DNA of 64,000 bases from Pavona decussata (Eukaryota). A model generated the notes under the pieces. The model was not told where the DNA came from, ran no database searches, and worked only from the letters and a program-made list of their open reading frames with translations. Below are positions 1-64,000 of the stretch, piece after piece (within the stretch, counting starts at the first letter, position 1; every line of letters starts with the position of its first letter). The stretch spans positions 4,030,001 to 4,094,000 of the forward strand of contig CDRNST010000060.1 in the NCBI GenBank assembly GCA_977016875.1. Reading direction: 5' to 3'. The translations under genes were made by a program, and so were the position numbers.

Positions 1-77
1 CAACAAACAACGGTAATTGTTGTCAACTTACCAACAGATGGCGGTATTCTTAAAAGGCCTGCTTATATGACCACGAA

Positions 78-511
78 TAGAGCGGTTTTTAATTTAGTGT
101 CGTAAAACGAAGGCCAAAGTAATTACTCAGATGACTTATCACAACACTGAGACTTAATACCTCAATGAACCAATCAGAATTCAAAGCAATTACAAGTAAC
201 CGGTGCCAAGCGCGGGAAGAGGCGGGCAAGCAAGTCACGACTGGTTTTGGCTTTGTTTCTCATTGGTCGAGAAAATGGCGCGAATTTTGCAAACCAATCA
301 CAAAGCGCAGTAAAGCAAAACCAAATCAAACGGGAATTACTTTCGATACTCAGATGAAAAACCGCTCTGTAAAACTCAGGCCACTTTCTCAACCAATGAG
401 GAGCAAAACCAAAACTAATCGCGTTTCGGCCGCACGCGTTTTCCCGCGCTTGGCGCCGCTTGCATGTCTTTGCTTCGAGTTCTGATTGGTTCATTGTGAA
501 AACTGCTCTAT
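78..511. mobile_element. Abundant palindromic CCAATCA-rich MITE family (one full and one partial copy)
   Basis: TAGAGCGGTTTT...AAAACCGCTCT termini with internal CCAATCA/TGATTGG motifs. Related copies at ~18550-18835, 40109-40370, 40897-41180 and ~52960-53060. Confidence 0.7.
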
Positions 512-1151
512 CAGGTGAAATTAAGTCATAGTGTATATGACCACTTTCTTACACGATGAACAGTCCTGCGGTATACTCTCATTCAACCATTACCTAGAGA
601 ATGGTGGAGGATTCAACAACAGCCATCCTAGGCCCACAGAGGTGACCTTTGTGTGAAGGTTTCAAGTAAAGTTTTATCCGGTTCGAAGAAGAAGACATGG
701 TACATAAAGAGAAGTAGCATCTATAGGAGGTTTTGATAAGAGTTTTTGGGAAAGGTGGACGGAGCAGTTTCTTTGGGACGTGAAAATATGATTGTCGTAG
801 CGAGGTAGCGTCAATGGCAGGGAGATTTCAGTGAGAGGATGAAAGTGAATAAATTGGTGATCAAACCAAGAAAATGTGACGCTGTTAGTGTAACGTACCC
901 TAAAATGAAAATGTCTCGAAATTTTTTTTGTCGCCGCAATAATTGCGAGAAGTCTTTTACTTCGTGCAACACTAACTGCAACAAGAACCTTACGAGACGT
1001 GTTCCTTTCAGGGTATGTTACACTAGGTAACGTTTCATGAAACTTGTATCGCAGCGACGCGACAAAATTAGGAGACAAATTGCAAGAAATATTGCCTAGT
1101 GTAACATAGGCTTTAAATATTAATGATTTATAACTTTGTTCTTTGTTGTAG

Positions 1152-8010
<6,859 letters not shown>

Positions 8011-9139
8011 CGATTGATGAGACGTGCACAATGCTTTGTAAATTTAGAACGAATTCTTGACTGTACATTTGTAATAGTGTAGTTACAGAAACGCCCTTGT
8101 TGTTCTTACTAGTTTAACTGAATACAGTGTCAATTCAGGTGCCAATGTTCATATGCATCGCACTTGTAAGGAGATTCAATCTCTTTCCCAGGTCCTCTCT
8201 GCTTTCAGTCCCAGAATAGCAGGGAGGGAGAGGGGCATGAGAAACTCTTGGAAACAAGGTTAAAGGATTTAATGACCGCATTTTGCCAGAAGCAGGGTTG
8301 AAATAAACACTGGGATCATATGGTGTCTACGCCCCAAATAAATTGTGGGGTGATGTAATTCAAGCTCAGCTTTTTTGAGTTTATTATGACAGTAACTTTA
8401 ATATATTTGCAGCGTGGATTCCAGTTATTATTTCACATTTTTCACTGGCAGTGTTCTTGGTATATTTATGTTGTTGCATAGCAACCCCGAGGGAATTGCT
8501 ATGCAAAAGGTTTGAATATGAATGGTAACGCAGCATCTGTAGGCTACATTCAATAAATCACAATGTTTGAGGATAAAAGTACATGTCAGTGCTTGCATGG
8601 TGTACGACTTGCTGTCTAACTCTATCACTCCTTCGTCCACAGTCTCAAATTTATCATAAGATTCCCAAATGTAGCCCCCAAAATAAAAGCCCCAAATTTC
8701 AGACACTACAATCCTTCTAACAATAAGCCCTTCAGAATATAAGATCATGGACTGGTAGGGCTTGCTGTAACCCAACTAGATGCTTCTGACCCAAACAATT
8801 TTGAAAAGCAAAATTACTGTCAATAAAAATCCTTCCATGAAAACAAGCACACTCTGAAAATAAGGAGTTAGGTCACAATTGGGACGAAAGTTCTGTTCCT
8901 TTCTCCTTAGGGAACACTGACCAAGAGTATCGTGAAGGGCAAGAAAGGGCAAAGCTGGAGCAAATCTCCCTCCTCTCCCAAAGTATGTTTCTGTGCTATT
9001 CTTTTAAATTCAGTCACAATAGAACAGCTCCATTTCCAGTTGATATGATTGGAAATGATCAGTCCTTTGTGACATTTAAATCTTGGAAATAAAGTCTCTG
9101 GCCTTAGTTTACACTTGTGTAAGAAATCTTGTTGAGCAC

Positions 9140-9320
9140 TAGCAACCCACAGTTCTCATGCTTCACAGGCAACCCACCCCACAAAACAGTTCTCATGCTG
9201 CACAGGTAATCCACCCCGTAACACAGTTCTCTGCTATACAGGCAACCCACCCGAGAAAACAAATCTCGTGTTGCACAGGTAACCCACCTGATTGAAGAGT
9301 TCTCATGCTGCACAGGTACA
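9140..9320. repeat. ~37-bp minisatellite, about 5 copies, just after the stop codon of the repeat-protein gene
   Basis: Unit approximately CAGTTCTCATGCTGCACAGGTAACCCACCCC... Confidence 0.75.
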
Positions 9321-9326
9321 CTATCT

Positions 9327-10781
9327 TCATTCTGGAGACTCTGATCTCCTCACAAGTTCAGCTTCAGTTTTTGCCACCAGCTCTGGAGCTCTAAAACGAC
9401 TTCCCTTTAATGCCGTCACTAGTTCTTCCAAACACAAATCACTCAAGTTTGAAAAGTTAATGAGGAGAATCTCATCAGTTAACTTACCAAAAAGTTGTTC
9501 TGAAAGGAGCCCAGCATCAGTGTAAGCTCGGAGGAATCTCACAACCTGCTGAGGTTCATAAACTGAGAGGTCCTGATAAATAAGGTGATTTTCTATCAGT
9601 TTGAACAGATCACGGATGTAATTTTTAGTCTTGGCAAAACCATTTACAATCATGACTAACCCAACTGGTGCAAAGTCAAGTTTTCCACGCTCAAGGATCT
9701 CTGAAGAAATTTCTTGAAAAAGATCAGGGGATCGAATATTTTGCTGAGCATAAGAGCTTGCAATTTGAGCCATTTGCTTGTACGTAAAAGATGTAAGACC
9801 ACGCCGCAGGATTTCCAACTTGATACATCTGAACAGGGGTTTCACATTCAATCCAACTTCTGCATAAGACCACAGAATGATTGTTAATGACCTCTCTTCA
9901 AATTCAGTCAGATCGCGTTTCATGATCTCCTCTCGCAAGGCAGCAAAAAGCTTAGCACCTTTCTCCAGTGTCCGCGCAAAGGACCATAAAAACTGGCATA
10001 TTTCCTTGACTTGGAAAGTTGACAAATCTCTAGCCATTATTTCATTTCTTATGAACTTGTACAGTAGCCTTGCACTGAACTGTGCCTTCCCATAAGCCCA
10101 CAGTATCATGGCAAGATCAGTGTTTGAAAACCAACGGGGATCGCGGCTCCTTATTTCCTTGTCAAAGTGAATGAAATATGACAAGTCCTTGAGTCCCAGA
10201 GTTGCAATTCCATGCACAGTACTTGCCAAATGGGTGGGTTCGCACAGGTTACTGTTCCATCTGATCATATTGACTAGGTGGACTGTAGCAGCCATGACTC
10301 GGCCATCACTGGTAGACCTCTGGCTTGACTGACGTGTTGCCAACAAAGCAAAGCGATGGAACAGCGCCACTAGGGCGTAGAGCACAGCTAGTTTATCAGG
10401 ATCAATCTTTGACCCGTCCTTTAGGGCGTTATAAATCTCCAGTAATTCATCAGGATCTGTCTCCGTCTGTATTTTTCGCACAATGTCGAAAGAACTCGCC
10501 AGCTGTTCTCCTTTAGAATTTGCTCTTGATTTCGTCTGTAGATCTTCGAACATTTGTAGCAGCCGTCCATTCATTCGCCTTGCAACATGGAAGTTCCTCG
10601 TAGCGTCCGCAAGAATAAGGAGAGTACGCTGAAGATTTCCTAAACTCGTAGCGGGTTTATGTAGAGCTGATGAAACTGTCCTTCCCACATGAAAATTTAA
10701 ATAATGAAATTGGGATAGCGAAGTAAAAGCATTTCTTGCCTGGAAATTTCTCCACTTCTGAATGAAATTTATGCGGAACAT
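9327..10781 (-). CDS. Intronless 484-aa protein with 8 tandem 38-aa helical repeats (OPR/HPR/FASTK-like), putative mitochondrial RNA-binding protein
   Basis: Single long ORF. The N-terminus is R/S/F/L-rich with almost no acidic residues over the first ~75 aa (presequence-like). Residues ~180-484 are eight 38-aa units, consensus F-x3-(D/E/Q)L-x3-(L/I)W(S/A)(Y/F)A...LF-x5-EI-x2-R. No C-terminal RAP domain is visible. Confidence 0.8.
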   Translation of the reverse strand: MFRINFIQKWRNFQARNAFTSLSQFHYLNFHVGRTVSSALHKPATSLGNLQRTLLILADATRNFHVARRMNGRLLQMFEDLQTKSRANSKGEQLASSFDIVRKIQTETDPDELLEIYNALKDGSKIDPDKLAVLYALVALFHRFALLATRQSSQRSTSDGRVMAATVHLVNMIRWNSNLCEPTHLASTVHGIATLGLKDLSYFIHFDKEIRSRDPRWFSNTDLAMILWAYGKAQFSARLLYKFIRNEIMARDLSTFQVKEICQFLWSFARTLEKGAKLFAALREEIMKRDLTEFEERSLTIILWSYAEVGLNVKPLFRCIKLEILRRGLTSFTYKQMAQIASSYAQQNIRSPDLFQEISSEILERGKLDFAPVGLVMIVNGFAKTKNYIRDLFKLIENHLIYQDLSVYEPQQVVRFLRAYTDAGLLSEQLFGKLTDEILLINFSNLSDLCLEELVTALKGSRFRAPELVAKTEAELVRRSESPE

Positions 10782-10825
10782 GTCAAGATTTTAAAGAATA
10801 CAACTCGCTACAAATATGACTTCAG

Positions 10826-10864
10826 GGCCGCCATGTTGAAATGCACGCCTTGCATTATGGGATA
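10826..10864 (-). promoter_or_regulatory. Core promoter motifs of the 38-aa-repeat gene (YY1-like and ZNF143/Staf-like)
   Basis: The minus strand reads TATCCCATAATGCAA (Staf/ZNF143-like) and then CAACATGGCGGCC (YY1-like), 45-85 bp upstream of the ATG. Confidence 0.45.
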
Positions 10865-11559
10865 TTCATTATTTTCTCCGTGTAAGAACCACTATGATGT
10901 CCCACCTGGTATATTTTTACCCTTCCCGAGAAAAAATTCCCCAGCTCGACTTGAAGTTAAGTCTACCAACGCTACAACTGTATTCAGAATATAATAATTT
11001 TTTTATTCAGTTGATCTGAGCCCTTCTGGTGCTTCTTCTGTCCGAGTCAATAACCAATTGCAAAGTGTTTTTAGATATATAAAAGCTAAAACACTCCTAT
11101 GAAGTCATGTGACAGTTATACAATACACAAGTACAACAAATTGTTTCTCTCGCAAAGAAACTGCTGGCATTAATAATTAAGAAGAATAAAGAAATCACTT
11201 ATCAGCGACTACAATTTTAGGGTGAAGATGGCTGCGAATTTGTTATAGTGCTCCGCGTCGTACCGTTGCCAAAGTTTTACATTAGTTTTTGAAACTTTCA
11301 AGCATGAAAAATATCTGCTCATGCCGGCTGCTGCCGTTTGCTGTTCGCTATTTTCATTCCAATGGGAATGAGTCGTGCCCGCAAAAGTGGAACTTGAAAT
11401 GTAGGGGGGGGGGGGGGGGGTGAGGAGACGAACTGGAACACGTCGCACCCGACACAGGGCAAAGACACAGCGCCCAAGACTTCATCATATTCCATTCCCT
11501 GGGCCTTTTGTTACTATTAGTTGGGAGAAACAACTTCTTTGAGAAACGTAGATCCTTAA

Positions 11560-12558
11560 AGTGCCCCTAACCCTACAATTTGTTTTCTTGTGGTAAATTT
11601 CCATATCTTTCAAGAACTCATTTTCGAAAAAATTTTTGAGAAATATTGAATCCTTTTTATTTTACGAGCGCTAAAAGTTACTGAAATTTTTAAATTTTTG
11701 CGCCCTTTAAGCCCCGCTGGACAAATTTTCTCTCGTGGGCTCATTAGGAACGAGCCAATGAGAAGCGTCCGATATTTGACACTGTGACGTAAGAAAAGGA
11801 CACCAGAAGGATTCAGAAGGAATCTTATGAGGGGTATCGAATGGTCTTTGCGAGCATTTGCGAGCATGCGAGCACTGTGTTTATTTTTGCGAGCAGGAGC
11901 AGTTGTCAAATTTTTCTTGCGAGCAGCGAGCACTTTAGAAAATACAGATGGCGAGCAGCGAGCACTTTAGAAAAATAGAGATAGCGAGCAGCGAGCACTT
12001 CGAGTACTTCGTAAATTTTCCGCAAGCTGGAATCTCTCTTTTATTAATAGGATTAACGAAATCTCGAGCAATCGAGTACATGTTAACGAGAGTGCGAGCA
12101 TGCGAGCAGTTGCAAAAATTTTGCGAGCACGAGCAAGCGAGCACCCGTTTAATTTTTGCGAGCAATTCGAGCAAAGGCCAATTTTTGCGAGCACTTTTAA
12201 ATTGAATGGGACCATTCGACACCCCTCTTATGCATGCTGATTCCTTTCTCTACATTTCGAGAGTTGCTGCATCTAAAAACCACACATTTTCCAACCATTT
12301 TCTCTGTTTACAATTGAAGCATTACCGCGAATCTTCGGATATTTTTGCACGATGTCCTTTTCTTACGTCACGCTCCATATTTGGCCGAGTGGGGGACTAA
12401 TGCGAACGATAGGTGAAAATATCGACAAGACTGCCTTCACTTCTAGCGCTCGTAAAAAAAAAAGGATTCAATATTTCTCAAAAATTTTTTTCGAAAATGA
12501 GTTCTTGAAAGATATGGAAATCTACCAAAAGAAAACAAATTGAAGGGTTAGGGGCACT
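11560..12558. mobile_element. Kolobok-like non-autonomous DNA transposon (TTAA TSD, AG...CT ends)
   Basis: TTAA|AGTGCCCCTAACCCT...AGGGTTAGGGGCACT|TTAA with imperfect TIRs longer than 100 bp. Confidence 0.8.
11829..12227. mobile_element. Sola-like MITE nested in the Kolobok-like element
   Basis: TTAT|GAGGGGTATCGAATGGTC...GACCATTCGACACCCCTC|TTAT: 4-bp TSD, GAG...CTC ends, and many internal GCGAGCA repeats. Confidence 0.75.
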
Positions 12559-12562
12559 TTAA

Positions 12563-12972
12563 GGGGGGTAGTTTACCTAAATTTGAATGAAATTTAAAGA
12601 GGTTTTAAGAAGGGATAGAAGAAAGAAAATGATTTTTGGAACACTAACAGACAGTTGATACCCACGCAAGAGCACCCCAGGTTTCTAGTGGACTAACTTG
12701 GTATCCGTCTATTAATTATTAACTACAAATTCTAACCTTAAAACTTCACTAAATCTCCAATATTTCTTATTTCTCTTAATTTAACCAATCCTTCTAAAAA
12801 AAACTACTCCTCCCAAATATACCCAAAAATCAACCAAAATTTCACAAAATACCCCACAACACAGATTCATGTGGTAATGATAGGGTTTTTGGATTGCTTG
12901 AAACGTGAATGAGATATTTCCATTAAAGCCATGTCAAGCAGCGGAAAAATGGCGTTTAGGTGAATTGCCCCC
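12563..12972. mobile_element. Second TTAA-targeting MITE abutting the first
   Basis: TTAA|GGGGGGTAGTTTACCTAAA...TTTAGGTGAATTGCCCCC|TTAA; it shares the TTAA at 12559-12562. Confidence 0.65.
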
Positions 12973-13365
12973 TTAATGTAACACTATTAAAGAGGAGAGG
13001 GTTCCTTGAAAACTGTGGCCATTCAGATAAAAGCCATTGACCCGGTAGCCTGCGGTGCTGTTTATTATGCTGTACAAGGTGGTTAAAGCATTTCAGTCTG
13101 TGGAAGGGAAATTCCAAGGTGTGACCATTTAAATGAAAGCTTTTTCCTGTGTTTCTGTTTATTATGCTCTACATGGTGATTCTTCTTTTGTATCTATGTA
13201 TGAAATTCTTAAGTGTGACCATTGATAGTCAGTATTGAACAGTCCTTTCCATGTTCTTTTACATTTTTTTGCAGATGTGAATTCAAACATTCTTTGAATT
13301 TCAGTTCCTAGTTTGAATGGATGCTGTTTGAAATAAAGAAGATGACAAATTGCTTTTCCAGTAGT

Positions 13366-16300
13366 CTAGTGCGCTTCTTTGGCGAACAGAGACACGTAAA
13401 AGTCAGGAACTGATCGTTCATGGCGATATTTCTTGACGATATCTTGAATCTTGAGTTTGCGACAAACTTGGGGCGGAGAATACCTGAAAAAAAAAAAGAA
13501 GCAAAATAATCTTAAAATGCTACTTTTAATAACACAAAACTAAAGGTGGGAAAACGCAAGAAATCAAATTACGAGTGGCTGTAGTGTGTCTTGTGACTTG
13601 GTTGTACGTGGATTCTAAACCGGTACTTAGGAGATACCCAGTCGAAAGTTAACACAATGATTGACCTCAAAACTGCTCGGTCCTCAAATCATTTCACTTA
13701 CGAATCAATTTCCAGTCTGCGCCTACGGCAGATATTGATAGCGGTTTGCCGCACCATGGTTCCCAGGGCTCGGTGACTCACCACCATGCCGTCCACCAAT
13801 GGACCTCCAATAGGAGACCTGAAAACAGCGATAAGCTGTTATCATCGATAACAAAGGGAAAGTACACCAATTTAAAAATAAGGCAAAGGTGGCGAGCTGA
13901 TTTTGTCTTGAATACTCTTTCCGTAGAAAAGTAACTGGTGAAATATTCACCATATTTTGTAGACTGGAGATGCGCAAGTATGGCCACTTCTAAGTAATCT
14001 AATGTTTTCGTTAGATAGAACACACCATTATAAAAATCTGATAAAAACTCTAGGGAAACCAATTCAGTGACAAGGGATGAGATAATGGTTTCACTCGTGA
14101 GTTGTAAGCGCTCTTTTTATTTATTTATTTGTTTGTTTGTTTGTTTATATTTATTTATTTATTCGTTTCACCAAGCCGATTAAACCACAATGACTGTCGG
14201 CCTACTGCCCCTACAGTATCGTAAAGCGAATCGTAAGTGTATTTTCAACACACAAGTTACATCGTGAATTTGATGGACATGGCAGTTTCTGTAAGAGTGT
14301 TAACCAAATCAGATTTATGAATCGGACTGACTTACATTTTCACGAAGTGTCTGGGTATCTAGCATTACTGCTAATTGTGGACACTTTTTATCTATATTTA
14401 CAAGGTGCTTAAAGTTGCGGTATATATAGCTACGAGAAACTACTGGCAAAAGCAGACATACCATCGTTATACAACAGACGATTACAGGACATTGCCATCT
14501 TCATGTATAAGATTAAGTATGAATTACTGCCACAGAGACTTTGTAATCTTTTCCAATTAGACAGTGGTACGTGTTACTTAAGAAAGCGAGAATTTGTTCA
14601 ACCTCGATTCTCTTCGGTGACATATGGAAAACACTCACTTCGTTACCTCGGGCCTAAACTGTGGAATGATCTCACTCCTAGAATAAGATATCAATCCTCT
14701 CTGAAGCAATTTAAAAGAGTCATACTTAATCAGGACCTTACTGCCCTGGCAGCAAATGTCAGTAACTGTCAAGGCTGCAACCTATGCCGAGAATGACTAG
14801 GGTTTACATGATTTTTTGCGATTGATGTATGAAATTTTATTAATATGGTTTACGATGTAAATTTTAATTCATTTTTCATAATTTTTAAGAATTTTTAGAA
14901 TTTAGTTAGGTGTCCACTATTAGTAAAGGGGACTTCTCCCCTCAGCTACATTTCTTGACACATTAATAAAGTTATTAATTAATTAATTAATTAATTAATT
15001 ACAAAAATAATTGTTGGTGCATTTTACCTGATCGTGGACCTGATGTGAATCCGATACAGTCCGCTTCTGAGATGGTGAATAAAGATAACCACAGTATCTT
15101 TGTCACGCAAGCTGTGCCCCGCATCACCAGTGAAGTCAAACTCCATCAAGAGCTCATCCACGGGGAACTGCGCATGATCCTCAAAGCGCTCGAGCCAGGC
15201 CACCAGCACGTTTGTCTCGGACGAAGTGTTGTGCGTGCTCAACCTAGTCAGCGGTCGACTGTCTAATGTCAGGTCGTTTCCAAGGCGCGACATGGCACGG
15301 GTCTGAAACTACAGAGAACGATATTTTAGAGTTAGCAAAGCTTTAGGTATCTACAAGATTTATGTATTAGCTGTGCACTCATTCATTTGTTCTGTAAGTA
15401 ACTCAAGACACCACAGTAACAATTTTTAATTTCGCGTGGGAGTTCCAGTTATTCTTATTTAGTTGTTCTTATTTGTAAGTTTTTAATTCTTAGTCAACAG
15501 GACTCCGTTGATAACAGCACTCTATACTGAAGGGTTATCCTGTATAAATATTCGATTTTATTATTCCACTATTATGTCATTTCACCAAATAAGGTCAAGA
15601 GAACGCGCAAAATATGAGACCGTAATACACTGTAGTGTCCCAGTTTGACCGGTTTACAACAAAGCGAATACGGACGGAAAAGGCAGAAAAAAGGAGCAAC
15701 AATGGCCGGACTGGACTAAGAATAGTTTTTGAAACGATGCAAGCTCGAAAACAAGTTTTTAGCATGCCAATCACTTGTCATTTATCTTTTCATTTTATCC
15801 AATCAAATTAAAGACATTTAACTGGCTTTCTGTGTTGTTTACGTCATTCGTAGGCGCCATATACCGATGGACAGTTTATGCCGGGTGTGTTTCAAAACGT
15901 TACCAAAACAGAGAAGCCAAAAGAACAAAATCTTTTTGTAGTGGAATAATAAATCTCTTATTCGATGGTTTTACATATAATACTCGCGGACATTTTGCTC
16001 ATTGCTAGTATTTTTCCTCACCCCTTCGGGGCTCGGAAAAATACTACGCAACTCGCAAAATAGCCGCGCATATTATATGTAAAACCATCGAATGAGATAT
16101 ATATATTATTATTGCCAGTTCAGCCAATGAAATTGTATTTACCTCGTGTACAGTCACCCCTTCTGAGGCTTGACGGGATAGCTTGCTTTTCAAATCCGAT
16201 TGGCTGCCACTTTTGCTCGCTTCCAGGCTCCCCGTGCTCCCTGACCGAGTCCTCCTCCGCCGAACAGGTCCGATTTCCTCGTCAAAGCTGTCTACCTGTC

Positions 16301-19300
16301 CTGCCATGCGCCGAAACCGCTGATAACGCGGCAATAGCGACGGCATGATGAACGCCACCTCACAGCTGACATCTGCGTAATACAGAATTTCATCGACTAA
16401 CTTGGCGTCTGGCTGGGCTGGACGAGAAGGTGAAGAGTGACCCGCAGGAGAACTCTTCCCGCTACTCGACGTTTCGCTGTCAAAACTCTCACGACAAGAT
16501 GTATATCGATCGCTATCGCTTCCAGAAACCTCTCGTTCATCACTACCCGTGCGGGTGGACGCGCTCTTTGAAGATTGGAGATAACTGGAGTCTGTTGAAC
16601 GTAGCGTGGAATCACCCCTACCTCGGGTCCAGGCCTCTTGAATGTTCCCTGCCCAGCCTGGATGAGAGGCTACGTCTACTGGCCACCCCAAGGAGAGCAG
16701 AAATTCACCGAATGCCTTTGAATGCTTACAGGAACTGATCTGTTGTGGACAAAAAAATTCACTTGAAATTCCGAGAAGCAACAAACTGCTGTAATTCTCA
16801 ATATTTTAGCAAGTGTACGTTACCTTGTTTTCTATGATATCATGTGCACTTCCCTGTTCAGCCTTCACGTAAAACAAATAAACTGTATCCTGTGTTCGAG
16901 TAGACACGTGATCCAGTTCCTTCAGGGCTTGAGAGAATCCGCTGGAATTGGAATTTAGTCCCAGTAGGCTCGCATCCTCAAATGGCCGCAATGGATTTCC
17001 CTGCAATAAAAATGAAGGGTCACAAAGCGTACCAAAATTACGCCAAAGCGTACTATCTCTGTTCGTACCTCTAAAGATGGTTGTGCACGTTTTCACCTCG
17101 AAATATTAGTGTCCTACCTTTTCAAAATGGCATAAACTATTTTCTTGATCTAGACGAACAAAACGCTATTTAGAGTTCGCGAGTAATAGCTCCTTATTAG
17201 CTAAATATTTGATCCTAAACTTCACTAACGCAAGAAATACAATTATGATTATAATTATGATAAATGCTAGTCGACGTTTCTCTGTACCAATCCTTATTAA
17301 GAAGATAAAGGCAGAAAAGACAGTCGAAAATGGAAATTTGAACGGTGAGATTTACGATATTTCGTCAAATCTCCATCTTTGAATCTCTTTCTCGCTGTTT
17401 TGATGATGCAGCTTTGTGTTAACTTTGTATTTCTTCTTAAATTTGGAAACAAAAATTAATTACTTCAGTAATAAGTCATAACTAAGTTTTGCAGCACTCT
17501 GCAAGAAAAAGCGACGATGTTTTTACCATGAGTCCTTCAATGGTGAGTAACCCCGAATGGGACAATAGCAGACGAGAAGGGCTGAATTCCTGACAAGGTC
17601 TGCAAAATTGAAAGACAACAACAGTAAGTGAATGAATTATGGCAGGACTGCCGCATGCTATGATTAGGAAAGTTTTAAAATATGGGCCTGTTTGCTGCCA
17701 TCCTCAAAGCGATGAATGTAAGCCCAAATAATTCATCTAACCATCTATCACTTTGTGAACTTACTTGGGTGGTGTAATTTCTGTGTCTTTATCCGGGAAC
17801 TTCACCTTGCTTTTCTCTTCGTTTAACTTGGTTTGTGCCACTGTTTCGTGTTCGAGCTGACATAAAGATACAAACATTTTCATGTTAAAAGCCCTTATAA
17901 GAACTATATTACTACGGCCAAAGCTAAATTATGGCCAATTTGGCCTCCCTGTTAAACCACTAGCCCTTCTTGGCAAAACAGAAACAAACTTTGAACAAAG
18001 CAACATGTAGTCATAGCAGCTTGTGAATGTAAAACACGAAGGCAAACTCGTACCTGTTTCTGCATCAGAGTTCGCATGTGGTCTTGAACTTCACTGAGTT
18101 TTGCGTCAAGAATCTCATCCAGTTCTGGTATGCTTCGGTCTCTAAATAAAGAAAGATAATTTAACTGAAGAAATAAGCCGTCACGCCAGTTAACCCAAAG
18201 GGAATACTACATCCACAAAAGGCGCGGGAAAAAACGCACCGGTCGCAAAGCCAGGAAACTACGGCAAAAAAACTTGCCGTAGTGATGGCGAAGGAAATCT
18301 TGTTTCTGCTGTCTCTGACAAACGCGGGCAAAAAAAAAACAGACGACATTGGTTTACTCCGGTTAACTCACGCTTGAGTAAGAGGCACCGTATCCACAGC
18401 TTCAGGAAAGGCCCTGTGTTTAATGTTCGGAGGTGGGCGAGGTTGAGTCTTGTCTGGAGACGGGCGACCTGGATCCTTTAGATGAGCCTCAATCAAGTCC
18501 TGCAGGAAAGTAATCAAGAAAGGTGAAGCAATAAGTGAAAACCTGTCTTAAAAAGAGTGCGAGATGGAAATCGTGGAGTAAAACCAAAAACCAAGTAATT
18601 ACCCTGGCCAATCACAAGAGAAGTAAACAGCGCAATGAACCAATCAGAATTCGAAGAAAATACTGTAACTGGCGCCAAACGCGGGAAAACACGTGCGACC
18701 AAGTCACGATTAGTTTTGGCTTTGATTCTCATTGGTTAAGATAGTGGCGCGAGTTTGCCAACTAATCGCAGTGCGCAGTAAAGCAATACCAAAGCAAATG
18801 CGAATTACTTTTGACACTCAACTAAAAACCACTGTAAAATAACTAAAACGAATGACACAAGGTGCCTTACGTTTTTCTGCCTTGAAAACTGTCTCAGCTG
18901 CATAGTCCATACATAACGGCCAGCGGGTCCGCGGATAACCGCTGACAAGGTCGGCAAAGGATCTGAAAAATAGATGCAATCACGGTCAAATTAAGTTTAA
19001 AAACCCTAGGTATGGAGACAGTCAAGAAAATTGCGGTAACTGTACCGCATATAACCTTATACAGTTTATCACCACTCAAGCCTCCACACTATAATGGGCT
19101 AATATTCTTTAGACGCCTACTTAAGATGGCGGATGTTGGCACTGTTCATGGCCTCAAACGGCCGTTAACTTTATCAAGCAAATAAAACGCTGAGCATTCT
19201 TGGCTTGCGTTGTGGGTCATAAAATGTTTTGTTTAGGCGCATATTTGCGAACTGTGGTCGTATTATGTCCAGGTGTGAGCTACGTTTGTAGAATGTCAAG

Positions 19301-19887
19301 ATGTCACGATAAGGTAAAGCGCGGCATTATAAAAGGCAATTGGTGAATTATCTAAACAGCAAATTTCTTTTTCCTCTTATAGACACTAAACCAGCCACAA
19401 TTTGGACGAAAAACCAACAACAAAAAACATTCGGTTTATTTATTCTAATGGTCAGCCTTCCAAGGTAGATAAACCCTACCTTTAGGTTTGAGCGATTCTT
19501 CCAGTAGGCCCATTATAATACTGCTGTCCTGGATTACGTAGTATTGGAACTTGCGAGATGTCTGTTGTATAAGGAAAACGAAAAATGATTTAGTCGACTC
19601 ATTGACCTACAACGAACTTATCAAAACCTTGCCTTTAATGGGATTTTCTTCTGTTTTACGTTTGACTGTCGTCAACACGTTTTCCCGCGCTTGCTGCCAG
19701 GTAGCAGAGTTCGGATTGGTTCATAGATTACTTTAAGGACAGTGCCTATTTTTGTTACTGCGCATACGTTCTGCGCATATCGAGATACTCGGGTTTCCTA
19801 TGGGTGGTGCCTAATAATACAGGGATATTTTTGCACGCTTTAAAACTATGCAGAGAAAGCAGAACTTAGCAAGTGATTTTGGTATCG

Positions 19888-19919
<32 letters not shown>

Positions 19920-20024
19920 CAGAGATAATAAAGCTTCAATTTGGAAAAAAGTGCCATACATTGCTTTGTATTTTGCTGCTTTTTAGAATAATTGTTGCTT
20001 AGCTATCTCTAAAAAATGCGTGGT

Positions 20025-20055
<31 letters not shown>

Positions 20056-23000
20056 CCGCTACTAAGATCTGTGATAAACTGCGCAAAAATATTTCGCTTT
20101 TTGTAGGCACCGTCCCTAAATCACGCTGCTGATGATGTTCGGTTGGTTTCTTCTTAGGATACAATAGAAAAGTTTGAGGTGGTGAAACTTTTTTAGTAAA
20201 TCGTACAATCGTTTAGTAAACTCAGACTCACAAAAAACTTACTGATCAGCTTTGAGATGTCATTCAGTAAAAGTCTTATCTTTAACTTCTTTTATTTTAT
20301 TTTACGTTTAACCGACATCAAGCGCGGAAAAAAGTGTAACCGGTACCAACCGGTTACACTGGTAAACGTGTAACCGGGGAAACGTGTAAGTGATGGTAAA
20401 CACAAGCAAACATAAAACTACTGCAAAAGGCGGGAAAAAACATGTTAAGCTGAGACCCCCATTTGGTTCACCCTTGACTGTTTAAAACACTATATATCTA
20501 GAATAAACCCTTCATCGTGGAGTTAAAGTCAATAGAAAGTTCACTTCAAGTTTTAATTTAATTTTTTTCTCAGTTTTACTATGTTTGATTGACCTTCGCT
20601 GAGCCGTCAGCGGGGTGCACGTGATCTAGAACCCAGTCCTCGTCCAGAAGTGAAGATAACGCGGCTGGGCCACATGGTGAAGGAAAAGCTCCCTGTTGAA
20701 AAAAAAACAAACAAACAAACAAACAAACGATCAGCTGACTGAGCTAAAACATACACTAGGCAAGTCCGTTAGATCAGTATAAAAACGCGTTACCAGTGTC
20801 TTGGTATCTCTCAAACTATTTGTATTCATCGGCTTGTTTTTATCTCTTGAGTGTTTTTGGAGTAAAAGCTTAATTCTGGAGGAGAGTAAATCTGTCTTCA
20901 GTGAAAGATCTATGACATACCAAGTGCTCCATTATAACAGTCAAGAGCCCTTCAGCTGCCTCTCGTACTCTGAATGAAACAGGTTTTAATTCCTTGTCAC
21001 CTGAAATTATACACAGTACATCAAGATAGTTACAAAGACTTGACTGATCATGAAAGAAATGTAACTACGTTACTATCCAAATTATGTCAAGAGTAAACAA
21101 GAAATCTCGCGTTCTCTTTGAATATACCACCTCAAAACGTACGGCTTTTGTCGGCTTTCACCATTCTTCAGCATTAAAGAAATAAATCATTAATTTGTTC
21201 AGATTGGACTAAGGTTTGAAGACAGAGGCAGTGGTTGCAAAGGTCTTAGCACAAGGACAAGAGAGGCACCCAAACGCGCCAGACATTTTTCACATGCGCT
21301 TCTATGTTTTTCTCTCTGTTCTTCTATCTCAAGCAAACACTAGTAACCTGTCACATGACTGTGGTACCTTTTAATCGGGGGACAGTGTCTGTTCCTTGCT
21401 GAGGATCCTGAAGGATAGAAACAATAACAAAAGTCATACTGCAGCACAGCAACATTTGCATCCAAGTTGGTGCAAAGGTTCATTTCTGCCGTTTAGTTTG
21501 GACTATTTTGAACGAAAGTACGTGTAAATTATCAAAATCCAAGTTTGACTTCCAGGGGCTCCTACGTTGAGATGCATCCTATGTATTTTTTCTTAAAAAT
21601 AACACATTGTTAGATTAACAATAGGCTATTGTAAAAGACCAATACTTTGGAAACATCTTACATTAGGAAGTCTTCGTGAATCCACCCCCAGGATACCGGC
21701 TCATCTGCACTTGAGCTTAGGAGTCAATGGGTAAAAACCTGTTCATTGAATAGTGTTTCTCATGAAAGTAGTATTCAACTTAATTAGGATTTCATGTTGT
21801 TGCTTTCATGAAAGTGTTATTTATTACAAATGATCATGTTGCAGTTAACTTACTCTTGGAATTTCCTTGGACTTGCTTCCTGAAATTCCCAACTCTACCA
21901 CCTCCATAACAACATGCAAGCAGCCCTAGAAATATGACCCAACAGATGTGCTCAAACACTTTAATAAAATAAACTTTGAAAGCTACTGACGATATATTGA
22001 GAAAATAGGCTTTCCATTAAATTTAGGAATACTGTATGTCTCGTGGTTTAAATTGTTTTGGTTTAAAATTTTTCCAAACCAATTTATTTTTCATTTTCCT
22101 TTGCGCAGTATTCATTACCATAACCTGAGACAAAGGGAAATAAAAACCAAACTGATTTTAAAAATTTTAAACAAAAAAAAAATTTGAATCACAACATATG
22201 CATGGTAATTTCTGTTGCAATCTGGATCAATATGATAAAAAAATTTCTTCTAGAAGATACCAATAACCCAAGTTTCTGAGAGCAAAACTTAAATTCCTTT
22301 TTATAGGTAAAGATGTTGTGGATCTGGTTCCTTGTACATGTCTATCTCTGTCACGCTAATTCATTAAAGGAACATTTTTGTATTTCCTTCGGTGGGCCCC
22401 TTGCACACTCTATCCAACTGGACCTCTTCAGTATCTCCTTTGACTATTTAACTGTTTTGTGTTCAATTACATTGCCAAAAAATTTGAAATGAAAATACCT
22501 GGCTGTCCAGAAGCCATGGGTGTAACATTATCCATGACTGAATACAGCTGATTGCGGCAACAATCATGGAATGCAGATCACGCGAATGATGAGTGGCTTT
22601 CTTGTTGGCTTGGTATGTTACATAATCGCACAGCCAATGAATTGTACTCTTACATTCAGCTTGGTCTGAAAAATCAAAATGCGATAATAAGTTATAGCGC
22701 ACATGCTTATGAGGTCTAATCCCAAGGGGTGTGCGGTAGAGGTCTAGCCAGGGAGAGGGGGAGACTTGTAAATCTGTTTTTCACAAGAGAAAATAAAACT
22801 AACCCAGATGATCTGTGCTAAGCTGAGCAAGACCAGACAGCAACTCAAACGCTGCAAGAGTAATATGAATGTCTGATTTCCATCGACTGCTTCTGATGAC
22901 AACAAGCTTGTTACACAAGAGATGTGTCAGTTGAACAAACAGTCCGCGAATAGTTGATAGGTCTGAAACAAAAAACAGAGACTGGCCATGACAAGCACAT

Positions 23001-26000
23001 CTTCAAACTTTCCTAAATACTCTGTTACACCATGAACTGAACTTAACATGTAATGGGATGTAATGGGTCATGAAACACTGTTTACAAATACAGCAATAGC
23101 CAATGATACTTATGGACACTTGAGAAACTCTAGAAAATCGGATGGTTAACTTGGCCTCCATCCTCAATCATTACCTCAAGATTATTCAAAATAAATTAAA
23201 TTTTTACTATTCAAGAATGTACTTATAACAAGCTAATTACCATGAGGAAATAAAGGTGGTTGTTGTCGTTGTTGTAGAGGTGCTAATAATATTCAAAGGG
23301 TATCAATACATTGAAACTAAAATGAAAATGATACAGTTCTAACAACTACAAAGGAGACACGAGTGCGACAATTTAAAAGGAGTTTTGTTTTTGTTGTTGT
23401 TGCTGGTTACTGCTTTTAGAAAACAAAGAGTCACGTTTTATCAAAAATGTTGCTTTTCATTAATTTTTTAATAAGCATCGTGCACCTCCCAATAAAAACC
23501 ACCCTCTTGAAAGTGTCACATCAAAAATTAAAAATATATATGGAGCCATGAGCCACTTTTCAATCACTGCACCTTACATGTACAATAACATGTAGACTCT
23601 GAACTTCAAAACCCAACAAACGAATGGCATGTTTTACTGCTGTCAATCAGAATTAAGGTGACAATCAGCCGACTACAAAAATGAAGCAACCAACAAAGTG
23701 GATCCAAATCCACCAATCACAGTGAAAGAACATGGCCTGGTGACCCCATTGAGTCAAATGACTTTGTTTTCTAAGAGGTTCGCTACACTGAATAAGGGCA
23801 GTGAAAAACGTGCCGGTTGCTCGACTCTTTCAGAGTCCACATGTTATTGAAGGGTGCAGTAAATATGCTTCCATCAATACATCACAAACCATAAGACTGA
23901 AAAGGCTGTTGATTGAATCCAAGTTGACCAACACTGTCCACTTCAGTGCCAGTACTTCCTGTTTCAGATATTGTGCTGCTTCCCGTGCTCGCACGACGGC
24001 GATGATCCTGAGGAGCCTGCAGGCGATCAGCCACCCTTACAGAGGTGTCAACTTGCTTAGGAGAAGAGATCCCTAGTGACTCGGCAATCTCACTGTCTTG
24101 AATCAGTAGAGATACACCTACAAAGAAAATAAAAAAATGTACAGTTCAAAATTTATACTGTCAAATACAGCACTTGTGTTTTGTTTGTTCATTGTTTTTT
24201 AAACTAAACAATTTGCAAACTACATGCATCCTTGGAGAAAAAGCATAAAAAGCATTTTTTCAGTCTAGATGGGGTGCATTCACAGCAGTTTTCAAAATAA
24301 TTGATGGACACAGTGGAAAAACAGCAAGCATAAGCCTCAAAATTTCTCCAAATGAGCTCTCATCTGGTAGGGACTGGTTAATATTTAGGATTTTTATCCT
24401 CATTGTTCAGACTACATGCTGTTCCCTCGGGGATCTGCTGTGGTACCAATTGGCTGCTGTTTTTACTTGTGTACAGGTGTACCAGTGTGGGTTGGGATCA
24501 CCAAACTAAATTTTGTCCCAGAGCAGATTGTGTCAGTCTTATTAGCATGTTCTGAAACTGTTGAGGTCTGAGTTAAGAGCAAGCTGTATCTCTGTTTCGT
24601 GAGATGAGGTTCATTGCTCTTGAGCTGCAAAGCAGAGCACAAAGCCTGAGCTTCACTTTGTTTATATGTAGCACAATTCCCATCTGCTCCAGAGATGGGT
24701 TAATGCCAGTCCACCATGAAGTTACCCAGACCTAGTACTAGTATATGAGAGAAGGGTACTGTCTATTGGTGAGAAATCTCATAACAAACCTCCCAGCAGG
24801 ATCTGAACATTGAACGAGTCGGCTTCACACTGCAGAGCCTCTAACAGAAGCCTAATGAGTCTGGGTTTCAAAGACAGGAATGTCAAAGTCTTCTCTTCAC
24901 CACTGTCCTGTTCACCTGAATGCTTCTTCCTCCATCCTGCTGTCATGTCTAAAATATAATATATAAAAAAGCATGTGTGAGATAAAATACAATCAATGAT
25001 TATGAATAATTATACGAGACATATATTTTAAACTGTGGATGAAAGATCAAGGATCTTTCTTCTATTTGATCTTTCATCCGCAGTTCAAAATATATGTTTC
25101 ATTAATTCATAATCATTGATTCACCCTTCACGGGTATTTTACAAACTCACAATTTATGACCAGCTCCCAGTTGGCTTGATAGCTCAGTTAAAGCACAGCA
25201 CTGGCATCGTAGAGGTCATGAGTTTGAATCCCATTCAAGCCTGAATTTTTTTCAGGCTTTCTTTTCACAACTGCTTAAGTTGCTTACTAACTGCGAGGAT
25301 CTTTCTTCTATTTGAAAATACAATCAACATCTTGCTCCTAAGGACTTGATTTTACAGCAGCTTACCTTTTATAGCCAGATCCTTAAAGTGCAGTGGTAAG
25401 CAAAGCATGGATAACAGAAGGTGAATAGCTGCCCTCCGAAGCTCAGTAGAGGAAACATTACACCTAGGGGTACAAAGAGAAACACAAAAACAATTCTAAC
25501 ATTTACATGACAAAAGTTATAATAAACTATTTCTTGCCAAAAATAAGAAATACTGACACTACCTCCAATAACCTCTTACAACATGTTGCAATACTAGCAT
25601 TTGCACAGGCAATAACAGCATTTTCTTGTTTCACCTTGAGTTCAAGAATTTTTCTGTATTTCCACTGAATATAAAATGGTTTTTTTTTTTTTTTTTGGAG
25701 AATCATGACAATTGCATAAAGTGTCCATACCCCTCTGGAAATTTATACATTCTTGTCAAAATTTTGGCTATTTTCTTGCTTCGAAAATTAAATCAACTAA
25801 TTACTCAGCTCTTGTTCACATTATTGCATTACACATATTCATTCAAAATACTTTTTTTAGGGGAGGGTTTGTTTTTAGGGAGGACTTGTCACTTGAAAGA
25901 GTTTCACATTTCGTAATGATTGGACTTGAAACGCTAACAGCTTTAAACAGCTAACCATAATAAAGTATATATTTAGGAAGAAATTAAGTACCTGAGATTA

Positions 26001-29000
26001 AAAATGAATGAATAATAATAATTAAAATCAATAATATTTTTCAAGGATAACCCCATCAGTGTTAAAAAAAAATACTGGTATCAAAGGGGGTCTTGTTCCT
26101 AAAAGGTACAGTATTTAAAATGGGGCAGAGGGCTTATATCTGGAAGAGGAGGAGGGAATTCTGTTCAGAATCTTCAGGTATATGAAAGCCACCCAAAAGA
26201 TGCAACCACTTTTCCATGCAATTGAAAGGCAGATTTAAAGTTGAATGGTAATAATTCACTCATGATCAGTGCAAGTTAATAAAGAAATTACAAGTACAGG
26301 TACCTTATTTGAACTTCTGTTCTTGGTAACACTGTCTCTAGAGCAGTGATCAAGTGTGGTAATAATACTTGTACTCCTTGGAGATCTACTCTCAGCAGGT
26401 CAGCTGAGTTGAGCAGGATACTGCAGAGAACATGGCCTGTGCATGACTAAAAGAAAGCACCAAGATTAACAGAACACTTACCAGACCTATGGAACATTTC
26501 GTTATTATAAAGGGTAATAACAGGGGGTGAGATCTTTTCACTTACTATATGCCAATCCCTGCTTCCCACTTCCTGCTTTCCACTTCCCATTTTTTCACCT
26601 CAATTTGCCACCTCCCACCTCACTTCTCAAATGTCACAGTTCTACTTCACACATCAAATTTTACCCCTCCACATTTTTTAACACACCTCCTAATTTCCAC
26701 TTCCCATTGCCTCATTCCAATAATTGGTAAATTATTTACCACTTCACATTTCCCACTTCATGTTTACCCAAGCACTTCCCACCTTCTAGGTCACAGATCC
26801 TCTTCACCACTACAGTAGAACCCCGGTAACTCGAACTCTGAAGGGAAACGAAAAACTGTTTGAGTTAGCGGGGTTTCAAGTTATCGGGGTCAATTAAAAT
26901 ATTCAATTTTCCAGGTTAATAATTAATAGTTCATTGATTTTTAGCACTTTGGTATACGGTGCAGTGCAAATTAAACTTATTTCACGAGAAACTAATACAT
27001 TTTGTGACAATTGTAACAATTATGCATTCTTCTGACAATGCAATACTGTGAATGTAACTTAGTTTATTTAAAAACTCAATTTATGTTCCCTTTTGCATCG
27101 TCCAGTCTATGTTCTAGTGTTAGAATTCGATCACACGATAAAAAAATAGGCAGTCTCAGACTGCATGTGTCTACTGCAGCACTGGTGTAGAAATGTGATA
27201 TAAAAGAATTGAAGAAAATAAAGCACTGAAAGCAAAGTTCTAATCTGAAACGTAGGCATAAAATGCAACAGAAACTATTAATTAATCTATACTTGTTCGG
27301 CCAATATTGGAATACGCGGTACCTGTCTGGTGTCCTTACCTTGTTAAGGACATCCATGCCCTCGAGAATGTACAGCGAAGAGCATCAAGACTTGCTTTAA
27401 ACCAACGCAAAGGACAAATGTCCTATGAAGACCGATGCAAATTACTAAAATGGCCTACTCTTTCCAACCGTAGAACTTATTTATCTTTAATTGAATGTTA
27501 TAAGATAGTTTTTGGATTTTATCATTTAAAATTTGAAGACTTTTATGATTTCGCCACAACTCGGTCTACAAGGGCAAATCATCAATACAAGCTCTATGTG
27601 AAACCAGCACGACTTAACTGTTATAAACATTCTTTTTTCGTTAGAACTGTGAAACTCTGGAATAAACTACCTGGCGATATAGTGGAAGCTGATAGCTTTA
27701 AGCATTTTAAATCTAAGCTCAAAATGTATTTGAATATTTGACTCTAAAGATCTCGATTTATGTATACTTATTTTTGTTTTTCTTTCATTTGAGGGAGTTT
27801 TCGCATAGGGCTAACCTCCAAACTTCCTTTTCTAGAAGTACTTTTCCTCTTAGTTTTATCTGTATATATAGTCTGCTTCTGGAATAAATAAAGTATGTAT
27901 GTATGTATGTATGTATGTATGTATGTATACTGAACTTATGAATAGCAAGTATCATTCTTTGACTCCTGTCGTGTTTCCATAGTTTTCGCATAAATTAACT
28001 TTTTCCTAGAGCGGTTAAAAACAAATGTTTTCTGACGTGAAATAATATGGTTACCTATTAATCATTTGCCGAAAAACACACTTGAACGCAAAAATTGCTA
28101 AAATTCACGGCGTGTTGATGAAGACCTTTGGCATATCAAATTTCAACCCGCTTATGCAAATTGTCCTTGATTGCGCATCTAGCATCTGTCGCTTCTCAAA
28201 CGCATATGTGAATTGACAAAGACACAAAAATCAACAAAAAGCTTTTCCAACAAAACATTTTATTGAAATAAACGATGCATTTGTTATTAGAGGCAAAAAA
28301 CTTTCAGTTTTTTTTTTGCGTGCGTGCAAACACGCATGTAAAATTTGAAGACACTCCGTGTTTGTTCAAAGCGATCACTCGCAGTAAATTCGGGTACGTT
28401 TGCGATGAAAATTACAGAAGTTACAGAATTCTGGTTCAAATCATCACTTACAGTCAACCCAGGTCACGCGTGAACGATATTTTTTAAATTTGAACGGAGT
28501 TTTGAAATTTACATGTCAGTTTTGAAAATCGCAAACGAGATTTCAGAGTTCCCATATAAATTTCCCTAGCTTATTGACGGTATAAAGCTATGAATTTTTT
28601 TTACATTGCAAAATTGAATATTTCAAGAATAACAATTGTTTCCTAAGTATTTTGAATCTTTTTTTCAGTTAATGCGTCTTTTTCAGAACGATTTCCAGCG
28701 AAATGCCCAACATTCCATTCACACGTCGGACATTACAAAGAGAACTTCGAATGTTCATTTCATTCTTGGAGATACTGTTCACGCGTGACCTGGGTTGACT
28801 GTAAACTATTAGTAAAAAGCAAATCAATATCGGAAAACATCATTTACCGTATTGTCGCCATTGTCCTGATCCGGAAATACAATCACTTAGATCTCGGTCA
28901 GTCGAGGATTAGCGTCGGCTTTCGATAGGATTCCATTTGGGATTCCTGTGGCATTTACACTCTTACACTCTTTCACTCAACCCGATGACATAGTGTCTAC

Positions 29001-31942
29001 GCTTCTCTAGAAGCCGTAGACACAAAAAACTAATGGGACATCTCAATGGGCATCCGTGGCGAGTTATAAGAACCAGAAATTCGAATTATCGGGGTAAATT
29101 TTGATCAAGGGAAACTAAATTTAGTTTGAGTTAGCAGGGTTTTCGAGTTATCCGAGTTCGAGTTAACCGAGTAAAAATGACTGAAAAGTTGGGTCAAATT
29201 CAAGGGAATTGAGACTCAGTTTGAGTTAGTGGGGTAGTTCGAGTTATCCGAGTTCGAGTTACCGGGGTTCTACTGAATTTTGCTCCTCCTCCTTCACACT
29301 TCACTTCCCATATCCCATTTACTACTTAACACTTCACACTTCTAATTCTCATTCATCACTTCACACTTTCTAGTTCAACCATATGCCATGAACTCTGGCC
29401 AGACAGTGTGCTGTCAGGCCCTCCCAATACCTTTATCACATTTTTCTTACCTCTGAATACAGTAGTCCAATAGCCAAAGCTAAATAAAACCTGGAAAGAT
29501 AGACAGGCCTGATCTCCTGCCCAGAACGATGACTACAGAAGATGCGACATAAGGCGCCATAAGCTTCAGCACGCCCTGGCTCAAACTTGCTGTCCAAGTT
29601 GTTTCCACCTAGTTGAAAGCTACAAAGTAAAGAATACAAGATAAGACTTGAGGAGGTGCCTCCTCTTGCCACTGTGCATACGATCTGCGCATCTAAAGCC
29701 TGTCGCACACTTGAGGAAAGAGCTGAGCAAACTGCCTTGCAAGGCGATTAGCTCAGCTGTTTCATCACGTGTGCGGTTGAGTTTTTGTGAGTCTTTTGCC
29801 TCGCGAGGAAAATATCTGCCGTGTTTGATATTTGAGATTTCGCCTCATGAGGCAAAAATCTCATGAAAACTAAACCACACACTTGAGGAAACAGCTGAGC
29901 TGATTGCCTCGTGTGACCTTGCGATTCCTCGCAAGGCAGTTTGCTCAGCTCTAACCCTCAAGTGTGCGGCAGGCTTAAGGATGGTCCGAAAAACTTTGAC
30001 CCTGAACAAGAAGGGAAGGGGGTAATGCAGAAGATCTTTGGCATGGGTTTCCAAATCACTTGATACATACTGACGCACAATTGTGGTCTTTGGCACAACA
30101 TGGCATAAGACAAAGGCAGTTACCTTGGCGATTGAAAACTTTTACCATTCAAATGAACTGTTATTATCCAAAATATTCAGGATTTCTCTCCAGTGTAGGA
30201 TTTAGAGTCTACACAGAGAGGCATGCGGGGAGTCTGGGGGATGAGGTTGGCATGGTAGTCCAAGCAACGTCTCCCTGACATAGGGGTTTCGGCAACCACT
30301 TGGAATAGAACTTCGAAACTCTTGGCATATCTTTAGAGTGGGATGTACACGGAATGCACCATGGCTCAAGGGGAGGCATTTATGTCACATTTTGGCAGCA
30401 GAATGGGGGAACTTATTCAAGGATTTACAGACTGTATTAATTTACGTACCTCATTTTGCCTAGTCCCATCATTTCAGGGATGGAATTTCCCAGGAATCCT
30501 TCATATATCTTTCCAAGGGCCTTAAAGTTTGCTGGCATGTCCAGCTTAGCAAATGCAGCTTCAAAAAGCCACGCTCCAAACAAATGCAGCACGCTATCCC
30601 CTGATGGTTTGTCATTGTCTGACTTTGGAGATTTTGGGAACAGCAATGAACTTGATGGAATGCTCATCAGTTCTGGATGAAAAGAGTCTAACGGAGGCAT
30701 TCCAGTAGCTGAACTTCCACTACTGTTTCTGGAAGGAACTGTTTGTGATCTTGTTACTAATCCCGTCAGATCACTCAAACCTAAGGCCACGCCAATGCTT
30801 AAAGATTTCTGGTCACGTTTTTTCACAGCTAGAGGGCTAGCACTTTTGGTCGGTGCTGGAATTGGCATATGTTTCACTGGTATATCTGCCGTGGTTGAAA
30901 CACCCAGGAATGCATTTACAAGGACTGCAACGCCTTTCATTGCTTGTAAGAAATTCTGTGGGAGGATCTTCAAGCAAGGATGTGCTTGCGGTGAGATGAC
31001 TTCTTCACTTGCCAATGCAAATTCTTTAAATTTTGGAGTGCCACTGATGAGCTCCTTCTTGCAGAGCTCAACGGGATTTCCAATGATATGAAGAATTCTG
31101 AACCAGCACTGGATAAGGCATTCATTGGCTAACTTGGCTGGCAGTTGGACATCACTTTTCCTGGTTGGTACCAGAGGTAGAGGAAAGCTGGGGCCATACA
31201 AGAACTGAACGACTCTCTTGGTGAGCGAAAGAGAGGTCCTGCTCCAATAGTCAACCATCGCATTGTGATGACGCCATGACACACAAAGCTCATGCAAAGT
31301 TTTCCACATTGAGGGTGCTGGAAAATGATGACAACAAGCATGCAACCAGACCTCAAGCAAGACACTAATCATTTTCTCACACAAGTGTTCTGCAAGTCCT
31401 CCTGTTGTATGCGGTGGTGAAAGAAGCATGTCATTTATAATCATCAAAAATTTAAGCAATGCCTCCCATGTTGGTGGGGACATTTTCACCTCTGCTGCTG
31501 TAGCTTGAATCGCTTGCAATACTCTGATACACAAGGAGGCTTGCAAAGCTAAATTACCTTCCTCTCTATGCACAAAAAGGTTACGAAAGTGTTGGAAGAT
31601 TTCTTTAGCGTATTTCTCCGGAGACTTGAGCAGCGGTTCTGGGGTCCCCTTCTTGGGATTGGCCAAGGCAGTAAGCCAGTCCAGATAAATGTTCACACAA
31701 CCTTTCACAATTTCGCCATCGCTTTCAGTCATTTGAAGAGTTAGACCATGACAAAGAACCTCCATAACCCAGTCCACCTCTCGTTCTGAATGTAGCGGCT
31801 CCTGTGTCTCCGGGTTAATGAGCGTTTTCACCACTGTGTGAGCAACATCTCTTCCCACGGAAGGAGGAAACTTGCACAGAACGCTTCTGTTATTATGGTC
31901 ACGCTGTAACGTGTGTCGCAGAGAAACCCACTCAGAATACAT
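13366..31942 (-). CDS. RALGAPB: Ral GTPase-activating protein subunit beta
   Basis: Start MYSEW...[15 protein letters not shown] matches RALGAPB; C-terminus reads [39 protein letters not shown]...FYVSLF. 23 exons: 31942-30450, 29619-29451, 26446-26304, 25463-25366, 24948-24790, 24117-23890, 22962-22804, 22665-22499, 21925-21854, 21407-21368, 21000-20921, 20692-20594, 19561-19480, 18962-18871, 18499-18372, 18141-18054, 17856-17765, 17599-17527, 17000-16824, 16739-16143, ~15308-15028, 13818-13702, 13483-13366 (TAG). Confidence 0.92.
14350..15000 (+). mobile_element. 5'-truncated LINE (CR1/L2-group) 3' end
   Basis: ORF2 C-terminal-type motif [33 protein letters not shown]...SSLKQFK, followed by a 3' UTR, AATAAA and a (TTAA)n tail. 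Confidence 0.7.
15545..16100. mobile_element. Non-autonomous element with subterminal inverted repeats and a long terminal hairpin (superfamily uncertain; HINE- or Crypton-like)
   Basis: GATTTTATTATTCCACTA (~15554) is inverted to TAGTGGAATAATAAATC (~15940). Hairpin 15952-16100 with an inner stem ending in a CCCCTTCGGGG loop. Confidence 0.5.
19737..20115. mobile_element. Kolobok-like MITE family (TTAA|GGACGGTGCCT...AGGCACCGTCC|TTAA)
   Basis: TIRs and TTAA-like flanks. Further copies at 47878-48496 and ~53085-53598; partial copies at ~58913 and ~62551. Confidence 0.7.
24997..25314 (+). mobile_element. tRNA-like-containing retro-insert with a 5' inversion, terminal redundancy and a 13-bp TSD
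   Basis: TSD AAAATACAATCAA at 24984-24996 and 25315-25327. tRNA-like segment 25173-25241 (GGCTTGATAGCTCAG...GTTTGAATCCCATTCAAGCC). 20-nt direct repeat at 25050 and 25296. Confidence 0.65.
27288..27930 (+). mobile_element. 5'-truncated LINE (CR1/L2-group) nested in the mariner-like element
   Basis: [34 protein letters not shown]...[16 protein letters not shown]; AATAAA and a (TATG)n tail. Confidence 0.85.
28451..28801. mobile_element. Tc1/mariner-type MITE, copy 1 (nested)
   Basis: TA|CAGTCAACCCAGGTCACGCGTGAAC...GTTCACGCGTGACCTGGGTTGACTG|TA with perfect TIRs. Confidence 0.85.
29697..29975. mobile_element. PIF/Harbinger-like MITE
   Basis: TAA|AGCCTGTCGCACACTTGAGG...CCTCAAGTGTGCGGCAGGCT|TAA; 3-bp TAA TSD. 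Confidence 0.75.
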
Positions 31943-32194
31943 GACAAACGGCTGCCCGAGTAGTGAAGAAAATGTAAGTTGACATAAAAGTCAAAAGCTT
32001 GTTTACAGGGTTTTTAGCTTAATCTCTGATCTTGCAGTCTGATCTAGTTAGATCAAGCAAATTGTCTTCTTTCCTCTTTGCCACTGCCGAGGAGAAATAA
32101 CTTTTGGATCAGTGTTTCAGTTCCGCACATAATAGGCACGGCTAGATTTCTCTTTACTAAAATGTAAGAGAGCTGCTTTGAGCATCCGCCACCC

Positions 32195-32210
32195 AAACGC
32201 CATTTTGGTT
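32195..32210 (-). promoter_or_regulatory. YY1-like motif near the probable RALGAPB TSS
   Basis: CCAAAATGGCG on the minus strand, ~260 bp upstream of the ATG. Confidence 0.35.
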
Positions 32211-32309
32211 TGTGGGAATGTCCGCTGAACTGGATGATCCCGGACATCGACAACTCTCACAGCATAGTCACGCAATACGCACCTGACGATTCACGCAACT
32301 CTGTATTTA

Positions 32310-32662
32310 CAGTCAACCCAGGTCACGCGTGAACAGTATTTCCAAGAATGAAATGAACATTCGAATTTCTCTTTGTAATGTCCGACGTGTGAATGGAATG
32401 TTGGACATTTCTCTAAAAATCGTTCCGAAAAAGACGCATTAACTGAAAAAAAAGATTCAAAATACTTGGGAAACAATTGTTATTCTTGAAATATTAAATT
32501 TTGCAATGTAAAGAAAAATCCATAGCTTTATACCGTCAATAAGCTAGGGAAATTTATACGGGAACTCTGAAATCTCGTTGGCGATTTTCAAAACTGACAT
32601 GTAAATTTCAAAATTCCGCTCAAATTTCAAAAATATCGTTCACGCGTGACCTGGGTTGACTG
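32310..32662. mobile_element. Tc1/mariner-type MITE, copy 2 (inverted relative to 28451-28801)
   Basis: Same perfect TIRs and TA TSD; the interior is a near-identical reverse complement of copy 1. Confidence 0.85.
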
Positions 32663-32819
32663 TAAATTTATTGGGTGAAGCCATTTCACAAATGAGAAAG
32701 GCTGCCATGTTTTTTCATCAAATCATAAAGCTCACTTCACTTTTTTTCCCCCGAGAATCATGGATTTTCTAATCGTGACATTTCAAGCATCATGACCAAA
32801 ATGGCATGACGGAACAGAA

Positions 32820-33430
32820 TTATTGTATCTGACTGGGGTCCAGTTGAGTAGTACAGCCCTGCACTGGGGCTTGCCAAGACCGTTTTCCAGGTTGCATGGC
32901 ACATCACGTCTCCTGATTATCACGCCCGGAGCGATTCCTTCTCCTCACTCAGGTAAATTCTCATATCGGTCCGAAGCACACTGTGGTAAAGAATCAGTCA
33001 AGAACTCAGGTATTATCAGTGACAGGCAATTTTCTCTCGACAATTTTTACGTGGTTGGAATTAAGCGTGACATCACACGTCATCTGCCCCGCCATCTCTC
33101 AGCGAACTCCATCATTACTCCACTCTAACATGGTTTTGGTCATTGGTTATGATCGAAGAGAGGTTAATTGCTGACAGCAGACTCTCAAAGTCGCCTTTTG
33201 CATAATCGTAGACAAATCTCAGGGTTTTTGGTGGGGCTTTTATAAAAGTGTTAAACTGGAAAATAATGACGCTGTGGTCTTTAAAAGACTCCGTATCTTT
33301 TGGAAACAAGTAGTGTTGGTTACATTGACACGGTTCGGTACGCTCGTGATTACAAGGTCAAGTATGTTGTTGAGTACGCTGTTGTCAAGGATGTTGCGAC
33401 GACCTGATTTCCTTAACAATGTCAACAATC
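32820..33430 (-). mobile_element. Degenerate LINE ORF2 fragment (end of APE endonuclease and linker)
   Basis: Frameshifted NNILDLVITSVPNRVNV..., FKDHSVIIFQF, RFVYDYAKGDFESL motifs. Confidence 0.6.
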
Positions 33431-33708
33431 CATCGAAGGAGCAATCGTTTTCGGGAAAACGGCAATAAAAATTGTAAGAATGAAATAAGGTAAAAGGAGT
33501 CCAAGACTAGCGGTACCTCCAAGACTACAGGTCGTTTGACAACGAGTCATCCTTCTGTCATTCGTTTTAGCCCGTGCGCATGCTCAAACCTCAAAACGTA
33601 CCACATGCAAAACAAAATTACTACATTGTCATATATATACATGGCTGAATCTCCGTTGAAGTTAGTAAGGTGGACCTGAGGTGCCAACGAAAGGGATCTA
33701 TCTCATAT

Positions 33709-35173
33709 CGGCAGGTCTATTCCGGGGGTGAGGGGTGGGGGGTGAGGGGTGGGGGGTAGGGGGTGGGGGGTGAGGGGTGAGGGGTGAGGGGTGAGCCAAT
33801 TGTTCGAAACGAATTCTAGTCTGAAATATCAGCCGTCTCTTCTCCCTAACCCACAGGGGGTTATGGGGAGGAAACAGCTGACATTTCAGACTATAACAAT
33901 TCAAGATTCAAGACTGTGGTTTCTTTCCCCTATTTTACTGAGATCTGAGACGCATCTAATACCCGACATTCACTAATGGAGTGTATTGTAACGTGGTACA
34001 TGTGACACTGATAAGTTTCCTGAGAACTATAATTTTTACATTGTTGCTAATTTATTTGAATTTAATCAGTGATTTAATTCACACACTATCTTAGGTGCTA
34101 AAACAAAATGGGTTCCATAGCAGCCCAGAAACCCCTTTCCCTTTGTCATACTGTCTCCATATGTGACCCTCCACGCGAAAAGAGGGCTTATGGATTTCAC
34201 TCCAAATAGTGAATTTTTTTCACGGTCACGGCGCGTGTATTTGAAACTTCACACTGTGAGGTGGAAATTTCACGCCGTGTTCACGCTATTCCGAAACGTT
34301 TTCACTCTGGGAGTGAATCTGAAGACTGGGAAATAAATTCACGCCGCACGGTCACGCCGTGAAAGTAAAATTATAAAGGAGTGAAATATTTCACGCCGTG
34401 AAATGTAAACCTCGCCGTGAAACTTTTCAATGGCGTCAGAGTGAAAAATAATGAAAATAATTTACTAGGATCCGGTTACGTATCGCGGCGAGTTTAATAA
34501 ACAAAATGCCCCAGTAAACATACTCTTGAAGTATTATAAAGCTTAATCCATTATTTACGCCAAAATTTCACAAATAAAACACAATATCCTTAATAATAGT
34601 GTTTGCTTTTGTTCAGCCAGGTCAACTTTCAAGTCAACTTAAGAACGTGTTTTGTGATCATTTGCATGAAATCAACATCTTGTGATAATGTTGTCAACAG
34701 CCTGTCAAAGTTCATTATTCCATTGGTTGGTTTATCGGTAGCCTGAGAAATGAGGCGCCTCTTATCGCACTTTAGTATGGATTGAGACGCGGTTGTTGGC
34801 AGACGTAGTATCTCAGAACTATAAACCTGTGATCAGGCTCTCAGTCTTGGTATTTTAAAAACCATTCCTGCAAAAATTTAGCGAGCGACCGCGTAAAAAT
34901 AAATAAGAGCACTGCTAAAATTGGGCCTTATCACAGGTTTAATGGGGAAACCGACTGAACTTCTGTCAAGGGACATTTAAACTCACCCCAGTTAAACTCA
35001 CCCCCCACCCCCACCCCCACCCCATCACCCCTCACCCCTCACCCCTCACCCCCCACCCCTCACCCCTCACCCCTCACCCCTCACCCCTCACCCCCCACCC
35101 CTCACCCCCCACCCCTCACCCCTTACCCCCCACCCCCCACCCCCCACCCCCCACCCCCGGAATAGACCTGCCG
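33709..35173. mobile_element. 1465-bp non-autonomous DNA transposon with an 8-bp TSD and (GGGGTGA)n subterminal arrays
   Basis: TSD TCTCATAT at 33701-33708 and 35174-35181; TIRs CGGCAGGTCTATTCCGGGGG / CCCCCGGAATAGACCTGCCG. Confidence 0.85.
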
Positions 35174-36187
35174 TCTCATATGGTCTAGGAGCCGACTTTT
35201 CTCTCCCTCACTTTCTCGTCGACGACAAGGTATCGGAAAGCAGGGCGGAACCATCTCCAGCTGGCATAAGCGAACTCTGGTGGTGCATCGTCACGGTACA
35301 ACGCTCCGGCACAGCGTCCAGAGGTACCGCTGTCGGCTGTATTTTTCTCTCTTTTTCAGCCATTTTGATCTTAAGGTTGGCAAGTCGCCCGAAGACATCG
35401 TAGGGAAAGAAGCGTTACATTCATGTCCCTTTTCATGTCCTTGTCAAATTGACGGGTATTGTGTGTGGTAGTTGGGTAAAGCATTTTTAATCGTCAACAC
35501 TGTAATGCAAGTAGAAAATCGCGTAGGAACAGGGCCCAGTGGTCCAAAACCATCATAGCTGGAAACAGGATTTTTAGCATACTTAATAAGGGCAAGTTTG
35601 CGCGATACGATTTATCGGCCCAAAACGGCCTTCAAGCATTGGGGTGATTACGTAAACGCGGTCTAAAGTTTTCATCTCGTACCGGAATATGGGGGGAATG
35701 AAAGTCGAACCGCTATATAATGTAGACATCCCATTGGGGAAAGTGCTACGTTCAATTGGTCAAAAATAACAATCCGATGTGAAGATTTTGGGGGTTACCC
35801 TTGATGATCAATTAGCTTTTTAAGTCACGTGAGCAATATTTGCCAAACAAATCGCAAACTATGGGGAATTACGCGATGCGCGCGTCTTTCCACTGCCGCC
35901 TAACTGGGCCTCAGGTGATTTTCACTCGCGGTCGTCAGCTCAACTTCCTCGACTATCCCAGATTACACGAAGTCTCAAACAAAAGAAGTTAAAAAAAAAA
36001 AACAATCAAACCAAAGCTAAACAAAAATGATCTTTATTTTACAAATCGTTATTACTTCTAACATCCCATGATTTCCTGTGACGCTTTCATGACCAGTAGC
36101 AATCTTCCTTTCCAATGTATATCTTGCGGTCTGATAATCAAATCCATCTAAAAAGAGATTCAGAAAACCGCAACTAGCATTGTAAAA

Positions 36188-39100
36188 TTATATACAGCTT
36201 GAGGTCTGCAGTTGGTAGACTCTTGGCCCCTTCTTAAGTAAAAAGCCTTGGTTGTTTAGCGAGTAAACAAAGTCGTCGAAATTACGAATCTGTAGACGCG
36301 AATCCTGAGAAAAGAAAAGCAAAATACAATGAAGTGAATTGAGATGCATGATTAACCTTAGCGCCTTTAATTTTCGCGGGTGAACGTTTCGCAAAATATC
36401 CAGTACAAAAAAAACAGCGTAATCTCGTTCAAACAAAATAGTATCCAAAAGTAAAATATCGATAAAATATCGGTCAAGGGAATGGGACGACTCGACCTCC
36501 CTCACTCTTAATCTTTTTAATGAACTCGTCCCAACTCTCTACGTTTTGAGAAAAATCCAAAATGGCATCGATACAGACTCATAACGTGGCCAGTTTCTAC
36601 TCCTCCAGCTCCACCGACGTAGCACTGCAGTTTCTTTAGAAACTAACCCACTATCCGTCTCTTGTTAGGTTCACCCTAGCTGGGCATCGCTTAGTAATGG
36701 TTGTAGGATGATTATAGCAAATTTACCTTGGCTATTCTTCTCATTTGTTCCACAGTGAAAAGGGAATTGTATTCCCTCTCTGATACACGACTTAACTCAG
36801 CAACAAAGCGTTTGGACTGAAGAAGAAACCAAACCAAGAGTTTAGTTCAAAGCTTAAGAGCAAACAGCTCAAACATTTTCAGCAGTTTCAACCAATCACA
36901 ATAAAAACAACCATACAATCGCCATCCGTCTGATTTATGAACGACTTCCACTTTCCAGGAACTGTTTGTAAATTTTTCCCGCGCTTAGCGCCCCTTGGCG
37001 CTGTTTGTATATTTTTTTCCCGCGCTTAGCGTCGCTTGGCGCTGTTTTCATATTTTTTCCCGCGTTTAGCGCGGGCTTCGCGCTGTTTTTATATTTTTCC
37101 CGCGTTTAGCGCGGGCTTGGCGCTGTTCGTATATATTGGTGCATAGCGCCGCTTGTCGCTGGTTGTACTTTTTTCCGAGCTTATGTTTTTCGGCACTTGG
37201 CATCGGCTGCCATGTTTTCGCGCACTTGGCACCAGTTATATGTCTCCCCGGTTGAATTTTATACCACACATTGGCACACATGTCAAGAGTCTTGTTACCA
37301 GTTACAAGTTTCCCCGCGTTTCGCATTGGCTACTGTACATACTTCCTACACATGACACCAAGGACATATTCAAGTACTACCTGAATGAGAATAACTCTAC
37401 CTGAGCTCTGGAACTCATTCCTGAACCGTGCTGTGATCGTTGAAAGTCTAGGTTCCCAAAGTCATCACTAAATGTATCAAGAAGGCTGTACTTCATAATC
37501 TCTACCACATCTTGGGCGTCCTGTTGACTTGCCTTCTCACGCATCTCCAGCCGAGCTCGAGCCTTCAATGACAAACCAAATATTGCAAAGATTAATGCAA
37601 ACAGTTCTATCTACTTTATGGATGACAGCTTTTTTGAGAAAGCTCTACAATTTCAATTTATTTCTATAGACTTTCGAACGTTTTCGGACATAGTCTATGA
37701 CAAAATCACTAGCCTACGATTACAGAAAGGGAGCCCAACATTTTCACGAGCGGTATTAGAAACCCTTTTCCCTCATGGTAAACTTTGCGTCAATAACTGC
37801 CGTTCATTTCTTAAGTCTGTGGATGATTATATTGCCGTGTTCAACCAACTAAAAGCACATGAGCAGTACTTTTGAAATTTCTTTTGCGTTAAGCTAACTG
37901 AATAAACGTATTACAAACGTACATCACACGATCGAGTTTGAAGTATTTCACTGGTTATTGCAGCTTATTACTCGCCCAACCAGAATCTCTTTCGTTTTTC
38001 TACGAAGGAGATGACTGAGCCTAGTTTTCAACTATGTGGGCAGTAAATTTCACTATGGGCGAATTGACTTGCACTGTTTCGCACCTGCGTAAGTCTTATA
38101 AGTGACTCCAGTTGTCTGGTGGTAATAGGAGTGCTGTCCGCGCTGTGATGCTGGCGTCTTAAGTCCAAATAAAAATTCTGTCAAACAACAAGAGCTGAAT
38201 CAGTTTAATGAACCAACAAGTACAGCTTACCTTCTTCGACACGGACCAACACTATCGGCCGCCTTACAGAGGGTCAAGGAAACCGGACATGGAAATTAAG
38301 ACAATAAAAAAAAAACAAAGTACTACGATAAACACACTTCCGTTTAATAAACTTGAATAAGTACCATAGAAGCTCTATTAAACTACGACTTTGTTGCAAC
38401 TCAGAACGACCCCCATCTTAAAGCTCTTGCTGCGTCATATCACTTCACAGCTCACGCATATAAACGTAGCTAGTATTTCTAGAGAAGGTTCTCAGGATAA
38501 AACCACTAATAGTGTTAGTATCAATTTTACCTGCAAGACTTCAGCCGCTGCCGGTGTTAGTTTAGGGTTGACATAAGTCCTTGCGTAACCAACATACTGT
38601 AAAGAAAACCAAGAATTATAAAACCAGAATTTGGAATACTCTAAACACCTCCATATTTACTAAGAACAGACGCGTGGCACAGCTCAGATATTGTATAACA
38701 ATATCTCACAGAGGGTTTCCCAGCAAACTAAACAGTTACAATCTACATCCTTGTGTAAACCACAAGCTGAAAAGAAATTCGCAAACAGAATACACAATAT
38801 ACCAAACAATGAGCTCGAGTTTCGTTCCATTGAGTGCGTACCCGGATGAAACTCCCACAACTCGCTGGTAACAAGAATTGCTCACCTTTCGAAGAAGGGG
38901 TCCGGGAATAGGATCAAACTCTTCATTTCGACCAATCTGCGAACAAACATATGAAACCGCGGTTCAAATTAATATACAAAACCCTTTATTTAAACGTGAT
39001 CAAAGAAAGTCAAAAACAGGTCGTAACAAAACCAGCAACAATGGCGTGATTTTGCAGAACAGTGCTTGGTAAATTAAACGAACCAACCGGTAAGAAACGG

Positions 39101-40848
39101 AGGAGACTTGCAGATGGATAACAGTGTGACGTATCAGCGAGCTGCAAGACGCGAGGCTCGCGTTTTCAAGTTTGTCCTCTTCGAAATTGCCATACAAAAA
39201 TGTATTTATTAAAACATACCCCGGAAGGGCTTTCGATGTAGGAAGAATAAAACTATAAATATAAAACCCCTCAACTAACAGGAAGTGATTCCGTTCGCCG
39301 GAGAGGATGCTTACTGCAGTGACGCGGATGACCCGAAGATTTCCAACTACGAAAAATTTCCACCGATTTTCAAGGAAGCAGAAGTTTGTCAAACAACCAG
39401 TTGAAAGTGTAAAACTGAGCATAGTCCGACATTTACCGAAAACTTCCTCGAAGGTCAGTGCTCCTTTAATTTCCCGCCGACACATAAAAACAATTTCTAC
39501 GAAAGTAGCCAGGAAAGAGTCCGAAGTCATTGGTAGAGTGACATGGCACATTAAAATTTACTTCAATGTTTAATGTTTCACCTTCAGACGTTCAGAGAGA
39601 GGTTTGTCTGCCTCCCACTGTCGCCTACTCTCATCTTCATCACTGCCACTGTCCTACATCGGATTAAAAAAAACCAATAAATTATCAGCGACCCTCATCA
39701 ACAACGCCAACTTAAAAATATCTACAAACTATGGCGTGCTTTCTTTTTTAGCACCACATAGACCACTACCAGTTTTGCAAATCGATTGGGCACGAGCACG
39801 ATGTTTGACGTTTCAATCATCACAAGAACGCTTGGGTTCTAACACTGCACATTGAAACTTAGGCTAAAAAATAGATCACACTTCACAGAAACCACTATTC
39901 GCCTAACAAAGTACAAAATGAACAGGCCACTTCTTTTTGCAAATGGTCGTGTATGTCAAGTATCGAACATAATGATTCTTTGTGCAGATTTAGAGGACAT
40001 AGAATTATAAGAATTTGATGACCTCTTTACCTCTCTTGAACGGCGCCGGGCAGTCGCTGTCGTAAATGCACTATAAAGAAAAAACGTCCTCTTTCATTAA
40101 AGATAAACTAGAGCAGTTTTCAATGAGTATCGCCGGAAAGTAATTAATGTTTGCTTTGGTTTTGCATAACTTTGCTCTGTAATTGGTTAGCAAAATTCGC
40201 GCCACTTTTTCGACCAATGGGAAGCAAAACCAAAACCAATCGTGACTTGTTCGCACGAGTTTTCCCGCGCTTAGCGCCGGTCACATGTATAAAGTTGTGT
40301 ACGGCTGTAGTAATTTCTCAGAGCAATTACTTTGGTTTGGTTGTAAGGTAAGCAATTCAAAACTGCTCTAAAATAAAAACGCTTATGTAATTCCAGACGA
40401 CCCTTGTATTATCAAATCAATATTTTGAGGGATTTTGCAAACACTGTAAGTTTGTCAAATGGCTCACCTCTTTTTCCCGGCATGTAATGCCATAACGTGC
40501 TCTGACAACATAGAATCCATCTCCTATTATAAACAAAGAGATATCATAATGAGAACAAAATAATTCTTGAAGTTAGCAACAAAAATTTGTCTGAAAGAAA
40601 TGTGATGTTATGTTTTAAGCCTGGTGAATAAATGATAGAGATATTCTTTTTAGCCAGTAACACAGGTATAAACGGAAAAACTAGGATTTTCTTTTTCCGA
40701 GTATGCCTGTGCCTTTGGCTGAAAACTGAAAATACCTCTACCATCAATTCGTCTGTAAACTATTACAGGTGAAAACGTACCTCATCCGGCTTATCCAGCA
40801 ATATGAAAACCTCAAAATGAAAGAAAACTGCTTCTTAAACTTAGGCAA

Positions 40849-40898
<50 letters not shown>

Positions 40899-43800
40899 GG
40901 CGGTTTTCAATTGAGTGTCGAAAGTAATTTCGCGTTTGCTTTGGTTGTGCTTTACTAGACTCTATGATTGCTTGGCAAAGTTCGCGCTATTTTCTCAACC
41001 AATCAACAGCAAGACCAAAACCAATCGTGCCTCGCTCGCACGCATTTCCCCGCGCTCGACGCAGGTTACATGTATTTGCTTCGAGTTCTGATTGGCTGAT
41101 TGTGCTGTTTACATCTGTTGTGATTGGCCAGAGAAATTACTTTGGTTTTGGTTTTACAACCCTCAATTGAAAATCGCTCCATGCACTGGAGCGGCCCGCA
41201 ACGTGAATTTATACTAAAAATCAAAACAAGACTAGTACAACTTACAAGGTCAAAACGTGACAACAGCGCACTTCCCATCCTAGACACAATAAAATAAAAC
41301 ATGTATGAGCAGTCTGCCAAATGCCGTGCCTTAACATGACGGTTTATAGACGGCGTTTGCGTTCAAAGGGACGACTTATGTCCGTATAGTTCTCCGGGCT
41401 GCTAGCTCTGTGAAGGAAGTTTGGTTTGCGGGATTGAACCCGTCGTGGAAATTAAGGTATTTAATTCGCGGCGATGGGGATATTCAAGTACTACAAAGTG
41501 TGTTAGCCGCGTAGCACCCATGTAATGCGATAGAAATAGAATGAAATTCTTTTTGAGTGCCAAAGTGAGAACTTCTGTCCTTACAGTTCCCCGGGCTGCT
41601 GGCCCTGTAAAGGAAATGTGATTTTGACTTACTTGAGGTTTTCAGACACAGTTTTTGCTTTGTTGTAATGACCGCCCACTGGATTAGCAGCGGCAAGAAT
41701 GGACGTCCTCGCTGGCAAGCTGAAATGATGCATTCACAAACATTGCAGTAAAATTATCTGAATTAAGCGGTACATTAATCTCCAAATAGAAAACCAAGTC
41801 ATGGGAAAAATAAACTTTATGGTAAGTAGTGTCCCGCTTGTGAATATCCGTAAGATTCCGCACCAAAAATTAATGTGAACTGAATCTATGCTTTGTTCTC
41901 CTCCCTCTCCAAAGAGAAATTCTTCTCAAACTTGATCCAGTTCTTCACAAAAGTTCCAATTTGATTTATTAGTTTTCCCAAAATAGGTAATCTGCCGTTT
42001 CGGCGAACAATTGTTCAATGGCCTGAATCCATCGGGTACAGGCTAAAAATGAAGTAAGCTATTTATTGACTTTCCGCCATGTACAAGTTTTTAGCATGCG
42101 GAAAGAGGTTAAAACAGTTTTCAACAGAAGATTGAAGAAACGAGGTGTTCAGTGAACCATTGTTTTGTTTTGTCAGTGTTCAATTCTTTTCAACTCGCAG
42201 TTTCGTAGAATGATATGATAACTGTGCATTTAATGAATGGTAGAAACTATAATAGTGTGTAGCCAATTTTAGAAACATCCTATTCTAACTCACCTACAGA
42301 CAATTCCAGCTTTTGCAATACTGATACTTTGTTGTTCCTGATAAAAATGACGATGATAGGGAATGAATGAATAAAAACAATTACGATGTCCTGAAAACAA
42401 AATAGTCATACTTCAAATAGTCATCTAGTTCCAACCTACACAGGTCCCTTTTTAAAAGTGGCCCATGGACTCAAATATAGCACTTCTTGCGCACAAACGC
42501 AGCGTCCATTTCTGAGCATTACTCATGCTCATCTGTGTTTTAGCCATGGAACAGCTAGCGTTTTAATAACATTGCCCAGTGTTATTAGTGTGAATCACGA
42601 CGATAATACCGTTCTGTACTTTCTTTATAAATATAAGCACTGACAGTCTCACCATTGCTTCTAACAAAGCTTGGTGTTGGCTTCCCATTTTGTCAAATTC
42701 ATCTATGCAACAGCACCCTGCCAGAAGAAGAGAACAATTGCAGTCCACTAAGTGAAAAACTCTTTACACACCTCTTCCTCGTTAGATTTTGATTCTTAGG
42801 TGCCATGAGCAATTTTGTTATTATTAGTGGGCATGTGCGCTCTGTAATTATATTACCAGTTTCCTTGGGAGCCACTTGGGAGGGGTGGCGGGGAGGGAGT
42901 GGTTAACTTGATGGAGAGTACTTTGCTACTGGCATTATTATTATCATTGTGGTAATACTAAAGTTAAACCATCCCTGTTGTGTCTGTAAGTAAAAGCATT
43001 TTATGATGCCCATACCTTTGTACTATTTACTCAAAACGAACAGAATAAATTTTTTTAAAAACTTCCTAAACTGAAATATATAAAGCATACTTGTATCATT
43101 TATTTTAAGATTTCTAACCCCAAGTTAATATTGACCCTTAAAAATGAAGAATGCCCTTGTGCAACTCTGAATCCAATTTTTTTTTCCAGGAGAGCATGCC
43201 CTACAGATTTTGGTCACAAATAATCTTGTACGTTGAGTCTTTGCTCCTGGCTGTGCAAGCTTGAAGAAACACACATTTATTTCCCAATCGCTTGTCAGGA
43301 GGAACAAAGACTCTGGGTACAAGATCCGGTCAAAACCAGGTCAACAGTGTACTGTACCTTGGTCCCCTAACACAAGTGCCCCAGCCTCTAGTGAGTAATC
43401 TCCAGAAGAGCCTTCTTTAGACAATGTAACCTAGAAAATAACAATGGAACAACTTAAGCTTTCGTAAAGCTGTTTAAGCAGCAAATTAATTTAGTATTTT
43501 TTCTCAGTTTTGTGCATGTAATCATATACTTTTGTCATGTTACCTGATCCCTACAAAAACAGACATCTTGAAAACTCTTTACTTTGCAAACAAAAACTGC
43601 TACAGAAGGTCGCAATGCCTACTCGTTGACTAAGAGTTGCAATGTAAAACATGTCTAAAATCGTTCATGTGCCTGCTTTCACCTGGGCGACATTTTTCAC
43701 TCTCAATAATTATTGTACAAAATGATGACATAATATAAAAAGAGAACCATAAGACCAACATAGCCATAATGTAGGATAGGGAATTACGTATTTCAATATT

Positions 43801-46800
43801 CACATCACAGGATGAGCTTAAAGAAAGAGAATCAGTTTTGTTCCCTCAAAACAAGATCGGCAAAATTCAACAAAAGTTGTCAAGAAGAGGTTTCCTTACC
43901 GTGAGTCCAGAAGTTGATGTTGCATTTCCACAAACATACACTCCTCTAGGAGCAATATTGGATACTGCCTGAAGCATCTGTGGTCAGGAAAAATAAATCA
44001 TCAAAATGAAATTTTAAAAAAGATGCCATTTTCACGTTGTTGCAAGCATGGGACAAAGAACATATTCCAAATCCCTGAATGGAATTGAACCCATGAATGC
44101 TCGGGCAAACCCTGATACTCTACCACTGAGCTACAAGGAAACACATGGTGAACAAGGCCGTTTACTAGGTTCATGTAAGGATGTAGTTAATTTAGTTAGA
44201 AATTGTTAGTGATGCACTAAACCATTTCCAAGTTGCTTTGAACCTCATAAATAAAGCGAGGCTAAGTGTAAAGTTTTTATTATGAAGATTAGGTTTCATT
44301 CATATGTGAACACAACTAATTTTTACACAAAAAGCTTTGCAGTTAGTTTCGCTTTCGGAGTGAGGTTCAAAGCAATTCAGAAATGGTCTATGAATCTAGG
44401 TAAACATGGCTCAATTGATTAAAGCATTGTTTATGAATTGCTACCATGTTTAAATAAAGTTCAACATCATCATGGGTAAAACACTTTATGCATATTTGTT
44501 AGGATTAGCAATGTCAAAAATGCCATGTGATAGAAATGCTCAAAAACGGAAAAGATGAACAATTATTCATTTTCACCTTTTTCCAAAATGTATACATGTT
44601 CCCTATGAACATCCATTTACCAAAAACTGCAGTAAAATAACTACTAAATCTTAATGGGATACTTGACTTCAAATACTCCTTGTTTCTCACCACACCTGAC
44701 CAAACACACTCTTAGCTCACCTGACTTTTTCCAAGACCTGGGTCACCAACCACTAGAATGTGGGGATTCCCTCTAATTGGAATACGATTCTGTATGAAAG
44801 ATAAAAATGAAAGTACAAATCAAAAACCATCAATAGTTGGATTAACTTTGAAATGTCAATTTTCATGGCTACCCATAAAATGAGATCTCAAACGGCTGGA
44901 AATGTAAGCAAATGTACACTGCTGGAACCACCAGAAACAACAACAACAACAACAACAAAGACATGAAGGTAGCTGTTGCTATTTGCCGCGGGTTAATTAC
45001 ATCACTACGTTTCAGAAAAAAATATGATCTAAAAGGCACAATAATTGTCAGTTAATTAACCCAAGTCCTTCATTTAAGTTACCTTATCATTTAAGTATCT
45101 CTGAGTTCCTCCAAACAGACCTAGCACCAATCCTGCTTTAACCAGCTTACAAAAGAAGAGCAGTTGTTCAATGAAAATAACATTTAGTACATGAAATTGG
45201 AAAAAAATCAACTTGCCATTAAAAATACATTAAACTCTTTCTAAAATGATCAAGACAAGACAAACCTCATGTCCATAAATGGACGGGCAAAGAGATCTGT
45301 AAAAACATAAGTTTCAAATTGTTTAGCAAAGGGCTTTCAGGTCATTGCTTATGGTGAGCAAACAGGTGTATCCTAATCTGATGGTTATGTGTTAAAATAA
45401 GAATCTAAAGAGGTTCATGCATTGAGGAGAAGATGAGAACCACTAAATCACAATAGCAATCACAGATCAGATGATCCAACCAAGACAATGTACCAATAGG
45501 GTGGTCTTTACGCTTTGAGAGAACTGGTGCCATAAAGAACAGTGCTGGTCAGACACAAAAGAAGCCTCCAATACTTGTTTATTTTTGGTCATTTTCAAAC
45601 TCTAAGTAGCCATCCATCTTCACTGCAGTCACCGGCCAGTCATCGTAGCTGGCTTCTAGCAACTAATGATAGCAATGAAGATCATAGTGACTAGGAGGAG
45701 GAAGACCATGGTGAAAATAATGATGATAATGAGAACGAAGATGATGACGATGATGGAAGCAAAGACGATGATCATGATGATGATGATGGTGATGATGATG
45801 ATGATGACGACGACGATGATAATGATAATGATGAAGATGATGATGATGATGATGATGGCAATGCCACAGAAAAATAAACAAAGAGTAAACATCAGATGCT
45901 CTTTCACAGCTTCTCAAACAGTTGCCAAAACCAAGAAATCATTGAATCTAGTTTAACATACTTGCTGTGACATGCTTACCCAACAATCAGCCGGAACAGG
46001 TTATTCTGAGCCTGAATTTCTTGAATGGCATACAGTTCCTGTACATACAAAGTACAAAAAATATGAAATCAACCAACAAGTTTTTTCTAGACAACTGCAT
46101 AAAGATAGCTTCTCGTAGAGACATGGCTTCATAACTTTCTCTCTCTTATATATATATTGGGCAAATGATTTATACCTAGACAGTAAAGATACCTGTAAAA
46201 TGTTAATTTGGTGTTGTATAAAGAAAGGCTATTTCAGGTGCGTTCAATTAACCCTATTCTGGAATAGGAATACGTACCATTATACACTGATACAACCTGC
46301 TAATAGTGTGTTATAAAGTTGTGTTTGGTAATGGTTTAAAATAAATTTTTTACACCAAAATTAAAACACATTTAACCTAGAGCATGACTAAATCCTGCTA
46401 GGCCACATCAACAGGATGCAACTTGATAGTCATTTGAGTCATAGTTTAACAGAACTTATAACTTATCATGGCAATTCAAAAACTCATTAATAATTCATAA
46501 GCCCATTGACCTATCAAATGGTCGATTAAAACATCACATGCAGTGGTTTTAAAACCTGATAAAACCTCCTCCTTATTAGCATGCAGTGTTTAACGTTTTT
46601 CTTGTATGCTAATTTCCAATGTTCACAAAAGCGTCACTGTCATGAACTCTCTCGACACACGCTTTTCCAGGAATGTTTTTGAAGCCGTTCAAAAAAACTC
46701 GCAGCACATGTTTTATCGGGTCTAAAACCACTCGGCTGTGCCTCATGGTTTTAAATCCCGATAAAACACTGCAGCTCGTGTTTTAAACATTACTTAAAAC

Positions 46801-49800
46801 TTTACCTTGATGGAGAATTCCATAGCAAGTCCGCTTGTTTGCTCTCCACTACTTGCACTTCCCTTGTTGTTATTTACAGCATTAGCATGGATGTAAATCA
46901 GGAACATACACTTGTCCTTCTGGCTCTTGTTTCGATCTACATGTAAGGAGTAACAGTGCTGTTATTTTGGATCTTGTGTCTTTTAGGGGGCCTCGATCGA
47001 TGGTAACGGTCGATATGTCGGTCGACTCACGGTCGACTAACGGTCAATATCTCGGTCGAGCCTCGGTCGCTACTCGGTCGACACTCGGTCTATAATTGGG
47101 GATGACTCGGTCGATGTTGTACCGCTATGGCAGTCATCGTATCGACCGAGGTGGCTGTTGGCCGATATAGATAGCAATACACCGACACTTCACCGACACA
47201 TCACCGATACTACATCGATATTTCACCGCTTACCAGCCGATAGTATCGGCCGATATATCGGCCAATATTCTATCGATATGTTTTTCGACACTTCTTCCTT
47301 ATCTCGATCGACATTCATGTACATAGCGCACCACTATATCGGTCAACATATCAATAACGACCGATAGTCGGTCGATAGTCTGTCATTATCTCATTTGATT
47401 CTTCCACTATTGCATCATTTTACCACATTAGGTCAAGAGAAAGCACAAAAATATGCCAGCGTATTACACTGTAGTGTCCCGGTTTAACCAGTTTAAAACA
47501 AAGCAAAATCCTCGTTCCTTTTTCGTGTCGACCGAGTATCGGCCGATGCATCGACCGATACTTGACCGACGGTTCACCGATATATTGCCGACACTCTGCC
47601 GATGCCATCGCGACCGACTGTCGGTCGATCTCTCGACCGAAGGTGATCAAATGATCGGTTGATACGTTGCCTATATAGCGGCCGATGCTCAACCGACACT
47701 CGCCCAATACTCGACCGACAATCGACCGATACTGGGTGGATACATTGACCGAGATATCGACCGTGTGTCGACCGACATATCGACCGTTACCATCGATCGA
47801 GGCCCCCTATAAGACACAAGATCCGTTATTTTCACCTTTTTAACACTTGCTACTGTAATAATATTGGCATACTTTAAGGACAGCCTCTCCTACAAAGGTA
47901 TTATTGTGTTTCTTATGGTTATGCGGAAAAAGCAGATCTTAGAAAAGGTCATTGAAGCCCAAAAAGAAAATAGGGGGTAACCACACATTTTTCAGGCATA
48001 ATTAAGCAACGAATGAATATATAATTCCAAAAAGCATCAAAATACATAGCAATTTTATATATGGGATATTTTTGTTCAAATAGAAGCTTCATTATCTCTG
48101 AAAAAACGCATGGTGATGCTTAATTTTATTCTTGGATTTCAGTACCCCTGGTACGATGTTCTTTTTTCAAATAGTCATAAACCACACAAAAATGATCTTT
48201 AAGGTGGCTCTATACCATTTCTTCAGTTTTTGCTGGTAGTGATATATATTTTTCTTGATGTTCTGGTTCTTTCAGCCCTGTGAAAATATCTGGGTTCAAA
48301 CATAGTTTCGAGTACCTAAGTCCTTGTGCTTTGCTAAAAACAACGTTTAAACTAGTAAACCACGTTTCCATGGCAACCAGCAGATGATGCATCTGTTGAT
48401 TCCTTCACTCCTAGCTAGTAACAAGACAGGTTTGCCAGAATTTTGTGCGGTAAAATTTCGCTATTTTTTGTGTACTAGCAAAAGGAGGCACCGTCCTTAA
48501 AAGTTCTATTGTTACCATGTCCTACACTCTTTATTTCAGGTCCCTTTGGTAATAAGCACTCCCTAGATGGATGCCAGATTTTAATTTTTTTTTATAAGCT
48601 CCCTTTTCCTGGCTACCCCATGAAGGGGCAGGAAATAGAAATGATGATTGAAATATCCTAAATCTCAGAAGGCCAAATGACCTTTTTATTGAAGAAGAAA
48701 AACTTCAAACGGGATATAACAAAGAAGAACTAAATCCCCACATTAAGCTGTACCCCTGAAATTACATAAATGAAAGAAACAAAGTGGTCTAAAGTGCAAC
48801 TTGACTTCAATAGATAAAGGTTCAGTCAGCTTAGGGACACTGTAGTTTTGATACACAGCCCATTCTGTTTCAAATACATCTACTGACGTATTTGGGTAAT
48901 AGACTAAGAAAATAACAGTTAGTTTGCACTCTGTTTAAAGTTTGACTCAGAATAACACCCATCGTATTGTTAAGGCCTGTGTGCAACTAAATAAGACAGT
49001 GTCAGGCTCTTAAACGAGTACTTGGAGGTTTTCCATTTGTTGAGTGCTTACTTTAAGTCCTGACGTTTCTGATCAGCCATTAAAGTGATAAACCTTATTC
49101 AAAAGTGGCTCCATTTTAATATTCTTTTGTTTGCACTCAAATTTATGGCAGCTCCTTCTTACCTTGTTCAAGGTAAAATATTCTTTTGATTTTTGAGCTT
49201 AAAAAGGAGGTAAGAAGGGCTAATTTCAACACAAACAAAATAGTATGAAAATGGTAGCTATTTCGGGAATAAGATCTATAGTGAACCACTCTTACGTTCT
49301 TCCGAGCTTGTAATTTTGACCATACCAGTAATAGTGACCATGTCCCCAGGAACGCAGCTATCCACTAATTTTTGAAACAAATGAAATGTATTATTATTTT
49401 GTTAGTATAAATCGACAATATCCATTATCCAATATCCATTATTTGCAGATTTCCACAACTTTTCAGCATCTTCAACATAATCAACTTGGCACTATTTCGA
49501 GAAGCTATGCAAGAAATCCTGCAAATAAATAAAGCAATTTCTAAATCAACCTAAATCAGCAGTCAGCTCGCACTCCACAGTTCTTGGAATTCTTCCAGAT
49601 TCTCTCTGATCATCATCCATTATCTCCTGTACCCTGGAAGTAGACAATAATATACAATGATGATATTTTAAATACAGCTGTTGCCCTCAAATCTTTCTAT
49701 CATTTAGTCATCTGGACCAGTTGTACAAAAATCAAGATCAGTTTGGTATAACTACTGACGTTTGATGCTCAATTTTCAATGACGAATGAAGATTTTCACC

Positions 49801-52800
49801 TGACTGAACAACTGACATTTTGCAATTACATCCAATGTTAAATTATGTGCAGCTGGCCTCAGCAGTCTCGCCTAACAACACTATATCTTCCTTAGAACTT
49901 AAAGGCCTTCTTAAACATTCATAAGTTTACCTTAAAAGAACTTGAAGGGTTTGGGGTATATATAACCAACCTATGGTGCATCTTAGATCCCTTGTTGTTG
50001 TTTTAGCTCGGATTCACCAGATGTTTTGTAAATGGCCTTCAATTCGTTCAGGACATCAGTTTCATCCACTGCTTAATTTGCCTGCTTTGCACTCTGTTTT
50101 GTGACAAAAACTGACATCTTGCCCATAATCATGCATTTTTGTTGCAAATGAAGTGCGAAAAAACAGATACAAATCATTGTGGCAACATTTCCTGTCAAAG
50201 AAATTGAATACCACATGCAGAAAAATTGTGAATCTGAGCTATAACAAGAAAAAGCTATCTAAAAAAAAAAAACTAAATATCTTGACACTCAAGATAGCGT
50301 AAAAGCAACCTGTACAAGCTCATGCAACTTAGGTTTTCTTGAAGCCCTGCCTGATAGTATTTGACAGCTTTACACTTTTCAAATTGCCCTGATATATCTA
50401 TTTTCTAGCATTTTTTCACTCTGTCACATCAACAGCTAACCTGACAGTTTGCCAATCAATAGTCTCTGTCATTGGTGAACTTCTTTCAGGGTTGAATGAT
50501 CTGCCACGGCAATCTGCAGATGAACACTATTCAAGCAAAATAAAAGAATAGATTTATAAATCACTCCATATCTACCGGCCATGTAAGTACCAGCATATTT
50601 GGTCATCAAGGAAAGAAATACTCACCTTGGTCGGTACTGAGTATCTTCCATCTGTGAGATGAATAGCCTTATAACATGAACAACAAAAAATATGGTAACA
50701 TAACAACCAATAACCCAGCAAAAAAATCCACCATTTTTTAGGCGGCAAAATCACCAGTTGTTGGTACATACAGGTAAGAGGGTTGGAAACAGTATTTATA
50801 TAATTGGGCATTCAATTGACCCTATTCCGGAATGGGAATACATATAGTGATGACAAGAAATCCCTCATAAGAGGTTGTTGGAGTTGCTGAAGTACACAAG
50901 TGGCCCTCAAATTGTCATGTGTCTGCAAACATTTGCAGAAATGTCTTCTCAAATTTACTTAAACAAACGCAACCTAAATAGATCAGTACATGCCACAGCA
51001 CTAATGTGACACATAATGATTCTACAAAATAATTAAATACAAAATTAACTATTGAACTGAACATACCTGTGTCTCTCCACACAAGTTGCAGCTAAATGCC
51101 ATTTTGGTCACCAGTGGTTTCACATTACTCACTCTAATCACAGTCCCATGAATTGCTACAAATTTACCTGCATACAACGCGACGAAACAAGTTAATCATT
51201 TAAAATATCAAGCAATGATGATAAAATTATTATCTTCGGCTGTCATCAAATGCATGTATTCAAACAGGTTTGTTTTACTTACCAAAATAGTTGGACTTGA
51301 GGCTTTTGAGTGGCGTTACAGGCTCAAAGTTTGTTATTCTGTTGGGTAAATATGTAGTCCAGATCATGTAGGGAAAATAAGAGATTTCAAAACTAATGAC
51401 AATCAGTGTGAGCTTAAACAAGCTAGGAAAATCCTTTGCATTTTCTATTTATCAAAGATCACACTTTTAAGGGAACCTTCCTTGAAAGGGGCATTGTCAG
51501 GGAGATTTCCATGAGTTTTGGTGAAAATTGGTCAAATATTTGATAAGGTAACTTTTCTGTAACATCAAATAATAATATATTATGGCTCTTAGAGCACTGA
51601 GAAGAAAATATTAATTTATTTATCTTGGAAAGGGTCCCTTCCCAAAACATGGAGCATAAATGAGACGGAAATTTAGACGACTGAGTTTTGGTTAAAATAA
51701 TGATTTCTACTTCAGAATAATAATAATGACTTGAAATTTACCTGGCTTGAATGTATGGCAGATCTATAAGGCATGCAACCTGCTGGCTTTCTCCTGGTTC
51801 AACCGTCAAGAGAACCTAACATGACATAAACACGGATGATGTTGCATTAGCATAGTACTTTTAAGTAAAATAATTATTATTAAAATTAAAATACCATGCA
51901 ATCATTTATTAATGAATTTATTTTCATTCAGCAATGGGTTTCATAACCTAACACAGTACCTGAGACACTGCTAAGCCAAGACTTTGAAGCACTACTGTTG
52001 GCTGGTCTCTGAGATCTCCAGCCAGGGATGGCAAATCCTCACTCAGCTCTATTCAAAATTTAATTAAACTCAGACAGATGATATACTGTAATAGAGAAGT
52101 ATAACATACGGTAACTACATATACTGATAGTACGAGTAGCTGCCATCATCCACACCAAGGTACATACTCAAAATATTTTACCTGTTGGACAAGGTTTCAT
52201 ATCCAACCCTCTCTGTCAGACCATATTGTCATGCTTGGCTAACCAATTTTGAGCAGCCATTTGACATTCACCTGACTGAACAAATCAAGGCTCAGCCCAG
52301 TTTACATACAAGATGTCCCAACAGGAGCTGACACTTCTTGGTAATGATTTATGCATTTCTATAGGGCAAAGTTATGAATGAACGAGCAAACAAAGGGGAA
52401 GGGAAGCTTCCCCTCTCCCTCTCTTACTCCACTCATGCAGCCTGCATGCCTGATTCCCTTCCTCCTTCCCCTTTCTATAATGCCTGCCATGCACGCTATG
52501 TTCTAACCAGTCCAGAATATGAATATGAACTTGTGATCTCTGCAGAAAGCTGTTTGCTCAATCAACTGAGGCTTTGAAACCAGGTGGTGGTATAGATGGT
52601 ACCCTATCTACTGATTCCTATTTGCTGATATAAACTACAACAATTCAGGTTGAACTGCAAGCCAGCCCAAAGTAAGAAACCAAGTTATAGTAATTTGTCA
52701 GTTGACACAACTACGTAGGTCTGGTCTTTGTCTTGAAGGAAAACACAAGGGTTCTTACAGACTGGTCAGTGCTGGAAAACAGCAGTACCTGACTGCTAAG

Positions 52801-53162
52801 TACAAACTTTCAGTGTGCAATGTACCTGAGTCAGATATAAGGTCAGTATAGTCAAACACGACTGCCCCTTTATTTTCTATTTCATCCTGAAAGAGATAGA
52901 GAAATGACCTAAGTAAATGGCAGATAAGTGCACTGATAGTAATATTATTTTGTAATCAGTAACAGCAAAACTTCCCCCACTTTGTTAACCATCAAGAGAC
53001 AAAACCAAAACCAATCATGAAAATAATGCTCACAAGCATTTTCCTGTACTTGAGAAAGCTACAATTTTGAAAGACTATGACTTTTCCTATGGGTGGTGCC
53101 TACTAATACAGTTTTTGTTTGGTTTAAAACTATGCGGAGAAAGCAGAACTTAGCAAGTGCTG

Positions 53163-53195
<33 letters not shown>

Positions 53196-56100
53196 ACATT
53201 TTTCAGAGATACTAAAGCTTTAATTTTGAAAAAAAAAACACCATACATTGCTTTGTATTTTACTATCTTTTAGAATAATATTGTTCCTTGATTACAGTAG
53301 ACTTCCGATAACTCGAACCCTCGCTAACTCAAATCTTGCGCTAACTTGAACCAATTTTCCTTTCCTTTCATGTCATTTTCTATATAAATTTACCCTCGAT
53401 AACTCGAACTCCCGATAACTCAAACCTTCTTCAATTCCACTTGAAGGTTCGAGTTATCAGGAGTCGACTGTATCTCAAAAAATGTGTGGTTACCCCCAAT
53501 TTTTTTTTTTTTTATTTCAATAGCCCTTAATAAATTCTGCTCTCCTCGCATAGTCATAAACCACACAAAAATACTTCTTTATTAGTAGGCACTGTCCTTT
53601 TAAATTTACTTTACCTTGATAAATTTTTGGTTTTATAACACTCATGCATGCTCTTCTATATTCAATTTTGCTTCAAGTTTTGACTGGTACTGTGAAAACA
53701 ATCCAAAATCCATTCAAAATAATGCTTAGAGAATTTTTAGCAAAGATCTTGCTCAAAACCTAAAATTATTTTCTTGAAAATTCTGCATACAGTGGTTTAG
53801 AGGGTTGTGAGAGGTGACAGTCCATTTTTTCCTGTCTAACAACTATAGACCCTATGCAAAAATGGCTCACATTTTAACATTCTTTTGTCTGCATTCAAAT
53901 TAGCCTCATTAACCTCGTTCAAGGTAAACTATTCTTTTAGATTTTTGAACTCAAGAATGAGGTAAGTAAGGCTAATTTGAATGCAAATAAAAGAATATCA
54001 AAAAGTCAGACATTTTTGCATAGCTTGATTTCTGGCTGTTTTTTTCCACTGATGTTTCCCTGGTTGGACTTGAGGATAAAAACTTCAGACTGACTAAATG
54101 CTGCAAGTTGAGCTCAGTCAAACAAATACTGCAAAAAAATACAGCTGAGAAAACAAAACCTTAGAAAGTTGTGCTGAATGTGATTCCACAAACTTCATAA
54201 TGGCCTGAACTTTAGATCCAAGAGATGACTCTGGGTTGTAAACTGAAAAAAAATATATCAGAATTTTGCCATTTATTATTTGATAATTTTTGTAAGAATT
54301 GTCTTTAGAAGTAAATATATCAGCTGGTTATTGAAAATGCTATGATAAATTTTAATTATAATTGCATCATGTTACATATTTTAAAATTACTTACAACATT
54401 ATTAAATTATTATTAGATTTAGGTTTCGTTTATTTTGGATTCAATAAATATTCAGAGCACTCACCATTGAATTGACAGTTTGACTTACCATCGTTAGGGA
54501 AGTACAAAGTCCATTTTTTATAGGGACAGGGTGTTAAATTAGTCTGCACTTGACGAGGTCTTTGATATTGTACTTGAGGTCTACAGCTGTCTTGGTTTGT
54601 AGTGACTTGACCTAAAAATACAACTTACAGTATTCACAAAGAGAACCATGCAGGAAGTCTATGATTCCTGGACTTTTGCCAGGGACCACAATCATTTCTC
54701 CAGGACTCCAAGAACTAGAAGAATCAGGGAGTGGGGGAAGGGGATGGAAGAGGGGGGGGGGGGGAGGGTGAAAGTTAATAATCAGCAGCATAGCCAGGAT
54801 TTTTCCCCAAGCCCAAATCATTTCCACAGACTTTGTCTTAGCTGTATGGCGAGGTAAAGCATACAAATTTTACAAGAGTTTATACTCATTATAAAATTGT
54901 AGGAGCCTAAAAATGGCAGCTACATGAAATCGTGTTAAGTTTTGGAGGTTGTTTTCTTTTACATTCCTTTTTTCTTCTTTTTCTTTTTTATTAAATCTTC
55001 AACACATTTTCTAGATATGGACATGCATTATATGTGCATAAACGTGGCTACATCTCTGATAATCATCATCATCAGTATCAGCTTCATTTAAACACCAATG
55101 AAAAACATCCGGCCTTACATAAACACAAAACAATATATCATTATCTACTTACATGTACCTAACATCATAAATACTGATAAAATGGAAAAAAAAACCCTGC
55201 TTTCTATGAATGCTGTCCAATCTAATTTTACAGTTTCGGTGTATTTTTTTTTTTTTTTTTTTTTTTTTGGGGGGGGGGGGGGGGAAGGGGGTGGGTTCTT
55301 TGTTCTTACTGTGGGATAGATTTATCTATCTCTGGGGAAATTTGACCTGGTATAGATAAACATAAACATGCAACGGCTTTGTTAAGGTTTTGAACAGTTT
55401 GGCATAGGTTAGTGTACTTGGACAGGATAGTCAATGAAAATTGTTGCTGGGGTGTTATTGGTTTGGATCTGGAACTGCAGGAAAGCTCAATGTTTAAGTT
55501 ATTTGTGAGGAAATCCACGGCAATTCAAGAGCAAAGTCTTTTGCTACAAATCTTTAGCATGTGCAGTTTGTGTGTTAAAATTCTTTCACGTGCATGCTTC
55601 AATGTAATTTATGCAGTTTCAATGTAATTTATTATTCTAGAAAGGTATTATAGCGTCAGTTGTAAGATGAAGGATCCTAGTCAACATCTCAAGTATTAAA
55701 GGCTTTTCTTCCGAGTTTACAACGTTTTCCTGTGCTGTTATAACACAGTTGTGCTATGTGTCACATTCCTGGCACATTATGACGTCAAGAAAACTGATTT
55801 TACCAGATGTTCTCTCCTGAAGAAGGAGAAAATCTGGGTACTAGATTAGTCCACTGCCACTACCACCACCCCCAAGCTAAGTTCACAGTTTCCTGTCCAA
55901 ATGGTGCTCTGTAATTTTGAGTGAAATCACTGAAATGTATGAAAAGTTGCCTTTGCCTTAGCTTGTAGGCTGCAAGCTAATTTGTGGAGCACGGTAACCT
56001 GAAAAAAAAAACCTACTGCTAGTTTGCAGAATTAAGCTTTTCCTGGATTGAGTAAGCAGTTCTTTCCTGCGGTACTGAGTGTTGTGACTGTATAAAAACA

Positions 56101-56300
56101 GAAACTTTAAAACGTAGCTACAGTGTATATGAAGTCCTGTGAGGACTTGCGTGTGCAAAAGTTAAAATGTTAATTTAGGATTTAAGAACTTCACCTCTTC
56201 CCTGGGGTGGACGCTGGCTAGCACTGCCTCCTTTCCTCTGCCCACGAAATCTTTGCCCCCTTCCTCGCCAAAAATTACCCCTTCCTCTTCCAGAACTCAT
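36188..56300 (-). CDS. MCM8: DNA helicase MCM8
   Basis: Motifs: PYKKWTLYF, zinc finger C-N-L-C...[39 protein letters not shown], Walker [10 protein letters not shown], Walker [10 protein letters not shown], arginine finger [21 protein letters not shown]-terminal [17 protein letters not shown]. 33 exons: 56300-56195, 54611-54489, 54242-54160, 52886-52826, 52048-51960, 51815-51742, 51338-51283, 51167-51067, 50667-50626, 50526-50441, 49633-49551, 49364-49296, 46936-46806, 46038-45980, 45296-45266, 45145-45083, 44789-44721, 43977-43900, 43430-43358, 42717-42653, 42337-42294, 41719-41633, 41279-41246, 40810-40781, 40523-40468, 40070-40031, 39653-39582, 38936-38886, 38596-38531, 38177-38085, 37562-37401, 36816-36727, 36304-36188 (TAA). 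Confidence 0.93.
36970..37330. repeat. Degenerate ~40-bp tandem repeat (TTTTCCCGCGCTTAGCG...)
   Basis: Repeated TTTTCCCGCG(C/T)TTAGCG and GGCGCTGTTT units in an MCM8 intron. Confidence 0.6.
40849..40897. repeat. (AAT)n microsatellite
   Basis: Perfect AAT run. Confidence 0.95.
44040..44180 (-). mobile_element. Degenerate tRNA-derived repeat
   Basis: Minus strand TAGCTCAGTGGTAGAG...GGGTTCAATTCC; a similar fragment lies at ~1505-1610. Confidence 0.5.
45665..45860. repeat. Imperfect (GAT)n microsatellite
   Basis: GAT/GAC/AAT run in an MCM8 intron; it generates spurious poly-H/I/M ORFs. Confidence 0.9.
46969..47824. mobile_element. 856-bp MITE with an 8-bp TSD and GG ends (Merlin-like)
   Basis: TSD GTTATTTT at 46961-46968 and 47825-47832. 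Near-perfect ~60-bp TIRs GGATCTTGTGTCTT(T/A)TAGGGGGCCTCGATCGATGGTAACGGTCGATATGTCGGTCGAC; internal TCGACCGA repeats. Confidence 0.85.
53295..53470. mobile_element. Tc1/mariner-type MITE nested in a Kolobok-like copy
   Basis: TA|CAGTAGACTTCCGATAACTCGAACC...GGTTCGAGTTATCAGGAGTCGACTG|TA; the host element sequence resumes on both sides. Confidence 0.75.
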
Positions 56301-56455
56301 CTTGCGCTAGGAAAATTTATAAAACCTTCATTGCCATCCAAATATGCCGCCATTTTTGCTCAGGTTCAAAACCTCATTTCTTAGACTTCATTTCATTGGT
56401 TTACAAAAAAGAGCCAATCATATTTGTGGATCTAATGTGACGCTGACTTCTCAAC
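56301..56455. promoter_or_regulatory. Compact bidirectional promoter shared by MCM8 and TSNAX
   Basis: 155 bp between divergent ATGs. Contains GCCGCCATTTT (YY1-like, ~56346), CCAAT boxes in both orientations (ATTGG ~56395, CCAAT ~56414) and a TGACG half-CRE (~56438). Confidence 0.7.
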
Positions 56456-57268
56456 ATGGCGGCCGTACAGAAAGGGCAAAGGCGTCAAAAGCGAGGAGAG
56501 AAACGTTCTTGTCCACCTGCTAACGAAACTAGTCTACCCAAAAGGAAGACTGACGAGAACTCTCCAATCATAGCGTCATTCAAAGAGCATCAGAAAGAAC
56601 TTGACGCACGCCATGATAAGCACGAGCGCTTGGTAAAATGTAGCCGGGACGTTACTATAGCGAGCAAGAGAATCATCTTCCTTTTACAAAGGGTGGCTGG
56701 GAAAGACGACACAGAGCACATCCAGAAAGAAGCGGATGAGAAATTCCTAGAAGTCAAAGAACTCTTGAAGATGATGGCCTCGGAACTGGAAGGCGAGGAC
56801 CCTTTCTTGTTCAACCGGGCCTTTTCACCTGGCTTGCAAGAATACATTGAAGCCCTGTCTTTCTCTCATTTCCTCAAACACAAAACGTTGATTTCATTTG
56901 AGCAGGTCAAGGCTTCTTTTGAATTCTCAAACGAGGGAGGAAAGGATCTAGTGTTAAACCCGTTCGACTACATTCTTGGAGTCGCAGATTTGACTGGAGA
57001 ACTAATGCGTTTATGCATCAACAGCGCTGCCACTGGAGACAGGAACACTCCTTTTGAGGTGTGCAGCTTTCTTCGTAAGGTGCACGATGCTTTCGTCTCT
57101 TTTGGTAATGTTTCCAAGGACGTTGCGTCGAAAGTCAGAGTTCTGAAAACAAGCATGAATAAGGTAGAAGCTGCTTGTTACACTTTGAAAGTCCGCGGTT
57201 CAGAAATTCCTCAATTTGCTTTGGCGGAAGCTTTGAATTCTGAGGGAACTGATGACCGAGATTATTGA
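56456..57268 (+). CDS. TSNAX: Translin-associated factor X (TRAX, C3PO nuclease subunit), intronless
   Basis: 270-aa ORF with ELDARHDKHERLVKCSRDVTIASKRIIFLLQR, PGLQEYIEALSF, DYILGVADLTGELMR and KVEAACYTLKVRGSEIP; the acidic catalytic-type residues are present. Confidence 0.95.
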   Translation: MAAVQKGQRRQKRGEKRSCPPANETSLPKRKTDENSPIIASFKEHQKELDARHDKHERLVKCSRDVTIASKRIIFLLQRVAGKDDTEHIQKEADEKFLEVKELLKMMASELEGEDPFLFNRAFSPGLQEYIEALSFSHFLKHKTLISFEQVKASFEFSNEGGKDLVLNPFDYILGVADLTGELMRLCINSAATGDRNTPFEVCSFLRKVHDAFVSFGNVSKDVASKVRVLKTSMNKVEAACYTLKVRGSEIPQFALAEALNSEGTDDRDY

Positions 57269-57808
57269 CTTCTAGTGATAACAAGTTAAAGCACCCAAAG
57301 ACAGCAAGACCAAAGCATAAGGGACAGACCGTCGGGACCAGAAAAAGTGTCCGCAGAAGAGAGGTTTCCGCTTATGGGAGGTTAAAAATGTAGTGTTTGT
57401 ATGTAGCCGAGAGCATGACCAAGTGTCCGCTTTCAAGAGGTGTCCCCCTACGAGAGATGTCCGTTAGTGGAGGTTTGACTGTACCTAAATGACAGTTTTC
57501 CCTGTCCCTTTCTATACTTCAGCTTGTGAAATCCCTAACCGCTTCTCAGTGAAGACTCCCTGTATAGTCCATTATAGGGAGTATCCCCACCCAAACTCTC
57601 TGGGGCAAAAAGAGGGGCTGCTTACTACAGTGGTCCAATTTTTTAAGAAAGAAATAAGAAGGTGAAGGATTTGTATAATTATGGAGCTGTTAGAGCATGA
57701 CAGTGCAAATATCTTGCCCCAAAATTATAACAAGATGCTGATTTTTGACAAGTAGGCATTTTTCATTGTGCTCTTTCTGAATATCTCAGCAAATCCCGTA
57801 ATTTCTTA

Positions 57809-58106
57809 AGGGCGATTTAGACGGTACGATTTTCTCTTACGACTGTCGCATGCAATTTCTAGAGCGCGCGCTGCTTGCGTCATGTAAAAATCGTACACAA
57901 CTTTCACCACTCAACATTGCCTTTACCTACGATTGTCGTACGATTTTAAAACATGTTTTAAAATCCTACGACATTTTTCGTGTTGTGTGCGTCTGTCGTA
58001 AGGATGTTGTAGGTTGATTTACACGACGCGATTCGTGTTGTAGGCATGGCGTAAGCGTGTTGCATGCAACAAATCGTAGGCAAAATCGTACCGTCTAAAT
58101 CGCTCT
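57809..58106. mobile_element. PIF/Harbinger-like MITE
   Basis: TTA|AGGGCGATTTAGACGGTACGATTTT...AAAATCGTACCGTCTAAATCGCTCT|TTA. Confidence 0.8.
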
Positions 58107-58842
58107 TTAAAATGATTTAGTTTTTGTGACATCAACATTTTAGGACTATTGTCAGTAATGTTCAAGAAGATCTGGCTTTTTGTTAGGCATCCCATGTGTT
58201 TGGGGTGGGGGGTATGATTTGATTACAACTTTGTGACACCAGCAGGGTATTGTTCAAAGCTTTATTGAGGAAAGGCCCTATCAAGGTAAAGGTTTCATGA
58301 AAATTCCACTAACCTTAAAAGTACATTCTTTCAAATTCATCACACAAAGCAATTTTTACAGCAAAGGCAAACTGAAACTTACACCCTTATAATATCAATG
58401 CTTAATTCTTTACCTAATCCCTAAATAGTACTGCTGGTAACAGACAAATATTTTTTAAAACAAGGTCAGCTTTTTCTTTTCCTGCAGTCAGCAGAGTATT
58501 TCCAGTCTCCTCAGTTCTAAAAACAATGAAATAATAAGAGAAAACTTTGCATTGTTTTTATCTAATCATGGTCATACCATAAACAAAACATGTCTTAAGT
58601 TGGTTTTAAAAATGAAACATTGTCACTGAGCATTGTGAAATTTAGTGTTTTGTAAAAATCATCTTGCCAAAAATAAATGAGCTTTTTTCTTGCTTCTTTT
58701 GCACCTCAATCCTCAGTTTCAGATTCCCCTTTCCTTACCTGCCATACAGGCCAAGCAAGAATCATTCTGTTAAATTTCACACTGACTTAGCCTGTTATCT
58801 AATGTGGAGTGCAGGGGTTCATGAATTCATCATATCGTTACC

Positions 58843-61800
58843 TTATATCAAGAAAACTGCAAGGAAGTCAGCATGTCCAGCATCTGTTTAAAAACAAAAC
58901 AAAAAGCAAACTTGAGGACGGTGCCTTGTTTTTGTTTCGTCCAATTTTCTTTTTAGATTCCATCCTCCCTTGCTAAGATCTACTTTTCCTGCATAGTCAT
59001 AAACTGCACAAAAATCCCTTTGTATAAGTCCTGACTGGTTCTATTCTAGACTTAAACTCTCTGATTTCTGTACCCTATCCCAGACTAAACTGCTGGAAAA
59101 ATATACCCTTCACAGGGGCACATACATTATGAGTTTTTGTGCCAGAAGCTTTTCAACACCATACTAGACGACCCAAGACACAAGCTTAGGGCAATCCTTC
59201 AACCGCTGCATGATGATTCACATTATAACCTTAGGAAACAGCCATATGCCACAGCTTCATACTGAGAGAACTAAGAATATGTTTATATTATTTTGTTATG
59301 TCAAGGAAATTAACTTGAAATTTAGCTAAACTTCATCTGGGCCGTGGTTTGTAGTTTTTAGTTTTAGTTTAATATACGCATCTCTTATGAGATATTTTTC
59401 TGTTATTTCTGTAATAATATGTTTAATCATTAATATTTCTAAATAATTAGGTAATTCAGCCTTTAGGCTGTGAGGTGATTTTAAATAAAACTATGTATCT
59501 ATCATACCTATATAGCATGTATATGGGAGTATCTGTGTATAATAAGACGAGTGAAAGCTACTGATTGGCCTCTTGGAAAAATTATATCAGCATTTATGAG
59601 GAAGTTATGATTTTGAGAGAAATGGATTGAACATGAAATTTGAATTTCAAAACCATTCAAATCTTCTAATGTATTAGGTATACCCCTAAACTATACCTTA
59701 TTTTGCAGCTTACAACAGTAACAGGTTAATAAATTGACACATGTATGTCCTACATCCCATATGGTATTTGGAAAAAGAAATTGGAACATTGTAGGGGTGG
59801 TCATTCCATAAACCACATCATACACTGGATCATAGATAGGATGGGTCACAGTTTTATGAATTAAATGAGCCAATCTTTACAACCGAAGATGATTTTGTTG
59901 GGAAAAATGTGTATAAATTTACCAAATACAGTAAAAACCCGTATATAAGAACCTACAGGCTGAAATTTGGCATTTAACTACCACAAAATATAAGAACCTG
60001 TTCAGCCTGGTAAAGAAAAATAGGTTCTTATACAAAAACAATCACTCTAATTTTGATGGTCAAAATTCTGGATTTTAATTGTGTGAGAAACTTCTGACAA
60101 AAAGTTATTGTGTATATGTTTCTTTGGTTTACATTTGTTTGGATTTTCACTAGATTTCACTAGTGCTAAACCATTTTGTAAAAAAAAAAAATTGTATTAG
60201 AAGTACAAAATTTCTGCCAATGGTTACACTACGACAACCTCTGAAAAATAAGAACCTAATCAGCCTGAATTGTGAAAAACTACCTTAAAATATAAGAACC
60301 TGTTCAGCCTGAGCTCGAAAATTCTAGGTTCTTATATGCGGGTTTTTACTGTATTCAGAAAGTTATGGCATTGTGTGCCAATTGGCACTCTTACTGGGCT
60401 TTAAGCCTTTCAATTTCTATTAACCCTTTAAGCCCTAACAGTGTTCAGCATCAAATTTCTCCTTGTAATTTCAAAGATTATTCAACTCCTGAGGTCGTGA
60501 GAATTAAGAATATTATCACCCAAGGTGGATTTTTTCTGATCTTTGAACAACTTCTCCCCCAGAACTTATATAAGAAGGTATATAAGAAAGTATGGGGACA
60601 AGATAGGAGAATTTGTTCTTTGATATTAGGGTTTCAAGGGTCAACTATCAAGAGAAAATCTCACCACTGCTGCTCCACTTGGCATTGGTAGAGCGTTTGC
60701 TGTACATGACATTCCAACCATCTCCTGTCTTCTCCCAATCACAGTATTGGTTGCTGGTAGCAACCAGCCAGCCTGCATCTTGGTCACATCCCCCGTAGTT
60801 CCTGTTCATGTAAAAACTACGGCAGTCGAATCCATCACCATAACAGTCTCCCTTAATAGAGAAGAAGTTCTTTGGCTCGGTGTGAATATCAGACCATGGA
60901 GAAGTGATCAATCTCTCAAGTGAAAACCAGTCCACTGGATTTGACTTTGAAGCATTGAAGAGCAGCTCTATCTTTAAGGTGCCATTTTCATACAGGGCCA
61001 CTTTTGCCTTAAAAAGTGACAGTGAAAAGAGTTGCTCAATAGTAAAGAAGTACCAAATTATAGCAGACTTGCCAGCATGAAGTTTTTTTGAATTTCAATT
61101 TCACTCAGAAATTTATCTCGGAGCCACAGGTTTGTCTTGTGTTCAACAAAATAGTGACAGTATTGAGCCGATAGGATATTGGAGTTGGTATCAGTATCCT
61201 GTAGAGAATTGGTATGAGAATGTGCAGTTCCAGAAACTATCCATACTCCCTCCCCCCCCTCCCCATGGAAGGTTTTTTTGTTTTGCACCTCCCTCCACCC
61301 CCCCAGGAAATTACAGTTTACCAGTAGCTTCATACTTTACTTCTAAGATTTTGGCATTTAAGATCCCCCTCCCCCTGGAATTTCTGATGACCTTCCTTGG
61401 GGTGGGTATGGATTTTTTCTGGAACTGCACAATTCACAAGAGGGGCAGAACATGGGACAGGATATAAAGAGGCTGCAAAAATTCAGGAATATTATAAAAC
61501 CATTTGAATCTCTAGAGATTGGTGCTTTACAACTGTCCTTCCTTTTCTAAATTGATTTCTCAGCTTCTTTATTTTTTAATGGATCTACTCAATGACTAGC
61601 AATAATCTTTATGCTTTGAGAGTAGTCACCCCTTCATTTCAAGTTTGGTACAGCTTCACTTTGAGGGCAGATGTTCTGGTTGGCCTCCTAGACTGATCTA
61701 AGAAGCAGATTTTGTACATGTGGTTGATCCTCAATTTCTTGGAGTTTTACTTCTCAAGTGCATTTTGTGGGATCTGGGCATACCGAAAAAGGAGTTCTTA

Positions 61801-64000
61801 TTTTATTATTATTTTTTTCTCATTGTGCAATACTTCATACTTGGGTAGGTGCTTACCAGTAAAGTACATGTCTATGCATGTAAAGGAAAGTGACCGAAGA
61901 TAATTTGATTTGAAGACAACAACAATCAAAGCCTTTTTCAACATAGACCATCTGCATCAGGTAATTGAAAGACAAAAAGCTAGTTATCTCTTTAATTCTC
62001 TTTTTGATAGCAAGATCATTCTCCAAGTAACTTATTAACAAGCTTATGAAGAGTTCTGACTTTCATCCAAGGCTTCAGAAGGGCTAAATATTAAAAGCCA
62101 CCAATTTCAGGGACAATTAACAAAACACTAATTTTACTTACAAATTACAAATACAATTTTACCTACTTTAAATTTTTCTTGTGATTTTCCCAGTAGATAC
62201 TAACCTGAGATGGATCAAAAACGCCCCAGTACTCGCTCAGCACCAGTCGGTTCTTATAGTGATCCTTGAAGGCGTTTGTCAAATCAAGCGCTGCTGTTCG
62301 AAACTCTCCATTAGTGAGAGTTGAACTGTACAGTTCCCATACCCGAAGACCTCCACCACCGCTGATAGCTTTGAATACAAAAGTCCAGCCTGGTGGCAGA
62401 TAACATGATGCGGTGATAAGTGTAGGATAAAAATCTAGAGTTATTATTGAAATCTAAATTATTTAGGGATGATGCTTGCTTTTGCTGCTGTGTCTATGTA
62501 CCGGCAGTGTATCTTATGATCAGATATTTGTCCAAGAAACTCTGATTTCTTAAGGACTAATTCAGAGGTATTTTTGCATGCAGGTTTTGACTGTGCAGGA
62601 AAAGAAGATCTTAGCAAGGGTTATTGAAAATTTCAAACAGAAAATTGGGGGATACCCCAAACTTTTCTGAAAACAATAAGCTCAAAGTGGCCTAGTACTG
62701 CAGGTACTGTTGAATGTGATAAATAAAATTTTATTGGTACTGAAAATGTCTCCACCAACCTCCTGAAGCCATGTCACAATAAACAGGAATTGCTTCTGGA
62801 TCAGTTCCTATGAAGGAATAACAAATTATGTCAGTATTTATCCAGCTATCAAAGGGGAGAAGGGATGGCGCTGTGGTGGGAGTGCTTGCCTCCAACCAAT
62901 GTGGCTTGGGTTCAATTCCTGGACTCGGCGTCATATGTGGGTTGAGTTTGTCGTTGGTCCTCATCCCTGCCCTGAGGGTTTTTCTCCAGGTACTCTGGTT
63001 TTCCTCCCTCCACAAAAACCAGCATTTCCAAATTCCAATTGGTTCTGGAAACAGTGGACGAATAGCCACTCTGTGAATGTACCTCTGAAATTCCCATTTA
63101 TTTATTTTTATTTTATTTGTTATTTGTTAAGCCCTCCGTTGGAGGTGAGGGGGGTAGCTAGATTGATTGATCCACCTTTTGAAGCATAATAAGCTTATAA
63201 ACATCACCACTGGAAAGTATTACTTAGGAACTTTCATTTCAATATTATTATTTACATGGACACATGCAACATTTTCATCCATATCCAGAGCTCAAAATGC
63301 ACAATCAACTTAATTTGTCAGTATAATAAACAGTATCACAGAAAAGTAATGCTCAGTAGCTTGTTTCACTTGAATAGCTGCACCTGAAGATTTCATCCAC
63401 AGACTCAAAAGTTTGAGCCACCATTTACAGCATGATAAACAGCGACACAGGAAAGTATTAAATGCTCAGTAGCTTTCACTTGGATAACCGAACAGTATGA
63501 AGATTTTGTCCACAGACTCAAAAGTTGATCCACTCTGTGCAGCATAATAAACAGCACCATAGGAAAGCACCGCTCGATAGCTTTCATTTGAATGGTCATT
63601 AATTAAACCATCTTGAACAGCTTAACAAACAGCACCGCATGACATACAAGAAAGTACTGCTCATTTGAATGGTCGCACTTTAGGATTTCATCCAAAGACT
63701 CAAACCTTAGACCCACCTTGTACACCACAGCGTACACAATAGTTACATTCCTTTCTTTCTCTCCTTGTGAAGGATATCGTCTAAAACAATATTTACGCTT
63801 AAAACAGTATTTCATTCACAGATTGGTCATAGATGTTGATCGGCAAAAGTTAGAGCAACATATTTACAGGTTCGACTGTCTAAATGAAAGTAAGTTTGTT
63901 ATGTAGTAATTTTGTGAATCCTTGTTTAATAGCTCCAAAAGAAAGAAAAAAAAAAAACAAGCTGCCATTGCTTTTACCTGGAAGACGAATCCAGTAGACT
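58843..64000 (-). CDS. Uncharacterised protein with a fibrinogen-like N-terminal subdomain motif (YWI..P..VYCDM..GGWT) followed by a Cys/Trp-rich domain; 5' end outside the window
   Basis: Exons 64000-63978 (VYWIRLPG), 62807-62760 (TDPEAIPVYCDMASG), 62389-62205 (GWTFVFKAISG...HYKNRLVL...DPSQ), 61007-60665 (AKVALYENG...FFSIKGDC...RSFYMNRNYGGCDQDAGWL...CDWE) and 58883-58843 (DAGHADFLAVFLI*). All introns are GT-AG with compatible phases. Confidence 0.8.
59929..60351. mobile_element. Tc1/mariner-type MITE
   Basis: TA|CAGTAAAAACCCGTATATAAGAACCT...AGGTTCTTATATGCGGGTTTTTACTG|TA; internal TATAAGAACCT repeats. Confidence 0.8.
60424..60640. mobile_element. piggyBac-like MITE
   Basis: TTAA|CCCTTTAAGCCCTAA...TTAGGGTTTCAAGGG|TCAA (degenerate TTAA). 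Confidence 0.65.
61221..61431. mobile_element. MITE with TGTGCAGTTCCAGAAA TIRs
   Basis: TGTGCAGTTCCAGAAACTATCCATAC...GTATGGATTTTTTCTGGAACTGCACA. Confidence 0.65.
62854..63128 (+). mobile_element. tRNA-derived SINE with a V-domain-like core (V-SINE)
   Basis: A-box-like GATGGCGCTGTGG, B-box GGTTCAATTCC, core GGGTTTTTCTCCAGGTACTCTGGTTTTCCTCCC, and a (TTTA)n tail. Confidence 0.75.
63200..63735. repeat. Degenerate ~80-bp tandem repeat family
   Basis: Recurring CACCA..GGAAAGTA..GCTCAGTAGCTTTCATTTGAATGGTC..GATTTCATCCACAGACTCAAAAGTT units; reverse-complement copies at ~13010-13255. Confidence 0.65.

What the first reader, a model, noticed from the sequence alone, without database searches (positions are those of the whole stretch)
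9327..10781. Intronless animal gene for a pure 8 x 38-aa OPR-type repeat protein with a presequence-like N-terminus and no RAP domain: candidate anthozoan mitochondrial RNA-processing factor
Seen in sequence: residues ~180-484 (nt 10244-9330) divide without gaps into seven exact 38-mers plus a 39-aa last unit. They begin CEPTHLASTV, FSNTDLAMILWAYGK, FQVKEICQFLWSFAR, FEERSLTIILWSYAE, FTYKQMAQIASSYAQ, FAPVGLVMIVNGFAK, YEPQQVVRFLRAYTD and LSDLCLEELVTALKG. Positions F1, L6, W11-S/A-Y/F-A, L23-F24 and E30-I31 are conserved. The protein ends right after repeat 8, and the N-terminus is basic and acid-poor. Established: 38-40-aa OPR repeats (Chlamydomonas chloroplast factors) and 37-aa HPR repeats (apicomplexan/dinoflagellate mitochondria) are helical RNA-binding modules. 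The animal relatives, FASTK/FASTKD, have irregular repeats plus a C-terminal RAP domain and process non-tRNA-flanked mt-RNA junctions. Hexacoral mtDNA encodes only about two tRNAs and has group I introns (nad5). Inference: this RAP-less array could read a short mt-RNA sequence to guide tRNA-independent processing, stabilisation or group I intron splicing. Being intronless among very intron-rich neighbours suggests retroposition or horizontal acquisition, for example from an alveolate or bacterial source.
Basis: partly seen in the sequence, partly recalled or inferred. Interest (0 to 1): 0.78.

Follow-up and report, generated by a model that had tools for sequence, protein, structure and literature searches.

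The report
Coral mitochondrial-type OPR repeat protein gene
A stony-coral gene without introns encodes a protein built from eight regular 38-residue helical repeats, of the kind that binds organelle RNA in algae and parasites. It is one of at least 13 such genes in this genome, a family size not reported before in an animal.

Summary
Window 9327-10781(-) is an intact 484-aa ORF. Residues 180-484 form seven 38-mers plus one 39-mer; similarity at lag 38 is 0.72, against a maximum of -0.25 in 2000 shuffles.

The AlphaFold2 model is an alpha-solenoid with eight helix pairs in that register. Its best solved matches are trypanosome RESC6 and the OPR/HPR proteins of algal and Toxoplasma mitoribosomes. 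There is no RAP or FAST_2 domain.

Orthologues all end at the same conserved C-terminus. They include Montipora XP_068682339 and Nematostella LOC5518979. dN/dS is 0.13-0.35, and microsynteny is kept between two coral genomes.

RNA-like public contigs from four studies lie colinear across almost the whole ORF. One runs through the stop into the 3'UTR, so a hidden RAP exon is unlikely.

The genome holds about 13-14 intact and 5-6 broken single-exon paralogues. All intact ones have basic, acid-poor N-termini, and some sit in tandem clusters. The scan flagged such a protein before on another piece of this genome (s1-482363).

Mitochondrial RNA binding is the best reading (about 0.6) but is inferred, not shown. 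Horizontal transfer is not supported.

The parts
9327..10781 (-). Complete single-exon coding sequence, 484 codons plus a TGA stop at 9327-9329
   Evidence: ORF list. It is identical to protein P0001, called on other long contigs. dN/dS is 0.13-0.35 against five orthologues. All 9 indels seen in the RNA-like contigs lie below 9327, and none lies in the ORF (table 4).
10566..10781 (-). Residues 1-72: the presequence-like, disordered N-terminus. It has no D or E before residue 59 and net charge +7 over residues 1-58.
   Evidence: Composition. pLDDT is below 50 for residues 1-72. Orthologues are mostly alike: 14 of 18 have no D/E before residue 27, and the M[LF]R start aligns across them. The intact paralogues share the property. 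No targeting predictor was available.
10245..10565 (-). Residues 73-179: an N-terminal helical cap, or degenerate repeats, with no 38-residue periodicity
   Evidence: AF2 helices H73-87, H90-106, H110-121, H131-151 and H160-175. No lag-38 signal in residues 73-179.
10131..10244 (-). Repeat 1 (residues 180-217), the most degenerate unit
   Evidence: Register; helix pair H182-195/H201-211.
10017..10130 (-). Repeat 2 (residues 218-255)
9903..10016 (-). Repeat 3 (residues 256-293)
9789..9902 (-). Repeat 4 (residues 294-331)
9675..9788 (-). Repeat 5 (residues 332-369)
9561..9674 (-). Repeat 6 (residues 370-407)
9447..9560 (-). Repeat 7 (residues 408-445)
9330..9446 (-). Repeat 8 (residues 446-484, 39 aa). 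It carries the C-terminal stretch around TEAELVRRSE, mostly invariant in 18 orthologues.
   Evidence: Alignment A1: residues 473-480 are invariant apart from one near-invariant position. All orthologues stop within a few residues after it.
8407..9326 (-). 3' untranslated region, at least this long, with an AATAAA at 8380-8385 just beyond it
   Evidence: A 2108-nt RNA-like contig of run X1 lies colinear over 8407-10528, passing the stop codon (table 8). Sequence read.
9148..9318 (.). A 37-nt tandem repeat, 4.6 copies, in the 3'UTR directly after the stop codon
   Evidence: Tandem Repeats Finder.

Best explanation
This is a nuclear, single-exon, transcribed coral gene. It encodes a mitochondrion-targeted alpha-solenoid of the OPR/HPR helical-repeat superfamily (Pfam RESC6; distantly FAST_1).

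After a cleavable basic presequence and a helical cap, eight regular 38-residue helix-turn-helix units stack into a superhelix. Its inner face most likely reads a short single-stranded stretch of one mitochondrial RNA, on the order of 8-11 nt if one repeat reads one base as in PPR proteins.

The protein has no nuclease domain. It would therefore act by binding: defining or protecting a transcript end against exonucleases, holding an RNA in a processing-, splicing- or translation-competent form, or recruiting a separate enzyme.

It is the slowly evolving, single-copy, Hexacorallia-wide member of a family that has expanded in corals to about 13-14 intact single-exon genes.

Shown: the gene, its repeats, fold, family, conservation, transcription, lack of RAP, and the paralogue family.

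Inferred: mitochondrial location, RNA binding, and the kind of RNA step served.
For: Fold and family:
- The precomputed Pfam hit is PF26188 RESC6.
- The profile of 18 orthologues matches T. brucei RESC6 (8fn4_6) at E=6e-9. It matches Toxoplasma mitoribosome RAP proteins and Chlamydomonas mL115 weakly.
- The AF2 model has pLDDT 79.6, and above 90 over most of residues 170-480.
- Foldseek top hits are RESC6 (E=2.5e-9), Toxoplasma mitoribosome proteins and Polytomella/Chlamydomonas mitoribosome proteins, then PPR-RNA complexes.
- ESM Atlas fold matches have TM 0.64-0.73 to RESC6/FAST_1/RAP clusters, including chordate FASTKD3 at 0.66. Feature matches agree.
- Nearly all close structural relatives are mitochondrial RNA-binding proteins.

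Targeting-like N-terminus:
- There is no acidic residue before position 59, and net charge is +7.
- This property, rather than the sequence, is kept in 14 of 18 orthologues and in the intact paralogues.

Constraint and expression:
- dN/dS is 0.13-0.35.
- Indels among alleles fall only in the UTR.
- RNA-like contigs from four studies cover the ORF.

Candidate specificity positions: repeat positions 3, 5, 8 and 28 differ strongly between repeats (2.4-2.75 bits) yet are conserved within each repeat across orthologues (0.57-0.77 bits). This pattern is expected of base-reading positions.

Context from the literature:
- All hexacoral mtDNAs carry a nad5 group I intron that encloses 2-15 genes.
- tRNA punctuation cannot apply where mt tRNA genes are scarce (PMC5633667; PMC5474008).
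- HPR/OPR proteins act in organellar RNA stabilisation, processing and ribosome assembly (PMC6212722).
Against: - No targeting predictor, localisation data or RNA-binding data exist.
- The runs used for expression are only guessed to be RNA, and the contigs stop 5-23 nt short of the ATG.
- Alpha-solenoids of this fold can also be protein scaffolds: Polytomella ATP-synthase subunits appear among the fold hits.
- Hexacoral mt rRNAs are not fragmented, so the best-documented structural role of OPR/HPR proteins, holding rRNA pieces together, does not obviously apply.
- The link to tRNA loss or to the nad5 intron is a correlation recalled from the literature, not tested here. I could not establish whether octocorals or medusozoans have the family.
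Confidence: 0.6

Rival explanations
1. The protein is an integral or assembly subunit of the coral mitoribosome. It would bind rRNA, as the OPR proteins of Chlamydomonas/Polytomella and the HPR/RAP proteins of Toxoplasma mitoribosomes do, rather than serving as an mRNA-specific factor.
For: Most of the top 30 solved-structure matches are chains of those mitoribosomes. The profile weakly hits mL115 and Toxoplasma LSU RAP proteins. Single copy, Hexacorallia-wide conservation and dN/dS near 0.2 fit a core housekeeping part.
Against: Those ribosomes use solenoid proteins to hold fragmented rRNAs (title and abstract of PMC8660880, listed). To my knowledge hexacoral rRNA genes are not fragmented. 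Fold similarity among solenoids is generic.
Confidence: 0.15
2. The protein is a protein-protein scaffold with no RNA role, mitochondrial or not. Examples would be a HEAT/TPR-like adaptor or an ASA-like subunit of a respiratory complex.
For: Polytomella ATP-synthase chains (6rd4_2, 6rd5_3) are among the fold hits. There is no direct evidence of RNA binding.
Against: Sequence-level kinship is to RESC6/FAST_1/HPR families, not to HEAT or TPR. The repeat-specific but orthologue-conserved positions fit a reading code better than a generic scaffold.
Confidence: 0.1
3. The gene was acquired horizontally, from a dinoflagellate symbiont, another alveolate or alga, or a bacterium, or is a recent retrocopy. 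That would explain its lack of introns.
For: It has no introns among multi-exon neighbours. The highest-scoring non-cnidarian relatives are algal and dinoflagellate proteins (Mesostigma, Polarella). A bacterial RAP/RESC6 cluster exists in the Atlas.
Against: - GC is 0.41-0.42, like the surrounding DNA.
- Exon-sized flanking blocks are colinear between two coral genomes.
- Orthologues occur in Montipora and in Nematostella.
- The orthogroup is a 100%-supported clade outside the protist RAP clade.
- Protist hits are only 19-31% identical, and many of them carry a RAP-type tail that no cnidarian member has.
- All about 14 paralogues lack introns, so any retroposition or transfer would be ancient and family-wide.
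- The tree does not resolve deep relations, so an ancient transfer into early anthozoans is not excluded.
Confidence: 0.07
4. It is an ordinary FASTKD orthologue whose FAST_2 and RAP parts lie in unrecognised downstream exons.
For: FAST_1 matches weakly. The fold resembles FASTKD3 models.
Against: - A 2108-nt RNA-like contig runs colinear through the stop codon and 920 nt beyond, with no joint leaving the ORF.
- All 18 aligned orthologues end within a few residues of the same largely invariant C-terminal motif.
- No RAP or FAST_2 is found in any cnidarian member scanned.
- The only RAP-like six-frame hits in the genome are sub-threshold and lie on other contigs.
Confidence: 0.03

Closest known systems
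RESC6 (Trypanosoma brucei RNA-editing substrate-binding complex protein 6; Pfam PF26188)
   Same: It is the best sequence-profile match among solved structures (E=6e-9) and the best fold match (E=2.5e-9, TM 0.54-0.62). The precomputed Pfam assignment is RESC6. Both are mitochondrial-type alpha-solenoids of similar length.
   Different: RESC6 works inside a kinetoplastid-specific guide-RNA/mRNA editing scaffold that animals lack. Identity is only about 14%. The coral protein has a strictly regular 38-residue period.
Octotricopeptide repeat (OPR) proteins of Chlamydomonas and other green algae, such as TBC2, TDA1 and mitoribosomal mL113-mL119
   Same: Both have tandem 38-residue two-helix repeats forming a solenoid. 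Both form nuclear gene families for organelle RNA. Fold matches include Chlamydomonas and Polytomella mitoribosome chains. Clustered, diversifying paralogues recall the algal NCL cluster, cited's reference list.
   Different: The hallmark PPPEW motif is not recognisable. At most a degenerate P-x-L-F appears at repeat positions 21-24 in some units. The host is an animal, and the presumed target organelle is the mitochondrion only.
Heptatricopeptide repeat (HPR) proteins of Apicomplexa and dinoflagellates
   Same: Many HPR proteins are RAP-less, mitochondrial, RNA-binding helical repeat proteins (PMC6212722). Toxoplasma mitoribosome members are among the top fold hits.
   Different: The period is 38, not 37. 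The lineage is animal. PMC6212722 reports only a few degenerate members in animals, and in humans all six are FASTK proteins.
Animal FASTK/FASTKD0-5 family
   Same: They belong to the same superfamily. FAST_1 matches weakly here and above cut-off in orthologue P0011 and three other cnidarian family members (two of them paralogues in this genome). TM is 0.66 to a chordate FASTKD3 cluster. FASTK proteins are mitochondrial RNA regulators.
   Different: [quoted passage not shown] Its repeats are regular rather than degenerate. Family size is about 14 in this coral, against 1 in roundworm, 2 in fly and 6 in vertebrates.
Pentatricopeptide repeat (PPR) proteins, including the clustered restorer-of-fertility-like genes of plants
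   Same: Both are largely intron-poor nuclear families of organelle RNA-binding solenoids, with tandem clusters and pseudogenes. PPR10 and designer-PPR RNA complexes appear among the fold hits at E around 5e-4.
   Different: PPR has a 35-residue unit with different motifs, and no sequence-level match was found. The plant parallels rest on my own knowledge and were not tested here.

Membership tests
Pfam RESC6 (PF26188) / RESC6-FAST_1 helical-repeat superfamily | A significant match to the family profile | tested here: met
   The precomputed PF26188 hit is unmarked, meaning E<=1e-5, for this exact protein. The orthologue profile hits solved RESC6 at E=6e-9. The local Pfam copy lacks this model, so I could not rescore it myself.
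Pfam RESC6 (PF26188) / RESC6-FAST_1 helical-repeat superfamily | An alpha-solenoid fold of stacked helix pairs | tested here: met
   The AF2 model has 8 regular helix pairs plus a cap. Foldseek and Atlas matches agree.
OPR (octotricopeptide repeat) proteins | Tandem repeats of 38-40 residues, each a helix pair | tested here: met
   Seven 38-mers plus one 39-mer without gaps. Lag-38 autocorrelation is 0.72 against a shuffle maximum of -0.25. Helix pairs.
OPR (octotricopeptide repeat) proteins | The PPPEW (or degenerate P..W/F) signature within the repeat | tested here: inconclusive
   There is no PPPEW. P at position 21 or 22, followed by L23-F24, occurs in 2-3 of 8 units. The review read notes that about a quarter of algal OPR units also lack the motif.
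OPR (octotricopeptide repeat) proteins | Organelle targeting and RNA binding | not testable with these tools
   Only the composition of the N-terminus could be examined.
HPR (heptatricopeptide repeat) proteins | A 37-residue repeat unit | tested here: not met
   The period is 38, with peaks at 38, 76 and 114.
FASTK/FASTKD family | A FAST_1 motif over the Pfam cut-off | tested here: not met
   There is no FAST_1 hit in this protein. Orthologues score 15.7-19.1 bits, below the 27.4 cut-off, except P0011 at 28.8. Among ten further cnidarian members, three score 30.1-30.7 bits (L006, L010, P0085); the others that match score 19.0-24.6 bits.
FASTK/FASTKD family | A FAST_2 motif | tested here: not met
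   No hit in 17 cnidarian members scanned.
FASTK/FASTKD family | A C-terminal RAP (PD-(D/E)XK-like) domain | tested here: not met
   No RAP hit was found. The protein ends in repeat 8 with a C-terminus conserved in 18 orthologues. An RNA-like contig passes the stop colinearly.

The most novel reading that the evidence does not exclude
Hexacorals have evolved, uniquely among animals studied so far, a PPR/OPR-style toolkit of a dozen or more sequence-specific, RAP-less helical-repeat proteins. These would replace tRNA punctuation. Each paralogue would mark one junction, transcript end or intron segment of the tRNA-poor mitochondrial transcripts, including the giant gene-bearing nad5 group I intron.

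This gene would be the ancient core member. The tandem clusters with amplified repeat blocks and pseudogenes would be a fast-evolving arm, as with plant restorer-like PPR genes or the algal NCL cluster.
Probability: 0.3. Interest if true: 0.8.

Novelty: new member of a known kind. Interest (0 to 1): 0.58.

Why it matters
How cnidarian mitochondria cut and stabilise their polycistronic transcripts is an open question. They have only one or two tRNA genes, and hexacorals splice a nad5 intron that contains up to 15 genes (PMC5474008, PMC5633667).

Lineage-specific families of organelle RNA-binding solenoids are known from plants (PPR), green algae (OPR), alveolates (HPR) and kinetoplastids. In animals the related FASTK family is small, always carries RAP and has degenerate repeats.

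A conserved, regular, RAP-less OPR-like protein, within a family of at least 13 genes in a coral and with members in the tractable model Nematostella, gives concrete candidates to test. The regular repeats may also help in deriving an OPR/HPR recognition code, which is still unknown.

I found no paper describing this family in cnidarians. Databases list the members as 'uncharacterized' or give automatic labels such as 'RESC6 domain-containing' or 'FAST kinase leucine-rich domain-containing'.

Tried and rejected
- Local Pfam scan of the protein: only a chance-level DUF2949 hit. The local library lacks PF26188, and the genome search refuses that accession.
- Six-frame whole-genome searches with RAP, FAST_2 and FAST_1 models returned nothing at E<=0.01. 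These negatives are uninformative. FAST_1 found none of the paralogues that hmmscan does hit, and the controls did not ring.
- At E<=10, RAP gave only sub-threshold exon-sized hits on other contigs.
- Group I intron model RF00028 on the whole genome, meant to locate the mitochondrial contig and count its tRNAs, found no match. The mtDNA features are therefore cited from the literature only.
- A 171-aa ORF at a similar distance downstream in two coral loci looked like a synteny marker but is unrelated. Synteny was shown by blastn of the flanks instead.
- A word search with a paralogue profile, meant to learn the taxonomic range, was saturated by scleractinian hits. The named ones were Stylophora, Orbicella and Oculina. 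It says nothing about octocorals, medusozoans or other phyla.
- The family tree (quick method, repeat proteins of unequal length, 570 of 1641 columns) does not resolve relations among the query orthogroup, the large coral clade, a Nematostella clade and the protist RAP clade. No origin can be read from it.
- No FASTKD sequence was available by reference, so no direct profile comparison or joint phylogeny with bilaterian FASTKDs was made.
- No complex prediction was run, because no binding claim is made.
Full report
**1. The observation**

The window holds an intact ORF at 9327-10781 on the minus strand, 484 codons from an ATG. A stop lies three codons upstream of that ATG.

The periodicity is not a matter of eye. 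BLOSUM62 autocorrelation over residues 180-484 peaks at lags 76, 38 and 114 (0.78, 0.72, 0.61). In 2000 shuffles, the best value over all lags averaged -0.55 and never exceeded -0.25.

Units are only 10-34% identical pairwise (mean 21%).
- F at position 1.
- An aliphatic residue at position 6.
- W/x at position 11, then S/A/G, Y/F and A at positions 12-14.
- L23-F24.
- E30 and I/L31.

Residues 73-179 show no 38-residue signal. The N-terminus has no acidic residue before position 59 and net charge +7 over residues 1-58.

**2. Fold and family**

The local Pfam library gave nothing above chance, because it lacks the relevant model. The protein database carries a precomputed PF26188 (RESC6) hit for this exact protein. 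Orthologues give weak FAST_1 hits, one of them above the cut-off.

A profile of 18 orthologues (A1) matches solved T. brucei RESC6 at E=6e-9. It matches Toxoplasma mitoribosome RAP proteins and Chlamydomonas mL115 weakly.

AlphaFold2 on A1 gives mean pLDDT 79.6:
- Residues 1-72 are disordered.
- A helical cap follows.
- From residue 182 there are eight helix pairs in the 38-residue register.

Foldseek against the PDB ranks RESC6 first (E=2.5e-9). Next come chains of the Toxoplasma, Polytomella and Chlamydomonas mitoribosomes, other RESC subunits, two Polytomella ATP-synthase subunits, and then PPR-RNA complexes.

The ESM Atlas agrees by features and by shape. TM is 0.64-0.73 to clusters carrying RESC6, FAST_1 and often RAP, including chordate FASTKD3 at 0.66.

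The protein is therefore a member of the OPR/HPR/RESC6/FASTK helical-repeat superfamily. It has the regular 38-residue period that defines OPR proteins.

**3. No RAP domain and no intron**

No RAP or FAST_2 match exists in this protein, in six orthologues or in ten other cnidarian members.

All 18 aligned orthologues end within a few residues of a largely invariant C-terminal motif. A missing exon would therefore have to be missed in every species.

Fourteen small public runs from four studies hold part of the stretch. They are labelled RNA only as a guess. Four were laid on 7800-12800, and they behave like RNA:
- They leave 10806-10972 and 11307-11473 empty.
- All four break at 7864 into the same foreign sequence, as at a splice site of the neighbouring gene.
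- Between them their contigs lie colinear over 8407-10776.

One 2108-nt contig runs from inside the ORF through the stop codon to 8407 without a joint. All nine indels relative to the window lie in the 3'UTR, and none lies in the ORF. The contigs end 5-23 nt short of the ATG, so the 5' end is not fixed. The aligned M[LF]R starts of the orthologues support this ATG.

The gene is a single ORF in five other coral assemblies too.

**4. Whose gene, and how conserved**

A 70%-identical cluster contains XP_068682339.1 from Montipora capricornis, labelled 'uncharacterized protein'. The exhaustive profile search finds Nematostella vectensis LOC5518979 at E=1e-91 over profile positions 97-476. This is XP_032219555.2; a member of the same 90%-identity cluster is UniProt A7RP37, auto-named 'RESC6 domain-containing protein'. 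The host is thus a stony coral, and the orthogroup spans Scleractinia and Actiniaria.

Pairwise dN/dS among six coral orthologues is 0.13-0.35.

Flanking DNA of two coral genomes, whose orthologues are 73% identical, shares about nine colinear, exon-sized blocks on each side at 80-90% identity. This shows vertical descent and multi-exon neighbours. Fragments of an ABC-transporter ATPase (5093-5455) and a Rap-GAP (16047-16784) in the window fit that picture. GC matches the surroundings.

**5. The gene is one of a family**

Six-frame searches of the 602-Mb genome with this protein and with two paralogues give a convergent list of about 19 loci. After fetching them I count 13-14 intact single ORFs of 401-1304 aa and 5-6 copies with stops or in pieces.

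Every intact copy starts with a basic, acid-poor segment. It continues with the same cap and 38-residue units, and ends without RAP.

- Three copies 87-92% identical lie within 20 kb on contig C263.
- Five loci lie within 155 kb on C15.
- In two of the C15 loci, a block of about 116-126 residues (three repeats) is amplified roughly nine-fold.

Other corals also carry several members per contig. Nematostella has further paralogues: A7SDR9, A7T628 and EDO26814.

In a quick maximum-likelihood tree, the query's orthogroup, including the Nematostella protein, is a 100%-supported clade. It is separate from the large coral clade (96), from a Nematostella clade and from a protist RAP clade (98). The deep order of these groups is unresolved.

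The query is only 25-30% identical to the other paralogues. It is the old, slowly evolving member. The clusters show birth-and-death evolution.

The scan's other note on this genome, s1-482363 ('Animal OPR-like helical repeat protein with mitochondrial presequence and no RAP domain', 1206 letters), fits the 401-aa paralogue on C6. That gene is 1206 nt including its stop.

**6. The wider superfamily**

The profile finds 2937 representative proteins at E<=1e-3, and 231 at E<=1e-30. Named examples are Mesostigma (a green alga) and a Polarella (dinoflagellate) RAP protein.

Many of the presumed non-cnidarian hits are alanine-rich and end in a RAP-type tail. All are only 19-31% identical to the family members of this genome. 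The cnidarian members have low Ala and Pro content and no such tail.

High scores for protists reflect their many regular repeats, not close kinship. Nothing here supports a recent transfer. An ancient one cannot be excluded.

**7. Mechanism**

Shown: an expressed, constrained, RAP-less OPR-type solenoid with a presequence-like N-terminus, whose nearest structural relatives are almost all mitochondrial RNA-binding proteins.

Inferred: import into mitochondria, binding of a short single-stranded RNA segment along the inner face, and action by occupancy rather than catalysis.

One supporting pattern: repeat positions 3, 5, 8 and 28 vary strongly between repeats (2.4-2.75 bits) but are conserved within a repeat across orthologues (0.57-0.77 bits). 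This is expected of base-specifying residues.

Literature read here gives the biological need:
- tRNA punctuation cannot operate in many non-bilaterian mitochondria.
- All hexacorals have a nad5 group I intron enclosing 2-15 genes (PMC5633667).
- Octocoral mt-RNA processing without tRNAs has no known protein factors (PMC5474008).

Which RNA step this particular protein serves is unknown. It could be end definition, stabilisation, splicing, translation or ribosome assembly. I put about 0.6 on a mitochondrial RNA-binding factor. A further 0.15 goes to a mitoribosome subunit or assembly factor specifically, and about 0.1 to a non-RNA scaffold.

**8. Comparison with what is known**

- It works like OPR/HPR proteins.
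- It is a member of the RESC6/FAST_1 superfamily by profile and fold.
- It meets the OPR definition by period and helix-pair structure, but lacks a recognisable PPPEW motif.
- It fails the HPR period.

Published counts for animals are one FASTK gene in roundworm, two or three in fly, and five or six in chordates. HPR repeats in animals are described as few and degenerate.

Two full-text searches found no paper linking OPR, HPR, RESC6 or FASTK proteins with cnidarians.

**9. Verdict**

The added finding is that this gene belongs to a coral/anemone family of single-exon, RAP-less OPR-like genes. That raises its interest above that of a lone orphan.

It is a new member of a known kind of protein in a lineage where that kind was not known to be expanded.

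Noticed in passing
G000 contig C15, 3,726,000-3,882,000 (loci L010, L018-L021): Five paralogous single-exon OPR-like loci lie within 155 kb. Two of them (around 3.752 Mb, a 1304-aa open frame, and around 3.814 Mb, broken by stops) carry a block of about 116-126 residues (three repeats) amplified roughly nine-fold. The locus at 3.796 Mb has stops near its 3' end. It looks like a birth-and-death cluster.
   Followed up: partly
G000 contig C263, 68,957-88,486 (L005, L009, L017): Three tandem paralogues of 561-567 aa, 87-92% identical, all intact with presequence-like starts. C101:97.6-99.2 kb and C382:2.608-2.610 Mb carry a near-identical 575-aa copy, either haplotigs or a very recent duplicate.
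   Followed up: partly
G000 C51:4528474-4528545(+), C166:2018070-2018150(-), C166:1888790-1888867(-): Sub-threshold, exon-sized matches to the middle of the Pfam RAP model (22.5, 19.9 and 18.8 bits). The translations of the first two were read and contain a G-Y-hydrophobic RAP-like core. They may be exons of canonical, intron-bearing FASTKD-type genes, which would mean the coral has both kinds.
   Followed up: partly
window 9148-9318: A 37-nt tandem repeat, 4.6 copies at 76% matches, directly after the stop codon in the 3'UTR. Alleles in the RNA-like contigs differ here by small indels.
   Followed up: no
window 11474-12800: Summed contig depth reaches about 3000 in all four RNA-like runs, with many short contigs, multiple placements and ragged joints. 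It looks like a multi-copy, transcribed repeat or transposon upstream of the gene.
   Followed up: no
window 7864-8135: All four runs carry a contig that fits from 7864 onward and continues before it into the same sequence, which is absent from the stretch that was laid (7800-12800). This behaves like an exon boundary of a neighbouring spliced gene ending within about 300 nt of this gene's 3'UTR.
   Followed up: no
window 10826-10836 (minus strand): An ACATGGCGGCC motif lies about 50 nt upstream of the ATG. It resembles the ATGGCGGC box seen near transcription starts of housekeeping genes in other animals (my recollection, not tested).
   Followed up: no
window 5093-5455(+) and 16047-16784(-): Open frames with a partial ABC-transporter ATPase match (26.9 bits, Walker A region only) and a partial Rap/ran-GAP match (20.7 bits). 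These are exon fragments of multi-exon neighbours.
   Followed up: partly
G000 C8:1521231 and C279:10181 (L031, L032): Long open frames of 463 and 215 aa picked up by the RAP model at about 19 bits. L032 carries a CxxC-containing, Vsr/PD-(D/E)XK-like stretch. They look like mobile-element proteins, not FASTK relatives.
   Followed up: no
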